Notes: generated by a model not told the origin, from the letters alone. A DNA stretch of 64,000 nucleotides from an uncultured Gemmatimonadaceae bacterium (GCA_963817955.1 CAWFQK010000004.1:960001-1024000), one strand, 5' to 3'. Counted from the first letter of the stretch, positions 1-64,000 are shown. A program made the numbers and translations.

Positions 1-654
1 CGCGGCACGCGAGATCGCCGCCAGCGCATCGGGCTCGGCGGTGATCTGCTCCTCGCCCAACACATGCGTGAGCCGCGCACGGATCTCGGCCGGACCAATG
101 CGTTTGAAGTCGAAACGCTGCAAGCGGCTGAGTACCGGAGCGGCGGCTTGGGCGATCTTCTGCGGTTCGGTCGTCGCAAACACGAACACGACGCGTGGAG
201 GCGGCTCCTCGAGAATCTTCAGGAGCGCGTTCCACGCCTCACGCGTGAGCATATGCGCTTCATCGACGATGTAGACCTTGTATCGATCGTCACCCGACGG
301 GGCATACATCGCCCGCTCGCGCAGTTCGCGCGCGTCATCCACGCCGCGATTCGATGCCGCATCGATCTCGACGACGTCCAGACTGGCCGATCCGCTCCAG
401 ATGCGGGAGCATGAGGCGCACTCGCCGCACGGCTCGCCCTCGAGCGCCAGATCGCCGCGTCGCTCGCAGTTGAGCGCCATAGCCAGTACACGCGCCAGCG
501 TCGTCTTCCCCACGCCCCGCGGTCCGCAGAGCAGGTACCCATGCGCCAAGCGTCCGCGGGCGATCGCGCCCTGGAGCGTCGCCGACACGTGCGACTGCAC
601 GGCAACGTCGGCAAAGCGCTTGGGACGGTACTTACGCGCGAGGGCGAGGCTCAT
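1..654 (-). CDS. dnaX: DNA polymerase III subunit gamma/tau, 5' part (runs off the window start)
   Basis: Reverse complement from ATG at 654 reads MSLALARKYRPKRFADVAVQSHV..., the DnaX N-terminus, followed by a Walker A motif (GPRGVGKTT). Not in the ORF track because it is truncated. Lies next to the SRP RNA, as is common. Confidence 0.93.
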   Translation of the reverse strand, partial: MSLALARKYRPKRFADVAVQSHVSATLQGAIARGRLAHGYLLCGPRGVGKTTLARVLAMALNCERRGDLALEGEPCGECASCSRIWSGSASLDVVEIDAASNRGVDDARELRERAMYAPSGDDRYKVYIVDEAHMLTREAWNALLKILEEPPPRVVFVFATTEPQKIAQAAAPVLSRLQRFDFKRIGPAEIRARLTHVLGEEQITAEPDALAAISRAA

Positions 655-734
655 ACGAAAGGACCGGTGGAGGGAGATGGAATGTACCGCCCCTCGGAGA
701 CGGACACAAAGTTGCGCCGAACACCCAGAATACG

Positions 735-777
735 AAACGCGGGGACCCGTTCCGGGCTCGGAACGTTGTCTCCCGCG
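735..777 (-). terminator. Intrinsic terminator downstream of the SRP RNA
   Basis: Hairpin cgcgggagac..cgttccg-agcc-cggaacg..gtccccgcg followed by TTTCGTATT on the minus strand. Confidence 0.55.
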
Positions 778-778
778 T

Positions 779-882
779 AATACCCCAGGTCTGACGAAGC
801 GACATCAGACACCTCGTACCGCTGCTACCTTCGGGGTCCTGACGGAGTTGGAAGGCTGACGCCCTCCGGGACCTGGGGCACC
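779..882 (-). ncRNA. ffs: Small bacterial SRP RNA (4.5S)
   Basis: The minus strand contains the helix-8 motif gtcaggaccccgaaggtagcagc. The ends pair (ggtgccccaggtc / gacctggggtatt). Sits upstream of dnaX. Confidence 0.9.
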
Positions 883-886
883 GAAT

Positions 887-914
887 AATTTAACCGCTGG
901 CCTCTGCCGTTCAA
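887..914 (-). promoter_or_regulatory. Sigma70-type promoter for ffs
   Basis: TTGAAC-16 nt-TAAATT on the minus strand, ending 4 nt before the SRP RNA 5' end. Confidence 0.6.
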
Positions 915-976
915 GCGAGCCTAGCCGCCAACATCTGAATCTGGTCGTGGACGCGCACGCGCCTATCTTGGAAGAC

Positions 977-1501
977 ATGGCGACGAAACGCGCGGTGAAA
1001 TCCGGCCGAAAGGTGGCGGCAAGGAAAGCATCGGCGAAGAAGTTGGTCGCCAAAACCGCATCGGCGAAGAAGTCGGTCGCCAAAACCGCATCGGCGAAGA
1101 AGACACGCGCCAAGAAGCATCCCAAAAGGCAAAACACGGCGCCCGATGCGCTGACACGCCTACGCAAGATCTGTCTATCGCTGCCCGAGAGCGTCGAAGT
1201 CGAGGCCTGGGGCGAGCCGACGTTTCGCGTGCATGGAAAGATATTCGCGATGCACGCCTCGAGCGGCACCCATCACGACGCCGGTCGGCCCGCGGTGTGG
1301 ATCATGTCGGTGAACATCGAGCAGGATCTGGTACTGCGCGCGCGCCCTGATCGCTACTTCAAGCCACCGTATGTCGGCCCGGGCGGCTGGATTGGAGCCT
1401 GGCTCGACAGAAAGGCGCGCTGGGCGGAGATCGACGACCTCCTGCGCGACGCCTGGCGCAGGAGGGCTCCAAAGAAGCTGGCAGCGCAATTAGAAGACTA
1501 G
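977..1501 (+). CDS. MmcQ/YjbR-family protein with a Lys/Ala-rich histone-H1-like N-terminal tail
   Basis: C-terminal half (RKICLSLPE...AWGEPTFRVHGKIFA...YFKPPYVGPGGWIG...LLRDAWR) is YjbR-like. The N-terminus has ASAKKxVAKT repeats. Confidence 0.8.
   Translation: MATKRAVKSGRKVAARKASAKKLVAKTASAKKSVAKTASAKKTRAKKHPKRQNTAPDALTRLRKICLSLPESVEVEAWGEPTFRVHGKIFAMHASSGTHHDAGRPAVWIMSVNIEQDLVLRARPDRYFKPPYVGPGGWIGAWLDRKARWAEIDDLLRDAWRRRAPKKLAAQLED
1028..1102 (+). repeat. 30-bp tandem repeat (about 2.5 copies) within the CDS
   Basis: gcatcggcgaagaagt(t/c)ggtcgccaaaacc at 1028 and 1058, with a partial copy at 1088. Confidence 0.9.
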
Positions 1502-1506
1502 TACTG

Positions 1507-2466
1507 TCAGTTCCACCTCAACCCGCGCAGTTCGTCCAGATTCACGTTGCCTCCGGACAGCACGGCCACGACTTTCGACCCCGGTGGCAGCTTCACCAAG
1601 CCGTGCATGAGCGCCGCGACCGATGCCGCGGCCGCGCCCTCGACCACCAGCTTGCACCGCTCCATGATCCAGATGACCGCCTCGAAGATCTCGCGGTCGG
1701 GGAGCGCGACAATGTCATCGACGAACCGCTGCACGACAGAGAAGTTGATCTCGCCGCAGCGACGGACGCGGAGCCCGTCGATGGTCGTGCGACAATCGAT
1801 CGTCTCGAGCTTCCCCGACTCGATACTCGTCTTCATCGCCGGCCCGTCGGACGACTCGACTCCTATGACCTTGATCTTTGGGTTGTGACTCTTGACGGCC
1901 ATGGAGACACCGGAGATCAGACCGCCGCCGCCAATTGGCACCACGACCGCATCGACGTCGGCCCAATCTTGCACGATCTCCAATCCGAGCGTTCCCTGCC
2001 CGGCGATGAGCTCCGCGTCGTCGAAGGGATGCACGTACGTCAGCCCCTCGTCGCGCACCAGCTCCTTCGCCTTTTCGTTGGCTTCGTCCCAGATGGTGCC
2101 GTGCAACACCACTTCGGCGCCGTACCCCTTGGTGGCCGCGATCTTGGCCGGCGTCGCGTTCGCCGCCATGCACACCACGGCGCGAATGCCATAGATCTTC
2201 GCCGCTAACGCAACGCCCTGCGCGTGATTTCCGGCCGACGAACACACGACGCCGCGCCGTTTCTGCTCTTCCGGCATCAACGCGAACTTGTTGAGCGGCC
2301 CACGAATCTTGTACGAGCCGACACGTTGGAACTGTTCGGCCTTCAGGCGGACCTCGTGGCCGGTCAGTTCACTCAGCTGCCGCGTCGTGAGGAGCGGTGT
2401 GTGCTTGATGTGCGTCGCGATGCGCGCGCGGGCCTCTTCGAAATCGCGAAGCGTGAGCGTCAACAT
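1507..2466 (-). CDS. Threonine/serine dehydratase (PLP-dependent, no regulatory domain)
   Basis: Motifs LKAEQFQRVGSYKIRG, SAGNHAQG, PIGGGGL and SGGN. Confidence 0.9.
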   Translation of the reverse strand: MLTLTLRDFEEARARIATHIKHTPLLTTRQLSELTGHEVRLKAEQFQRVGSYKIRGPLNKFALMPEEQKRRGVVCSSAGNHAQGVALAAKIYGIRAVVCMAANATPAKIAATKGYGAEVVLHGTIWDEANEKAKELVRDEGLTYVHPFDDAELIAGQGTLGLEIVQDWADVDAVVVPIGGGGLISGVSMAVKSHNPKIKVIGVESSDGPAMKTSIESGKLETIDCRTTIDGLRVRRCGEINFSVVQRFVDDIVALPDREIFEAVIWIMERCKLVVEGAAAASVAALMHGLVKLPPGSKVVAVLSGGNVNLDELRGLRWN

Positions 2467-3494
2467 GTTTCCGTGTGTTCGAGAATGCCGCGGATGACGT
2501 CAGCGGCTCGTCGCGCCCCTGCCGCATCGACGTCGAGGTGAGTCACCATCCGGATTCGCGTCGGGCTCCATTCCGCGACGAGCACGCCTTCCTGTTCCGC
2601 CGCGGCGACCACGGCCGCGGCGCGTCTGCCCGGTGGCATGTCCACCATGACGATGTTCGTGTCTGGGGACACCACGGTCGCACCGCCGGCTCCGTCGATG
2701 GTGCACGCGAGTAGCCGCGCATGGGCGTGATCCTCTTCCAGACGATCGATGTGGTGATCCAGCGCGTACAACACGGCGGCGGCGAGCATGCCGGTCTGCC
2801 GCATGGCCCCGCCGAAGAGCTTACGCGCCGTCCAGGCCCGATCAATCATCTGGTGCGTGCCGGCGAGCGCCGCGCCAATCGGCGCGCCAAGTCCCTTCGA
2901 GAAGGCCACCATCACGGTGTCTGCGCATTCGGCGATCTCCGACAGAGCAATGCCGGTGGCGATGCTCGCGTTCCACAAACGTGCGCCATCCATGTGCACC
3001 GGGAGTCCGCGATCGGCGGCGACAGCGCGAATGTCGCGCAGCTCAGGCACCGGCGTCACGACGCCGCCCGCTCCATTGTGCGTATTCTCGACGCACACGA
3101 GACTCGGCAACGGGTTATAGCGTGAATCGGGGCGCAGCGCGCGCCGGAGATCGTCGGCGCTCATCACCAACCCGGTCGGCATCACGGGCTGCACTTGAGC
3201 GCCACTCAGCGCCGCGACACCGGCAATCTCACTATGCACGATGTGCGCGTCGGCATCCAGCACCACTTCCGTTCCACGGCGCGCCTGGAGCCACACCGCC
3301 GCCTGGTTTGCCATCACGCCGCTGGGGAAGAACAGCGCAGCCTCCTTACCGAGCAACGCGGCGACCCGCTTCTGGAGTCGCTGCATCGTGGGATCACCGT
3401 CCCGCTCATCGTCGCCCACCTCGGCCACCGCCATTGCCGCGCGCATTGCGGGCGTGGGCTTGGTGACGGTGTCACTTCGCAAGTCGATCGTCAT
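2460..3494 (-). CDS. ltaE: Low-specificity L-threonine aldolase
   Basis: Motifs IDLRSDTVTKPT, VENTHN, HMDGARL and FSKGLGAPIG. Confidence 0.9.
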   Translation of the reverse strand: MTIDLRSDTVTKPTPAMRAAMAVAEVGDDERDGDPTMQRLQKRVAALLGKEAALFFPSGVMANQAAVWLQARRGTEVVLDADAHIVHSEIAGVAALSGAQVQPVMPTGLVMSADDLRRALRPDSRYNPLPSLVCVENTHNGAGGVVTPVPELRDIRAVAADRGLPVHMDGARLWNASIATGIALSEIAECADTVMVAFSKGLGAPIGAALAGTHQMIDRAWTARKLFGGAMRQTGMLAAAVLYALDHHIDRLEEDHAHARLLACTIDGAGGATVVSPDTNIVMVDMPPGRRAAAVVAAAEQEGVLVAEWSPTRIRMVTHLDVDAAGARRAADVIRGILEHTETC

Positions 3495-3620
3495 GGGCGA
3501 AATATGGCGACGGCCACATTCCGCGCGCCATCACGGCGTCTGCGTGAGCGGATGTGCGGCCGGCATGCGCGTACAGCTGCCGGCCTTGGAAATGATTTCT
3601 GCAGTTATCGAAACCCCCGG

Positions 3621-3786
3621 TGTCAGGATAGTTGTCGTACGACCGCAGTAGCTTAAGCGGTCAAACGTAGACCATCCTCGGGGGTCAAAGGTGGGTAGTG
3701 TCATGCCGCAATACAGTCCGGCGTTCAAGGACCGAGTGCTCCGGCGTGTAACCGGGTATCTGGCTCGCGGGGGCGGATAGACGGTG
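3621..3786 (+). pseudogene. Remnant of an IS3-type element (left end plus the first codons of orfA)
   Basis: A TG-starting end-like sequence TGTCAGGATAGTTG at 3621. ATG at 3703 gives MPQYSPAFKDRVLRR, resembling an IS3 orfA HTH start (YSxxFK), and stops after 27 codons. Confidence 0.45.
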
Positions 3787-3883
3787 ACGGCTGCTTTGGC
3801 AGAAGGTGAGCGTTGCCGGCGCGGACGGCGCGAGGGATTGCGAACGGGTCCGCGGTGAGGCGTGGATTGGGCTCCGGGTGTTG

Positions 3884-4017
3884 ACCGGCTGGATGTCGCT
3901 GGCGGCTCCGTAGCGGTCGGGCCACCGGTCGGCGAGGTTCGAGTGTCCAGTTGTGAGTTGTGCGTTGTGAGTGTCTCGGGTCTCGGGTCTCGTGTCTGGT
4001 GTCCCGTGTCCCGTGTC
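3884..4017 (-). repeat. Dispersed repeat, copy A (GGGACAC/ACAACTC heptamers plus a unique tail)
   Basis: The reverse complement of 3884-3978 matches 53337-53432 with about 6 differences (hand alignment). Confidence 0.9.
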
Positions 4018-4104
4018 TATACGCGCGTAGAAGTCTTGGCCACGTGATGTGACAAGTCCTGGCCAGTTGTATTCGGAAAGTTTTGGCCATCGTGACAGAG
4101 ACCT

Positions 4105-4264
4105 CACGCGAGCGATCGCCCCTTCTACGCGAAAAACTGCCCCCCCTGGTTTTCGCGCCGCGCTCATATTCCGGGCGAACACGGTGCGATCCCACACCGC
4201 GCCCATCCAACGCGGCGCCCAGCCGAGAATCACCCGTCAACCAACACGTCGTGAGAAATGCACG
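4105..4264 (+). mobile_element. Orphan end of a related IS1380-family element, inverted relative to 4299-4458
   Basis: 160-nt imperfect inverted copy of 4299-4458, ending in the IR-like sequence GTGAGAAATGCACG. Confidence 0.8.
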
Positions 4265-4298
4265 CTGAACACTCTCCCTATGGCGTGCCCCTTGCTAG

Positions 4299-6042
4299 CC
4301 TGAATTTCTCACGACGTGTTGGTTGACGGGTGATTTTCGGCTGGGCGCCGCGTTGGCTGGGCGCGGTGCGGGATGCGCGCCGTGTTCGCGTGGAATATGA
4401 GCGCGGCGCGAACTCCAGGGGGTCAGTTTTTCGCGTAGACGGGGCGATCGCTCGCGTGCGCGGCGCTCCGGGCGACGACGAGTGTCCCCCGCGGCGGTGT
4501 GCGACGGGAGGGATCCGGCGAGGGCGGTGAGGCGCCTATGCGTTAGCGGCGCATCGGCAGCGCGACCAGGGTGGCATGTACACGCGCAAAGAGCGCCGCG
4601 TGCGGGCACCCCGTGGCCAGCGCGAGCCAGACGTTGCGCACCGTCACCCGCAGGCGCGCCCCGATCTTCAAAAGCGTGAGCCGAATCGTCTGGCACTGCG
4701 CCCGCGCGAGATCGGTGCCGACGAGGCCGAGCCGCCGGAGCGCGTGCAGTAAGACGTACGCGAGCGACGAGTAATAGAGCCGGAGCTGGTTCGCCCGCAT
4801 CGTGGCCGCACTCGTGCGATCGGCGAAGAGCATGAGCTGCTGCTCCTTGATCCGGTTCTCCATCTCGCCGCGCGCGCAGTAGAGCTCCTCGTAGAGCGCC
4901 TGGGCGTCGAGCGCCGCGATCGGGAGCGAGGTCACGACGAAGCGCGGGTTCGCTTTACCCTCGCCACTGGCGCCTGCCGTGGGCAGATACTCCGCCTTGG
5001 CCACCACCCGCCGCACGCGGCTCCAGGTGTCGAGGGTCTCGTAGGTCAGTTCCGCGAAGCACCGCGCCGGCGTGCCGGTGGCGACGCTCTCGGTCTCGAC
5101 CGCGCGCAGCTCGTCGGCGATCCGCGCCGTGAGGCGCGTGTTCTTCGCCAGCCCCAGCACGTAGTCCACTGCCTGCTGCTCGCACCACGCCATGATCGTC
5201 TCGCGGCAGAAGCCACTGTCGGCCCGCACCGTGATCCGCACGTCCGGCCACACCTCCCGGACCTGGGCGACGATCCGCGTGAGTTCGTCCACACTCCCCG
5301 CACTCGCGTCGATGCTGGCCGACCGCAAGCGCGCGCACAGCAGATGCTCGCCAGCGAAGATGTAGAGCGGCAGGTAGCAGTAGTGGCCGTAATAGCCGTG
5401 AAAGAAACGTCCCTCCTGCTCGCCGTGCACCGGATCGTCCGTGGCGTCGAGATCGAGCACGATCGCCTCGGGCGGCGTGGCGTGGGCCTCGAGGAACAGC
5501 GTGACCAGGTGCCGGTCGATCGCCGCATGATCCACGGTGATCTTCTTGTAGCGTTCCTGTCCGCCCACCGTGGCCGCGCTCAGTTCGAGGCGGTTGAGCG
5601 TGCTCTTCCCCGCCAGCGGCGCGGTGAGATCGTCAGCCTCCGCGAGCACGGCCAGGAGCGGATCGCGCCGTAACGCGTCGTGGTCGTTCAGATCCTCGTA
5701 GCCGAGCGCGAGCCCATACACCCGCTGCCGCACGAGCGCCACCACCGAGTGCGTCACGCGCGCCGGATCGCGGTGGTCGGTGAAGCAGTCCGCGAAACGT
5801 CCAAGGATCCCCGTTGCCCGATCCACCTCGCGCAGGAGCACCGCCCCCCCATCGGAGGTCAGCGCACCGCCGTCAAACCGGGCACGTACCGCCCGCCCGC
5901 CGACCGCTTGAAATTGCAGGGTGTCCGCCGTACACTCTGTCTGCATAAACGGCTGCCTCGCAGTGGATGTTAAGGTCTTCTAGATAAAGCCCTTATACCA
6001 CCGCAGGCAGCCGTTTAGCAATAGCGATGTGAGAAATTCGGG
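4299..6042 (-). mobile_element. Complete IS1380-family insertion sequence
   Basis: Terminal IRs CCTGAATTTCTCAC and GTGAGAAATTCGGG. CTAG direct repeat on both sides (4295-4298 and 6043-6046). Confidence 0.92.
4543..5946 (-). CDS. IS1380-family transposase
   Basis: Motifs FDGGALTSDGG, GYEDLNDHD, LDLDATDDPVHGEQE, RADSGF and YCARGEMENRIKE. Confidence 0.95.
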   Translation of the reverse strand: MQTECTADTLQFQAVGGRAVRARFDGGALTSDGGAVLLREVDRATGILGRFADCFTDHRDPARVTHSVVALVRQRVYGLALGYEDLNDHDALRRDPLLAVLAEADDLTAPLAGKSTLNRLELSAATVGGQERYKKITVDHAAIDRHLVTLFLEAHATPPEAIVLDLDATDDPVHGEQEGRFFHGYYGHYCYLPLYIFAGEHLLCARLRSASIDASAGSVDELTRIVAQVREVWPDVRITVRADSGFCRETIMAWCEQQAVDYVLGLAKNTRLTARIADELRAVETESVATGTPARCFAELTYETLDTWSRVRRVVAKAEYLPTAGASGEGKANPRFVVTSLPIAALDAQALYEELYCARGEMENRIKEQQLMLFADRTSAATMRANQLRLYYSSLAYVLLHALRRLGLVGTDLARAQCQTIRLTLLKIGARLRVTVRNVWLALATGCPHAALFARVHATLVALPMRR

Positions 6043-6149
6043 CTAGCCACTGGCCTCGGCAATCACTCCGGCTTCCCGCCAAGGTGGCTGCGAAAGTTGG
6101 CGTTCACATGCTCGCAGGCGCGCTTCATTCACGTCCCCCTCTACACTGC

Positions 6150-7313
6150 ATGAAACTCGCCGATTATATCGCCACCCACAAAAACGCCATCCTGGCAGAA
6201 TGGACCGACTTTGCCAAGACGCTCGGACCGCTATCATCGGAGGACAATATCGCTGTGTTGGAGGACCATGCGGTAGGTATGCTCGATGCCATCGTAGCCG
6301 ATCTCCGGACATCAGAGAGCGAGCGCCAGCGCGAGGAGAAGGGGAAGGGGCAGGCTCCCAAGATCGGGGGCGGGGCAAAGACGGCGGCCGAGGTGCACGG
6401 CTCTGGCCGAGCCAAGTCCGGCTTTAGCATTGTGGAAATGATCTCGGAGTACCGTGCTCTGCGGGCGAGCGTCATCCGGCTGTGGATGAAAGAAACCGGC
6501 ATCTTCACGTCCCAGGACAGCGAGGACCGCAGGCGCTTCAACGAGGCCATCGACCAGGCGTTATCCGAGGCCACTCAGCAGTACACCCAGGATATGGACC
6601 GGGCGATGGACATGTTCGTAGCCATCCTGGGCCACGACCTCCGTGTCCCGCTGGACGCCAGCCTCATGGCCTCGCAGTTCCTGCTCGACAAACAGATACA
6701 CGAAGAGCCCGTGCTATCGATGCTGAACGTGATCGCGCGAAGCAACAAACGAATGGCACAGATGGTCTCCGATCTCCTCGACTTCACCCGCGGACTCACT
6801 GCCGACGGCATCCCGATCACTCCTGGCGACATGGACATAGGCCTCGTGGCGAGAGACGCGGTCGATGAATTGGCGGTGGCGGAGCCCGACAGAGTCTTCC
6901 GCTGTATCACGGCCGGCGATCTTCGAGGGTCGTGGGATGCGGCGCGTCTTGGCCAAATGCTCAGCAATTTGCTCGGCAACGCCGTGCAGCACGGCGAGCC
7001 CAAGTCGCCGATCAGCTTGACGGTAGACGGCAAGGGGGCAGACGTGGTTCTTCGAGTCCACGGCGAGGGCGCGCCCATCCCGGAGGACGAGCTACCGCTG
7101 CTGTTCAGTCCCTTCAAGCGCCTCCAGGAAGGGCGGAGCGAAGCAGGCGGTGGTGGCCATCTAGGGCTCGGGCTCTTCATCGCCGAGCGCATCACGCACG
7201 CCCACGGCGGCACCATCGAGGTGCGCTCGACTGAGAAGGAGGGGACGACTTTCACGGTGCGGCTACCGCGGGTAGCCGAGGCGCTCCCCGCTGCAATCGC
7301 GAAGAGAGACTGA
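6150..7313 (+). CDS. Cytoplasmic sensor histidine kinase (RsbRD_N-like N-terminus, HisKA, HATPase_c)
   Basis: H-box ILGHDLRVPL, N-box NLLGNAVQHG, G2 box GLGLFI. No transmembrane segment. Confidence 0.9.
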   Translation: MKLADYIATHKNAILAEWTDFAKTLGPLSSEDNIAVLEDHAVGMLDAIVADLRTSESERQREEKGKGQAPKIGGGAKTAAEVHGSGRAKSGFSIVEMISEYRALRASVIRLWMKETGIFTSQDSEDRRRFNEAIDQALSEATQQYTQDMDRAMDMFVAILGHDLRVPLDASLMASQFLLDKQIHEEPVLSMLNVIARSNKRMAQMVSDLLDFTRGLTADGIPITPGDMDIGLVARDAVDELAVAEPDRVFRCITAGDLRGSWDAARLGQMLSNLLGNAVQHGEPKSPISLTVDGKGADVVLRVHGEGAPIPEDELPLLFSPFKRLQEGRSEAGGGGHLGLGLFIAERITHAHGGTIEVRSTEKEGTTFTVRLPRVAEALPAAIAKRD

Positions 7314-7537
7314 CCGTCGTCGGAATGTGGTTCAACTGACGAGTCGCAGAAGGAGCCACGGATAAGGCCTCGGTGTGGCTGGTCACGCTAGTAAGAGCCC
7401 AAGCAGTTTCGGTTTGTGCGTGCCACCAGGCGACCGCTACGACCTACCGCGGGACGAGACCGGAGTGTGGCCACATTTCCAAACGCGGCGGCCAAGACTT
7501 ACCGCATGAGCGTGGCCAAGACTTCCACACGCGGACA

Positions 7538-7568
7538 CCTGTCCCGTGTCCCGTGTCCCGTGTCCCGC
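7538..7568 (-). repeat. (CCGTGTC)n heptamer array immediately after the YihY stop codon
   Basis: cctgtc ccgtgtc ccgtgtc ccgtgtc ccgc; continues the array at 3998-4017. Confidence 0.85.
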
Positions 7569-7572
7569 AAGG

Positions 7573-8568
7573 CTAGTCGGTGAACGTCTCCCGCTGACGG
7601 CGGCGCATCCGACGCAGCTCGTACACCTGCCCCACCTCGCCACCGAGGATGAAGATCAACGCGGCGTAGTACGTCCACACGACGGTGACGACGATCGCCG
7701 TCAATGCGCCAGTGTACAGCGACGCGGGGTTGAACGCGCCGGTGTAGTAGGAGAACACAGTGCGCGCCGCTTCGAACGCGACGCTCGTGAATCCGGCAGC
7801 GACCCAGGCCGTCGCTGTCCGCACGCGGCGGACCGGTAGGTACTTGTAGAGGGCGAAGAACATGAGCGCGATGAACGCGAACGCGAGCGCGCGTCCGATC
7901 CAATACTCCACGCCGCCCATCACATCCTTGCGCAATCCAAGCATGACGAGCGCGCTCGTGCCCTTCCGCGTCGCGAGCATGATGTACGTGCTCACGGTGA
8001 CGCTCGCCACGAACAGCAGGGTGGACACAATGGTGATCTTCACATCGAAGATCTTGCCTGCAATGATCCCACGCTCGCTCTCGATATCGAACACACTGGC
8101 CAGCACGGTGCGCAGAGACCCGAACAGCCGGGTGGAGAACCACACGAAGCCAATGGCGCTGTAAATCGTGAACGAGCCGCGACGGTGCAACAGATCGGCG
8201 ATCAGCGAGTGGTACGGCGACGTGCTGTCCTCGGAGTGCGCCGGCAGCATGCGATCGAGAAAATCGCCCACCGTCTGCGTCGAGTTCACCGCGCCACTGT
8301 AGACCATCGGCAGCAGATAAGTCAGCCCGTTCACCAGCAGCAGGATGAACGGCAGCGCCGCCAGGATCAGGTTGAACGCGATTCCGCCGGCCAGGAACAG
8401 CACATTGTCTTCGCCGCTGTTGTCCCACACGCGCACCGCGTAATCGCGTAGGGTCCATCCAAGGCTGACCAGGAATGGACGCTTCGCCGTGCGGGAGGGG
8501 GGCGTGCCGGTACCGATCGACGCCTCAGCTCTCGTCGAGATCGTCTGCAACCGTGGTGGTGCGGGCAT
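7573..8568 (-). CDS. YihY/virulence factor BrkB family membrane protein
   Basis: LAGGIAFNLILAALPF, several TM helices, YKYLP, YTGALTAIV...WTYY...ILGGEV. Start codon uncertain. Confidence 0.88.
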   Translation of the reverse strand: MPAPPRLQTISTRAEASIGTGTPPSRTAKRPFLVSLGWTLRDYAVRVWDNSGEDNVLFLAGGIAFNLILAALPFILLLVNGLTYLLPMVYSGAVNSTQTVGDFLDRMLPAHSEDSTSPYHSLIADLLHRRGSFTIYSAIGFVWFSTRLFGSLRTVLASVFDIESERGIIAGKIFDVKITIVSTLLFVASVTVSTYIMLATRKGTSALVMLGLRKDVMGGVEYWIGRALAFAFIALMFFALYKYLPVRRVRTATAWVAAGFTSVAFEAARTVFSYYTGAFNPASLYTGALTAIVVTVVWTYYAALIFILGGEVGQVYELRRMRRRQRETFTD

Positions 8569-8986
8569 CGCGCGCCCCTGCGGCACCCGTTTCGTAACCA
8601 GCCTTCGTTTCGGCAATGCGTTGCTCCAGTTCCTCGCGCGCTTCGTGCGCCGCCACCCGTCCCGCCTCCATCGCGCGATGCACCTGTCGCTTCTTCAGGT
8701 CGACGGCCAGACGGGCGGAATCAATCTGCTCTTCTACACGCCGCCGCGCGTCCTGATAGGTGTCGAGAACCGTATCGGTCGCGCCAGTCACCACGTGTTC
8801 GGCGGTACGGCGCACGTTCATGGCGCGACGCCTGATGTCGCGCCGCGTCGCCGCGCCCGAGCGCGGCGCGAGGAGCAGCGCGGCACCGGCGCCGAGGGCA
8901 AGGCCAAGGAGGAATGGCGTGATCCCGGCGGATGGCCGCTCGATCACGACATAGGGTTCGTCTTCGTCGAATTTGTACCGCGACAT
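8525..8986 (-). CDS. YtxH-domain protein
   Basis: FLLGLALGAGAALLLAPRSGAATRRDI motif followed by a coiled coil. Confidence 0.85.
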   Translation of the reverse strand: MSRYKFDEDEPYVVIERPSAGITPFLLGLALGAGAALLLAPRSGAATRRDIRRRAMNVRRTAEHVVTGATDTVLDTYQDARRRVEEQIDSARLAVDLKKRQVHRAMEAGRVAAHEAREELEQRIAETKAGYETGAAGARDARTTTVADDLDES

Positions 8987-9001
8987 GCTCCGCTCCTGTC
9001 G

Positions 9002-10474
9002 TTAACGCTTCTTGGCCACCGGTTTCTTGGCCGGCGCGCTCGGACGCGCGCCGACGGGTACTTCCACTGGGCGGTTGCCGCTCGCCTCACCATCCCCTGA
9101 CGGCGTTCCGTGCAGCAGAGCGAGTAAATCACGCTGCACATCGTCCGGCGTGACACCGAGCAATTTGGCGGCACGCCCTGCGTCGCCACCAGTGGAAGCG
9201 AACGTGTTGAGCACAAGCTGACGGCGCGCATCGGACATCGTGGCGCCCACCTGGATGGTGACCGACGACGGTGCATTGCCCGCGCCGCGGAGATGGCGTG
9301 GCATGATGTCGACGAGAGTGATCTTCTCGCCGCGTGCCATGATGACGGCCCGTTCCACCGCGTTCTTCAGCTCTCGCACATTTCCGGGCCAATGATACGA
9401 CAGGATCCAATCCCAGGCAGCCGTGTCGAAATCAGTGATCTGCTTTCCATTCTGGCTCGAGTACCGACTGAGAAACTCGGTCGCCAGCAGCTGCGCGTCC
9501 TGGGAGCGCTCACGCAGGGGCGGCAGATCGATCTGCACCACCGCCAAGCGATAGTACAGATCCTCGCGCAGCTCGCCCTCGGCAAGGGCCTTTTGCAGTT
9601 CCCTGTTCGTCGCGGCAACAATGCGGATGTCCACCGGAATTTCCTTCTTGCCGCCCAGCCGGCGCACCACGTGCGTCTCGAGCGCACGCAGCAGCTTCAC
9701 CTGAATGTCCGGCGACATCTCGGCCACTTCGTCGAGAAAGATCGTTCCGCCGCTCGCCATCTCGAAGGCGCCGGGTTTTTCGTTGATGGAACCCGTGAAC
9801 GCGCCCTTCTCGTGGCCGAACAGCTCATTCTCGAGGATTTCCTTCGGCAGCGCGGCGCAATTGAGGGCAAAGAACGGTCCCTTGGCGCGATCGCTCTTCG
9901 AATGTACGGCGCGCGCAACGAGTTCCTTGCCGGTACCCGATTCGCCCAGAATCAGCACGCTCGCCGTGGACGGCGCCACGGCGTCGATGATCTGATACAC
10001 CTCGCGCATCACGTCTGACTGGCCAGTGAGCTCGCCGTAGTGCGTGAGCCCCTCGAGCTTGGACGTCAGTTCGCGGTTCTTCTGCTGCACGTTGAACTTG
10101 TCGATCGCCTTGGGAATGAGGGCCTTGAGCCTGTTCAGCTTCTCGGCGTTGAGCGGCTTTTCGATGTAGTCATACGCGCCCTGCTGCATCGCCTGCACCG
10201 CGGAGTCCACGGTCGCCTGGCCGGTGATGATGATGCACTCCGTCGGAATCTTCTTCTGCTGCAACTCCCGCAGCAGCGTCAACCCGTCGATTTTCGGCAT
10301 CTTGAGATCGGCAAGCACGACGCCATAGCGGTCTTCGGTCAGCCGTTCCAGCGCCTTCTGGCCATCGGACACGACGTCGACACCGTAGCCTTCGTCGGAC
10401 AGGATCGCGCTCAAGCCGGCGGTGATCGCCTGCTCGTCGTCTGCGATGAGAACCTTCGCGTGTGCTGGCTTCAT
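9002..10474 (-). CDS. Sigma54-dependent response regulator (NtrC/AtoC family)
   Basis: Receiver domain (ADD, DLKMP), GESGTGKE, ELFGHEKGAFTGS, FLDE, WPGNVREL and a Fis-like HTH. Confidence 0.95.
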   Translation of the reverse strand: MKPAHAKVLIADDEQAITAGLSAILSDEGYGVDVVSDGQKALERLTEDRYGVVLADLKMPKIDGLTLLRELQQKKIPTECIIITGQATVDSAVQAMQQGAYDYIEKPLNAEKLNRLKALIPKAIDKFNVQQKNRELTSKLEGLTHYGELTGQSDVMREVYQIIDAVAPSTASVLILGESGTGKELVARAVHSKSDRAKGPFFALNCAALPKEILENELFGHEKGAFTGSINEKPGAFEMASGGTIFLDEVAEMSPDIQVKLLRALETHVVRRLGGKKEIPVDIRIVAATNRELQKALAEGELREDLYYRLAVVQIDLPPLRERSQDAQLLATEFLSRYSSQNGKQITDFDTAAWDWILSYHWPGNVRELKNAVERAVIMARGEKITLVDIMPRHLRGAGNAPSSVTIQVGATMSDARRQLVLNTFASTGGDAGRAAKLLGVTPDDVQRDLLALLHGTPSGDGEASGNRPVEVPVGARPSAPAKKPVAKKR

Positions 10475-10495
10475 GCGTTCATTGCCCGCCTTCGA

Positions 10496-11143
10496 CTAGC
10501 GAGGAAAACTGATGGATATGGCGGATGATTCCACGGTGATACGAATTTCCGCCTCGGCCGCGGCGACAACGACAGCGCCAACCACGGCTAGCGGCTTGCC
10601 GTCACAACTCTCAATGCGAAGCGCCGGAACCTCGGAGCTGTCCGCTGCCGTGCATCGAACGTGCGTCGAGCCTTCGATCCCGGCGAGCAGACTGCTTCCG
10701 ATCGCCAGGCGCACCGCATCGCCGTTCGCTGACGTGATGCCCAACCCGTCCAGGGTTCCGTCCATGTCGAGCTGCCGCCCGTCGGCGCGGGCCGCCGGTG
10801 CGAGCAACGCACCCATGTGTTTCAGCACAGGCGCAAGCTCCACCGGCGTACGCACCGTCCGCGCCAGCATGAGCAGCGCGTCACTCATCACGATGACGGC
10901 CCCCAGTTGATCCGCTGCCGCGTCCGCGTACTTGACAATCGCCGGCACCTGCGTTTCCGGTCGTTTCGCCCTCGATCGCACCACTTCCAGATTCACCGAC
11001 ACGCCATTCAGTGCACCCTTCAGCTCGTGCGCCGCATGCGCCGTGATGCGGTGCAGTACGTCCAGCCAGAGCGCGTCGATGACCGGCGTGCTCTGGCTGG
11101 TGCGTGACACGACCTGTACACCCATATTGCTCGAATCAGTCAC
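10496..11143 (-). CDS. Sensor-less, degenerate histidine kinase or phosphotransferase-like protein
   Basis: H-box-like AAHELKGALNGVSVNLE. No recognisable N/G1/G2 ATP-binding boxes. The start overlaps the fba stop. Confidence 0.6.
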   Translation of the reverse strand: MTDSSNMGVQVVSRTSQSTPVIDALWLDVLHRITAHAAHELKGALNGVSVNLEVVRSRAKRPETQVPAIVKYADAAADQLGAVIVMSDALLMLARTVRTPVELAPVLKHMGALLAPAARADGRQLDMDGTLDGLGITSANGDAVRLAIGSSLLAGIEGSTHVRCTAADSSEVPALRIESCDGKPLAVVGAVVVAAAEAEIRITVESSAISISFPR

Positions 11144-12542
11144 TCAGGTCCGCGTCGTCCGGCGCCGCGGCAACCGCGAGTGCCTGCGTCGGATCGGCCC
11201 GATGGATGGTGATCGGATGGACGAATGTCTTTACAACCTCCGCCGTGCCACCGATCGCCAGCTGATTGAACAGGAACGTAAACTTCTCATCGTACACCGC
11301 CGCGAGCGTCGCCTTTGCATCAGCAGGCATGTCCCACAGCTGCCGCTTGAACGGTCCGAGCGCCTTTTTACGCGTCTTGTAGAAGAACTGCTCGTCACTG
11401 TCGGTTGGCTTGCGCTCGTCCTTTGCGTTCGCCGACAGCCATTCGTAGATCGTCGCCCGAAGTGCCGGCGGCATGTGGTCGTACAGCATGTTCTGAAAGT
11501 TCGTCGCCAGGTGGATCTCGGCTGTTTCACGTTTTGGAAAATTGTGAAACGCCGTGTCTGGCAGCGTGGACGCACCGTGCTGCACGGCACCGGACATTCC
11601 ATACTCGTCGCGTGCCACCTTTGACAGGCGCTCGAGCGTATCGAGGTCGAGCTTCACGTCGGCAATCGAGCCATCGGCAAGCACCACGCCGCCGTGCGAC
11701 GTGCCCGACTGCACGCTGATCTTCGACAACCCGGCCATCCCATCCGGGAGATTCCGGTTGAAGCCGTCCATGAACGCCCGCAACTCCTCTTCCGTGCTGT
11801 TCGCCGTGCCGACCTCTCCGATCTCCCCGCCAACCGAGATGGTGACGCCGTTCGGTTCCAGCGCGCGCACGGTCTTCAGGATGTCGACACCGACGTCATA
11901 GTTCAGCTTCTGCTGCTCATCGAGCAACGGCTTTGATATGTCGACGAGGGTCGACGTATCAATGTCGATGTTGTAGAACCCCGCAGCGATCGCTTCGCGC
12001 GCCAGCGACTTCACCGCATCCACTTCCGTCAGCCGATCGGCGGCAAACTTCTTGTGGTTCACCTGGAAGTGGTCGCCCTGAATGAACACCGGGCCGCGGA
12101 AGCCCTCGCGCAGTGCCGCCGCGAGCAGCACCGCCACGTATTCCGATGGCCGTTGGTCGGTGTACGCAATCTCCGACCGCGCAATCTCGAGCAGGAACGC
12201 GCCCGCCTTCAACTTGATCGCCGTCCGAAAAATGGAACGCGCGGTATCGTACGCCATGCCCCGGACGTTGATCGCCGGCACGGTGAACCCGTGTATCTCA
12301 CCACGGCCCCGCGCCATATAGAGATCCTGGATGGACGCTGGCCGCACACCGACGGCCTGTCCCAGCTCCCAGATCATCCAGCGGGCGTGATCCTTCTCGT
12401 CGCTGCCACCGAACACCGCAGCGCGCACAAGGTGATCCATTGCCGGCGACGCCAGCGCCGCGTTCTTCAACACCGTGACAAGTCCATCCTGCACGGTGAC
12501 GTCAGGGCCAAAGAGGCTATTGAGTGATTCGATGGTGTCCAT
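11136..12542 (-). CDS. fba: Class II fructose-bisphosphate aldolase-like protein
   Basis: Motifs TVPAINVR, QGDH, GGEIGEVG, GTSHGG and VQHGAS (metal ligands). Confidence 0.85.
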   Translation of the reverse strand: MDTIESLNSLFGPDVTVQDGLVTVLKNAALASPAMDHLVRAAVFGGSDEKDHARWMIWELGQAVGVRPASIQDLYMARGRGEIHGFTVPAINVRGMAYDTARSIFRTAIKLKAGAFLLEIARSEIAYTDQRPSEYVAVLLAAALREGFRGPVFIQGDHFQVNHKKFAADRLTEVDAVKSLAREAIAAGFYNIDIDTSTLVDISKPLLDEQQKLNYDVGVDILKTVRALEPNGVTISVGGEIGEVGTANSTEEELRAFMDGFNRNLPDGMAGLSKISVQSGTSHGGVVLADGSIADVKLDLDTLERLSKVARDEYGMSGAVQHGASTLPDTAFHNFPKRETAEIHLATNFQNMLYDHMPPALRATIYEWLSANAKDERKPTDSDEQFFYKTRKKALGPFKRQLWDMPADAKATLAAVYDEKFTFLFNQLAIGGTAEVVKTFVHPITIHRADPTQALAVAAAPDDADLSD

Positions 12543-12665
12543 TGGATAGCACGGTTATGAACAGGAAACGGTCATTCATGATGACTTCGGCAAATTAAGC
12601 CGAGCCAACAACAACCGGGGGTAGCCTGGTGAAGCTGCCCACGGAACGCGTCACCGGCAAGTCCG

Positions 12666-14051
12666 TTAAACGCTGTACCGCGTGTCAGGCTTCGGAAGCA
12701 GGTTCCATTCCTGTCGGGCCTGCTCCGCATCTGCCCGCCCGAGCATGGCGTAGGTAAACTGTTTTCCCAGTTCCACTCCAGGCTGATCGAGCGAATTCAC
12801 ACCATAGAGCTCGCCAGCGTAGATCGTCGCGATCTCCAGCAGCATGAACAGGCTCCCGAGCATGTGCGCATCCACCCGATCGACATGGATCGCCATGTTC
12901 GGCCGGCCACGGCGAGCCAGGGCGCCCGCCGTCGCCCGCTGCTCGATCGACAGGAGCTCACCGAGACTGTGTCCGCCAAGGTAGCCGAGCTCTTTCACGT
13001 CCGCGTGCATTTTTGGTATCGTCACGTCCTTCCCGCCTTCTCCTACCACGATGAAGGTCACCGTCTTGTCCGGCGGTCCCTCCATGAACAGCTGCACCTT
13101 GCTATGCTGGTCGGTCGCGCCAAGCGCGCCCATCGGTGTCGGCCCAACCCCGGGGTCGCCCTTTGTGCGATGCTTGCCTAGGCTCTCCGCCCACAACTGC
13201 ACGAACCAGTCGGCGACGTCGCGAAGCGGATCCGCATACGGCATGAGGACGTGGATGTGCCGCCCGAGCGTCGTATGAGCGAGGTACTGCAACGTGGCGA
13301 AAATCGCCGCCGGGTTCTTCGCCAACTGGTCGCTCGCGCAACGCTCGGCCATGTGCTGCGCGCCCGCCAAGAGCTGCATCGTGTCGATGCCCACAAGGGC
13401 AGCCGGCAGCATGCCCACCGGTGTGAGCACGCTGTAACGCCCGCCGACCATCGGCGGAATGTCGAGCGCCGGAATCCGCTCGGCGTTCGCAATCTCGCGA
13501 AGCGCGCCCTTCTCCGGATCGGTAACGAACACGAGATGTACCGTCGGATTGGCGACCTGCTGCGTGAGACGCTCGCGCACGACGAGGTACTGCGCCATCG
13601 TCTCCGCGGTGCCGCCCGACTTCGAGATGACCACGAACAGCGTACGCTCGAGCGACAAGCGCTCGAGCAGGGCGGAAATCGTGGAGGGATCGACGTTATC
13701 GAGTACGTGCAGCCGCGGCTGGCCAGCCCGCTCTTCGCTCGACAACGCGTTCCACGCCGGCTTGAGCAGCGCGGTGCGCAGCGCAATCGGGCCGAGTGCC
13801 GACCCGCCGATGCCGAGCACCACCACGTCGTCGAACCGGCCACGCGCTCTCGCGGCGAAATCGGTGGTCTGGCGATGCAACGCCGCGTCTGTGGGTAGCC
13901 CCAGGAAGCCGAGCTCTCCGGCGGCACGGCGCGCGGCGAATCCGGCGGAGGCGCCACCAAACAGTTGAGGAGCCTTCGCCCAATCGCCCGGCGCAATGCC
14001 GCCGTCGATGACGTCGCCCATCATGTTGGTGTAGTCGATGTGTAGCGTCAT
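12666..14051 (-). CDS. pgi: Glucose-6-phosphate isomerase
   Basis: Motifs GIGGSALG, SKSGGTAET, GGRYSV, QLWAESLGK and DQPGVELGK. Confidence 0.95.
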   Translation of the reverse strand: MTLHIDYTNMMGDVIDGGIAPGDWAKAPQLFGGASAGFAARRAAGELGFLGLPTDAALHRQTTDFAARARGRFDDVVVLGIGGSALGPIALRTALLKPAWNALSSEERAGQPRLHVLDNVDPSTISALLERLSLERTLFVVISKSGGTAETMAQYLVVRERLTQQVANPTVHLVFVTDPEKGALREIANAERIPALDIPPMVGGRYSVLTPVGMLPAALVGIDTMQLLAGAQHMAERCASDQLAKNPAAIFATLQYLAHTTLGRHIHVLMPYADPLRDVADWFVQLWAESLGKHRTKGDPGVGPTPMGALGATDQHSKVQLFMEGPPDKTVTFIVVGEGGKDVTIPKMHADVKELGYLGGHSLGELLSIEQRATAGALARRGRPNMAIHVDRVDAHMLGSLFMLLEIATIYAGELYGVNSLDQPGVELGKQFTYAMLGRADAEQARQEWNLLPKPDTRYSV

Positions 14052-14052
14052 C

Positions 14053-14835
14053 TCAGTCGTCGATGCGAACGGTGAGTTCATCGAATGCCGGAACGATCCC
14101 TCGCGGCAGCTCTGCCTCGAGATCGGCGTGTGGGGTGTTGTGGGTCAAGTGCGTCAGGTACGTGCGCTCGGCGCCGATCTCGCGCGCCGCGGCCACCGCT
14201 TCGGAAATACTGAAATGCGTCGGATGTGCAGTCCGGAACAGCGCGTTGATCACTAGCACACTGGCACCGCGCAGCACGTCCACCGCTTGCGGCGGCAGCG
14301 ACTTGGCGTCGGTGACGTACGCCAGCGGGCCGATTCGATATGCAAAGACCGTGACAGGGCCGTGCGGAACGCGCACGGCCGTCACGTCCAGATCTCCGAT
14401 CGTCAGGCACTGCCCCGCCGAGATGACGTGTAGCCGTCCCTCAGGCTTCGAGGTGCCCGGCAGTGGGCGGATGGCATCGTCGAAGATGTATCGGAATTTC
14501 GTCTCGAGATTCGCGATGGTCTCCGCAGGGCCGTAGACGGGCAGCGGCACGGTACGGCGCACCGTAATCGCCCGCAGATCGTCAATGCCGTGCGTATGAT
14601 CTGCATGGTCGTGGGTGAACAGCACCGCGTCCAACCGGTCGATGCCTGCCGCGAGGAGTTGCAGGCGGAGCTCGGGCGGTGTGTCGATCAGAAGACGAGT
14701 TCCGCCGCTGCTCTCCACCACCGCGCCAACGCGGGTACGCTTGTCACGTGGATCGGGCGAACGGCACACGGCACACGGGCAGCCGATCTGGGGAACGCCA
14801 AAGCTCGTGCCCGTGCCGAGGAACGTGAGCTTCAC
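14053..14835 (-). CDS. MBL-fold metallo-hydrolase (PhnP/YycJ-like phosphodiesterase)
   Basis: Motifs FLGTGTSFGVPQIGCPCAVC, THDHADHTHGIDD and THLTH. Confidence 0.9.
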   Translation of the reverse strand: MKLTFLGTGTSFGVPQIGCPCAVCRSPDPRDKRTRVGAVVESSGGTRLLIDTPPELRLQLLAAGIDRLDAVLFTHDHADHTHGIDDLRAITVRRTVPLPVYGPAETIANLETKFRYIFDDAIRPLPGTSKPEGRLHVISAGQCLTIGDLDVTAVRVPHGPVTVFAYRIGPLAYVTDAKSLPPQAVDVLRGASVLVINALFRTAHPTHFSISEAVAAAREIGAERTYLTHLTHNTPHADLEAELPRGIVPAFDELTVRIDD

Positions 14836-16235
14836 ACCGTCTCTACCTTGAGCAGATTCGTGGTCCCTGGAGTATCGAACGGCACTCCGGCCGTGAAGAC
14901 GATGCGATCGCCCGCGCGCCCGAGCTCGCGCCGCTGTATCGCCTGCAGCCCCACGCGCGCCATCTGCTCATAGGTACTGCAATGCGGCACGAGTTCCGGC
15001 ACGACCCCCCACACGAGGGCAAGCTGACGGAAGGTGAGCGGACTGTCAGTGAGCGCCAGCACCGGCACGCCAGGCCGCTGCGAGGCAATGACGCGGGCGC
15101 TGAACCCACTCTTGGTGATCACGACGAGCGCCGGCGCATTCAGCATGTTCACGGCGGCAGCGCTGGCCGCGGCGATGGCGAATTCCGTGGACATCGCGGC
15201 GTCCGCGGTGCGGCGCTCATCGCGCCGCCAGGTCTGCGGCTTGCTCTCGATTTCAGCAATGATGCGGGTCATTGCCTCCACGGCTAGTCGCGGATACTGC
15301 CCGGCAGCGGTTTCGGCGGACAACATGACCGCATCGGTGCCGTCGAGAATCGCATTCGCCACATCGCTCGCCTCGGCGCGCGTCGGCCGCGGATGCGTCA
15401 CCATCGATTCGAGCATCTGCGTGGCGGTGATCACGGGCCGCCCGAGCCGGTTGCACAACGCAATGATTCGCTTCTGCGCGTACGGCACTTCCTCGAACGG
15501 CAGCTCCACACCCAGATCTCCGCGGGCCACCATCACGACGTCCGATGCCTGCACGATCGTCTCAATGTTCTCTAATGCCGAGTCCTTTTCGATCTTGGCC
15601 ACGACGAGCATGGACTTGGGAATCATCGTCCGCAGCTCACCGATATCCTGCGCGCGCCGTACAAAGCTCAGCGCCAGGTACTCCAGCTCCTGCGCCACCG
15701 CGAATGCCACATCCTCGCGATCCTTGTCCGTGATCGATGGCGCCGAAACCTGCACGCCCGGCAGGTTGATGCCCTTGTGGCTCGAGAGCGTGCCGCCGTG
15801 AAGCACGCGCGCCGTGACGCGCGCCGTGGCCACATCGAGCACGACCAATTCGAGCAACCCATCGTTGACGAGAACGCGATCGCCAACGTGAACGTCTTCC
15901 GCCAGAGCCTGATAGGTGACCGGAATCTCACCGCCGCGCTCGCGCCCTTCGGGAACAAAGACCACGTCGCTGCCGTCGACCAGATCGCGCGGCGCCGGCA
16001 ATTGGCCGATCCGGATGCGCGGTCCCTGCAGGTCACCGAGAATCGCGACAGGTTTGCCGAGTTCCTGCGCGACCTCGCGCACGAGCGCGATCGTGGCCGC
16101 GTGCTGCTGGTACGTGCCGTGGGAGAAATTGATGCGAGCGACATCGAGGCCCGCTTCCATCAGGCCCCGCAGCGCGTCGCGAGACGAGCTCGCGGGACCC
16201 AGCGTGCAGACGATCTTCGTTCGACAGTAATGCAA
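14832..16235 (-). CDS. pyk: Pyruvate kinase
   Basis: Motifs RTKIVCTLGP, ARINFSHG, DLQGP, MVARGDLGVE and TRAEASDVANA. The real start is near the TTG at 16235, not 16634. Confidence 0.95.
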   Translation of the reverse strand: MHYCRTKIVCTLGPASSSRDALRGLMEAGLDVARINFSHGTYQQHAATIALVREVAQELGKPVAILGDLQGPRIRIGQLPAPRDLVDGSDVVFVPEGRERGGEIPVTYQALAEDVHVGDRVLVNDGLLELVVLDVATARVTARVLHGGTLSSHKGINLPGVQVSAPSITDKDREDVAFAVAQELEYLALSFVRRAQDIGELRTMIPKSMLVVAKIEKDSALENIETIVQASDVVMVARGDLGVELPFEEVPYAQKRIIALCNRLGRPVITATQMLESMVTHPRPTRAEASDVANAILDGTDAVMLSAETAAGQYPRLAVEAMTRIIAEIESKPQTWRRDERRTADAAMSTEFAIAAASAAAVNMLNAPALVVITKSGFSARVIASQRPGVPVLALTDSPLTFRQLALVWGVVPELVPHCSTYEQMARVGLQAIQRRELGRAGDRIVFTAGVPFDTPGTTNLLKVETV

Positions 16236-16258
16236 CGTCGTCGGTGTGTAGGTAAGGT

Positions 16259-17404
16259 CTAGTGGCTTTCCACCAGCTCCTTGCCGAGCGCCTTCGTCTT
16301 CTTTTGCAGGCCGGCGATGAGCGTCTCGAACGACTTCTGGAAGCTCGCCAAGCCATCGGTGAGCAACTTGTCGGTCACGTCGCGCATCGAGATGCCATGC
16401 TGTTCCAGGCTGTCGATCTCGGCCCGGGCCCGGTCGAGGTTGGCGTCCACCGTGCGTTCGACGACACCGTGATCGCGGAATGCCTCGATCGTCTGCGGCG
16501 GCATGGTGTTCACCGTGTCGGGACCGATGAGCTGTTCCACGTACATGACGTCGCGGTACGCCGGATTCTTGGTGCTGGTACTCGCCCAGAGCGGCCGCTG
16601 GACCGTGGCGCCGCGCGAGGCCAGCCCCTGCCATCGCGGGGTGGCCGTCTCTGTCTGAAACAACTGGTAGGCGAGCTTGGCGTTGGCGATCGCTGCTTTG
16701 CCCTCGAGGGCCTTGAGCGTTGTCGCCTTGCTCGGATTGGCCGCCGCCGCGCTCTCCAGCCGCTTGTCGGTTTCGCTGTCCACGCGGCTCACGAAGAAAC
16801 TGGCGACCGAGTGGATCGACGAGATCTCTTTTCCCGCCGCAATGCGATCCTCCAAACCCGACATGTATGCGTCGATCACGCGACGATGCGCGTCGATCGA
16901 GAACAGGAGCGTGATGTTCACGTTCACGCCGTTGGCCGTGAGCTGGCGCACCGCCTTCGCGCCCTCGACCGTGCCCGGCACCTTGACCATGACATTTGGC
17001 CGATCAACGCTGGCCCATAGACGCGATGCTTCAGACACAGTCGCCTGCGCATCATGCGCCGCACCGGGCGATACTTCGATCGACACGAATCCGTCAGCCC
17101 CCTTTGTCCGATCGTAGACCGGCCGGAAGGCATCGCACGCGTCGCGCACGTCAGTCGTCGCGATGAGCTCGAACAGTTCCAAGGCCGTGAACTCGCCATC
17201 TGCTGTCCGGATCTGATCGTCGTACGCACTGCCCTCGGCGAGCGCCTTCTCGAAGATCGTCGGGTTCGACGTCATCCCCGTCAACGCGTCGTCGCGAATG
17301 CGCCGCTGGAGATCGCCGTTGCGCAGCATGGTACGGTCGATATAGTCGAGCCAGATCGACTGACCGGCCTCGTTCAAGCGCTGCAGGGAATTCGTGCTCA
17401 TCAT
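16259..17404 (-). CDS. tal: Transaldolase
   Basis: Motifs GQSIWLD, GMTSNPTIF, VSIEVSP, NVNITLLFS, SFFVSRVD and QRPLWASTSTK. Confidence 0.95.
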   Translation of the reverse strand: MMSTNSLQRLNEAGQSIWLDYIDRTMLRNGDLQRRIRDDALTGMTSNPTIFEKALAEGSAYDDQIRTADGEFTALELFELIATTDVRDACDAFRPVYDRTKGADGFVSIEVSPGAAHDAQATVSEASRLWASVDRPNVMVKVPGTVEGAKAVRQLTANGVNVNITLLFSIDAHRRVIDAYMSGLEDRIAAGKEISSIHSVASFFVSRVDSETDKRLESAAAANPSKATTLKALEGKAAIANAKLAYQLFQTETATPRWQGLASRGATVQRPLWASTSTKNPAYRDVMYVEQLIGPDTVNTMPPQTIEAFRDHGVVERTVDANLDRARAEIDSLEQHGISMRDVTDKLLTDGLASFQKSFETLIAGLQKKTKALGKELVESH

Positions 17405-17514
17405 GATGCTCGTTGCGATCGAAGGGTTACCTGGGAACCTAGTTGGGCGACTTGCCGGTGTGAACGATCTTGTAGATGCGTCCGCCTGGTCAACGTTCCC
17501 GCGTGCATGCGGGC

Positions 17515-18900
17515 TCAGCGCGGCAGCATCTGATCGAGATTCGCAAGGCCGTAAGCCATCACGGCCATCGTCGCCACGCATCGCGCGAAATCGGCGCGGT
17601 CGATCACCGTCATCATGTCGCCCCATGAATGGTGATACCAGAAATAACGCGAATCGTCCACGTCCAGGGCCAAACCGGGAACGCCGCGCTGCAGAATGGG
17701 ACCGACGTCTGCTTCTCCGTCGCCCCGCTCCATCCTCGCTGCGCCGATCGGCGCGAGGAGCGCGGCGACATCCTTCGCCATCGCAAGTCCAGCATCCGAC
17801 CCCTGAAAGCGGAATCCGTTCGGACGAAAGACGCCGTTGTCGCACTCCATGGCGACGCTGTGCTTCGTCAGCTCACCGGCGTGGGCATCGCGGTAGCCTC
17901 GTCCGCCACGGCCACCGTTTTCCTCGTTTGTCCAGAGCACGACGCGCACGGTACGTTTTGGCCTGAGGCCCAATCGCTGCATGAGACGAACCGCTTCCCA
18001 CGCGGCGACACTGCAGCCGGCATCGTCCATCGCTCCCTCCCCCACGTCCCACGAATCCATGTGGCCGCCCAGCACCACGATCTCGTCGGGCTTCTCGCTG
18101 CCGCGCAACTCGGCAACGACATTACGCGACGGCGCATCGGGCAGCGTCTGCGCATTCATGTGCAGCGTGACGACGACCTTCTCGCCACGACTCTGCATCC
18201 GATGCAGCATCTCTGCATCTTCAATGCTCAGGGCGGCCACTGGGATCCTCGCGACCGCTGTGTCGTATCGGGTAGACCCGGTGTGTGGACTCTGGATGGA
18301 GAACGATTCGATCGAGCGAATGAGCGCGGCGACGGCCCCAACCTTCGCCGCGGCTGACGGAGCGCCGCCACGATATGCTACGGCCTCCTCATAGCCGGCC
18401 ATTGGCGCCACTCCCGTTGGGAACGGATGGTCAAAGAGGACGATCTTGCCCTTTGCTTCTGCCGCGCGGCGCGTCAGCTCGTCAAAGCTGCCCACAACGA
18501 GCACCGGTGCCGTGATGCCAACCGCCGGAGTGCCAACGCTCATGCCAAGGCCGAGCATGTGCAGGGGAGTCGGTCGTGGCGTCACGAGCGTCGCGGACTC
18601 GTCGCCGCGTACCCAGTGTGGCACCATCACCGACTCGCCTCGGACGTTGGCCAGCCCGTCGGCCCGCATCTGTGCGATCACCCAATCGATTGCCTGCTCG
18701 AGCGCGGCCGAGCCGCTGAGCCGGTGCCCGAACCGATCGGTCATCGTCGCCAGGCGAGAGTAGCCAGTCGTATCGTGGAGCGCTGCCTCGATCAGACGGC
18801 CGGCATCCTGTCGGGTGGTTTGTGCGGACGACGCCGTCGATGCGGTCAACACAGCGAGCGTTGCGACGAGGAGGGAGGAACGGAGCGAGACCACAGTCAT
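17515..18900 (-). CDS. Secreted M28-family carboxypeptidase (CPQ-like, PA domain)
   Basis: Signal peptide; motifs FGHRLSGS, GGHMDSWD, GAMDD, NEENG and HHSWGD. Confidence 0.9.
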   Translation of the reverse strand: MTVVSLRSSLLVATLAVLTASTASSAQTTRQDAGRLIEAALHDTTGYSRLATMTDRFGHRLSGSAALEQAIDWVIAQMRADGLANVRGESVMVPHWVRGDESATLVTPRPTPLHMLGLGMSVGTPAVGITAPVLVVGSFDELTRRAAEAKGKIVLFDHPFPTGVAPMAGYEEAVAYRGGAPSAAAKVGAVAALIRSIESFSIQSPHTGSTRYDTAVARIPVAALSIEDAEMLHRMQSRGEKVVVTLHMNAQTLPDAPSRNVVAELRGSEKPDEIVVLGGHMDSWDVGEGAMDDAGCSVAAWEAVRLMQRLGLRPKRTVRVVLWTNEENGGRGGRGYRDAHAGELTKHSVAMECDNGVFRPNGFRFQGSDAGLAMAKDVAALLAPIGAARMERGDGEADVGPILQRGVPGLALDVDDSRYFWYHHSWGDMMTVIDRADFARCVATMAVMAYGLANLDQMLPR

Positions 18901-19019
18901 GGCGTGCCTGTGAGAGGTTCGAGAAAAATATACGATGCCATTCGGCTCCAACCATCGCCATTGATCAGCTGTCACATGAAATGAACGCACCACCGTCCAT
19001 CACCAACCGGGAACCATTC

Positions 19020-19832
19020 ATGCCTCGCTCGATCTTCCAGCGCACCGCGCTGCCCCTACTGCTCATCGGCCTGTCGGCTCTCCCCGCGCTGGCACAAAGC
19101 GACCGCGCAACGCGTTTCATGGACGATTGTCGCCGCAACCGCAGCGACGACAAACAGTTCTGCGAAACGCGCGAAGTCACCCTCCGCGCGAACAAAGCCC
19201 TGACCGTCGACGGCCGGGACAACGGCGGGATCAGCGTGCATGCCTGGGATAAGGCCGAGATTCGCGTTGTGGCTTTGATCCAAGCCCGCGCCGAAAGCGA
19301 GTCCGCGGCTCGCGAGATCGCGAAGCAGATCACGATCACGTCGAGCGGCGCCGACGTTCATGCATCTGGTCCGCGCCAACAACGGCACGAATCCTGGTCG
19401 GTCAGCTACGAGATCTCTGCCCCGGCGACCACCGAGCTGACGCTGGATGCCCGCAACGGCGGCATTGCGGTTGAGGGCATGAACTCGCGCATGCGACTCG
19501 GGACGATGAACGGCGGCCTCCACCTCACGAACGTGGACGGAGACGTGCGCGGAACGACGGTGAACGGGGGCATTGTCGCCGAGCTCTCAGGGAATGTCTG
19601 GCGCGGCACTGGACTGGATCTGACCACTGTGAACGGCGGCGTGCACCTCTCCATTCCAGCCAACTACTCGGCGCAGCTCGAGACCGGTACGGTCAACGGC
19701 GGGATGGACATCGGATTCCCGGTCACGGTTCAAGGGCAGTTGCATCGCCAACTGACCACGCAACTCGGTTCCGGTGGCCCCACGATTCGCGCGGTCACAA
19801 CGAACGGCGGCGTGTCCATCCGCCGTCGGTAG
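19020..19832 (+). CDS. Secreted DUF4097/adhesin-like beta-strand repeat protein
   Basis: Signal peptide and repeated T(V/M/T)NGG(I/V) units. Confidence 0.8.
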   Translation: MPRSIFQRTALPLLLIGLSALPALAQSDRATRFMDDCRRNRSDDKQFCETREVTLRANKALTVDGRDNGGISVHAWDKAEIRVVALIQARAESESAAREIAKQITITSSGADVHASGPRQQRHESWSVSYEISAPATTELTLDARNGGIAVEGMNSRMRLGTMNGGLHLTNVDGDVRGTTVNGGIVAELSGNVWRGTGLDLTTVNGGVHLSIPANYSAQLETGTVNGGMDIGFPVTVQGQLHRQLTTQLGSGGPTIRAVTTNGGVSIRRR

Positions 19833-19988
19833 CCGACCAGCGGCACGGCGCGCCCCGGATTGGGGCGCGCTTTGAATGTCGTGATACGGGAGTCTGCTGT
19901 CGCGGGAAATATCCCATCGCCGCCGACCCACAGAACTGTTAGAATGATGTGCTGGCGACCCTGCCGGCGCCCCCCAATCAGGCACGCA

Positions 19989-20822
19989 GTGACCGCATTC
20001 CCTCTGTCCTCTCCGCCCGAGTTCGAGGATCGCGCCGCCCGTGAGCCTGGCTCGCGCGCTGCCGGCCGGCTGCCGATCACGGTGGTCATCCCAGCTCTGA
20101 ATGAGGCGGGTCAGATCGCTGAGGGTATCGCCGACCTATCATGGGCCGACGAGATCATCGTGGTGGACGGAGGGTCGGCGGACGGCACGGCGTCCATAGC
20201 CAATGCCGCGGGCGCGACCGTGATGACCCTGACGGGCCAGACGATTGCGGCGCAGCGCAACGCCGGTATTGGCGCTGCGCGCAACGAATGGGTGCTCGCG
20301 CTCGATGCCGACGAACGCGTGAGCGAGCAGTTGCGTGCCGAACTCGGACAGGTGGTAGCCAGCCGCGTCGCCACCCACGCGGCGTACCGGATGAAATTCC
20401 GGAACCATTACCTGGGTCGCGAGCTTCGACACGGACCCTGGGGACGCGACTGGCACGTCCGCTTGTTCACCCGCGATCGCCGGTATGTCTGCAGTCGCGT
20501 GCACGAGCACCTCGAACCAATCGACGACGTCGGCACGCTGAGTGGAGTCGTCATCCACTACCCCTACCGCGATCTGGCCCATCACGTCACGAAGATCGTG
20601 ACATATGCCCGTTGGGGCGCGGATGATCTGTACGCGCGCGGCCGGCACGCCGGCCTCTTGGAGCTGACGGCGCGTCCGGCCTGGCGATTCACACGCGACT
20701 ATGTGGTGTTCTCGGGTTGGCGCGACGGACTCGTTGGGTTCGTGGCCGCGACCTTGAGCGCGTTCTCGGCTTTCCTCAAGTACGCATTTCTGTTCGCCAG
20801 GAGCCAGTCGTCGCGGACATGA
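19989..20822 (+). CDS. GT2 glycosyltransferase (WaaE/KdtX-like)
   Basis: Motifs VVIPALNE, VVDGGSADGT, QRN, LDADE and VHE. Start approximate. Confidence 0.88.
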   Translation: MTAFPLSSPPEFEDRAAREPGSRAAGRLPITVVIPALNEAGQIAEGIADLSWADEIIVVDGGSADGTASIANAAGATVMTLTGQTIAAQRNAGIGAARNEWVLALDADERVSEQLRAELGQVVASRVATHAAYRMKFRNHYLGRELRHGPWGRDWHVRLFTRDRRYVCSRVHEHLEPIDDVGTLSGVVIHYPYRDLAHHVTKIVTYARWGADDLYARGRHAGLLELTARPAWRFTRDYVVFSGWRDGLVGFVAATLSAFSAFLKYAFLFARSQSSRT

Positions 20823-21538
20823 AGCTCACGATCCTCATGTACCACAAGGTCGATGAGCTCGGTGCAGGCGTTCGCTATCCGGGCAATTACGTCACTCCCG
20901 GCAATTTCGAGCGTCAACTGGACGCGCTCGTGTCGTGGGGGTACCACACGATCACTTTCGCGCAGTGGCTCGACTACCGAGCCAGACGTCTGTCGTCACT
21001 GCCAGACAAGCCACTGATCGTCACGTTCGACGACGGCTACACCTGCTTCGAACGCAACGCCTGGCCGGCCCTGCGCGCCCGGGGCCTGGACGCAACGGTG
21101 TTTCTCGTGGCCGGCCAGATCGGCGGCACGAACGCATGGGACATCGACGAGCGTCAAGAACGTTTGCTCGACGCCGACCGCATTCGGGCGCTGCAAGACG
21201 AGGGCGTGCATTTCGGGTCGCACAGCGTCACGCACCCCGCGTTGGCGAAGATCGACCCCGCAGGCGCGCTCGACGAGTTGACACGATCCCGCCTCGCACT
21301 CGCCGCGCTGCTTGGTCGCGAGGTGGACGTGATCGCCTATCCGTTCAGCAACCAGAGCCGCGCCGTTCGAGACCTGGCGCGCCGCGCTGGGTACGTCGCC
21401 GGCGTGCGTGGCAAGGGACGCATGAACTCGCGCCTCGTTGATCCGCTCGGCCTGCGGCGCATCAAGGTGGAGCATGAGTGGACGGTTGCGGATTTGCGGC
21501 ACACGTTGCTGAAAGAACGGTACTTGCGAGTTTGGTGA
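20819..21538 (+). CDS. Polysaccharide deacetylase (CE4/NodB)
   Basis: Motifs ILMYHKV, TFDDGY, GSHSVTH and AYP. ATGA overlap with the GT2 gene. Confidence 0.9.
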   Translation: MKLTILMYHKVDELGAGVRYPGNYVTPGNFERQLDALVSWGYHTITFAQWLDYRARRLSSLPDKPLIVTFDDGYTCFERNAWPALRARGLDATVFLVAGQIGGTNAWDIDERQERLLDADRIRALQDEGVHFGSHSVTHPALAKIDPAGALDELTRSRLALAALLGREVDVIAYPFSNQSRAVRDLARRAGYVAGVRGKGRMNSRLVDPLGLRRIKVEHEWTVADLRHTLLKERYLRVW

Positions 21539-21576
21539 TTGGACAGAAGACGTGCGACGTTGGACGCGAGATAAAG

Positions 21577-21615
21577 AGAATTGGCCGGAGCGACGCAGTC
21601 GCTCCGGCCAATTCT
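21577..21615. terminator. Perfect 18-bp hairpin between convergent genes (probable bidirectional terminator or REP-like element)
   Basis: AGAATTGGCCGGAGCGAC-gca-GTCGCTCCGGCCAATTCT. Confidence 0.7.
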
Positions 21616-21653
21616 TACATCTCTCATGTCCTACGTCTCCCGTCTGACGTCTC

Positions 21654-24600
21654 TTACTTCTCCGCCCCGAGTACCTGATTCACTCGCGCCTCGAGCGCGT
21701 CGAGCTCCTTCCGCAATGTCTGATGCCGGGCGATTGCGTCGCGGCCAATGCGCTGATCAGCACGCGTCGTCATCCCCGAGAGATACGTGATCTGCGTCTG
21801 CAGACCCGGCTGTCCGTAGCGGATTCCTTCGCCGGCACCGAACAGCGTCGTGGAGATCGCCCGCACAGCCGTCGCCTGCGCGTCATTCGAGCTCTGCAGT
21901 TTGGTACGAGATTGCCGCACGCGGGTGGCGACGCGGCCCACCTCGGCAACCATGTCACGCATGCGGACGTTGTGATCGTATTGCTCACGCAGGTCCGCTG
22001 CCGTGACATGGTCCGGCGCCAGCCGCGGATCGATGCGGAGCGTGAGTGGCTGTGTACCGCTCCAGGTGCCGGCAGTCATCTTCACACGGTACGTGCCGGG
22101 CGGCAACATCAGGCCACCGGCATCGTTGAAATCCCACGTCAGCCGGTTCATGCCTGGGGTGCTCGCCAACCGCACGCGGGGCGCAGCGCGACGGAACACT
22201 GGCGCCTCGTCATCCGCGTTCGCGGCCGGAGCATCAGCGGCCCCTGCGACCGTCGGAGCCGCCTCACTCGAATAGCTGCGCACCGTCTTACCCGCAGCGT
22301 CCAGAATGTCGATCGTCACCGGCCCGCTCGCTCCGCGGCCCAGGTAGTAGTTGATCGTCGCGCCGTACTGCGGAAACTGCGCTTGACCAGCGGTCGCCGC
22401 ACCACCGCCACCGCCAGCCCCACCCCGCCCGCCGCCGAGCCGCGCACGGATCGCTTCCCGCGGCTTGAACAACACCGCGGCACTGGACGCCGTCTGCGCC
22501 CCGATCTGCTGGAGCGGCGTGATATCATCGATGATCCACATCGAGCGGCCCTGCGTCGAGACGATGAGGTCGTTGTGGTACACCTTGATGTCGGTAATCG
22601 GTACGTTCGGCAGATTCAGATCGAACGGCTGCCAGTGCGTACCGTTGTCGAATGATACGAACATTCCGAATTCCGTACCGGCGTAGAGGAGCCCTTCGCG
22701 CGTTGGATCCTCGCGCACCACCCGCGTCGGCCAGTCGGCGGGAATGCCATTCTTTCCTGAGGTCAGCCGCGTCCAGCTCTCGCCATAATTATCGGTTTTG
22801 TAGATATAAGGCTCATAATCCCCGAGCAGATACCGGTAGACCGCGTAGTACGCCGATCCCTTGCGGTGCGGCGACGTCTCGATGTATTGCACGCGGCCGC
22901 CGCTCGGCAGCTCCTTGGGGGTGATGTTCTTCCAGGTCTTGCCGTTGTCACGCGTGATGAAGAACGGACCGTCGTTCGAGCCCGTCCAGATGACGCCCGG
23001 CTCGAGCTTCGATTCGCTGATCGCGTAGAGCGTGCTGTAGAACTCCTCGCCGGTGACGTCACGCGTGATCGGCTCTCCGCTGCCGCCCTGGCAGCAGGCA
23101 GGATGCGCGGTGAGATCGGGGGAGATCTTCTCCCACGTCACGCCGCCGTCGCGCGAGCGGTGCAAGAACTGGGAGCCGTAGTACACCACGCTCGTGTCAT
23201 GCTGCGAGACTTCCATCGGTGACACGCGCTGGAAGCGGAAGATCAGATCCTTAGCGTCGTTGCCGTAGAGCGACTGCGCACCCACCCAATAGTTCTGCTC
23301 CTGGCGCGTGTTCATGAACATGCGGCTGAACTGTCCTTTACACGCGCCGTACACCACGCGTGAGTCCTTCGGATGCGGAATGATCGGGCCGGTTTCGCAA
23401 CCCGGTCCGGTCTCGAACGCTTCGGTGCTTCCCGGCACCGGCATGCTCGGCACGATCACCGTGCTCGCGTCCTGCTGCGCGCCATACAGGCGATACGGGA
23501 ACTGCTCGTCGGGCCATACGCCATAGATCTCGGCGGTCGGCTGGTTCATCTGCGTCGACCAGGTGCGACCACCGTCCTGCGAGACGTTGGCGCCCCCGTC
23601 GTTCGACTGGATCATGATCTTGCCGTCCTTCGGATTGATCCAGATGTCGTGATTGTCGCCATGCGGCGTACGCATCGTAGTCCAGTTCGCACCGCCGTCC
23701 GTCGATTTGAAGAAGTTCTCCGCGCCCGCATACACGACATCGGCGTTCGTTGGATCGACGCCGAGGGCGACGTAGTAGAACGGACGTGCGATCAACTGCG
23801 GATTACTGCTGACCTGTTTCCACGACTGCCCCTGATCTTCCGACCGATAGAGGCCACCGCCCGGCTTCGCCTCCACGAGCGCATACACGCGATTCGGGTT
23901 CGCCGCGGACACGGCGATGTTCGCCTTGCCCACCAACTCCGTGGGCAGACCATTCGTGATCTTGGTAAAGTGTTCGCCGCCGTCGGTGCTCTTGTAAAAT
24001 CCGACGCCACTCCGGTCCGGCGCGCCGCTGATGATCGTCCACGGTCTCCGCTCACCGCGCCACATCCACGCATATACGACATTGGGATCCGTCGGGTTCA
24101 GCTCAACGTCCGCCGCACCGATGCTATCCGATACGAACAGCACCTTGTGCCAACTCTTGCCGCCGTCGATGGTCTTGTAAACACCGCGCTCGGCGTTCGG
24201 CTTGAACGCGTCGCCGATTGCCGCTACCCAGGCGACGTTCGGATTCGTGGGGTGAATACGCAACGCCCCGATCTGACCAGCGTCGTACAACCCGGCAAAG
24301 CTCCACGTCTTCCCAGCGTCGGTGGACTTATAGATACCGCGGCCGGTCGACACGTTGCTTCGAATGTCGTCCGAGCCGGTGCCCAGATAAATGGTATTCG
24401 GATCGGACTCGGAAACGGCCACCGAACCCGTGGACCCGAGCGGCACCTTCCCATCGGTGAGGGGCAACCAGGAAGCGCCTGCATCCGTCGTCCGGAACAG
24501 CCCGCCACTGGCCACGCCCATGTAGAACGTACGGGGTTGAGACGGAACGCCCGTCACGGTGGTGACACGTCCGCCGCGCGGCGGACCGACCACGCGAAAT

Positions 24601-24722
24601 CGGAGACCGTGCAACAGCATCGTGTCGACAGCGGATAGAGCAACCGGCCGCGCTTGGGCCTGCAGCGCGCCGGCGACGCCGAGCATCACGGCGATTATTC
24701 CGGCAGAAGAGCGAACACGCAT
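21654..24722 (-). CDS. Secreted VPS10/sortilin-like BNR (Asp-box) repeat glycosyl-hydrolase-like protein
   Basis: Signal peptide, FRVVGPPRGGRV and many S/T-x-D-x-G-x-(T/S)-W Asp boxes. Confidence 0.88.
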   Translation of the reverse strand: MRVRSSAGIIAVMLGVAGALQAQARPVALSAVDTMLLHGLRFRVVGPPRGGRVTTVTGVPSQPRTFYMGVASGGLFRTTDAGASWLPLTDGKVPLGSTGSVAVSESDPNTIYLGTGSDDIRSNVSTGRGIYKSTDAGKTWSFAGLYDAGQIGALRIHPTNPNVAWVAAIGDAFKPNAERGVYKTIDGGKSWHKVLFVSDSIGAADVELNPTDPNVVYAWMWRGERRPWTIISGAPDRSGVGFYKSTDGGEHFTKITNGLPTELVGKANIAVSAANPNRVYALVEAKPGGGLYRSEDQGQSWKQVSSNPQLIARPFYYVALGVDPTNADVVYAGAENFFKSTDGGANWTTMRTPHGDNHDIWINPKDGKIMIQSNDGGANVSQDGGRTWSTQMNQPTAEIYGVWPDEQFPYRLYGAQQDASTVIVPSMPVPGSTEAFETGPGCETGPIIPHPKDSRVVYGACKGQFSRMFMNTRQEQNYWVGAQSLYGNDAKDLIFRFQRVSPMEVSQHDTSVVYYGSQFLHRSRDGGVTWEKISPDLTAHPACCQGGSGEPITRDVTGEEFYSTLYAISESKLEPGVIWTGSNDGPFFITRDNGKTWKNITPKELPSGGRVQYIETSPHRKGSAYYAVYRYLLGDYEPYIYKTDNYGESWTRLTSGKNGIPADWPTRVVREDPTREGLLYAGTEFGMFVSFDNGTHWQPFDLNLPNVPITDIKVYHNDLIVSTQGRSMWIIDDITPLQQIGAQTASSAAVLFKPREAIRARLGGGRGGAGGGGGAATAGQAQFPQYGATINYYLGRGASGPVTIDILDAAGKTVRSYSSEAAPTVAGAADAPAANADDEAPVFRRAAPRVRLASTPGMNRLTWDFNDAGGLMLPPGTYRVKMTAGTWSGTQPLTLRIDPRLAPDHVTAADLREQYDHNVRMRDMVAEVGRVATRVRQSRTKLQSSNDAQATAVRAISTTLFGAGEGIRYGQPGLQTQITYLSGMTTRADQRIGRDAIARHQTLRKELDALEARVNQVLGAEK

Positions 24723-24893
24723 GAATCGACCTCGAACAGAGGGGAATGCGACGGAACGCGTCGCGAAATCGAGCTTCACAAAACTGCGGACCGGGTAGTC
24801 GGTATCGCTAGAGGCTGTGGCGTACGAAAGCACGTCTTCCGGCAGGTCTGCACGGTCGGTAACGTCTACGCAGTCCCAACTGCAAACAGGCTA

Positions 24894-27197
24894 ATGACCA
24901 TTCGCTCGCCCATCACACGCGCCGCCGCCCTGTGCGCCGTCGTCCTGCTCCCGCTGACCGCACAGGCGCAGCGCACCGTTCCCACGCCGTCTTCCATCCT
25001 CGGATTCGAGCCGGGCGCCGACCGCCATCTGCCGAGTTGGAAGCAGATCGTCGACTATTTCACAGCCCTCGACAAGGCAAGCCCGCGCGTAAGCGTGCGA
25101 ACGCTCGGCAAGACTACGCTCGGGCGGCCGTTCATCGTCGCGTTCATCTCCGACTCCGCGACGCTGGCCAATCTCGACCACTACCGGCAGATCCAGCGGA
25201 AGCTCATGGATCCGCGCCTGCAGGCACCTGGCGAACGGCGGCGACTGATCGACGAGGGGAAGAACATCATTCTCGTCACGTCGGCCATCCACTCGAATGA
25301 ATCGGGCGGATTTACCACGCCCATCGTTCTCGCCGATCGTCTGGCACGAGCCCAGGACCCAGAGGCGCGCGAGATTCTCGCCAACACCATCATCATGCTG
25401 GTGCCGTCGCAGAACCCCGACGGCGTCGACATCGTCGGCGACTACTACCGCTCCACGCTCGGCACGCCGAACGAGGGCCGCGATCCGCCAGAGCTGTATC
25501 ACAAGTACGTGGGACATGACGATAATCGCGACTGGTACGCATTCACGCAGCCGGAAACGCGCTACACCGTAGACTCGCTATACACGCCTTGGGACCCGCA
25601 GATCGTCAACGACATCCACCAGCAGGGGTCGAACGCCGGACGCATATTCATTCCACCGTATATGGATCCAGTCGAGCCGAACATCGACCCGATCCTCACC
25701 GCGGCGACGAACGGGCTTGGCATGGCGATGGTCTGGCGCATGACCAACCAGGGCTTCACCGGCATTGCCAGCAACGCGGCGTACGACCAGTGGTCGCCCG
25801 CGCGGCAATACTCCCTCTACCATCGCGGCGCGCGCCTGCTCACCGAAACCGCGAGCGCCCGACTGGCAACGGCGATCGATATTCCATTCGATCAACTCGG
25901 CACCGGCCGCGGCTACGACGCGAAGATCGTTTCGTGGAATTTTCCGTCACTCTGGACGGGTGGACACTGGTCGTACGGCGACATCGTCCGATACCAGACC
26001 GCGGCGAGTTGGGCGCTCTTTCTCGACGCCGCGCTCGACCGCCGTGCGTGGCTCGAGGGATACGCCAAGCAAGGCGATCGCGCGCTCGGCGCCCTACCCG
26101 CATGGGGACGCGATCCCTGGCCGTCGGCCATCGTGATTCCAAAGACGCAGCCTGACTCGCAAGCCACTCGACGTCTCCTCTGGACATTGCAGCACGGACA
26201 AGTCGAGATCCGCGAGTCGACCGCTCCAGTCACCGTCGACGCCAAGACGTATCCGACAGGCAGCTACGTCGTACTCACGAAACAGCCATTCGGCAGCTAT
26301 GCCAAGACGCTGCTCGAACGACAGCAGTATCCGGATCTGTTCGACTATCCGGGTGGGCCGCCCAAACGTCCGTACGACGTGACCGCCCACACGCTCCCGC
26401 TGTTGTTCGGCGTCGACGTCGCCCACGTGATGGGTGCGGCACCGACCGCGGGCGCACCGATCAAGCCGCTCGGCGAGTTGACCTATCCGTCGCCGTTCGG
26501 CGGCAAATCGAAACGCATTGCTGTCTACCGTCCGAGCGCCACCGAGCCAATCGACGAAGGCTGGACGCGGTGGCTGCTGGACCTGTACCACGTCCCATTC
26601 GCCGTCATCACGGAGAAAGACGTCGCGGCCGGATCGCTCAACGATCGTTTCGACGCCATCGTGCTTTCTGATGGCGTCATCAGCGCGGGTGGCGGGCGCG
26701 GCGGGCGCGGCGGCGTTCCGGCAACGGACGTGTTTCCGGCGCTCGATGCGTTCGCGTCGAACGGCGGGACCATTCTCGCATTCAACGGCACCTCAGCCGC
26801 GATCGCTACCGGACTCAAGCTGCCGGTCAAGAACGTCCTCGCCGGCATTCGCAACACTGATTTCTATGCACCAGGATCGATCCTCGGGATCAACTTGAAA
26901 CGCGATCACCCTCTGACGCGTGGTATGACCGCGACCATTCCGGCAGTCTGGTTCGAGAATGGGCCGGCATTCGACATCACCGATTCCACCCAGGCGACCG
27001 CCGTCGCCAGCTACCAAGCGACCGGCAATCCGCTGTTGTCGGGTTGGCTGCTTGGCGGATCCAAGCTCAACGGCAAAGCGGCGCTCGTGGACGTAAAGCG
27101 AGGCCGAGGGCATGTGGTGTTGTACGGATTCCGGCCTCAGTACCGCGGACAATCGGTGGCGACGTATCCCCTTATTTGGGCAGCGCTGAATCGCTAG
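24894..27197 (+). CDS. Secreted M14 zinc carboxypeptidase-family protein with C-terminal GATase-like domain
   Basis: Motifs IHSNE, NPDG, HDDNRDW, DIHQQG and DEGWTRW. Confidence 0.88.
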   Translation: MTIRSPITRAAALCAVVLLPLTAQAQRTVPTPSSILGFEPGADRHLPSWKQIVDYFTALDKASPRVSVRTLGKTTLGRPFIVAFISDSATLANLDHYRQIQRKLMDPRLQAPGERRRLIDEGKNIILVTSAIHSNESGGFTTPIVLADRLARAQDPEAREILANTIIMLVPSQNPDGVDIVGDYYRSTLGTPNEGRDPPELYHKYVGHDDNRDWYAFTQPETRYTVDSLYTPWDPQIVNDIHQQGSNAGRIFIPPYMDPVEPNIDPILTAATNGLGMAMVWRMTNQGFTGIASNAAYDQWSPARQYSLYHRGARLLTETASARLATAIDIPFDQLGTGRGYDAKIVSWNFPSLWTGGHWSYGDIVRYQTAASWALFLDAALDRRAWLEGYAKQGDRALGALPAWGRDPWPSAIVIPKTQPDSQATRRLLWTLQHGQVEIRESTAPVTVDAKTYPTGSYVVLTKQPFGSYAKTLLERQQYPDLFDYPGGPPKRPYDVTAHTLPLLFGVDVAHVMGAAPTAGAPIKPLGELTYPSPFGGKSKRIAVYRPSATEPIDEGWTRWLLDLYHVPFAVITEKDVAAGSLNDRFDAIVLSDGVISAGGGRGGRGGVPATDVFPALDAFASNGGTILAFNGTSAAIATGLKLPVKNVLAGIRNTDFYAPGSILGINLKRDHPLTRGMTATIPAVWFENGPAFDITDSTQATAVASYQATGNPLLSGWLLGGSKLNGKAALVDVKRGRGHVVLYGFRPQYRGQSVATYPLIWAALNR

Positions 27198-27320
27198 CGG
27201 CTGGCCGGCTCGGCTATTCCAGTAACCGGGCCGGCCCGCGTTGCCTGTTCCCCTCCTGATTCGTCTGAACCTCGTACAGTCCCGAGGGTAGCATTTCAAG
27301 CTACCCTCCTCGGACGTCCG

Positions 27321-27340
27321 CCCTCCCTCCCTCCCTCCCT
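27321..27340. repeat. (CCCT)5 simple sequence repeat just upstream of the matrixin gene
   Basis: ccctccctccctccctccct, ending 8 nt before the ATG at 27349. Confidence 0.9.
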
Positions 27341-27348
27341 GTAGTACC

Positions 27349-28050
27349 ATGCTGGATCGTCGCCCTTTCCCCTCCCTGGGGCGCGTGCTTGCCGCCGGAC
27401 TCGCGGGCCTGGCCCTGATGGGCCTCATGAATTGTGCGCCCTTCCGTCCATCCACACGCGACGGCATCCTGAGTGCGGCTTTCGCCCCTCGCGCTCTCCT
27501 CGAAGACGTCCTCTCCGCAGCCCCGGGCACGTACATCGACCGCATTCTGGTCGATCGCGATTCGACCATCGAGCGATGGAGCGATCACGTGCGCCGGCCA
27601 TTGCACATTTGGATCGACTCGTCGTCTGCGATGACGGGGGTGCAGTCGCATTTCCCAGCCGTCGTGCGGGCGGCGTTCAGCGCGTGGGCCGAGACAGGCA
27701 TCCCGGTCCGCTTCCTCTACGTTGGTTCAGCGCGCGACGCCGACGTTCGCATTCGCTGGACGGATCATCTCGACCACAAGACAGGGTCTACCACGTGGCG
27801 TACCGACAGGGGAGGATGGCTGCTGAACAGCGACATCACCCTGGCCACGCATCTCAGCGATGGTCATCCGCTCGATGCGCGGGGCATGCGGGCGATCGCT
27901 CTACACGAAGTGGGGCATGCGCTGGGACTCAGCCACAGTACCGATGCGAACGACATCATGGCGCCCCTGGTGCGGGTGGATAGCCTTAGCGTGCCCGACC
28001 GTAGCACGATCAAACTGCTATACTCCCTCCCCGCGGGACATATCCGCTGA
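27349..28050 (+). CDS. Matrixin (M10)-family metalloprotease, probable lipoprotein
   Basis: Zinc motif HEVGHALGLSH, Met-turn DIMAP, and an N-terminal hydrophobic stretch followed by Cys. Confidence 0.88.
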   Translation: MLDRRPFPSLGRVLAAGLAGLALMGLMNCAPFRPSTRDGILSAAFAPRALLEDVLSAAPGTYIDRILVDRDSTIERWSDHVRRPLHIWIDSSSAMTGVQSHFPAVVRAAFSAWAETGIPVRFLYVGSARDADVRIRWTDHLDHKTGSTTWRTDRGGWLLNSDITLATHLSDGHPLDARGMRAIALHEVGHALGLSHSTDANDIMAPLVRVDSLSVPDRSTIKLLYSLPAGHIR

Positions 28051-28081
28051 ATGGCTCCTTTTTCCTAGATCTGAACGACCT

Positions 28082-29020
28082 ATGCGCCTCCCACGCCTTC
28101 GCTATTTCCTTCCGGCCGTCATACTTCTCGCCGCCTGCGACACGAAGGCCAAGGAACAGCTTCGGTCGCTCGCGCATGCCGACTCGCTGAGGACGGACTC
28201 GCTCGTATCGATCAAGAACGATCTACTGGGCGAGGTGATGACGTCCACGCAGTTTGTGAACGACCTCAACAGCGAGATGGTCAAGTTGAAGTCACATCAG
28301 CCGGTCAAGCTGACGACCAAACTATCGGCCGAATCGGACATCAACGCGATCAAGGAGGAGCGCGCGTCGGTCGTCGCTCACATCCGTGAGCTCGTAGCAC
28401 GCCTCGACTCGAGTGAGTCGCGGGTCGCGTCGCTCAGGGTTCGCGCGAAGAGCCTCTCGAAGCACGATTCCGCGCTCGTCGCGCAGGTCGCCGCTTATGA
28501 AAAGACGATCGCCGACATCCGCCAGACCGTGGAGCAACAGAAAGCGGAGTACGAAGCGACGATCGCCAAGCAGAACAGCCAGATTGCCGCATTGAATTTC
28601 AAAGTTGACACGGTCACGAAGGAGAACGTGAAATTGGCCGGCGAAAAGTCGGCGCTCAATGTCACGGTGGGCCAGCTCACGACCGAGAAGAATGCGGCGT
28701 ATTACGTGATCGGCACGAAGGACGAACTCGTGAAGCAGGGCGTGCTGGTGGAGGAAGGGCACAAGCGATTCTTGCTGCTCGGCGGCCGGGCAGTGTCTGC
28801 GGCGCGTGACCTGGACCCGAGCAAGTTCACCAGAATCGACCGGCTCCGCGATCGTACGATCACCTTCCCCGCCGGTGAATACACGATCTTCACGCGGCAG
28901 AACCCGGCGTACGCGTCGCCGTTCGCCGCCAAGGACGGGCAGATCTCCGGCGGCATCCGTGTCGAGCAGCCCGAGCGCTTCTGGGAGCCGTCGAAATTCC
29001 TCATCATCGTGAAATCCTGA
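28082..29020 (+). CDS. Coiled-coil lipoprotein (resembles Cbp1-type adhesin-like proteins)
   Basis: Lipobox LAAC, long heptad coiled coil, and a C-terminal domain AYYVIGTKDEL...FTRID...FWEPSKFLII. Confidence 0.65.
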   Translation: MRLPRLRYFLPAVILLAACDTKAKEQLRSLAHADSLRTDSLVSIKNDLLGEVMTSTQFVNDLNSEMVKLKSHQPVKLTTKLSAESDINAIKEERASVVAHIRELVARLDSSESRVASLRVRAKSLSKHDSALVAQVAAYEKTIADIRQTVEQQKAEYEATIAKQNSQIAALNFKVDTVTKENVKLAGEKSALNVTVGQLTTEKNAAYYVIGTKDELVKQGVLVEEGHKRFLLLGGRAVSAARDLDPSKFTRIDRLRDRTITFPAGEYTIFTRQNPAYASPFAAKDGQISGGIRVEQPERFWEPSKFLIIVKS

Positions 29021-29068
29021 GCCTCTCAGCACAACGCAGGACCGAAGACGCGGTGCTACGAGGCCACC

Positions 29069-31576
29069 ATGACAAAACTCCCGGTGGAGCTCGTCCTTCC
29101 GCAAATACGGCAGACGCTCGCCTCCGCTCGCACATTGGTGCTCCAGGCACCACCTGGCGCAGGGAAGACGACGCTCGTGCCACCCGCTCTCCTTGGCGAA
29201 CGGTGGCTCGACGGCCGCACCGTGCTGGTACTCGAGCCGCGACGTCTCGCCACGCGGGCTGCCGCGCACCGCATGGCCGAGCTGCGCAACGAGCGTGTCG
29301 GAGAGACAATCGGCTATCGGATGCGCGGCGAGAGCCGCATTGGCGCTGCCACGCGCATTGAAGTCGTCACTGAGGGCATTCTCACTCGGCGCTTGCACCG
29401 GGATCCAACGCTCGACGGTGTCGGCGCCGTCTTCTTCGACGAATTTCACGAGCGGAGCCTCGACGCCGATCTCGGCCTGGCGCTGACGCTGCACACACAA
29501 CGACTCGTACGCGACGATCTGCGGATTATCGCGATGTCCGCCACGCTGGACGGCGCGGCCGTGTCGCGCCTGCTGGGCAATGCGCCGATCATCACGAGCG
29601 AAGGGCGTATGTACCCGGTGGAGACACGCTACGTCGAACCGAGAGCCGATGCGCGCCTCGAAGCGACGGTGGCGGCTGCGGTGGTCGATGCCGTGCGGCG
29701 TGACGACGGCGACGTGCTCGTCTTTCTGCCCGGTGCCGGCGAGATCCGGCGTGTCGAGGCGATGCTCGGCAACCGCGAGCTCGGCGGCGCCGCGGTGCTG
29801 CCACTCTACGGCGCCATGCCGTATGAGGCACAGGACCGCGCCATTCGGCCAGACCGGAATGGGCATCGCAAGATCGTACTCTCCACGTCGATTGCCGAAA
29901 CCAGTCTGACGATTGAAGGCGTGCGTATCGTCATCGACTCTGGGTGGTCGCGTCAGCCGCGCTTCTCGCCGCGCACCGGCATGACGCGACTGGAAACGGT
30001 GCGCGTATCACGTGCGTCAGCCGAGCAGCGGCGAGGCCGCGCCGGCCGGCTCGGGCCGGGCGTGTGCTACCGGCTCTGGCCGGAACATGAGAATCATCAT
30101 CAGCTCCCGCATTCCCCGCCGGAAATCACCAGCGCCGATCTCGCGCCGCTAGTGCTCGACTTGGCGGCCGCAGGCGTGACAGATCCGGCGGAGCTGGCGT
30201 GGATCGATCCTCCAGCGCCCGCCGCCATGGCGCACGCGACCGAATTGCTGCGCGAGTTGGATGCCATTGATGGGGGGAAACAGCTCACGCGACATGGACG
30301 CGACATGAGCGAGCTGCCGCTCCACCCGCGCCTGGCCCATATGCTGCTGCACACGCGGAAACTCGACGCCGGGACGCTGGGATGCGACCTCGCCGCGCTC
30401 CTCTCGGAGCGAGATGTCTTTCGTGGAACTGCCACCCCAATCGATGCCGACATCGCACTGCGTATCGAGGCCATACGCCGCCACGAACCACGGGCCGTGC
30501 TTCCGGGTGCCGCGGAGATCGATCGCGATGCCCTTCGGCGCGTGCGCGCGGAATCCGATCGCCTGGCGCGCCATCTCGGCGTTCGGAACCAGTCTGCGCC
30601 GCCCACTGATGCTTTGGGAACGCTGCTCGCCCTCGCGTATCCCGATCGCATCGCACAGCGCCGTCCAGGCGATCGCCCGCGGTACCTGCTGCGTAATGGG
30701 CGCGGCGCTGAGCTGCTCGGGGCACAGTCTCTCGCCATTGCACCCTACGTCGTCGCCGCGGAGCTCGATGACCGGAAGCCCGAGAGCCGCATCTTTCTCG
30801 CCGCGGCGATCAGCATTCATGAGATCAGGGATCAATTTGCCGAGCAGATCGAACGCGACGACGTCATCGAATTCGACGACACGTCGTCGTCTGTCGTCGC
30901 GTGGCGCCGCGAGCGACTCGGCGCCATTGTGCTGCGCGAGATTGCGCTCGAAAATCCCGATCCCGAGCGAGTGTGTATTGCACTCGTGACGGAGCTCCGC
31001 CGTCGAGGAATGGGCGCACTGCCCTGGAGCGAAGCCGCCCGTCGTTTCCGCGCGCGACTCGCTTTCGTGGCGCGGCATGACTCTGACTGGCCGGACGTCT
31101 CCGATGAGGCGCTCACGGCGCGGCTCGACGAGTGGCTTGCCCCCGCGTTAACAGGCGTGCAGCGCCTGGCCGATGTCGAGCGGGCCGATCTCGCCACGGC
31201 ACTGGCCGGTCTGCTCAACTGGCGGCAGCGCGCCGCGCTCGATGAGCTGGCCCCCACGCACCTCGAAGTGCCAACAGGCTCCCGCATCCCGCTCGACTAC
31301 TCGAATCCCGCCGCACCGGTGCTTGCCGTACGCATCCAGGAGGTGTTCGGTCTCGCCGAATCACCGCGCCTCGTGCGCGGACGCGTCCCGGTGACCATGC
31401 ATCTCCTGTCGCCAGCGCATCGTCCGGTGCAGGTCACCCAGGACCTCGCCGGCTTCTGGCGCACGAGCTACTTCGACGTGCGAAAAGAGCTGCGCGGGCG
31501 ATACCCAAAGCACGAGTGGCCAGTAGATCCGCTGACTGCGACGCCGACCCGGAGGGCGAAGCCCCGCGGAACGTGA
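29069..31576 (+). CDS. hrpB: ATP-dependent helicase HrpB
   Basis: Motifs APPGAGKTT, DEFHER, MSAT, IAETSLTI and QRRGRAGR, plus C-terminal LLSPAHRPVQVTQDLAGFW..RGRYPKH. Confidence 0.95.
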   Translation: MTKLPVELVLPQIRQTLASARTLVLQAPPGAGKTTLVPPALLGERWLDGRTVLVLEPRRLATRAAAHRMAELRNERVGETIGYRMRGESRIGAATRIEVVTEGILTRRLHRDPTLDGVGAVFFDEFHERSLDADLGLALTLHTQRLVRDDLRIIAMSATLDGAAVSRLLGNAPIITSEGRMYPVETRYVEPRADARLEATVAAAVVDAVRRDDGDVLVFLPGAGEIRRVEAMLGNRELGGAAVLPLYGAMPYEAQDRAIRPDRNGHRKIVLSTSIAETSLTIEGVRIVIDSGWSRQPRFSPRTGMTRLETVRVSRASAEQRRGRAGRLGPGVCYRLWPEHENHHQLPHSPPEITSADLAPLVLDLAAAGVTDPAELAWIDPPAPAAMAHATELLRELDAIDGGKQLTRHGRDMSELPLHPRLAHMLLHTRKLDAGTLGCDLAALLSERDVFRGTATPIDADIALRIEAIRRHEPRAVLPGAAEIDRDALRRVRAESDRLARHLGVRNQSAPPTDALGTLLALAYPDRIAQRRPGDRPRYLLRNGRGAELLGAQSLAIAPYVVAAELDDRKPESRIFLAAAISIHEIRDQFAEQIERDDVIEFDDTSSSVVAWRRERLGAIVLREIALENPDPERVCIALVTELRRRGMGALPWSEAARRFRARLAFVARHDSDWPDVSDEALTARLDEWLAPALTGVQRLADVERADLATALAGLLNWRQRAALDELAPTHLEVPTGSRIPLDYSNPAAPVLAVRIQEVFGLAESPRLVRGRVPVTMHLLSPAHRPVQVTQDLAGFWRTSYFDVRKELRGRYPKHEWPVDPLTATPTRRAKPRGT

Positions 31577-31590
31577 GGTCGCGCAGCGGT

Positions 31591-33018
31591 CTACCGCCGC
31601 TGAAACTCCAGATCGCGTACGCGGTTGATCGTCAATGCAAATCCAGTGACTCCGCCGTGTTCGTCGCGTTCGACACGCAACAGCATTTGTTCGCCGTTGG
31701 TGAACAGGTCGTCGGTGAACGCTATGAATCGAATCGGGGCGGCGTTCGGGCGTTGGAACACCAGACCGCCAGCCCGGGCGACGATCGTCACGGGCAGATC
31801 GAGTTCGTCGCTGTAGTATCGTCCGGCGATCGGCTCGAGCAAGTCACTGCTCCGACGCACAACGGTGGAATCGAACGGCGTCGACAACGCGCCGAACGAG
31901 GCCAGACCGCTCGATAGGTCAATCGTCGAAACGCTCGCCGGTTGCGCCGCGAGCCCGAGGACGACGCTCGCGACCTGCTCGGCGAGCTCCGACGGCGCAT
32001 TCGACGTATTGCAGAGCGTGATCACGCTGATGTTGCGGTCCGGAAACCGGACCAGCGAGCTGCGGTACCCGCCGTAGGCGCCGCCGTGTGAATACGTCTT
32101 GAGCCCACGGTAGCGCCCGATCATGATACCGAGCGCATACGGCACGGGCTGCCCGTCATTCAATCGGCCTGGCGTCTCCATGGTCGCGATGCCGGACTTT
32201 CCGCCGACCTTGCCGCTGCTGAAGTTCGCGTCCCATTTGGCGAGGTCGACGACGGTGGAATACGCACCGCCATCGCCGACGACGTCGAACTCCGGCTGAT
32301 TGAGGTGATACGTCCCGCCGGTTGGTTGGTAGCCAAGTGCACGCTGCGGGATCAGCGTCGTATGGTCATCGCGGAACTCCGTGTGCGTCATGCCCAGCGG
32401 CTTGAAAATGCGTTCCGCGGCGAACTCACGGAGCGAAGTTCCCGACGCGCGCTGCACGACGATGGCGAGCAGCGCGTACCCCGTATTGCTATACAGGAAC
32501 TCGTCGCCAGGCACAAAATTGAGCGTCTTCTGGCGCGCGACGAGCGAAAGAAATTGTTGTTCCGTGAGTTGTCCGTCGCTCGGCCAACCCGAAACGCCGA
32601 GCAGCGTGAAATAGTCGCGTAGGCCGCTGGTGTGATTCAGTAACTGGCGCAACGTGATCGTCCGACCGAAGGACGGGACTTCCGGCACCCACTTGCGAAC
32701 GGAATCATCGAGCGACAGCCGTCGGTCCTGCGCCAGAAGCACGATGCTCATCGCCGTGAACTGCTTGGAGAGAGAGGCGATGTAGAAGCGCGTCTCCGGC
32801 GTGATCGCCACGTCGTGCTCGAGATCCGCCACGCCGTAGCCCTTGGCGAACGTTAGTGAGCCGTTTCGCGACACGCCAACGGCACAGCCCGGTGCACGAG
32901 CCACTGCGTAGGGGGCGAGAATCGTATCCACCCAGCGCGAGGCTGTGTCCGGTTGGGCGAGTTGGGCGCCCGCGGGCACAACTGACAGGAAAATGGCGAG
33001 CACAGCACGGCGTAGCAT
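31591..33018 (-). CDS. Serine hydrolase (beta-lactamase class C / S12 family), secreted
   Basis: Motifs SLSK (SxxK), LLNHTSG, YSN and HGG. Confidence 0.9.
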   Translation of the reverse strand: MLRRAVLAIFLSVVPAGAQLAQPDTASRWVDTILAPYAVARAPGCAVGVSRNGSLTFAKGYGVADLEHDVAITPETRFYIASLSKQFTAMSIVLLAQDRRLSLDDSVRKWVPEVPSFGRTITLRQLLNHTSGLRDYFTLLGVSGWPSDGQLTEQQFLSLVARQKTLNFVPGDEFLYSNTGYALLAIVVQRASGTSLREFAAERIFKPLGMTHTEFRDDHTTLIPQRALGYQPTGGTYHLNQPEFDVVGDGGAYSTVVDLAKWDANFSSGKVGGKSGIATMETPGRLNDGQPVPYALGIMIGRYRGLKTYSHGGAYGGYRSSLVRFPDRNISVITLCNTSNAPSELAEQVASVVLGLAAQPASVSTIDLSSGLASFGALSTPFDSTVVRRSSDLLEPIAGRYYSDELDLPVTIVARAGGLVFQRPNAAPIRFIAFTDDLFTNGEQMLLRVERDEHGGVTGFALTINRVRDLEFQRR

Positions 33019-33152
33019 CGAGCCTCCTTTCAAAAACCCTTCCGCCAGAAATCAAACGTGTCCGGTCGTCAAACGGTTCACGCTGGCGCCCGATTTGCAC
33101 GCACCAGCGACGTTGAGGCGGCACCCTTCGGGATCACCCGCTGGAGACCTGC

Positions 33153-33269
33153 ATGGCCGAAATTCGCGTCGAGCCAAAACGCCGAAGCACAGCGTGGCTC
33201 TGGATCCTGCTCGTGCTCATCGTGGCCGCGGCACTTGCCTACTATTTCTTCTATTATCGGAACGGCTGA
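33153..33269 (+). CDS. 38-aa single-TM small membrane protein
   Basis: GGAG RBS then MAEIRVEPKRRSTAWLWILLVLIVAAALAYYFFYYRNG*. Below the ORF-track length cutoff. Confidence 0.75.
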   Translation: MAEIRVEPKRRSTAWLWILLVLIVAAALAYYFFYYRNG

Positions 33270-33310
33270 ACCAACATAAGGTTTCGACCGGCCGAGGGGT
33301 TGAAGCATTC

Positions 33311-33865
33311 ATGGACACCAACGATCGTGAATCGCGCGACGCCGCAGGCGTCGGCCCGTACGTACGCGCACGCGAGAAGCTGGTCCCTCTCAGCACGCTC
33401 GGTTCATGGAAAGTATCGGACGGTGAGCCGGATATCCGCGATTGGGAGGTGCGAACGGTAAGTAACCGCCAGCTCGGCACCGTCAAGGACCTGCTCATTG
33501 ACACGGACGCCGGCGACGTCGTCATGCTCGATGTCGATCTGCCGGAAGGCACGCAACATACCTACGTGCCGATTCGGGTGGTGCACATCGATCGCGAGCG
33601 CCGAGTCATTCTGATGGATTCTGCCGATCTCCCCGCTTCGGAGCTGCCACGCCAGGTATCGATCAATCGCACCGACCCGGCGGATGGTTCTCGCGTCGCA
33701 CGATACCCGAAGACCGATGATGAGGTCATCGTCGACCGGCCAACGATCGCTGATAACGCGCGCAGTTCCGATCACCCGGCGGACGACACGATCGGCGAGC
33801 TACCGCCCTCCGACCGGCGCCGGGCTGAACGGCGGCACATCGATCGGATGAGCACCGATCTGTGA
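33311..33865 (+). CDS. PRC-barrel domain protein
   Basis: WKVSDGEPDIRDWEV...LGTVKDLLID...YVPI. Confidence 0.8.
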   Translation: MDTNDRESRDAAGVGPYVRAREKLVPLSTLGSWKVSDGEPDIRDWEVRTVSNRQLGTVKDLLIDTDAGDVVMLDVDLPEGTQHTYVPIRVVHIDRERRVILMDSADLPASELPRQVSINRTDPADGSRVARYPKTDDEVIVDRPTIADNARSSDHPADDTIGELPPSDRRRAERRHIDRMSTDL

Positions 33866-33931
33866 TTGGCGTTACGTGCCGCCAAGGCGACGCGACAACC
33901 GTGTCGCACGTCACGTGAGTGGCAACGGCCA

Positions 33932-33961
33932 TTGACTGAATCGAGCCCCCGACTCTAGGTT
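33932..33961 (+). promoter_or_regulatory. Sigma70-type promoter for the uORF-tRNA-Asn unit
   Basis: TTGACT (33932-33937)-18 nt-TAGGTT (33956-33961). The predicted start site falls at or next to the A of ATG 33969. Confidence 0.6.
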
Positions 33962-33968
33962 GAATTTC

Positions 33969-34034
33969 ATGACGACACAGGCCAGTAACCGCCATCGCAC
34001 GAATAATCCGGACTCCTCGAGGAGCCCTGGCTAG
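33969..34034 (+). CDS. Putative leader peptide (uORF) MTTQASNRHRTNNPDSSRSPG
   Basis: 21 codons including AAC and tandem AAT-AAT. The stop codon lies inside the 5' strand of a predicted antiterminator. Confidence 0.55.
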   Translation: MTTQASNRHRTNNPDSSRSPG

Positions 34035-34060
34035 CGCGCGCGTTCGTCATCAACACACGC

Positions 34061-34092
34061 GGCCCGCCAGAGCATCGGCGGGCCTTTTTGTT
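34061..34092 (+). terminator. Intrinsic terminator (attenuator) upstream of tRNA-Asn
   Basis: GGCCCGCC-agagcatc-GGCGGGCC-TTTTTGTT. Confidence 0.85.
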
Positions 34093-34118
34093 GCTCGTGA
34101 CGTGGCAGGAACATTCGA

Positions 34119-34191
34119 TGGGGCGTAGGTCAATTGGCAGACCACCTGACTGTTAATCAGGATGTTCCAGGTTCGAATCCTGGCGCCCCAG
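34119..34191 (+). tRNA. tRNA-Asn (GTT), CCA not encoded
   Basis: Acceptor stem TGGGGCG/CGCCCCA with G discriminator, D arm GGTC/GACC, anticodon arm CCTGA-CTGTTAA-TCAGG, T arm CCAGG-TTCGAAT-CCTGG. Confidence 0.95.
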
Positions 34192-34284
34192 TGACGGGAG
34201 AAACAAAGGACCAACGTACACGATGTACAGTGGCCCTTCGTGCATTTCCCTATCATTGTCCGGCGTGCAGAACACACTCGGCCG

Positions 34285-34512
34285 CTATACCGATTTGAGT
34301 TCGCCCTCGAGGTAGCCGAGCACCGCAAACGTGAGCGGGATCAGCGCAAGCACCACGATGGCCGACGCGAGGATCCATCGCTGATGCAAGCGTCCGCCAA
34401 GGCCGGGGAGCACGGTTCCAACGAGCAACGCCACCCCGACGAGGGTGGCGTCAAGAAATAGCCCGAGGATCACGCCCGAAATCGTGCTCCAGAACAGGAT
34501 GGAGAGGCGCAC
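34285..34512 (-). CDS. Small two-TM membrane protein
   Basis: 75 aa with two hydrophobic segments; follows the L,D-transpeptidase gene on the same strand. Confidence 0.65.
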   Translation of the reverse strand: MRLSILFWSTISGVILGLFLDATLVGVALLVGTVLPGLGGRLHQRWILASAIVVLALIPLTFAVLGYLEGELKSV

Positions 34513-34523
34513 GAGCGAACCGG

Positions 34524-35069
34524 TTACGGCTTGATCTGAATCGGCGCGCCGTTCGGGACCATGCGCCAGATTTCCTCAATCTCGGCGTCGGTGACGGCAA
34601 TGCAGCCCTCGGTCCAGTCGAACTCGCGGTGTGCGGCACCAAGGTCAGCGTAAGCAGGCGGCAGACCATGGATCATGATGTCACCGCCCGGCGCGAACCC
34701 CAACGCGTGGGCGCGCCGCTGGTGCGGCACGTCCGGATACGAGATGTGCAGCGACATATGATACTTGCTCGCCGCGTTGCGCGAGTCGATGTGAAACAGG
34801 CCTTCCGGCGTGCGTCCATCACCAATGCGGATCTTGTCGCCCTTTGGCTCTTTGCCAAGTGCCACCTGGAACGTGCGGACGGGCACACCAAGCTGATACA
34901 GCGTGAGCGTGTGTTTCTCTTTCTCAACGACGATGCTGTCGGCAATGATCCTGCCCTTGATTCCCACCACCGGAGTTCGGCGAATGGTCGGCGAGACTCC
35001 TGGCGCGAGCATCTTCGCGGAATCGCCCGAGGCGACGAGCAGCAAGGCGCTGAACAGCGGTAGCAGCAT
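34524..35069 (-). CDS. L,D-transpeptidase (YkuD family)
   Basis: Motifs GDGRTPEG, SLHISYP and IMIHG...WTEGCIA. Confidence 0.9.
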   Translation of the reverse strand: MLLPLFSALLLVASGDSAKMLAPGVSPTIRRTPVVGIKGRIIADSIVVEKEKHTLTLYQLGVPVRTFQVALGKEPKGDKIRIGDGRTPEGLFHIDSRNAASKYHMSLHISYPDVPHQRRAHALGFAPGGDIMIHGLPPAYADLGAAHREFDWTEGCIAVTDAEIEEIWRMVPNGAPIQIKP

Positions 35070-35219
35070 GTTGAGAGAATTCAGGACGACGCTGGGGACT
35101 TGGCCCGGGAGGGACGTGCGTGACGCGTGTCACTAAATCGACGCTCAATGTACTGCCCGCGTCACGACGGGATCCAGCGAAGCTGCACAAACCGGCCAGC
35201 GGACCCAGCAGTCTGTAGG

Positions 35220-35771
35220 CTATGGCACCGCCAACCGATCAAAATACGCCTTTCGGATTTTCGCAACTTTTGGTGCGATGACGATCTGGCAGTAAGGCTG
35301 CTCCTGGTTCTGGCCATAATAGTTCTGATGGTACCGCTCGCCGGGATAGAACGTGGTCATCGGCGCGAGCTGTGTAACGATCGGACTATCCCAGACCTTG
35401 TTGCGGTTGAGCTCGTCGATCATTTGCCTGGCCACCTCGAGCTGCTCAGGCGAATGGTAGAAGATGGCCGAGCGATACTGCGTGCCGACATCGGACCCCT
35501 GCCGATCGCGTGTCGTAGGGTCATGCGCGGTGAAGAAGACGCCGAGCAGATCTCGGAACGAGATCACGGACGGATCGAAGGTGACCTGCACGACTTCAGC
35601 ATGGCCCGTCACACCGGCGCAGACGTCGCTGTACGTCGGGTCGAGATACTGACCGCCCGCGTAACCCGACTCGACCTGCTCCACGCCGCGCAACATGCGG
35701 AAGACCGCATCGAGACACCAGAAACAGCCGCCGCCGAGTGTGGCAACCTCGGTGTTCTTCTTCTCGTTCAT
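35220..35771 (-). CDS. msrA: Peptide methionine sulfoxide reductase A
   Basis: Motifs GGCFWC, GHAEVV, HDPTT, QYRSAIF and YHQNY. Confidence 0.95.
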   Translation of the reverse strand: MNEKKNTEVATLGGGCFWCLDAVFRMLRGVEQVESGYAGGQYLDPTYSDVCAGVTGHAEVVQVTFDPSVISFRDLLGVFFTAHDPTTRDRQGSDVGTQYRSAIFYHSPEQLEVARQMIDELNRNKVWDSPIVTQLAPMTTFYPGERYHQNYYGQNQEQPYCQIVIAPKVAKIRKAYFDRLAVP

Positions 35772-35794
35772 TCACGACCTCCCTACGCTCTCAC

Positions 35795-36664
35795 TTACGC
35801 AGCCATCCCATCCTTGAGCACGTCTGCCGTATCGCTCTCGCGCAGGCGCTTGAGGGCGCGATCGCGGAGTTGTCGCACACGTTCGCGCGTCACATTCAGT
35901 TCACGCGCGATCTCCTGAAGCGTCATCGGGCGATTGCCCTCGAGGCCGAAGTACAGCGTCAGCACGAGGCGATCGCGCGGTGACAGCACCTCGAGGGCGC
36001 GGGCGATGGCCTCACGCCGCGAGTCGGTCTCAATGCCGCCAGGCAACGCGTCGTCTTCCTCGTTCCGATCGAGCACCAGCGTCTCACCGAGGGTCCGCCC
36101 CCGGTCCGCCGACGCGGGCTCGTCGAGCGAACGCACGGGTTGCAGCAGCGCGACCAGGCCGCGCGTCACATCGATCGATAGGTTGGCCACGCTGGCGATC
36201 TCCTCCTCGTACGGCTCGCGCGACAGCTTCTGGCGAAGCACTTCCTGTGCTCGTGACACGCGGGAGAGGTCGGCGGCGCGGTTGAGCGGAACTTGTACGG
36301 TACGACTTTGTCGCTGAACGGCAGAGTGCAGCGCCTGACGGATCCACCAGACCGCATAACTGATGAAGTTGACTCCCACGTCAGGATCGTACTTGTCCGC
36401 GGCGCGCACGAGACCAGCGTTCGCCTCGCTGACCAAATCGCCGAGCGGTACCCCGCGATTCTGGTACTGCTTGGCCACAGAGAAGGCGAACCGAAGATTC
36501 GCGCGGATCAGCTCGGATCGCGCGCGCTCACGAATCTCGTCCGTCCTGGCGCGGCGCATGTCGCGCGCCAGTTCCTTCTGCGCCTGGGCGGTCAGCACCG
36601 GTTCGCCGCGCAGTTCCTCGATGTAGAGGTCCAACAGGTCGCGATCGTCGTTCGTCATGTACAT
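35795..36664 (-). CDS. Sigma70-family RNA polymerase sigma factor (RpoD/RpoS-like, no region 1.1)
   Basis: Motifs ANLRFAFSVAKQYQNRG, FISYAVWWIRQ and TLQEIA...TRERVRQ. Confidence 0.92.
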   Translation of the reverse strand: MYMTNDDRDLLDLYIEELRGEPVLTAQAQKELARDMRRARTDEIRERARSELIRANLRFAFSVAKQYQNRGVPLGDLVSEANAGLVRAADKYDPDVGVNFISYAVWWIRQALHSAVQRQSRTVQVPLNRAADLSRVSRAQEVLRQKLSREPYEEEIASVANLSIDVTRGLVALLQPVRSLDEPASADRGRTLGETLVLDRNEEDDALPGGIETDSRREAIARALEVLSPRDRLVLTLYFGLEGNRPMTLQEIARELNVTRERVRQLRDRALKRLRESDTADVLKDGMAA

Positions 36665-36947
36665 CGCTCGCCCCCGGCACCAAACGGCGCCGCAGTTGAT
36701 CCATATATTGATCGAGCACTGCCGGACGCGTCCGGTAGTACACGAATTGTCCGTCGCGCCGTGACTCCACGAGACCGGCGCTTGCCAACTCCTTCAGATG
36801 GTGCGAAATAGTCGCCTGCCTGACCGGAAAACACCCGCACAAACGCTGACAACCCATTTCCGATTGCCTGGCAATGTGCTCGAGAATCTCAAAGCGGCGC
36901 GGGTCGGCCAGCGCTTTCGCGATTCGTTGGAACTGCTCGACATCCAC
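36528..36947 (-). CDS. ArsR/SmtB-family transcriptional regulator
   Basis: KALADPRRFEIL...QATISHHLKELASAGLV..RRDGQFVYY. The C-terminal tail overlaps the sigma gene by 137 nt. Confidence 0.88.
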   Translation of the reverse strand: MDVEQFQRIAKALADPRRFEILEHIARQSEMGCQRLCGCFPVRQATISHHLKELASAGLVESRRDGQFVYYRTRPAVLDQYMDQLRRRLVPGASDVHDERRSRPVGPLHRGTARRTGADRPGAEGTGARHAPRQDGRDS

Positions 36948-36970
36948 GGCGGTTCCACCCCACGATAGTG

Positions 36971-37000
36971 TGATACATAGATAATCATCTAAGTGTACCA
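36971..37000. promoter_or_regulatory. AT-rich inverted repeat, candidate ArsR operator
   Basis: TGATACA-TAGAT-aatc-ATCTA-AG-TGTACCA between the divergent arsR and aminotransferase genes. Confidence 0.6.
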
Positions 37001-37035
37001 TGCAAGCCGCCGCGCGGTTCCATTGTCTAGCTTTC

Positions 37036-38268
37036 ATGACCATGTTGACCACACCCGATTCCACCGCACCTCAGACGCTCCGCTCGGCCCGCTTGGTCCC
37101 AACGCGCCGCCTGACTGATTTGCCGACCTACGTGTTCGCCTGGCTCGACGAAATCAAGGCCGACGCCCGTGCACGCGGAATTGACCTACTCGATTTGGGA
37201 ATGGGGAACCCGGATCAGCCGACGCCGACGCCGATCGTCGACGTCATCACTGCGGCATACACCGATCCGCGCACGCATGGGTACCCCCCGTTCCGCGGGA
37301 CCGAGGAGTTTCGCCGCGCCGCCGCGTCGTTCATGCAACGCCGCTTCGGGGTGCATGTCGACGCAGACCACGAAGTGCTCTGCCTGAGTGGCGCAAAGGA
37401 AGGCATTGCGCACGCCACCATTGCCTTCGCGGACGAATCGACGATCTCGCTCGTGCCCAGCATCTACTATCCGGTGCACGGCCGCGCGACCGGACTCGTC
37501 GGCGGACGCACACACCTCATGCCGCTCATCGCCGAGCATGGGTTTCTGCCCGACTTCAACGCCATTCCGGCCGAAATACTCAGCGAGGCTCGGTTGATGG
37601 CGCTCAACTACCCGCACAACCCAACGGGCACGGTGGCGCCAATCGGGCTATTCGAGCAGGCGGTCACGCTCTGCCGCAAGCATGGCATCCTGCTCATCTC
37701 CGATCTCGCCTACAGCGAGCTGACGTTCGACGGACGCGTGGCACCCAGCGCCCTGCAGGTACCTGGTGCGAAAGACGTGACGATCGAGTTTCATTCCTTC
37801 TCCAAGACGTTCAACATGGCCGGGTCCCGCATCGGATTTGCCGTGGGCGGACGGGACTTGATCGACGCGCTGCTCGCGGTCCGAACGAACATGGGGTATG
37901 GCACGCCGGCCGCGGTGCAGGCCGGTGCCGCGTTCGCGCTCGATCACGTCGAGGAGTTGGAAAAGCCGGTGGTCGCGCGGTATCGCGAGCGCCGTGACGC
38001 GATCCTCGAAGGATTCCGCACGCTGGGATGGTGCTCGGAGGCGCCACACGGAACGATGTTCGTCTGGCTGCCGATTCCCGCCGGGTTCGCCGCACAGGAG
38101 TGGACCAAGCATCTCATCGACCGAGCGGGTGTCGTCGTCACACCCGGCAATGCTTTTGGTCCTGGAGGCGACAACTTCTTCCGTGTCTCATTGATTGCCG
38201 ATCCGCCAGTGCTCGCCCGCGCCATCGATCGACTCCGCGCCGCCGGGATTTGCTACGCGGGCGCGTAA
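37036..38268 (+). CDS. Class I/II PLP aminotransferase (LL-DAP aminotransferase / AlaC-like)
   Basis: Motifs DLGMGNPD, GAKEGI, NYPHNPTG, DLAY and SFSKTFNMAGSRIG. Confidence 0.9.
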   Translation: MTMLTTPDSTAPQTLRSARLVPTRRLTDLPTYVFAWLDEIKADARARGIDLLDLGMGNPDQPTPTPIVDVITAAYTDPRTHGYPPFRGTEEFRRAAASFMQRRFGVHVDADHEVLCLSGAKEGIAHATIAFADESTISLVPSIYYPVHGRATGLVGGRTHLMPLIAEHGFLPDFNAIPAEILSEARLMALNYPHNPTGTVAPIGLFEQAVTLCRKHGILLISDLAYSELTFDGRVAPSALQVPGAKDVTIEFHSFSKTFNMAGSRIGFAVGGRDLIDALLAVRTNMGYGTPAAVQAGAAFALDHVEELEKPVVARYRERRDAILEGFRTLGWCSEAPHGTMFVWLPIPAGFAAQEWTKHLIDRAGVVVTPGNAFGPGGDNFFRVSLIADPPVLARAIDRLRAAGICYAGA

Positions 38269-38326
38269 AGCGGCCCCGCGACCATGGCTCGACACGTGCA
38301 CCGCTGGCACGCATCGGAGGAATCAC

Positions 38327-38584
38327 ATGGCGAATGACGCAAAGGAGCGGGACGACCGGATCGAACCCGAAGGCCAGAACAACTCCCCGCAAGCGGACGG
38401 GGAAAGCGCGGTCCGGACCGCGGCGCAGGACACGCCTGCGATGAGCGAACCGCGCGATCCGGCCGCGGACGTTCCGGTACCGATCGCGATGTCCGCGGCG
38501 GAAATCGACGAGCGCGCGCAGGTGGTGGAGGCATTGCGAGATGCGTCGCCCGCTGCCGACGGCGAACCGCGCGCCAACGCATAG
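38327..38584 (+). CDS. Hypothetical acidic, disordered protein (85 aa)
   Basis: Strong GGAGG RBS 6 nt before the ATG; fills the intergenic gap. Confidence 0.6.
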   Translation: MANDAKERDDRIEPEGQNNSPQADGESAVRTAAQDTPAMSEPRDPAADVPVPIAMSAAEIDERAQVVEALRDASPAADGEPRANA

Positions 38585-38717
38585 TCCCATCCCGGCCGGG
38601 GTCACGCGGCGCCGGCCGGGTGACCCCGATTGACCCAGCACGCGGCAGCCTCAACCGGTGAATCACCGGGCAACGGTTAAACGGTGGCCGGTAACGCCGG
38701 TAACGTTTGACGTGTGC

Positions 38718-38906
38718 TCAGTACCTGCCTCGCCACTCCGCCGTCGCTTCGGGTACTAAACGCGCGCCCCATTGGCCGACTTCGAGAATGTAGTAGTCGC
38801 GGCGTAACGGATCGCGCGGATCGATCACTTCGTAGTTGGTGGGTTGCGGCTCGACCTTCACGGTCACGCCATTGCACTCCCCACCGACGCACTTGACCTG
38901 AATCAT
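38718..38906 (-). CDS. Hypothetical 62-aa protein
   Basis: MIQVKCVGGECNG...; GAGGG RBS; GC3-rich codons. Confidence 0.65.
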   Translation of the reverse strand: MIQVKCVGGECNGVTVKVEPQPTNYEVIDPRDPLRRDYYILEVGQWGARLVPEATAEWRGRY

Positions 38907-38930
38907 GATCCAGCCCTCGTGAGCGAGCGT

Positions 38931-39428
38931 TCAGCTCGCCTGTTGAACGGCGGAACGTGATCCGCCAGTGAGAAAGCGCGGCCCACTGGAGCAGGCGCGT
39001 TCCACGGTTTCGGCAATGCTCTCCGGCAGACGTACCGCGCCACGGGCATGAGCCTCGAGCACGAGCCGGAGCGCACGATGCTGTCGGTCGTACGCCGAAA
39101 GGAGTTGCGCGCCGCCATCGGGCGACGACAACACGCCGTGGACGAGACGTTGGAGCGACGCCTGCTCGGACACATCCGACGATCCCGCCACGCACACTTC
39201 CAGGTTCCAGGCCGCGCGGTGGCCATCACATAGTCCCGCCCGCGCTGCGCGAGGCGCTTCCTGGGTGCACGCATCGCAGAGCGCGATCTCGCGCAGCAAG
39301 TCAGCACTCGGAACGAAGGACATTGGTTCTTCCTCAAGTACCTGTCTCAAGTCCCTCACCAATTCGATATCGCGAGTTGTTGCGCAAACCAGCTGGAGGC
39401 GACGGCGCGCGTTGGGTTCGATGCTCAT
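38931..39428 (-). CDS. Hypothetical protein with a CxxC...CxxH motif
   Basis: CDAC-x12-CDGH; co-oriented with the 62-aa gene. Confidence 0.6.
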   Translation of the reverse strand: MSIEPNARRRLQLVCATTRDIELVRDLRQVLEEEPMSFVPSADLLREIALCDACTQEAPRAARAGLCDGHRAAWNLEVCVAGSSDVSEQASLQRLVHGVLSSPDGGAQLLSAYDRQHRALRLVLEAHARGAVRLPESIAETVERACSSGPRFLTGGSRSAVQQAS

Positions 39429-39631
39429 GGCATTCTGCTAGCGTCATTCGGCCGCGCCGCACGCGCAGACCGTGGGACGGCCGGGCTCCGGGTGCCCGGG
39501 TCCGTCACCACGGTCGCACGCTCTCTGCGTTGCCGAGTTAGTCGCAAGTTGTTACTCATCCACTCGACGTCCGTCAGAGGGATATGCGAAGGTGATGCGG
39601 TACCGCTCGCACCGGCGCTCGCTTCCAGATC

Positions 39632-40534
39632 ATGACTACGTCGCACCTGACCGTTCCCAACGCACTCGAGACGCTGGACCGCCACTGGGCGGTGAAGGTC
39701 GTCTCGAACGAGGATCGCAGCGCCGCCATCCGGTACGGCATGGGGGTGCTCGCGCGGCTGTGCAGCGGTGAGATCATCGACAACGTCCAGCCACCGCCCG
39801 AATTCGTCGTCCCACTCGCCGGCGCGTACGTCATCGCAGCGAGTGAGTGGCTCGACTTCGAGGGAGCAGCATCTCCGGCGATGCTGCTGTCCGCTGAACA
39901 AGACGCCCAGCGCACCGCACATATCGAGGCCGGATCCGACCGCGCCTTTATCCTCACCGCGGTGCTCCCCGTCGAACCCGACGAGCGTGTGGCGGGGCTG
40001 TATCGCGCCCTGCTGCTTGCGGGCCTCGCGCAGCTCGGACATAAGCAGACCGAGTTCCGCCACTGGCTGCGCGTGCATCAGGGTATCCTCTTTCCCGCAG
40101 ACGAAAGCGAAACGCCCTGGGATCTCGCGCTCCTGCGCCGCGTCGTCGAGCTGTGGATACACGTGCTCCGCGGAGCCGGACCGTCGGGGCTTGAGCACGC
40201 CATGGAGCTCGTCGCGTCGATTCGGGAAGATCGCTCGGTCCGCGAGTTCGAGTTCTTCGCCACCGTCGGTCCTGCGGACGAAACGCGCATGCGTTTCTTC
40301 ATGTTCACGCTCTTCCATCTGACTGAAGCGGCGACCGAACTGTTGCTCTTCCGCCTGCATGGTGAGCCGGAGCGCGTCGAGTCGCATCTCTACAGCCACT
40401 TCACGCTTGCACGCGATGCCGCTGGCGGTGATCCGCGCCGCGACGCCAGCTTCGATTGGCTGTATGAGGCGTCGCGCCGCGTCATCAGACAACGGACCGC
40501 GCAACTCGAGCTGATGCCCGAGAGCAGTCGTTAA
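39632..40534 (+). CDS. Hypothetical all-helical protein resembling the N-terminal domain of some Ski2/HamB-like helicases
   Basis: 300 aa with normal codon usage. The resemblance is from memory (HWAV, LAxAY, WDxxLL, LWIxxLR, IREDxxxxE, LFH, HF). Confidence 0.6.
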   Translation: MTTSHLTVPNALETLDRHWAVKVVSNEDRSAAIRYGMGVLARLCSGEIIDNVQPPPEFVVPLAGAYVIAASEWLDFEGAASPAMLLSAEQDAQRTAHIEAGSDRAFILTAVLPVEPDERVAGLYRALLLAGLAQLGHKQTEFRHWLRVHQGILFPADESETPWDLALLRRVVELWIHVLRGAGPSGLEHAMELVASIREDRSVREFEFFATVGPADETRMRFFMFTLFHLTEAATELLLFRLHGEPERVESHLYSHFTLARDAAGGDPRRDASFDWLYEASRRVIRQRTAQLELMPESSR

Positions 40535-40542
40535 GCGTTCTC

Positions 40543-40875
40543 TCATGACTTGGAGTTCCGCCGTGCGCTGCCCACGAGCATGCGGCGACCACCCGGAGAT
40601 TGCGCGACGACCACGGCCAGCGGCAACTGCATCCGCGTCCGTGGGCGCAGGGGGAGCACACGCGCCTCGGCGACTCGCGTCAACGGTGCGTCGTCATCGG
40701 AGAGCCTGAACCAGGCCATTTCTCCGCCGGACTTCGTGCAGCGCACGTAATACGCATCGGACTGCGATGACCAGAAGCAATCCCACTGCTCGCCTTCCGT
40801 GAGATCCGCGAGGAGCGCCGACCGTGGCGCATCTTCGAGCGGTTCGCGGGGGCTGGAGCAGCTGACGAGATGCAT
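40543..40875 (-). CDS. Hypothetical protein
   Basis: 110-aa ORF with globular-looking composition (WDCFWS..YYVRC..WFRL). Confidence 0.55.
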   Translation of the reverse strand: MHLVSCSSPREPLEDAPRSALLADLTEGEQWDCFWSSQSDAYYVRCTKSGGEMAWFRLSDDDAPLTRVAEARVLPLRPRTRMQLPLAVVVAQSPGGRRMLVGSARRNSKS

Positions 40876-40974
40876 GGCCGGGGGAGAGCGGTTATTGGGT
40901 CCTCGCCACAGCGGAGATTTCACAACGTTGGTGGCGGGGAGGTCATACTAGAAAACCCGGGATCAAAGCGCAAT

Positions 40975-41305
40975 AGGAAACTTTTCCATAAGTCGTTGGT
41001 ATTGCTGTGGATAGCTCATGTGGACTAGTGTCGATAACGCGCTAACTCCGCCTGCAGGCGTCGGTAAGCCCATGCCCCTCGCTGTGGAGAACCACTGTGG
41101 ACAGATGTGCATCAAAACAGATGTGTACGACCTCACTCCAATCGTTCACGCCTAGTCCATGAGTCAATTTGGCGGCGCATTTTCATGCCAGAAGTGCATG
41201 CGATTTGGCGCGCCACAGGTAACCGATTGGCCGCACAAACTCTGTCGAACATTTGTCGATAATTCGCGCCTTTCCACACGACGTGTGGACTCGCTGTTGA
41301 TAGCA
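40975..41305. other. DnaA-box cluster with an IHF-like site (candidate oriC or datA/DARS-like locus)
   Basis: At least 10 matches with 2 or fewer mismatches to TTATCCACA/TGTGGATAA in a lower-GC intergenic region; TAAGTCGTTGGTA at 40989-41001. Confidence 0.7.
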
Positions 41306-41346
41306 CGGTCGTTGCCTGCTTGCTCATACACCTAGCAACGGACCCC

Positions 41347-42201
41347 ATGCGCCCCCTGTGGACTGGAGCACTCACCTTTGGCCTCGTGAACATTCCGGTG
41401 CAACTGCACTCGGCGGTGCAGGTGAAGGAGCGCGTGACCTTCCACCTGCTTCATAAGGCGGACCTCTCGCCCATCAAGTACGAGCGCGTCTGCCAGAAGG
41501 AGGGCGAAGCGGTCGCTTGGAAGGACATCGTCAAAGGATACGAGTACACGAAGGGCAAGTTCGTCGTACTCGGCGATGAGGACTTTCAGGCCGCGGCCAT
41601 CGAGTCGACGAAGACGATCGAGATCATGGACTTCGTCAAAGGCGCGGAGATCGATCCGCGCTTCTTCGAAACGCCATACTATGTCGTGCCGCAGAAGGGC
41701 GGCGAGAAAACGTACGCGCTCCTGCGCGAGGCCATCACCCGCACGAGCATGGTCGGCATCGGCAAGATCACCATGCGGGCCAATGCCACGCATCTCGCCG
41801 GCGTGAAGGCCGTGGGCGACGCCATCGTTCTCGAGATCATGCGCTTCGCTGGCGAACTGGTTGACGTGGGTGATTTCAGCTTCCCGTCAGACGTTGGCGT
41901 GCGTCCGCAAGAGCTCAACATGGCCGAGCAGCTCGTCGCCAACCTGTCGCAGCCCTTCGACCCGTCGAAATACACTGACGACTATCATGCAAATATCATG
42001 AAGATCATCCACGCCAAGATGAAGGGAAGGAAAATCGAGGTCGTCGAGCCCGAGGAGCGCGCGAGCACACAGGTCGTGGATTTGATGGCACGGCTGCAGG
42101 AAAGTCTCGCGATGGGCAAGCACCGCGGCGCGAGCCGCGGCGGCCGTACGGCGGCAAAGCGGTCACACGGGCGATCGGCGCGGAAACGTAAGAGTGCATG
42201 A
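41347..42201 (+). CDS. ku: Non-homologous end-joining protein Ku
   Basis: MRPLWTGALTFGLVNIPV, IVKGYE, PYY, YALLREA, VVDLMARLQESL and a basic tail. Confidence 0.95.
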   Translation: MRPLWTGALTFGLVNIPVQLHSAVQVKERVTFHLLHKADLSPIKYERVCQKEGEAVAWKDIVKGYEYTKGKFVVLGDEDFQAAAIESTKTIEIMDFVKGAEIDPRFFETPYYVVPQKGGEKTYALLREAITRTSMVGIGKITMRANATHLAGVKAVGDAIVLEIMRFAGELVDVGDFSFPSDVGVRPQELNMAEQLVANLSQPFDPSKYTDDYHANIMKIIHAKMKGRKIEVVEPEERASTQVVDLMARLQESLAMGKHRGASRGGRTAAKRSHGRSARKRKSA

Positions 42202-42486
42202 CGGCACTGGCGCGGATGCTCGCTATGGCCCGAACGGAGATCCCGCGCGGTGAGGGTTGCAACAATGCCTGCTGGGCTGCGGGTATTCGACATTCTGCTG
42301 GACGGAAGGACATCGGTCGTCACTGAGTCGTGGCACGTGCGGCGACAACAGCTCGCCGCGCTCCTCCAACCCCCGGGAAGTTCCCGCGTGTTGCGGCTCA
42401 GCGACGCCGGTGACCTTGATCAGGCGACGCTGCGCCCGGCGTGGCAGCGCAGAAGTCGCATCGTGAGAGCTCTCGGCCATGGATGA
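42198..42486 (+). pseudogene. LigD-type ligase-domain remnant with internal deletions
   Basis: An ATGA-coupled start reads MTALARMLAMARTEIPRGEG (xMLA...PxGxxW-like), then in another frame LRVFDILLDG...WHVRRQQLAALL. The catalytic KxDG motif is missing. Confidence 0.65.
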
Positions 42487-42886
42487 CGAGAGCAGGCGAC
42501 CGCGGCGCGGCGGCAATGCGTTATCGAGGTTCATGGCTTACCTCGAAGAGCTCGAGCGGGCGGTACTGGCCCGTGACGGCATGCGTATCACGTCGCTGTT
42601 GCGGAGGCGAACGGCCACACATCTGCCACGCGAGGTGCGCGAAGAGCTCCTGGCGCAGTCGCGTGCTCCGCGGGGCAACCTGCGCGCGCCGGTGCAGTTT
42701 CTGCGTTTCCAACATTGCATGTATCAGCTTGCGCTTGGCGGTGAGCCCCTTCCAACGGCACAAACCGAGCTGCGCCTCGATCCATCCGAGCCGGCCGGCA
42801 CCGTACGCCGGGAGGCGCTCCCAGCCGCGCGCCGCCAGACCGCCTCTGATCCCACGGATGATTTGGGCGAGGACGCAAGCCCCTGA
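42479..42886 (+). CDS. Hypothetical protein
   Basis: 135-aa ORF whose stop overlaps the next ATG (TGATG). Confidence 0.5.
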   Translation: MDDESRRPRRGGNALSRFMAYLEELERAVLARDGMRITSLLRRRTATHLPREVREELLAQSRAPRGNLRAPVQFLRFQHCMYQLALGGEPLPTAQTELRLDPSEPAGTVRREALPAARRQTASDPTDDLGEDASP

Positions 42887-43441
42887 TGCTGCCCCTCGAG
42901 TCAAGCTACGCGCCGATGGAGACGCGCATTGCAGACGCGCTGCCCATAGGACCAACCTGGCAATACGAGCCGAAATGGGACGGCTTCCGGTGCCTGGCGT
43001 TTCGCGACGGCACACGCATCGAGCTGCGATCCAAGTCGGGCCAATCCCTGATGCGCTACTTCCCCGAGGTGGCTGCGGCATTGGCCGCGTTGCGCGCCAA
43101 GAAGTTCGTGCTCGACGGCGAGATCGTCGTGCCCTCGGATGCCGGCGTCTCGTTCGATGCGCTGCTGCAACGCATTCATCCGGCCAAGAGCCGAGTTGAA
43201 AAACTATCGCGCGAGACTCCGGCCCTGCTGCGTGTGTTCGATATCCTGGTCGATCAGCGGGGGACGGATGATGGGCTGCTGCCATGGGACGAAGTTCTTG
43301 CGTTGGCGCCCGGACAAGAAACCGAAGCAATGTCACTTGTCACAAGTCGCGGAAGCGGGACGATTTCGCGGCGCCACCGCTCGAGGAGCCAGAGCCAGGA
43401 AGTCCAGAGCCACGAAGCGAGGACGGATGCGCGCCTACTGA
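42886..43441 (+). pseudogene. LigC-type ATP-dependent DNA ligase, internally deleted and frameshifted
   Basis: EPKWDGFR, LDGEIVV, LQRIHPA and VFDIL in one frame. The C-terminal HGTKFLRWRPDKKPKQC follows almost immediately in another frame, so the middle is absent. Confidence 0.85.
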
Positions 43442-43641
43442 CGCTCCGTCGCGTCCAGGGAGATCTTGAGATCCTCGCTCAGCGATGCGTCGCCACTGAT
43501 GATCGAACGCCACGACAGTTCCGGTCCATTGCGGCGTCCTTTTTCGGTGACTTTCAATCCATCTGGCGCGATCGCGATGGTGTACAGTTTTCCGTCAATC
43601 TCAAGCTCACGCTTGATCGTCTTGTCGAGCTTCGCGGTCAT
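43435..43641 (-). CDS. Small conserved-looking hypothetical protein (68 aa)
   Basis: GGAGGAG RBS; MTAKLDKTIKRELEIDGKLYT...KGRRNG.ELSW. Confidence 0.75.
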   Translation of the reverse strand: MTAKLDKTIKRELEIDGKLYTIAIAPDGLKVTEKGRRNGPELSWRSIISGDASLSEDLKISLDATERQ

Positions 43642-43733
43642 CTCACTCCTCCATCGGGCTGACTCGGTTCGCACAAGAAGCAATTCAAGGTAGCACCACG
43701 ATCGCCGCGTTGCCCCACTTCCGCACCGAAGCG

Positions 43734-44183
43734 TCAGCGATACGGCGGCTTGAGCCGGCGCTCCATGTATGTGGAGGCGGGCATGTCGGTGGAGAAGCCG
43801 TACCGTTCGTACAGACCGCTGGCGTCCCGGGTCCAGAGCGCGATGCGGCGCAAGCCCTGAAGGTCTGGGTGAGCGAGGATCGCTTCCACCATCCACGCAC
43901 CAATTCCGCGGCCACGCGCCCATTCAGCCACGATCACGTCAGTGAGGTACGCGTAGGTGGCGAGATCGCTCACCGCCCGCGCGAACCCGACCTGGTTCCC
44001 GCCGTCATACACGCCGAAGCAAACGGAATGCTCGATCGCACGTTCGAGGACTTGGCGCGTCATCAAGGCGCCCCAGTGCGACTGGACCAGCATCGCGAGC
44101 ACCGCCGCGACGTCGAGGCGCCCGCGATCGGTCGAGAGCAGCAGTTCGCCACGCCGCTCCTCGACGAGACGGTCGTCCATCAT
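43734..44183 (-). CDS. GNAT N-acetyltransferase
   Basis: Motifs QVGFARAVSD, YLTDVIV, RGRGIG and LYERYGF. Confidence 0.9.
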   Translation of the reverse strand: MMDDRLVEERRGELLLSTDRGRLDVAAVLAMLVQSHWGALMTRQVLERAIEHSVCFGVYDGGNQVGFARAVSDLATYAYLTDVIVAEWARGRGIGAWMVEAILAHPDLQGLRRIALWTRDASGLYERYGFSTDMPASTYMERRLKPPYR

Positions 44184-44368
44184 GACGGCCACGCGGCAAA
44201 AGGACTGATTCGAATCATTCCCGTGAGGACCAAGGTGATGGCCGCCTGCTCAGCCAAGCAATATCATTCACCGGCACAGCATCGTGGTGCTGCCGCCGTT
44301 GGTAGACAGCTTGGCAGGACGGCTACGACAATACTCGCTGCGGTTATCATGGCGGCGAAAGGGGATTC

Positions 44369-45970
44369 ATGCAGAGATTCGCCCGAATGGGCGCCGCCGC
44401 GATCAGCGCCGGCGCAATGCTCACTGTCGCCGCGGCATCCGTCCGTGGGCAATCCCGAGCGGTCACCACCCCACCCACACTGATCGTGTTCATCACCGTC
44501 GATCAGATGCGAGCCGACTACCTGCAGCGATTCTCGTCGCAGCTCACCGGCGGGCTCGGACGGCTGTATCGCGGCGGGGCGGTATTCACCAACGCGTATC
44601 AGGACCATGCGATCACCGAGACGGCGCCAGGCCACTCGGTCACCATGTCGGGGCGCTTCCCTGAGCACACCGGAATCGTCACCAATACGCTCGGCGTGCC
44701 GGATCCTCAGGCGCCGCTCATCGGCGGCGGCGGTCCCGGCGCGTCACCGTTCCGCTTCCGCGGCTCTACACTCATCGATTGGCTGCGCATCAAGGATCCG
44801 CGATCGCGCGCCCTGTCCGTGTCGCGCAAGGATCGCGGGGCCATCCTGCCGCTCGGCCGTGCACATCAGAGCGTGTACTGGTACGCTATGGATGGCCGCT
44901 TCACCACGAGCCGGTATTACGCAGACACACTGCCGAGCTGGGTGCAGCGCTTCAACGAACGAAAGATCCCGCAGCGCTACGCGGGCAAGACGTGGGACCT
45001 GCTCCTGCCCGCATCATCGTACCCGGAGCCGGACAGTGTGGTTGAAGAGAATTCCGGTCGCGATTTCACCTTTCCACATCCCTTCCCGGTCGATCCCGCT
45101 CAGACGGCCCGCCAGTTCACGGAATACCCGGCCATGGATTCATTGACGGCGCAGATGGCCTTGGACGGCGTATCGGCCCTGCAGCTCGGACGTGGCCCAC
45201 AAGCGGACATTCTCGCCGTCTCGTTCTCGACCACGGATGCCGTCGGCCACCGGTACGGCCCCGACTCGCGCGAGTTGCATGACCAGATCCTTCGGCTCGA
45301 CAGGTACCTTGGCGCATTTCTCGACTCGCTCTACAAGCTCCGCGACTCCTCGACGATTGCGATCGCGCTCACCGCTGATCACGGTGTCCAGTCGAATCCC
45401 GAGCTCCGTGCGGAACGTGAACACGTCGCTGCGCAGCGCGCCGACATCGCGCCGGTGATCAAATCACTGGCGCGGCAGATCGCGGCCGGCGGCGCTGATT
45501 CAGCGGCATTCCATTACGAGGAGGGAATCGTCTCAGTCAATCGGCCGGCGCTGGCCAAGGCGCATCTCAGACCCGACTCGGTGCTCGCCGCAATTGCCCG
45601 CGCGCTTCGAAAGGTCAACGGCGTAGGACGCGTGGACTACGTGCGCGATCTGGCGCGGGCCGACACGACGCATGATGCGATCGCGCGGCGATGGGTCCAC
45701 ATGCTGCCGGCTGATTACCCGGCCGATCTGGTCGTCTCCCTGGCGCCGCACGCGTATTTCACCGGCGGCGTAACGGCAACGCACGGCACGCCGAACGACG
45801 AGGATGCGCACGTTCCGGTGATCTTCTACGGGCCGTGGTTCAACACGGGCCGTTACCAACAGCGCGCGCTCGTGGCCGACATGGCACCAACGCTGGCCGC
45901 GATCGCCGGCGTGGCGCCCGTCGAACGACTCGACGGGCGCATACGAACGGAAGCAATCAAGAAGCGTTAG
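44369..45970 (+). CDS. Alkaline phosphatase family protein (PafA/NPP-like), secreted
   Basis: Motifs VDQMRADY, TETAPGH, SRKDRGAI, DAVGHRYGP, TADHG and THGTP. Confidence 0.9.
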   Translation: MQRFARMGAAAISAGAMLTVAAASVRGQSRAVTTPPTLIVFITVDQMRADYLQRFSSQLTGGLGRLYRGGAVFTNAYQDHAITETAPGHSVTMSGRFPEHTGIVTNTLGVPDPQAPLIGGGGPGASPFRFRGSTLIDWLRIKDPRSRALSVSRKDRGAILPLGRAHQSVYWYAMDGRFTTSRYYADTLPSWVQRFNERKIPQRYAGKTWDLLLPASSYPEPDSVVEENSGRDFTFPHPFPVDPAQTARQFTEYPAMDSLTAQMALDGVSALQLGRGPQADILAVSFSTTDAVGHRYGPDSRELHDQILRLDRYLGAFLDSLYKLRDSSTIAIALTADHGVQSNPELRAEREHVAAQRADIAPVIKSLARQIAAGGADSAAFHYEEGIVSVNRPALAKAHLRPDSVLAAIARALRKVNGVGRVDYVRDLARADTTHDAIARRWVHMLPADYPADLVVSLAPHAYFTGGVTATHGTPNDEDAHVPVIFYGPWFNTGRYQQRALVADMAPTLAAIAGVAPVERLDGRIRTEAIKKR

Positions 45971-47715
45971 CTGGCGTCGCGATCGCGGCGAGCGAGCACT
46001 TTCTTGCCACGAATCGTCGTGGCGCGTAGGGCGCGGATGATCGCCTCTGCCGACTCGTCAGGTACCTCGACGAGAGAGAAATGGTCGGCGATCTCGATGG
46101 CGCCAATGTCGCGCGAGTCGATGCCCGCTTCGTTGGCAATGGCACCAACGAGGTCGGCCGGCCGCACACCGACCTTGCGGCCGAGGGCGATGTACACGCG
46201 TGTGACAGGTCCGCCGCTTCGTGGACGCGCCTCCCTGCCCTTGCGCGGGCGCTCCTCGCGGCTGCCCCCGCCGCGGCTCTCGCGAGCACCCCGCGAACCG
46301 CGATCCTCGCGCCGCGGGCGTTCCTCGCGCTTGGGCAGCGCGGCATTCGGAATCTCCTCTTCGTCCGCTCCCTCGCTTTCGCCGGCATCGTCGGCCAGTT
46401 TCACCGCCGCGGCCGCCACGTCGAGAACGTCGTACTCTTCGGACAGTGATTCGACGATCACCCGATACGAATCGAGTCCGCCACCTACGAGCAGTTCCTC
46501 GAGCGACGCGCGCGTGGTCTCCAGGCGCCGCGCGCGAAGATCATGCACCGTCGGCACCGATTCGATCGAGATCTTCCGTTTAGTAGCGTGCTCGATGTTG
46601 CGGAGCAGGCGGTGCTCGCGCGCTTCGGACAGGGTAATGGCCACACCTTCACGACCGGCACGGCCCGTGCGGCCAATGCGGTGCACGTAGGCATCGGGCG
46701 AAGACGGCACGTCGAAATTGACCACGTGCGACACGTGCTCGATGTCGAGCCCGCGCGCCGCAACGTCGGTAGCGACAAGTACCTCTGACGATCCCTCGCG
46801 AAAGCGGCGCATGACACGGTCGCGTTGCTCCTGCGATAGACCGCCGTGCAGCGCCTCGGCGCGGTAGCCGCGCGCGCCAAGCGTTTCGTTGAGCTCGTCC
46901 ACCTCTGTGCGCGTTCGGCAGAAGACGATGGCTGACGTCGGCGCCTCCATGTCCAGCACGCGCGCGAGCGCCGCGACTTTATGCCGCCGCTGCACCACGA
47001 AAGCCACCTCGCGCACACGGGGCGCCTCGCCTGGCGCAACAGTCTCGCGCGCAATGGTGACGAGCACCGGCTGGCGCAGGTGGCGGCTGGCGATGGCGCG
47101 AATCGCTGGCGGCATCGTCGCTGAAAAGAGCGCGGTCTGACGCGTCTCCGGAACCGCTTCCAGGATGGCCTCGAGGTCGTCGGCGAAGCCCATGTCGAGC
47201 ATCTCGTCAGCCTCGTCGAGCACGACCATCTGCACGGAGTCAAGCGCAAGCGTACCGCGTCGTATGTGATCGAGCGCGCGGCCCGGTGTGGCTACGACGA
47301 CGTCCACGCCGCGCTTCAGCGCACGCAATTGCTGCTGCATCGGCTGACCGCCATAGACGGGCAGGACGCGAACGCCAATCTGTCGCCCGTACTTGTGCAC
47401 CGCCTCGGCCACTTGCATGGCGAGCTCGCGCGTGGGTACGAGGATCAGCCCGTGGACAATCCGATCGTCACCATCCGGCGCGCCGATGCGATGAAGCATG
47501 GGGAGCGCGAACGCGGCGGTCTTGCCCGTTCCCGTCGCTGCCTGGCCGAGCACGTCTCGGCCCTCGAGCAGCGGCGGGATCGCTTCGCGCTGAATATCGG
47601 TAGGCTCCTCATAGCCTAGCGCGGCTACCGCCGCGACGAGCACCGGATCGAGCTTGAGGGCGAGAAAGGCGCTGTCTGCCGCCGATGCAACTGGAAGAGT
47701 GGATTCTGCGGTCAT
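45967..47715 (-). CDS. deaD: DEAD-box RNA helicase with DbpA RNA-binding domain (DeaD/CsdA)
   Basis: Motifs ATGTGKT, PTRELA, DEAD, SAT, ARGLD and HRIGRTGR, plus C-terminal VGAIANEAG. Confidence 0.92.
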   Translation of the reverse strand: MTAESTLPVASAADSAFLALKLDPVLVAAVAALGYEEPTDIQREAIPPLLEGRDVLGQAATGTGKTAAFALPMLHRIGAPDGDDRIVHGLILVPTRELAMQVAEAVHKYGRQIGVRVLPVYGGQPMQQQLRALKRGVDVVVATPGRALDHIRRGTLALDSVQMVVLDEADEMLDMGFADDLEAILEAVPETRQTALFSATMPPAIRAIASRHLRQPVLVTIARETVAPGEAPRVREVAFVVQRRHKVAALARVLDMEAPTSAIVFCRTRTEVDELNETLGARGYRAEALHGGLSQEQRDRVMRRFREGSSEVLVATDVAARGLDIEHVSHVVNFDVPSSPDAYVHRIGRTGRAGREGVAITLSEAREHRLLRNIEHATKRKISIESVPTVHDLRARRLETTRASLEELLVGGGLDSYRVIVESLSEEYDVLDVAAAAVKLADDAGESEGADEEEIPNAALPKREERPRREDRGSRGARESRGGGSREERPRKGREARPRSGGPVTRVYIALGRKVGVRPADLVGAIANEAGIDSRDIGAIEIADHFSLVEVPDESAEAIIRALRATTIRGKKVLARRDRDAS

Positions 47716-47849
47716 CGGTGGAGATTTCCTGGAAAGTGTGCCGGTGCATACGCATCTTAGCAGGTTGGGCCGCGCTGTGCGCGGGAATGAGCGCACCTCT
47801 TGCACTTGAGGGTGTCGAAGACGTTCCCCGCAGACCAAGGATGACAATC

Positions 47850-48272
47850 ATGCGTATTCAGTTTCTTGCCGCGATAACGCTCGTCGCGAGTGCGCTCGCT
47901 GTGCCTTTGCACGCACAGGAGGCCGCGAAAAAGCCGGGCGGCCTCAACAAGGTGGCGCACGACGTGAGCAGCACCACCAAGAAGGCGGGCCGCGACGTGA
48001 AGGCGGAAGTGCACCGCGACGCGAGCAAGACGCACCAGACCCTGAAGAAGGAAGGCAACGAGACCAAGAGTGAACTCGCCAAGACGACTGGGGTTACCCA
48101 TGTTGGCGGCGAGGTGGGCAAGGCGGCGAAGAGCGTGAGCCACGCAAGCAAGACGGCGGCGAGGCACGTCAAGCACACCGTCAAGAAGACCGGCAGCGCG
48201 GCGCACAAGGACCTCACCAAGGCCGGCAAGCACGCCAAGAGAGACCTGAAGGAGTCCACGAAGAATCCATAA
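47850..48272 (+). CDS. Secreted Lys/His/Thr-rich repetitive (LEA/hydrophilin-like) protein
   Basis: Signal peptide ending LHA-Q followed by quasi-11-mer amphipathic repeats. Confidence 0.7.
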   Translation: MRIQFLAAITLVASALAVPLHAQEAAKKPGGLNKVAHDVSSTTKKAGRDVKAEVHRDASKTHQTLKKEGNETKSELAKTTGVTHVGGEVGKAAKSVSHASKTAARHVKHTVKKTGSAAHKDLTKAGKHAKRDLKESTKNP

Positions 48273-48346
48273 AGCGGCGCGTGGGCGAGTTGCGGCCGTT
48301 GGGCTAGCTCGTCACACTCACCGTAAGCCGCACGAGGAGATAGACA

Positions 48347-49057
48347 GTGTCAGCCGCGCCGCACCAGCCTTCCGACATCTGCACGCACGAGCGTCGTCCG
48401 GGAACGACGGTGTGTCTGCATTGCCGCCACGCGGCACGAATTGCTTCCCTGGAAAGGCGGAAGCGTGTCATGTTGCGCGTTGGAGCCGGCGCGGTCGTGC
48501 TCGCCGTGGTCATCACGGCCGGCGCGCTAGGCGCGACGGGATTGCTCAGCAGAAGGGCCAACCGTCAGATGCGGCCGACGGAGATTGCGGCAACGCCTCA
48601 GGCGGCCACGCCAGTCATCCCTCCCGACCCGATCGACTCGGCGGTCAAGGCGGTCATGACGCCGAGTGACACGGCCGCAAACGCCCGTGCGCCGCTGGTA
48701 CCGCAGGTGCCGCTCGGCGAGTCCACGGTGAGCGGCGGGTTCACAGCGACTCGTGTGGACAGCACCGTGACGTTGTCGTTCGATATGCCAATGGCGCGCA
48801 CGCGCATTCCCGAACGGTTTGAGCGCCTGGTGCGCGCCACGCTGCCGGCGATCTACGGAAGCGCCGTGGATTCCGTATTGGCGAAAATCCCGATGGGCGG
48901 CATCGCGGCACAAGGGGACCTGATCACGGATCTGCCGACGCGCGGCGTGCGTGTTCCGCTGAACGACGGCTGGGCGATTCGCCTGTATCCGGAAACGCGC
49001 CCCGGGAAGGATGGGCCGCTGGTCATTCACTATCGCGTAGCAGTCAGCAAGAGCTGA
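48347..49057 (+). CDS. Hypothetical single-TM protein with an N-terminal CxH...CxxC motif
   Basis: CTHE...CLHC, a TM helix, a Pro/Ala linker and a C-terminal domain. Confidence 0.65.
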   Translation: MSAAPHQPSDICTHERRPGTTVCLHCRHAARIASLERRKRVMLRVGAGAVVLAVVITAGALGATGLLSRRANRQMRPTEIAATPQAATPVIPPDPIDSAVKAVMTPSDTAANARAPLVPQVPLGESTVSGGFTATRVDSTVTLSFDMPMARTRIPERFERLVRATLPAIYGSAVDSVLAKIPMGGIAAQGDLITDLPTRGVRVPLNDGWAIRLYPETRPGKDGPLVIHYRVAVSKS

Positions 49058-49302
49058 GCGCGATCCCTGCGCGTCTCGTTGACGCGCGCCAGTGCAGCAC
49101 CAAACACCTTGACAGGTCGTCGCGCGGCGACGCGATCGTTCGCGGCCGCGAATCATGACGATTCAATTAATACGATGATCTGGTGTTGACGAATGTGACC
49201 GGCGGTCGAATCCTACTATCACCTTTCGTATCAAGGTGACTCATGGATGACTTCGTGCCGGGGGATCGCGAGCTCGATGTGATGGGCGTGTCGTGGCAAC
49301 CA

Positions 49303-50151
49303 ATGATCATGTCGTCATATACCATCGTGGTCACCGTCACATCGCTCGCTCTTGCCTGCTCGCTGCAGGCGGAAAACCTCTTCGCACAAAGGCCCGTTGT
49401 CGCTGTGCCATACCCCAACAATGTGTACTTCGGGTTTCAGGTGACATCAACGGTGGCGCCGTTGCCAGGGAATCCGACGCCGAAGTACCCCGACTTGTTG
49501 CGCTCGGCGCAAGTTGAGGGCGAAGTACTGGCGCAGTTCGTCGTCGATACGCTCGGCGTCGCGGACATGAGCACCTTCAAGGCGTTGAAGTCGACCCACG
49601 ATCTATTCACGGCGTCGGTACGGAGCGCGATAACGTCAATGCGCTTCCGGCCCGCCGAGTCGAACGGCCGTAAGGTGAAACAACTCGTTCAGATGCCGTT
49701 CCCGTTCAGCCTCCCAAATGATGCGCCAAGCGCCGGGCAACCTGGTAACCAAGGCGTCGCCGCTGCCAGCGCGCAGGCCCCGGGATCAGCGCCATTGATC
49801 TCCGCCACGCCGGATGCATCGAAGAACTCGAACTCGGCCCCTATGAACGGCTATGTCGAGTTCAAGATCACCAAAGCGGCATCGCCGTTGCCAGGAACTC
49901 CGGCGCCGAAGTACCCCGATGGGTTGCGCTCGGCGAATATCGAGGGCGTTGTGCTCGCGCAGTTCGTGGTCGACACCACAGGATTCGCGGACACCACGAG
50001 CTTCAAGGTGTTGAAGTCAAACCACGATCTATTCACGCAAGCCGTGCGCGCCGTGCTGCCTGGGATCCGCTTCTCGCCGGCTGAAGTCGATGGCAGAAAA
50101 GTAAAGCAAATGCTGCAGATGCTGTTCAGCTTTTCGTTGTCGAAGAACTAG
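49303..50151 (+). CDS. TonB-family protein with two TonB C-terminal domains
   Basis: Two copies of PKYPDxLRSAxxEGxVLAQFVVDTxG...RFxPAExxGRKVKQ...F.FSL. Start uncertain (49243-49309). Confidence 0.85.
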   Translation: MIMSSYTIVVTVTSLALACSLQAENLFAQRPVVAVPYPNNVYFGFQVTSTVAPLPGNPTPKYPDLLRSAQVEGEVLAQFVVDTLGVADMSTFKALKSTHDLFTASVRSAITSMRFRPAESNGRKVKQLVQMPFPFSLPNDAPSAGQPGNQGVAAASAQAPGSAPLISATPDASKNSNSAPMNGYVEFKITKAASPLPGTPAPKYPDGLRSANIEGVVLAQFVVDTTGFADTTSFKVLKSNHDLFTQAVRAVLPGIRFSPAEVDGRKVKQMLQMLFSFSLSKN

Positions 50152-50692
50152 TCACCGCACCAAGCCGATCGAGCAGCGCGCCGGGGCTCGTGTCCACCAT
50201 GAGCTTCGCGCGCTGCGCCGGCCGCACGAAGCCCTGCTCGCACGCGTGGTCGAGGAAGTCGATCAACGGCTGATAGTAGCCGGCGACGTTCAACATGCCG
50301 TACGGCTTGGAGTGTAGGCGAAGCATGCCCCACGTCCAGATCTCGAACAGCTCCTCGAACGTGCCGAGACCGCCCGGTAGCGCAACGAACGCGTCGGACA
50401 GCTCAGCCATCATCGCCTTGCGTTCGTGCATCGAGTCGACGATGTGGAGCTCGGTGAGTCCGGAGTGGGCGAGCTCGCGGTTGACGAGCGCGCGCGGCAA
50501 TACGCCCACGATCTTCCCCTTCTGAGCGACCGCCTCGTCGGCCAGCGCACCCATGAGGCCGACGTTGGAGCCGCCATAGACAATGCGGATCCCACGCCGA
50601 ACGGCCTCGACGGCGAACTCACGGGCGGCCGCGATGTACGCGGGATCGGTACCGGCGGTTGACCCGCAGAACACACACACGGACATTGACAT
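50126..50692 (-). CDS. LOG-family nucleotide phosphoribohydrolase (TIGR00730-type)
   Basis: Motifs VCVFCGS, YGG..GLMG, MHERK and PGGLGTFEE. Confidence 0.92.
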   Translation of the reverse strand: MSMSVCVFCGSTAGTDPAYIAAAREFAVEAVRRGIRIVYGGSNVGLMGALADEAVAQKGKIVGVLPRALVNRELAHSGLTELHIVDSMHERKAMMAELSDAFVALPGGLGTFEELFEIWTWGMLRLHSKPYGMLNVAGYYQPLIDFLDHACEQGFVRPAQRAKLMVDTSPGALLDRLGAVTSSSTTKS

Positions 50693-50803
50693 GGCGGACA
50701 AGACTATCGGTGCTCCGCCGACCGTGCCAGGGCCAACCCTCGGCGCCTCTCGGGCGTAAACCAGACATATCCCGCCACCGAATTGCCCTCCGACGTTCGA
50801 GTA

Positions 50804-53308
50804 ATGGCCAAACAGACCGCACGCCATCCCCAGCCGTACACCGTTCCACGCCCCCTGCCACCAACGCAGCGATTCCTGCCGCTGCTCCTGTTGCTGTTCG
50901 TCGGCAGCGGCTGTGCGGCGCTGATCTATGAGATCGTCTGGTTCCAGCTCCTTCAGCTCGTCATCGGCTCGTCGGCGATATCGCTCGGCGTGCTGCTGGG
51001 CACGTTCATGGGCGGCATGTGTCTCGGCAGTGTCCTGCTGCCGCGTTTCGTATCCCCGCAGCAGCATCCGTTGCGCATCTACGCAATGCTCGAGGCAGGA
51101 ATAGGCGTGCTCGGGCTGCTCGTGCTCGTGGCCGTTCCGCTTGTAGGCGGCGCGTACACCGCGACAGCCATGCACGGCCTTCCGGGCCTGCTGCTCCGCG
51201 GCCTCGTGTGCGCCATCTGCCTGTTGCCGCCCACGCTGCTGATGGGCGCGACGCTGCCGGCCGTGGCCCGCTGGGTGGAAACGACGCCGACCGGCGTTTC
51301 GTGGCTCGGCTTCTTCTACGGAAGCAACATTGCCGGTGCCGTGTTCGGCTGTCTCCTCGCCGGATTCTATCTGCTGCGCGTGTTTGACATGGCCACAGCG
51401 ACATTCGTCGCCGTGGCGATCAATGCCGTGGTCGCAACGCTCGGCTACGTGCTCTCTCAGCGCGCGCCGCACCGGGCCGCAGTACAAACCGAGCGCGATG
51501 GTGGCTCCGACGCACCGCGGTCGCCTGGGACGAGAGCGGTGTACGTCGCCATCGGGCTATCCGGGCTCTCCGCACTCGGCGCGGAAGTGGTGTGGACGCG
51601 ACTGCTCTCGCTTATGCTTGGCGCGTCCGTGTACACGTTCTCGATCATTCTTGCCGTCTTTCTCATTGGACTCGGTTTCGGCAGCAGCGCCGGATCGATG
51701 CTGTCTCGCGGCAATCGATCGAGGGCGGCGCTCGGATGGTGCCAACTGCTGCTCACGGCAGCGATCGCGTGGGCGGCGTACATGATGGCGAATTCGCTGC
51801 CCTACTGGCCGATCAATCCCACACTGTCACCCAGCCCGTGGATCACCTTCCAGCTGGACCTGTTGCGGTCGCTGGTGGCGGTATTCCCTGCCGCGTTCCT
51901 GTGGGGCGCGAGCTTCCCGCTGGCAATCGCCGCAGTCGTCGGACCGGGGCAGGATGCTGGCCGGCTCGTTGGGCGCGTGTATGCCGCGAACACCGTGGGG
52001 GCGATCGTCGGTGCTCTCGCATTCAGCGTCTTCGCCATTCCGCACATCGGCACACAGAACGCCGAGCGGGTGCTGATCGCCGTGGCGCTGGTGTCGGCGT
52101 TCGTCGTCTTCATCACGACACCGCGTGCGCAGGCGAGTAACGCACCGGCAAAGCGGGACGCTCGAGTCACAGCCGGCTTTGGCGCCGTGGCATGGTCGCT
52201 CGCCGTCGGCGGGGCTGTCATCGCGCTGGTGCTGCTCGGGACGGTGCCGAAGGTGCCCGACGGGCTCGTAGCGTATGGACGCTTCTTGCCTACGTATACG
52301 ACCGAGCCGAAGTACCTGTACGTGGGTGAGGGCATCAACTCATCGATCGCCGTGTCGGAGGAAGCGAGCGGCGCGCGGAACTTCCACGTCGCTGGCAAGG
52401 TGGAGGCGTCGAGTCTTCCGCAGGACATGCGGCTGCAGCGCATGCTCGGCCATCTGTCGGCGCTGCTCGACCACGATCCGCAGTCGGTGCTCGTCGTCGG
52501 TTTCGGCGCGGGGGTGACGGCGGGATCGTTCGTCACGTACCCGGGCATCAAGCGCATCGTGATCTGTGAGATCGAGCCGCTCATCCCGAAGGTGGTGTCC
52601 ACCTACTTCTCCCGCGAGAACTACAACGTCGCGAGCGACCCACGCGTGCAAATCGTCTACGACGACGCGCGACACTTCATCTTGACGACGAAGGAGAAGT
52701 TCGACGTCATCACCTCCGACCCGATCCATCCGTGGGTGAAGGGCGCGGCGACGCTGTACACGAAAGAGTATTTCGAACTGGTGAAACAGCATCTGAAGCC
52801 CGGCGGCGTGGTCACGCAGTGGGTGCCGTTGTACGAGAGCTCGCCCGAAGTGGTGAAGAGCGAAGTCGCCACGTTCTTCAACGTATTCCCCGATGGATCC
52901 GTGTGGAGCAACGACATCCAGGGGAAGGGGTACGACGTGGTCCTGGCAGGTCACGCGGCGACGCAGACGATCGACATCGACTCGATGCAGGCACGCGTCT
53001 CGCGCCCCGAGAATGTCCGCGCGCAACAGTCGCTGAGCGAAGTGGGATTCAACTCGGCGTTGTCGCTGCTCTCCACGTACGGCGGTCAGGCGCGCGATCT
53101 CGCGCCGTGGGTAGTGGGCGCCGAGATCAACCGCGATTCCAACTTGCGGCTACAGTATCTGGCTGGGTTGGGATTGAACCTGTACCAGAGCGCCAGCATC
53201 TACGACGAAATGCTGCGCTACCGCCGGTTCCCGGAGAACCTATTTGTTGGCGCGGAGAACGAGCGTACGTACCTGCGGGAACGTTTTAGCGGGGCAGTCG
53301 CGCCGTAG
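50804..53308 (+). CDS. Fused MFS-like membrane domain / spermidine-synthase-like methyltransferase
   Basis: SGCAALIYEIVW repeats with many TM helices; C-terminal VVGFGAGVT, CEIE, DDAR and DVITSDP. Confidence 0.9.
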   Translation: MAKQTARHPQPYTVPRPLPPTQRFLPLLLLLFVGSGCAALIYEIVWFQLLQLVIGSSAISLGVLLGTFMGGMCLGSVLLPRFVSPQQHPLRIYAMLEAGIGVLGLLVLVAVPLVGGAYTATAMHGLPGLLLRGLVCAICLLPPTLLMGATLPAVARWVETTPTGVSWLGFFYGSNIAGAVFGCLLAGFYLLRVFDMATATFVAVAINAVVATLGYVLSQRAPHRAAVQTERDGGSDAPRSPGTRAVYVAIGLSGLSALGAEVVWTRLLSLMLGASVYTFSIILAVFLIGLGFGSSAGSMLSRGNRSRAALGWCQLLLTAAIAWAAYMMANSLPYWPINPTLSPSPWITFQLDLLRSLVAVFPAAFLWGASFPLAIAAVVGPGQDAGRLVGRVYAANTVGAIVGALAFSVFAIPHIGTQNAERVLIAVALVSAFVVFITTPRAQASNAPAKRDARVTAGFGAVAWSLAVGGAVIALVLLGTVPKVPDGLVAYGRFLPTYTTEPKYLYVGEGINSSIAVSEEASGARNFHVAGKVEASSLPQDMRLQRMLGHLSALLDHDPQSVLVVGFGAGVTAGSFVTYPGIKRIVICEIEPLIPKVVSTYFSRENYNVASDPRVQIVYDDARHFILTTKEKFDVITSDPIHPWVKGAATLYTKEYFELVKQHLKPGGVVTQWVPLYESSPEVVKSEVATFFNVFPDGSVWSNDIQGKGYDVVLAGHAATQTIDIDSMQARVSRPENVRAQQSLSEVGFNSALSLLSTYGGQARDLAPWVVGAEINRDSNLRLQYLAGLGLNLYQSASIYDEMLRYRRFPENLFVGAENERTYLRERFSGAVAP

Positions 53309-53310
53309 GC

Positions 53311-53432
53311 GGGGGGCGAGACACGAGAACGGGACACGAGAAACTCACAACGCACAACTCACAACTGGAAACTCGGAACCTCGCCGACCGGTGGGCCGAC
53401 CGCGACGGAGCAGCCAGCGACATCCAGCCGGT
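53311..53432 (+). repeat. Dispersed repeat, copy B
   Basis: Matches the reverse complement of 3884-4017; begins just after the stop codon at 53308. Confidence 0.9.
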
Positions 53433-53495
53433 TACGCGCGGCCGAGCGTGCACGCGCGCGGGCGCTGTGTGACCGGACGCGAACGCCTCCGGAGC

Positions 53496-53579
53496 GCGGT
53501 TTCGACGACGCGTCCGCCTGTTCCGATGACGCGTCCAGCTGTTCCGCTGATGCGGCCAGCCGTTTCGATAACCGCGCAC
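53496..53579. repeat. Degenerate 21-bp tandem repeat (4 copies)
   Basis: gcggtttcgacgacgcgtccg / cctgttccgatgacgcgtcca / gctgttccgctgatgcggcca / gccgtttcgataaccgcgcac. Confidence 0.75.
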
Positions 53580-53580
53580 A

Positions 53581-53841
53581 TCATTTCCGCGTCGCTGAAC
53601 CTCCCGAGCTCGAGCGCGTCAGCCGCTCGCCCAACAGTCCAAGCACAATTCCCAGCGGCACGTTGAGCGCCGCCATCAGCGCCGCGAGGGCGATTGTCGT
53701 CCACGTCCACGGACGCGGTGCGCGCCAGAGGTTGATCGCCACGGCAGTGACGGCGGCTATGATCCCGAGCAGAAAGCCGAATCGACCGGCAACGTTCTTC
53801 CGCGCCCTGATCTCTGCGTCACCCTCGGATTTCTGAGCCAT
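53581..53841 (-). CDS. Small two-TM membrane protein (86 aa)
   Basis: MAQKSEG...FGFLLGIIAAVTAVAINLW...IALAALMAALNVPLGIVLGLLG. Confidence 0.7.
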   Translation of the reverse strand: MAQKSEGDAEIRARKNVAGRFGFLLGIIAAVTAVAINLWRAPRPWTWTTIALAALMAALNVPLGIVLGLLGERLTRSSSGGSATRK

Positions 53842-53918
53842 GTCACAACCTATACAGACGCCCGGCGCACCGCGATTGCGATGCGCCGGGCGTTGTGTCC
53901 CGTTGTCTCGTGTCGCGC

Positions 53919-56900
53919 CTAGCGCGCCTTGAACCACTTGTCTTCGAGAACCTCGACAGGCTTGCTGTATGCTTTCCCGTTGACCGTGAGTGTCACGAGG
54001 TAGGTGCCTGGAGTGACCGCATTCGGCGCTCCACCGCGGCCACCACCACCACCGCCACCCGCGCCACCACTGCAGCTGTTGTCCGGAGGACCAGCCTGGC
54101 CGCCGAAACCACCCCGGCCACCACCACCACCGCCGCCGCCAAGTTGCGGCGCAACGAGCGCCCAGTCGACGCGATTGATGCCTGCGGTCTTCGGCGCGTC
54201 GGACGTGCACAGCGTACGGCCTTGCGCGTCCGCAATCGAAACCTTCACGTCATTTGCGCCCGACTTCAGGTAGTAATTGACTGACGTTCCGCGCGGCGCA
54301 TTCTGGCCGAGAAATACCTTCTGCCCGCCGATGTGCGGATTGTTCGTGATGTCGTTGACGTACGCGACCGCCGGCCGTGGTGCGAACAGATATGCATCCT
54401 GCGACTGCACCGCGGGCGTGAGTTGCTCGAGCGGCGTGATGTCGTCGGCAATCCACAAGCTGCGCCCGTGGGTCGCGACGATCACATCGCCGTCACGCGG
54501 ATGAATGAGGATGTCATCCGTGCGAACGGTGGGGTAATCGTTCATGAACTTCTCCCAATGCTTGCCGCCATTGAGAGAGGTGAACAGACCGAACTCCGTT
54601 CCCACAAAGAGGAGATCTTTGTTCTTGGGATCCTCGCGGATCACCTGAACGTTTCCGTACGCCGGAAGGTCAGCACTGATACTCTGGAAGGTGCGGCCGT
54701 AATCGCGCGTGACGAACACGTACGCGTGGAGATCGTCGGTCCGGTGGCCATCCACGGAGACATACGCTGTGCCCGCATCGAAATGCGACGCATCGATCCG
54801 AGAGATCCAGAACGGATCGTCTCCGGTCAGCGCACCCTGCGGCAGCCCCGGCAGGTTCTTGCCGACTTCGGTAAAGGTCAGCCCCCCGTCACGACTCACC
54901 TGCAGGTTGCCATCGTCGGTGCCGGCCCATACCACGCCGGGCATGACCGGCGATTCGGAGACCGCGATGATCGTGCTGTACTGCGAGAGCCCATCGTTCT
55001 TGGAGAGCTGCGTCTTATTGCCGGCGACACCCATCACCGCGATGCCGCAGCGATCGACCTGCTTGGTGAGATCGTTGCTCGCCACCCAACTCGTGCCACG
55101 GTCGTACGACTTGAACAACCGGTTGCCGCCAAGGTAGACGATGTCCGCGTTGTGCGGCGAGAGAATGAACGGCGTGTTCCAGTTGAAACGATACTGCTCG
55201 CCGCCCGCCGCGTTGATGACGTTCTTGCGTGCACCGCCGCGTCCGCCGCCGCCACCGGCGCCACGCCCGCCCGCGGCATGGCCATCGATGCACGCCGCGC
55301 TGTTCGCCGCGGCGCGCGCACCCGCCGGCGCGCCGGCGAGCTGCACGCCCGGTCCCGCGTTCGGACGAATGCTCGTCGTCTGACCCGTGTTCAGGTCATA
55401 GCGGCTCGTGTTGCCGTCCTGCGACTCGCAGTAGATGATGTTCGGATGGTCCACGTTCACCGCGGTATAGAATCCGTCACCACCGCAGATGCCGAACCAA
55501 TCCATGTTCGTGATGCCGCTGCGGCCGCGCTTCGAGCTCGGACCGCCCCAACTATTGTTGTCCTGCAAACCGGTGTAGACGTTGTACGGCCGCTCGTTAT
55601 CCGCGGTGACGACGTACGCCAGTCCTGTAGCCATCGTCGCAACAAAATCCCACGACTTGCCCTGATCGTAGCTGATGTCCAGGCCACCATCGTTGCCGAT
55701 CATCAGGTGCTTCGAGTTCCGGGGATCGATCCAGATCGCATGCTGATCGACGTGCGCCGGGGATCCGTTGCCGCCAGCATCGTCGAGGGTGGCGAACGTC
55801 TTCCCGCCATCGAGCGACTTGGCAACCGGTAGCCCGGCGACATACACCGTGTTCGGATTCTGCGGGTCGACGCGAAGCTGGCTGAAGTACATCGGACGCG
55901 CGTCGCAGTTGCTGACGAGCGTGAACGAGCGGCCGCGATTGTCGGAGCGGAACAGGCCGCCGAGCGCCGGGTCGAGCTTCGGCGCGGTGCGGTTCTCGGC
56001 TGCGGCTCCGCCGCGTCCGACAGGGAAGCCGCCGCCCGGCCCGCCATTGTTGCACGCGTCGAATGTTGCACCACGACCGCCGCCTGGCGCCGCTGGCGCG
56101 GCTTCGGCCGGCGCTGCAGCCGGAGCAGCGGCGAAGTCGGTACCGTGCTCACCCGCCTCGATCTGCACGTAGACGATGTTCGGGTTCGATGCCGCGACAC
56201 TGAGTGCGATGCGCCCATAGGTGCCCTGCGGTAAGCCGCTCGTGATCTTGCTCCACGTGCGGCCTGCATCGTCGGAGCGCCAGAGCGCGCTGCCTGGGCC
56301 GCCGCCGTTGAAGCAGCAGCTCGTGCGCCGGCGCTGGTAGCTCGCGGCATAGACGATGTTGCTGTTCGACGGATCGATCGCGATGTCGGTGAACCCGGTA
56401 TTCTCGTCGATGAACTTGATCTTGTTCCAGGTCTTTCCGCCGTCGGTCGTCTTGTAGACACCGCGCTCGGCGTTGGGACCAAAGAGATGGCCCGGCGAGG
56501 CGACGTACACCACCTCGGGGTTGTTGTGGTCGATGACGATACGCGCGATCGTCTGCGTCTCGCGCAATCCGACGTTGGTAAACGTCTTGCCACCGTCGGT
56601 GGACTTGTAGACACCGTCCCCGAACGACGCGGTCTGGCGATTGTTCGGCTCGCCCGTGCCGACGTAGACGATGTCCGGATTCTTCGGGTGAATGGCGATG
56701 TCGCCGATCGACGCAGTGGTGTACGTCTGAAACACCGGCCGGAATGACACGCCGTTGTCTTCCGACTTGAAGACACCACCGACGGCGTAGCCGATGTAGA
56801 TCACGTTTGGATCGCTCGGTGCCACCTCGATGTCGTCGAGTCGGCCACCCATGCTCGCGGGGCCAATTGAGCGAAATCTGAAGCTCGAGAGCATGGAGTT

Positions 56901-57026
56901 GGACGAGGTGTTGAAGCTGGCGTCGCGCTCGCGCGCGCCACGTCCCTGAGCGAAGAGCGGTGCCGCTAGCAGCGGCAATGCTGCGATCGAAATGAGGCGT
57001 CGAAACGCAGTCTGCATGGAGTCCAT
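53919..57026 (-). CDS. Second secreted VPS10/BNR-repeat protein
   Basis: FRSIGPASMGGR, multiple Asp boxes, HVDQHAIWIDP and ATHGRSLW. The start may be 57017. Confidence 0.88.
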   Translation of the reverse strand: MDSMQTAFRRLISIAALPLLAAPLFAQGRGARERDASFNTSSNSMLSSFRFRSIGPASMGGRLDDIEVAPSDPNVIYIGYAVGGVFKSEDNGVSFRPVFQTYTTASIGDIAIHPKNPDIVYVGTGEPNNRQTASFGDGVYKSTDGGKTFTNVGLRETQTIARIVIDHNNPEVVYVASPGHLFGPNAERGVYKTTDGGKTWNKIKFIDENTGFTDIAIDPSNSNIVYAASYQRRRTSCCFNGGGPGSALWRSDDAGRTWSKITSGLPQGTYGRIALSVAASNPNIVYVQIEAGEHGTDFAAAPAAAPAEAAPAAPGGGRGATFDACNNGGPGGGFPVGRGGAAAENRTAPKLDPALGGLFRSDNRGRSFTLVSNCDARPMYFSQLRVDPQNPNTVYVAGLPVAKSLDGGKTFATLDDAGGNGSPAHVDQHAIWIDPRNSKHLMIGNDGGLDISYDQGKSWDFVATMATGLAYVVTADNERPYNVYTGLQDNNSWGGPSSKRGRSGITNMDWFGICGGDGFYTAVNVDHPNIIYCESQDGNTSRYDLNTGQTTSIRPNAGPGVQLAGAPAGARAAANSAACIDGHAAGGRGAGGGGGRGGARKNVINAAGGEQYRFNWNTPFILSPHNADIVYLGGNRLFKSYDRGTSWVASNDLTKQVDRCGIAVMGVAGNKTQLSKNDGLSQYSTIIAVSESPVMPGVVWAGTDDGNLQVSRDGGLTFTEVGKNLPGLPQGALTGDDPFWISRIDASHFDAGTAYVSVDGHRTDDLHAYVFVTRDYGRTFQSISADLPAYGNVQVIREDPKNKDLLFVGTEFGLFTSLNGGKHWEKFMNDYPTVRTDDILIHPRDGDVIVATHGRSLWIADDITPLEQLTPAVQSQDAYLFAPRPAVAYVNDITNNPHIGGQKVFLGQNAPRGTSVNYYLKSGANDVKVSIADAQGRTLCTSDAPKTAGINRVDWALVAPQLGGGGGGGGRGGFGGQAGPPDNSCSGGAGGGGGGGRGGAPNAVTPGTYLVTLTVNGKAYSKPVEVLEDKWFKAR

Positions 57027-57108
57027 CCTGTTGGAGGTCGCGTGTGGTACCCCAATATGGATGTCCGCCGCCCGCGCCGCGAGTTACTCAGCCATCCTCA
57101 CCAACTCT

Positions 57109-59127
57109 TCAAAAATGGCCAACGTTGTACACGAGACCTGCGTAAAGCGCGTGCGGCTGAGGTCCGGTGACCGGCAGGATGATGCCCGTGTCTAACGCGA
57201 GCCATGGACGCGCCAGAAAGGTGGGACCAGCGAGCAGCGCGACGATCGGTGCCTGGCCCGCGACACCACCCGTACCCGGAATGCCGTAGCATTCTGCCGT
57301 CCAACCCAATGCGCCGTCCACCGGACCGCCGAACGAAGCCGTCCACAGCGACGTCGTTTTCGGCACGGTCGAGGTCTCTCGATTGCGCACGGTGTACCCG
57401 ACGTTCAGATCCATCGAGACATCTCCGAAGCGATGACTCGAGATCAACAGCAGCGATCCGTCGGTGGTTCCTGTACCGGTACCGCTGACTTCGGATCCGG
57501 TCGCGAGCTTGACGCTGGGCAGCACGGCGAAGTCGCCGAGCACCGGCGCATCATCGAGCAGCCGCCATTTCACGCCGACGTTGACGTCCGGCGCCTTGCT
57601 CAAATGACCGAGCGGTGCCCACAGACTCAGTTGCGCCTTATTGGCGATTCCGATCTTCACCAACGTTGGCGCAATATTTCCCGTGACCGACGGGGAGAAC
57701 CGATCGTGCTCGACGCCAGCTTCGATCTCGACCCACCCCGGCGCAACCGTGCCGGCGTGCGTGGCGACCGTCGGACGCTCCGGCTGCACCGCGTGCGGAT
57801 CGTTCGCCGAATCGGGCAGCGCAAGCGTGCCTGACGCAGACCTGACCGTATCACCAACGATGGCGCCGTCCTTGATCACGTAGCGAATGCGGCGTGTGTT
57901 GCGAATATCCTCGGCGGGATTCGCGTCGAGCAGCACGAGATCCGCCACGCGTCCCTCTCTCACGGATCCACGCACGCTGTCGACGCCGATTGCGCGTGCG
58001 GCGTTGGCCGTCGCCGACGCGATTGCTTGCAGCGGCGTGAGCCCCGCTTGCACCTCGAGCTCGAGCTCCTTATGGAGTGTCGGCAAGGAATCACGGCGCG
58101 GGTCCATCATGTTGTCCGTGCCGGCGACGATGTTGACGCCAAGTTCCTGTGCGCGCTTCGTGACGGCGTTCATCCACGGTGTCCGCACGCGGCTCACGGA
58201 ATCCGCAGGTTGACCCTCGGCGAACACCCAGAGTGTAGGGTTGAGCGACACATCACGGTCATGCATCTCGCGCAACAGGCGCTCGATGACCGGGGATGTA
58301 GCAGGAACACCGACGAAATCACCGCGCGCGCGGTTCGTCCAGTCGTCGGTCGGCGCACTTCCCTGCCATACGAGATACGGCGTGTGCGCCAGCATCGTGA
58401 CGCCGGCGGCGATCAGAGCACTCGGCTTGGCGGGAAAGGTGGTTGCGTGTGCGACGACGCGCATTCCCTGGCGCCGCGCTTCGGCGGTGGCGAGCGTGGC
58501 CGTGACCGAATCGAGCGACGCGTAGAGCTTGATCGTCGTCGCGCCCGTTCCGCGCGCCGCGGCGACGGCACGCGGCATGTCCGTCGTCGGCGTGATCGCC
58601 TGCGCCCAGGGCGCCTGCCCAGTGCGGAAGCCGCGCGAGATACTCACGGCGCGCGGGTCGGTGAAGAACGGCGGACCGGCCATGAGGGCCGAGTAGTAGA
58701 TCGTCGGTCCAGGGATTTCGTGCACGAGCACCGCGCGCGCGAGGTCGCCGGTGGTTCGCGCGTCCCCAGCCAGCTCATACACTGCGGTGACGCCACCCTT
58801 GAGCGTTTGCCGAAGCTGCTCCGCCCTGGCGCGCCAGTCAGCGCCCGACAGATGCACGTGTGCATCGATGAGTCCTGGAATGACATACAATCCGCGGCCG
58901 TCGATCACGCGCGCCGAATCCGGGAGCGCACCGCCTGCCGGTGCCACGGACACAATCATTCCGCCACGCGCGACGACGCGTAGGTGTGCGCGAGGTGGGC
59001 CACCCGTACCATCGATGACGGTGACGTCGTCGATCACGAGGGGCGCGGTCGAGACGGCGCGCGCGCCGCGCTGCGCATGCACGCATGGCGCGACCACGAG
59101 GAGCAGTGTGGCGATGCGTCTCATCAT
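57109..59127 (-). CDS. Secreted amidohydrolase fused to a C-terminal outer-membrane beta-barrel-like domain
   Basis: PGLIDAHVH, IKLY, AGTD and ADLVLLDANP, then QPERPTVATHAGTVAPGWVEIEAG...YAGLVYNVGHF. Confidence 0.8.
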   Translation of the reverse strand: MMRRIATLLLVVAPCVHAQRGARAVSTAPLVIDDVTVIDGTGGPPRAHLRVVARGGMIVSVAPAGGALPDSARVIDGRGLYVIPGLIDAHVHLSGADWRARAEQLRQTLKGGVTAVYELAGDARTTGDLARAVLVHEIPGPTIYYSALMAGPPFFTDPRAVSISRGFRTGQAPWAQAITPTTDMPRAVAAARGTGATTIKLYASLDSVTATLATAEARRQGMRVVAHATTFPAKPSALIAAGVTMLAHTPYLVWQGSAPTDDWTNRARGDFVGVPATSPVIERLLREMHDRDVSLNPTLWVFAEGQPADSVSRVRTPWMNAVTKRAQELGVNIVAGTDNMMDPRRDSLPTLHKELELEVQAGLTPLQAIASATANAARAIGVDSVRGSVREGRVADLVLLDANPAEDIRNTRRIRYVIKDGAIVGDTVRSASGTLALPDSANDPHAVQPERPTVATHAGTVAPGWVEIEAGVEHDRFSPSVTGNIAPTLVKIGIANKAQLSLWAPLGHLSKAPDVNVGVKWRLLDDAPVLGDFAVLPSVKLATGSEVSGTGTGTTDGSLLLISSHRFGDVSMDLNVGYTVRNRETSTVPKTTSLWTASFGGPVDGALGWTAECYGIPGTGGVAGQAPIVALLAGPTFLARPWLALDTGIILPVTGPQPHALYAGLVYNVGHF

Positions 59128-59933
59128 CGTGCCCCACCCGGCGGTGACGCCCAAGGATTGGCGCCCTGCGTCTCGAACGCCTCGACGTCGGCGAAGTAGC
59201 GGCGCGCCATGTCTGCCGACCCGGGATTCGTATAGACCTCGGCCACGGGATGTTCGATCACGCCGGCAATGATGTCGGCCACCTGCTCCGAGGTCTGGAC
59301 GTGTCCGCCGGCGTATACCGCGGTGTTTGGCGCGGCGCCTAACGCGTTGCGTGCAAACTCGGTGGCTACCATCCCCGGCATGACGAGTGTGACGTGAATC
59401 TCCGGGTATGTCTGTCGGAGCTCGACGCGCAGGTTGGCTGTCAGCGCATTCAGCGCCGCCTTCGCCGCATTGTATGCAGAGCGGTGGACGGCCATGGGCA
59501 CGCGGCCGAGGAAGGACGACACATTGATGAGATGCCCATGGCCACGCTCCTTGAAATGCTCCACGGCCACTTGCATCCCATAGAGGGCCGACTTGACGTT
59601 GACAGCCATCATCTCGTCGATATCGGAATCAGTGAGATCCAACACCGACCGTGTGATGCCACGGCCAGCGTTGTTCACCCACACATCGAAACCGCCGAAC
59701 GCAGTGACAGACTCATCGCGAAGCCTTGCCACGTCGTCACGCCGCGTGACGTCGGTCTGGATCGCGAGCGTCCTGGGCGCGCCGGCCCGTTTCGCATCGG
59801 CACCGACCTGATCAAGCTCCGATTTTCGCCGCGCCGCAAGGACGAGCTGATTGTTGTTGGCGCCGAGTCGGCGCGCGATCTGGGCACCGATGCCACTGCT
59901 CGCACCGGTGATAACGATCGTTTTGGCAGCCAT
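59124..59933 (-). CDS. SDR-family oxidoreductase
   Basis: Motifs TGASSGIG, NNAG and YNAAK. Confidence 0.92.
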   Translation of the reverse strand: MAAKTIVITGASSGIGAQIARRLGANNNQLVLAARRKSELDQVGADAKRAGAPRTLAIQTDVTRRDDVARLRDESVTAFGGFDVWVNNAGRGITRSVLDLTDSDIDEMMAVNVKSALYGMQVAVEHFKERGHGHLINVSSFLGRVPMAVHRSAYNAAKAALNALTANLRVELRQTYPEIHVTLVMPGMVATEFARNALGAAPNTAVYAGGHVQTSEQVADIIAGVIEHPVAEVYTNPGSADMARRYFADVEAFETQGANPWASPPGGAR

Positions 59934-60027
59934 GGGTTATGATACTTTGATTCGTGTGTGAACGGGCGCTACAATCCTCAGAGACCGATTCAGCTTTACG
60001 CCTCGCCGGCCAGGAGATTCAAGGACA

Positions 60028-62178
60028 ATGCAGAACGTTACAGCGGGACGCGTCGATTCGCGCATCACGACGGCCCTCATTCTCGTACTTGTTGCGGCGA
60101 CGGCGCACGCCCAGGACCGGCTCAAGTCGATGCCGGGCTACGAACAGTACCAGCGGATGGCGCCCCTCATCAGGACGGCCGTGCCGGGCGTGGGTGGATT
60201 CGGGGCGCGAGGCGGCGGTGGAGCAATCCTCTGGTCGCCCGACGGCAAGTCCGTGTCGTTCGACAATGCCGGCAAGCATTATCGCTACGACGTCGCGAGC
60301 CGCACGACGACAGCGGTGACGGAGACCAGCGCACAATCGAGCGGAGGTCGTGGTCGCGGCACCGGCGGGGCGATGCCCGAGCGTGGCCGGCAGTTTTCGT
60401 TCGCCGTGGCACCGGCCGGCAACCATCGCGCCATCTATAAGGATCGCAACGTCTGGATCGGCGATTCCGCGGGCACCAATGCCGTCCAGATCACCACGGA
60501 TGGCAGCACGCAGTCTCGCCTCAAGTACGGCACGGCGAGCTGGGTATACGGTGAGGAGCTGTCGCAGCGTACTGCGATGTGGTGGTCCCCGGACGGAACG
60601 AAGCTCGCCTACTATCGCTTTGACGAGAGCAAGGTCCCGGACTACTACACCACGCCCGGGCTGACGCAGATTCAGGATACGGTTGACGTCGAGGCGTACC
60701 CCAAGCCGGGCGTGCCGAACCCCGTGGTGGACCTGTTCGTCTACGATGTGGGCACCAAGAAGACGACGCGCGTGGACGTCCGCGACGGCAAGCCGTTCGA
60801 GAACGCGAGCGTCGGCTATTATGTATTTCGCGTGGACTGGTCGCCGGATGGCAAGGAGCTCACGTTCCTGCGCACGAACCGCCGGCAGAACACGCTGGAG
60901 ATGGCGGCGTGCAGCCCGGAGTCCGGCGCCTGCCGCACGGTGATCCACGAGGAATGGCCCACCGGCTGGATCGATGACGATCCGGCCCCTGCCGTGGTGT
61001 GGCTCCAGGATCACAACCGCTTCCTCTGGGAGTCGGATCGCAGTGGGTTCAAGAACTATTATCTGTACGACTTCAAGAATGCAAAGCTATTGAACCCGGT
61101 CACGCAGCTCCACGCGGAAGTCGCGGGGATCGTCCGCGTCGATGAGCCGTCGAAGATGCTCTACTACGTGGGGCGTGACGGCGAGAACTACATGAAGTTC
61201 CAGCTTCACCGGGTCGGCCTCGACGGCAAGAACGACGTACGACTCACGGATCCGGCATTCACGCATTCCGTGGCGCTGTCGCCGGACGGCCGGTATTTCG
61301 TGGACGTCGCCGAAACGCACGACCAGGCGCCAGTCACACGATTGGTGGACGCGCACGGCACCGTGGTGGTCGAGCTGGCCAAGACGGATCTCGCGAAGTT
61401 CAACGACCTTGGCTTGAAGAAGGTCGAGATGTACACGTACGCGACGTCCGACGGACAGGCGACGTTACACGGAACGATGTCGTTCCCCTCGAACTTCGAT
61501 CCGTCGAAGAAGTATCCTGTCCTGGTGAGCGTGTACGGCGGCCCCGGGGTGGGCAATAGCACCAATGAGCGCTTTCAGACGCCGAACGCTATGGCGGAGT
61601 ACGGTTTCATCGTCCTGACGGTGGAGGCCCGCACGAACCCGGGAATGGGCCACAAGTACCTCGACGCGGTCTACCTCAAGCTGGGGCAGACGGAGATCGA
61701 CGACATGGCCGATGGCGTGAAGGCGCTGTGGAACCGACCGTACATCGACAAGACTCGCGTCGGCATCTTCGGCACGTCGTACGGCGGCTACACGTCGGTC
61801 ATGGAGTTGCTGCGTCATCCGGACGTATTCGCGGCGGCATCGGCCTCGTCGCCTCCAACCGACTGGCGGAATTACGACACGATCTACACCGAGCGCTACA
61901 TGTGGATTCCGCAGGAGAACGAAGACGGGTACGAGAAGGGCTCGGCGATGAGCTACGTCAACGATCTGCGGGGCCGCCTGATGCTGTACTACGGCACGAT
62001 GGATAACAACGTGCATCCATCCAACATGATGCAGCTCATTGCGGCGCTCCAGCACGCCGGCAAGAGCTTCGAGGTGCAAGTCGGGCCCGACCAGGGCCAC
62101 TCCGGTTTGAATTCGCAGCGGATGATGGAATTCTTCATCGAGAATCTGGTCATCCATCCTGCTCCTCCAAAGGCGTGA
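60028..62178 (+). CDS. S9B dipeptidyl peptidase IV-like protein, secreted
   Basis: WVYGEE, WWSPDG, YPKPG, GTSYGG (nucleophile), DNNVH and the catalytic H in DQGH. Confidence 0.92.
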   Translation: MQNVTAGRVDSRITTALILVLVAATAHAQDRLKSMPGYEQYQRMAPLIRTAVPGVGGFGARGGGGAILWSPDGKSVSFDNAGKHYRYDVASRTTTAVTETSAQSSGGRGRGTGGAMPERGRQFSFAVAPAGNHRAIYKDRNVWIGDSAGTNAVQITTDGSTQSRLKYGTASWVYGEELSQRTAMWWSPDGTKLAYYRFDESKVPDYYTTPGLTQIQDTVDVEAYPKPGVPNPVVDLFVYDVGTKKTTRVDVRDGKPFENASVGYYVFRVDWSPDGKELTFLRTNRRQNTLEMAACSPESGACRTVIHEEWPTGWIDDDPAPAVVWLQDHNRFLWESDRSGFKNYYLYDFKNAKLLNPVTQLHAEVAGIVRVDEPSKMLYYVGRDGENYMKFQLHRVGLDGKNDVRLTDPAFTHSVALSPDGRYFVDVAETHDQAPVTRLVDAHGTVVVELAKTDLAKFNDLGLKKVEMYTYATSDGQATLHGTMSFPSNFDPSKKYPVLVSVYGGPGVGNSTNERFQTPNAMAEYGFIVLTVEARTNPGMGHKYLDAVYLKLGQTEIDDMADGVKALWNRPYIDKTRVGIFGTSYGGYTSVMELLRHPDVFAAASASSPPTDWRNYDTIYTERYMWIPQENEDGYEKGSAMSYVNDLRGRLMLYYGTMDNNVHPSNMMQLIAALQHAGKSFEVQVGPDQGHSGLNSQRMMEFFIENLVIHPAPPKA

Positions 62179-62735
62179 TGCGGTCGGCGACTTCAGTCGT
62201 CCCGGCGCTCGCCGGGACGACGAACACTCCGGTGCCACGATCGAACATGTGTTGCGGAGAACCGATCGCCGAGCTGCTCGACCATGTCGGGGCGACACAT
62301 GTTGTGACCGTCCCCGACAGCACGATCGGCAAGTGGTACCCGGCCGTCGAGCGCCGGGGACGGACGCGCCTGGTGCACGTGTGCCGAGAAGGCGAAGCAT
62401 GGGAAGTGGCGGGGGGACTCTACCTCGGCGGTGCGCATCCGATCGTCATGATCCAGTGCACCGGCCTGTTTGAATCGGGCGACGCGTTGCGCAACGTGGT
62501 GTACGACTGGCAGCTCCCGATTTTCAGCATCATCGGCTATCGCAGCTATCTCGACCAGAGCTCGCTGCCGGGGGACACCTGTCTCACGTTCACCGAACCC
62601 ATCCTGCAAGCCTGGAAGATCGACTACCGGTTGATCACACGAACGTCGCAGTTCCACGAGTTGGAAGCGCACATCAATGCCTGTCGCGGAGCCAACGTTG
62701 CGGGCGCAGCCCTGATCGCGGAGGGGAACCCATGA
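62178..62735 (+). CDS. TPP-dependent decarboxylase alpha subunit (ComD / phosphonopyruvate decarboxylase-like)
   Basis: VPDS, REGEA...GLYLGG, QCTG and TEPIL. The start may be 62247. Confidence 0.75.
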   Translation: MRSATSVVPALAGTTNTPVPRSNMCCGEPIAELLDHVGATHVVTVPDSTIGKWYPAVERRGRTRLVHVCREGEAWEVAGGLYLGGAHPIVMIQCTGLFESGDALRNVVYDWQLPIFSIIGYRSYLDQSSLPGDTCLTFTEPILQAWKIDYRLITRTSQFHELEAHINACRGANVAGAALIAEGNP

Positions 62736-63313
62736 GCGCCAGACGCATGTCGCGACTCGATGCGATCGGCGCACTCCACGCCGCGCGTCACGCCCGAGAC
62801 GTCGTGATCACCACGATGATGCCGGCGCGCGACTGGATGACGTTTCCGCAGCAGCCGCTCGACCTCGTGTTCGTGCCGTCTGCGATGGGGCATGCAACCT
62901 CGCTCGGCCTCGGGATTGCCCTCGCGCAACCGAGCCGCCGCGTCATCATCTGCAACGGTGACGGCTCAATGCTGATGAACCTCGGCTCGCTTGTCTCGAT
63001 CGTTGCGTCGAACGTCGCAAACGTCATCCTGATCGTATTCGACAATGGTGTCTACGAGGTCACGGGATCGCAGCCGGTGCCAGCGCAAGGCGTGGCGGAT
63101 CTCGCCGCGCTGGCGCGGGGCGCGGGATTTCGCTCGGTATTCGAATTCGACGTGCTGGAGGATTGGTGCGCGGCAGTCTCCAATGTGCTGAATGTCGCGG
63201 GCCCAGTCTTCGTGCGACTCAAGGTCGATGCCGTCGAGGGTCAGCGCGGCCCCCGCTCTCCAGGCCCGGCGCGGGAGCGGGCACGCCGGTTTCGTGAGGC
63301 GTTGGGCGCCTGA
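62732..63313 (+). CDS. TPP-dependent decarboxylase beta subunit (ComE-like)
   Basis: SAMGHATSLGLGIALA and GDGSMLMNLG...DNGVYEVTGSQ; ATGA overlap with the alpha subunit. Confidence 0.85.
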   Translation: MSARRMSRLDAIGALHAARHARDVVITTMMPARDWMTFPQQPLDLVFVPSAMGHATSLGLGIALAQPSRRVIICNGDGSMLMNLGSLVSIVASNVANVILIVFDNGVYEVTGSQPVPAQGVADLAALARGAGFRSVFEFDVLEDWCAAVSNVLNVAGPVFVRLKVDAVEGQRGPRSPGPARERARRFREALGA

Positions 63314-63321
63314 CCGAGAGG

Positions 63322-63352
63322 TGGGACACGGGTGTGGGACACGAGACACGGA
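63322..63352 (+). repeat. Short GGGACAC/GAGACAC heptamer cluster after a stop codon
   Basis: tgggacacgggtgtgggacacgagacacgga. Confidence 0.7.
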
Positions 63353-63403
63353 GTCAACGGCATCGCGACTCACGGACCTCTCTGCTACGACCGAGCCCGC
63401 TCA

Positions 63404-63878
63404 GTCGAGATGGGATCGATCGTTTGCTAGATCGAATGCACGCGCGTGCGGCCGGGATCGATCCTCGTCTAGATCGAATTCACGCGTGTGCAGGTGGAAT
63501 CCACGCCTGCTCAGACGGAATCCCTCGCTGTCTAGATCGAATTCACACCAGTGAAGATGGAAGTGCCGCCTGTCGAGATCGAACCGGTTCTCACCAACAC
63601 GCCTCTGACGTGCGCCCACTCGCCTGTCACGCGCGTCCACTCGCAATCCTCGCTTGTTCAGCTGGGATGATGTGACGTCCACCTGCGATTGCCTCTCGGT
63701 CAGCTCGGATCCCTTCCGGTCGAGATGTAACCCACGCGTGTCCAGGGGTGACTCGCCGGTGCGGAGATCGCACAGCGCCGGTGCAAGCACGAACCCCTCG
63801 CGTGCAAGCACGAACTCCTCGCGTGCAAGCACGAACCTCGCGGCAAGCAGAACTCGCGTGCAAGCACGAACCCTTCGC
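63404..63878. repeat. About 475-bp region with 21-bp periodicity
   Basis: gtctagatcgaattcacgcgt-type units from 63404; near-perfect gtgcaagcacgaac(c/t)cctcgc units at 63781-63878. Confidence 0.8.
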
Positions 63879-64000
63879 AATCAACATCGGACTCGCCGCC
63901 GTCTAGGAGGCTTCATCGCTCGTCTCGCTCGGATGCCCGCGTGCTCACGACTAACTGCGCGCCGTCCCGGAGGGATCGACGTGTGTCAACCGAGGATTCA

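Follow-up and report, generated by a model that had tools for sequence, protein, structure and literature searches.

Several systems are known in which translation of a short leader decides whether the downstream gene is transcribed. The classical leader-peptide attenuators are those of the amino-acid operons of enterobacteria, i.e., trpL, hisL, pheL, thrL, leuL and ilvL. PheM, the leader of pheST in E. coli, belongs to a synthetase operon. In the T-box riboswitch, uncharged tRNA is bound directly and translation is not needed. To our knowledge, descriptions of leader-peptide attenuation, a textbook mechanism, concern enzymes and synthetases and do not include tRNA genes. Leader peptides preceding aminoacyl-tRNA synthetase genes have been described for, e.g., the hisS paralogues in bacilli (PMC2965389). 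In Deinococcus deserti, leader peptides can be read from leaderless transcripts, the transcription start coinciding with the leader AUG (PMC4007540). In the excerpts of these two papers that are cited here, the leaders precede synthetase and biosynthesis genes only. A full-text literature search retrieved no published leader-peptide attenuator before a tRNA gene, nor any published Asn leader. This is in line with the first-pass annotation of the DNA under study, which knew of no such attenuator for a stand-alone tRNA gene.

Here, a tRNA-Asn gene is described that is preceded by a leader of this kind. The gene lies in a window of 64 kb, by which the whole stretch of DNA that was analysed is meant; its source genome is referred to as G000, and positions are counted from the first letter of the window (Table 1). 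The leader is likely a working Asn-sensing attenuator of transcription, mediated by the ribosome and with a second tRNA-Asn gene as its sole output. The cell would probably make this second tRNA-Asn only when ribosomes read Asn codons slowly. By computation, the hallmarks of an attenuator are found at the locus, i.e., a leader ORF, codon enrichment, a terminator, an antiterminator and a 1:2 hairpin. All six elements listed in the first-pass annotation (promoter, uORF, hairpin, antiterminator, terminator and tRNA) are present in the sequence. They agree with its coordinates to within 1 nt; the small hairpin lies at 34008-34030, its start having been placed 1 nt off.

Table 1. Features of the tRNA-Asn leader and gene, in positions of the window.
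Feature	Position	Strand	Basis or remark
-35 box TTGACT	33932..33937	+	Read in sequence; TTGAC kept in nearly all relatives' leaders
-10 box TAGGTT	33956..33961	+	18-nt spacer from -35; TAnnnT in relatives
Leader uORF, 21 codons, MTTQASNRHRTNNPDSSRSPG	33969..34034	+	Stop TAG 34032-34034; predicted leaderless
Additional Asn codon AAC (uORF codon 7)	33987-33989	+	
Control codons AAT-AAT (Asn12-Asn13)	34002..34007	+	Directly 5' of region 1
Hairpin 1:2 (anti-antiterminator), CCGGaCTCC / GGAGcCCtGG	34008..34030	+	Free fold; -8.3 kcal/mol in the window
Region 1 (5' strand of hairpin 1:2)	34008-34016	+	
Antiterminator 5' strand (region 2), holds the uORF stop codon	34024..34043	+	Folding/duplex computation
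Antiterminator 3' strand (region 3), overlaps terminator 5' arm and loop	34055..34073	+	Folding, paired-cell counts
Intrinsic terminator, GGCCCGCC-agagcatc-GGCGGGCC plus TTTTTGTT	34061..34092	+	Hairpin 34061-34084, 8 G-C pairs
tRNA-Asn(GTT), 'UGGGG' acceptor type, U1:A72, G73	34119..34191	+	ARAGORN; Rfam 71.4 bits

The elements follow each other closely. In the window, 7 nt separate the -10 box from the A of the ATG, hairpin 1:2 begins 1 nt past AAT-AAT, and the T run is followed by the tRNA after 26 nt. The upstream neighbour is a PRC-barrel gene on the same strand that ends at 33865. The downstream neighbours, a 75-aa ORF and an L,D-transpeptidase, occupy 34285-35069 on the minus strand. As there is no gene on the same strand beyond the tRNA, the latter is the sole gene that a transcript of the leader can reach. 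Taken in isolation, the window gives a modest signal: the z-score of the fold is -2.16, and 3 Asn in 21 codons have a P of about 0.012 at the Asn frequency of 2.3% in the genome, a value taken from the ORFs of at least 300 aa in G000. It is because the element is kept in relatives that it stands out beyond chance.

Compared to the enterobacterial attenuators, the locus has a similar build. The short leader is rich in the amino acid that would be sensed, the pairings 1:2, 2:3 and 3:4 exclude each other, the terminator is intrinsic and the stop codon lies in region 2. However, the product is a tRNA instead of an enzyme, the present leader is predicted to have neither a 5' UTR nor a Shine–Dalgarno sequence, and the amino acid concerned is Asn. 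A relationship in sequence is not found either, as illustrated by the Rfam family Trp_leader, which scores at chance level (15.4 bits, where the gathering threshold is 41; E 9.7). With pheM and the synthetase leaders, the locus would share the use of leader-peptide attenuation for the translation apparatus rather than for biosynthesis, although synthetase proteins are controlled there and a tRNA here. The D. deserti leaders are alike in that the start is predicted at the leader AUG here too, but they belong to a different phylum. The likeness to the T-box would reside in the charging state of a specific tRNA being sensed and converted into a choice between terminator and antiterminator. The difference is that the present locus has a codon-biased leader ORF, predicted to be translated, and no T-box match. 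In an Rfam search of positions 33000-35000, the tRNA alone passes the threshold, with no T-box match at E values up to 10; the sub-threshold matches at the locus, to suhB and other families, are at chance level.

To follow the element in other bacteria, a DNA search of 60 related genomes was conducted, yielding 30 loci. This tRNA is present at all 30 loci of the relatives, with compensatory changes in its D, anticodon and T stems, from which it follows that the tRNA is under selection. The arrangement upstream of the tRNA is conserved as well. Almost all leaders have TTGAC, 17-18 nt, TAnnnT, 5-9 nt and ATG in this order; further downstream, the conserved elements are AAY-AAY, the hairpin CGGAACTCC-nnnn-GGAGATCTG, the stop codon and CGCG...GGCCCGCCAGA...GGCGGGCC-TTTTT. 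The putative promoter is backed by this conservation and by the near-constant gap between the -10 box and the ATG (5-9 nt, mostly 6-7); a strict sigma-70 consensus scan returned 0 promoter sites and left the -10 box uncalled. The distance from the T run to the tRNA is roughly 10-50 nt in most relatives. Exceptions are found too: the stop codon of the uORF is lost in L006, and the leader is dispensable, since L023, L028 and L029 carry a plain promoter instead.

The comparison with relatives supports the interpretation as an attenuator given in the first-pass annotation, and it bears on a simpler reading of the locus. The terminator might merely end the transcript of the PRC-barrel gene, the uORF being a chance ORF, as the terminator lies on the same strand, about 195 nt past the stop of that gene. 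This is highly improbable. The PRC-barrel gene is found upstream at none of the other 29 loci, where leader and terminator remain with the tRNA, and in the window a conserved promoter lies between the PRC-barrel gene and the uORF. The terminator is therefore not the one of the PRC-barrel gene, a possibility that the first-pass annotation had itself raised against its reading.

To determine how far the element extends, a strict scripted test was applied, demanding an ORF that starts with ATG, is 12-45 aa long and contains 3 or more Asn, and subsequently a hairpin plus T run within 75 nt. In addition, a covariance model, R1, was built from the leaders. The strict test is positive for 25 of the 30 loci from the DNA search, for 8 of the 12 covariance-model matches in the order that precede tRNA-Asn, and for 11 of 56 further loci of the same tRNA type in the order. 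For the tRNA-Asn loci of Actinobacteria and other phyla, which served as negative control, it is positive in 0 of 128 cases. The order that was sampled, with 151 genomes, is apparently Gemmatimonadales; two unpublished genomes, G112 and G124, are counted in these tallies, and no claim depends on either. The 'UGGGG' tRNA pattern occurs in 75 of the 151 genomes, or in 71 when four are left out that have it only by way of a tRNA with a TTT anticodon. The canonical tRNA-Asn pattern occurs in 149 of 151, this pattern being loose and matching Lys and Phe tRNAs too. Among 69 'UGGGG'-type tRNA loci examined in this sample, the leader is present in 20, and all three families are represented; in several genera of the order (e.g., g10 and g12), most loci of this type have a plain promoter. 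R1 misses the divergent leaders of the NRNRN type, which were found by eye or by script, so its tallies are lower bounds, and several of its matches are other leader-peptide attenuators or plain terminators rather than tRNA leaders. In G000, R1 found no second copy, the next matches having E values of 0.46 or worse, and in a sample of 151 genomes of the phylum it gave no convincing match beyond the order.

The leaders are strongly enriched in Asn codons. Across 29 distinct leaders, 157 of the 619 codons (25.4%) specify Asn, whereas the other two frames of the same leaders, +1 and +2, contain only 1 and 3 Asn codons in 619. An in-frame AAY-AAY pair is located immediately 5' of the hairpin and its region 1 in 28 of the 29 aligned leaders. 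Between the ATG and this pair lie 27 to 48 nt, and the spacing changes only in steps of three. AAT and AAC replace each other at identical positions of the leader. The share of AAT among the Asn codons is 65% in the leaders against 35% genome-wide, AAT being the rarer codon genome-wide. Residues of the leader peptide other than Asn vary freely among relatives. Typical leaders of the relatives, of about 21 codons, are MMTPANNSNRLNNRNSSRRSG and MTNRANNSNNNCGNNRSSSKRSG. The first-pass annotation had proposed a check on the conservation of the uORF and its Asn codons, and both are kept: leaders of relatives have 3-8 Asn per about 21 codons and are richer than the one in the window. With 3 Asn, the latter shares the lowest count among the genus-level loci with one relative. 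This codon pattern is the one expected of a translated, codon-sensing leader, unlike a non-coding RNA.

Attenuators of the same build are found before other genes in the clade. Three of them, all in the order, came up as R1 matches. In one relative, an Asn leader (MTTATQRFNRNNNR...) precedes a true asnB gene (NF006949; 732 bits, cut-off 499), and another Asn leader precedes a NifA-like sigma-54 activator. In a relative, a hisG-like ORF is preceded by a His leader (MFHHVHHHHG...), this ORF being identified only by its 66% tblastn identity to a locus of G000. In G000 itself, three more leaders were found by a scripted scan, each with a terminator. A Tyr leader (..YRYYYY..) precedes a gene for a DAHP synthase (NF006421; 497 bits, cut-off 335), a Met leader precedes a homoserine-dehydrogenase-like ORF, and a Phe leader (..FFFSSF..) precedes a prephenate-dehydratase-like ORF, the latter two ORFs scoring below the cut-offs. 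The Tyr and Phe leaders share the promoter-to-ATG spacing of the Asn leader; the Met leader is without a clear -10 box. No Asn leader is present upstream of asnS or the AsnB-family gene of G000, and the asnB genes in genus g9 have none upstream either. Given that leaders of the same build precede the biosynthetic genes that would be expected, the tRNA-Asn leader can be seen as one of a local family of attenuators.

These observations also help to judge what is being sensed. The attenuator might respond to general translation capacity, or to another factor such as ppGpp, Rho or an RNA-binding protein recognizing AAUCG-like words, and not to Asn-tRNA specifically. Indeed, many leaders alternate Arg with Asn (NRNRN) and AATCG-like words recur in them, while a leaderless uORF would report 70S initiation capacity as well. 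Nevertheless, such a signal is improbable. It is at odds with the near-confinement of Asn codons to a single frame, with a spacing that shifts only by threes, with the interchange of AAT and AAC in place, and with the Tyr, Phe, Met or His runs that leaders of the same build carry before matching biosynthetic genes. Moreover, neither a T-box nor any other Rfam family besides the tRNA was found at the locus.

Alternatively, the leader could be a small gene in its own right that has a promoter and a terminator to itself and yields either a peptide or a small RNA, the tRNA being transcribed separately or by unregulated leak-through. Promoter, ORF and terminator do make up a complete unit of about 125 nt, and a terminated leader RNA might function in trans, which has been reported for rnTrpL (PMC7968998). 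In addition, the sub-clade L021-L027 has a conserved and unexplained spacer of 100-160 nt between terminator and tRNA that might contain another promoter. In the window and in most relatives, however, the gap (26 nt here) leaves too little room for the tRNA to have a promoter of its own. Throughout three families, the unit accompanies tRNA-Asn, whereas the genes on either side differ, and the amino acid that is enriched matches the tRNA. The free variation of the peptide at its non-Asn positions argues against an independent small gene as well, as does the presence of the same design before asnB in a relative. We therefore see only a small chance for this explanation, and retain the reading as an attenuator of the tRNA gene.

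The proposed attenuator depends on RNA pairings that exclude each other, and each of these was followed in alignment A1 of the leaders. For hairpin 1:2, 87.0% of the cells are paired, against 19-48% in slid controls. For the antiterminator 2:3 this is 79.3% against 23-41%, and for the terminator 3:4 84.5% against 33-59%. The numbers of double-change cells are 3, 8 and 9, respectively, matched by 49, 0 and 0 of 500 shuffles, shuffle counts that overstate the support since the sequences are related. Within the close alignment, covariation is confined to a few pairs. The first-pass annotation had asked whether the terminator and antiterminator pairs are conserved; they are kept, some of them by way of compensatory changes. 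In most leaders, the stop codon of the uORF is located inside CTGGCTAG. The RNAalifold consensus on A1 consists of the terminator only, the alternative folds being absent from the output.

For the window, folding gives the antiterminator an energy of -21.5 kcal/mol. Its duplex scores -24.0, compared to -18.7 ± 3.0 for shuffles, and the antiterminator is only about 1-1.8 SD better than shuffles. To mimic the stalled state, RNAs were folded in truncated form, with the ribosome footprint at the Asn pair masked and region 4 omitted. Under these conditions, nearly all leaders form the antiterminator, with energies of approximately -21 to -28 kcal/mol; for the terminator hairpin by itself, the range across leaders is -16 to -24 kcal/mol. 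Against shuffled versions of region 2, the mean z is -1.4, with 13 of 28 leaders below -1.64, four leaders having been mis-parsed. When full-length RNAs are folded with the footprint masked, the terminator stays the minimum-energy structure in most leaders, and the antiterminator clearly supplants it in only about 4 of 28. The constrained folding proposed in the first-pass annotation thus bears out the antiterminator as long as region 4 has not been made, but not in most full-length folds. Because the folds at equilibrium favour the terminator, the switch must be kinetic, i.e., co-transcriptional, as in the trp paradigm.

Distant lineages, the terminators of which differ, offer another view of the pairings. 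Each of them has a uORF whose end can base-pair with the terminator arm and loop of that same lineage, as illustrated by the lineage-specific complements CACCGG/CCGGUG, GAGACGGGUC/GACCCGUCGC and GGAGCCGG/CUCGGCUUC. Of 26 loci, 25 have an antiterminator duplex that is better than the mean of its shuffles, and in 13 of the 26 the margin is 2 SD or more. These lineage-matched complements are the strongest structural evidence for the predicted antiterminator.

The course of events that we infer, comprising transcription start, uORF translation, stalling and codon-dependent read-through, would be the following. Transcription would start at the A of the ATG (33969) or within 1-2 nt of it, and the 21-codon leader would consequently be read from a leaderless RNA. 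When Asn-tRNA is plentiful, the ribosome would reach the TAG in region 2 and cover this region. Region 3 would then be free to pair with region 4, forming the terminator that would halt RNA polymerase 26 nt upstream of the tRNA. In case there is no translation, region 2 would be held by hairpin 1:2 and by pairing of the 5' part of the uORF with the sequence past its stop, again resulting in termination. When Asn-tRNA is scarce, however, the ribosome would stall once AAT-AAT occupies its P and A sites, and region 1 would be masked by the footprint. In this stalled state, region 2 would pair with region 3 before region 4 is made, and no terminator would form. With the terminator blocked, the precursor of tRNA-Asn would be transcribed and subsequently processed. 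The basal level of the tRNA would be supplied by the tRNA-Asn gene that has a plain promoter.

This other gene, for which the first-pass annotation had advised to look, is a second tRNA-Asn(GTT) gene in G000, at C2:231499-231572. Its plain promoter ends about 10 nt upstream and it has no leader. Both tRNA-Asn genes of G000 have U1:A72. The U1-A72 pair promotes amidation and is a determinant for the bacterial amidotransferase (PMC1635274), in agreement with the first-pass annotation, which had named it as a determinant of transamidation by GatCAB. The acceptor stem of the regulated tRNA (U1, G2-G4, C6, G7) resembles tRNA-Asp, not the housekeeping tRNA-Asn, and the overall identity of the regulated tRNA is 74% to tRNA-Asp and 62% to canonical tRNA-Asn. 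G2:C71, which is a minor identity element of AspRS, is present in the regulated tRNA and absent from canonical tRNA-Asn.

The gene content of G000 gives these features a possible context. AsnRS (467 bits), GlnRS (686 bits) and GatB (525 bits) are present. In the gene-content search of this genome, AsnA was not found and neither was an AsnB of the E. coli type; the sole AsnB-family protein has 311 bits against a cut-off of 499, and looks most like an amidotransferase of the XrtA/PEP-CTERM type. As AsnRS, GlnRS and GatB are found and AsnA and E. coli-type AsnB are not, the regulated tRNA may serve tRNA-dependent Asn synthesis. In Bdellovibrio, Deinococcus and Thermus, which have this set-up, a non-discriminating AspRS and GatCAB together produce Asn on tRNA-Asn (PMC4206432). 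The combination suggests that the inducible tRNA could feed the AspRS/GatCAB route when Asn is short. It is possible, although we put this forward tentatively and with some doubt, that the attenuator is the Asn-biosynthesis attenuator of the clade, with the tRNA as its 'biosynthetic gene'. In that case, exhaustion of imported Asn would lead to stalling on the leader, and the resulting scaffold tRNA-Asn would be channelled to AspRS and GatCAB. Of the 151 genomes in the order sample, 143 have an AsnRS above the cut-off and 4 have an AsnB above it. The 'UGGGG' tRNA type occurs in 0 of the 4 genomes with AsnB and in about 71 of the 147 without it, a split that is not counted as evidence, as the genomes with AsnB are too few and too related. 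In the sampled relative that has a true asnB with a leader, it is this gene that carries the Asn leader instead, and the 'UGGGG' tRNA type was not found in that genome.

If the attenuator works as proposed, the level of a tRNA would be set by the speed of the ribosome on the tRNA's own codons, which amounts to a direct and isoacceptor-specific feedback. Two copies of the same tRNA, one constitutive and one inducible, would then divide the labour. It would additionally link this control to tRNA-dependent Asn synthesis, a pathway where the tRNA serves as a cofactor in making the amino acid. The bacteria that carry the element are soil bacteria of a cultivable type with ordinary genomes, in which it would take its place alongside similarly built attenuators for Tyr, Phe, Met, His and Asn.

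Leader-peptide attenuators are not confined to the tRNA-Asn locus. Outside the window, the same genome (G000) carries three additional leaderless ones, rich in codons for Tyr, Met and Phe respectively, each with a strong terminator (3/3). Downstream of the Tyr leader (..YRYYYY..) is a DAHP synthase gene, downstream of the Met-rich leader, with 7 Met, a homoserine-dehydrogenase-like ORF, and downstream of the Phe leader (..FFFSSF..) a prephenate-dehydratase-like ORF. In the relative G157, a true asparagine synthase B gene has an Asn-codon leader, MTTATQRFNRNNNR..., and a terminator directly 5′; no published Asn leader for asnB was found in the literature.

Further leader and terminator units were matched in relatives by the covariance model built from the tRNA-Asn leaders. 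Such units precede a NifA-like sigma-54 activator (Asn leader), a hisG-like ORF (His leader), a HAD-IB phosphatase gene (Cys/Asn-containing leader) and an aminotransferase gene.

Locations of the features described
Feature	Location	Locus	Remark
Tyr leader	G000:C4:1419100-1419180 (-)	L248	
Met leader	G000:C4:1199368-1199460 (-)	L249	
Phe leader	G000:C9:76650-76730 (+)	L250	
Asn leader + terminator	G157	L166/L244	~160 nt upstream of asnB
Asn leader + terminator	G094	L163	model match
His leader + terminator	G133	L174	model match
Cys/Asn-containing leader + terminator	genus g10	L167/L169/L170	model match
Unspecified leader + terminator		L172/L173	model match
Canonical tRNA-Asn(GTT)	G000:C2:231499-231572	L251	3′ of uvrA-like gene end
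Regulated tRNA-Asn(GTT)	window 34119-34191 (+)		
tRNA-Asp	G000:C2:128564		
Inverted repeat	window 34195-34250		directly 3′ of regulated tRNA-Asn

The second, canonical tRNA-Asn(GTT) of G000 has a plain promoter (TTGACT/TACCTT) located ~10 nt 5′ of the tRNA, and its own terminator. The regulated tRNA-Asn and the tRNA-Asp of this genome agree at positions 2-4 and 6-7 of the acceptor stem. Overall, the regulated tRNA-Asn is 74% identical to this tRNA-Asp, compared to 62% for the canonical tRNA-Asn.

Among relatives, the tRNA-Asn locus itself varies (L023, L028, L029 and L006). L029 has a plain promoter, L023 has no uORF and retains a promoter together with a terminator-like hairpin, and in L006 the leader is present with its uORF stop codon changed from TAG to TCG, the frame continuing into the tRNA. 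In one sub-clade (L021, L022 and L024-L027), 100-160 nt of conserved sequence, GTGTGACGTTGG...TTCGGCAAGTCTGGACGATCG..., separate the attenuator terminator from the tRNA. This spacer may contain another promoter, signal RNA processing or adopt a structure.

As read in the sequence, the regulated tRNA-Asn is followed by an inverted repeat, GGACCAACGTAC...GTACAGTGGCCC, after which TTTGTTTCT is found on the minus strand. The repeat, which was not called by the terminator scan, is probably the terminator of the converging minus-strand genes, and it may end the tRNA-Asn transcript as well.
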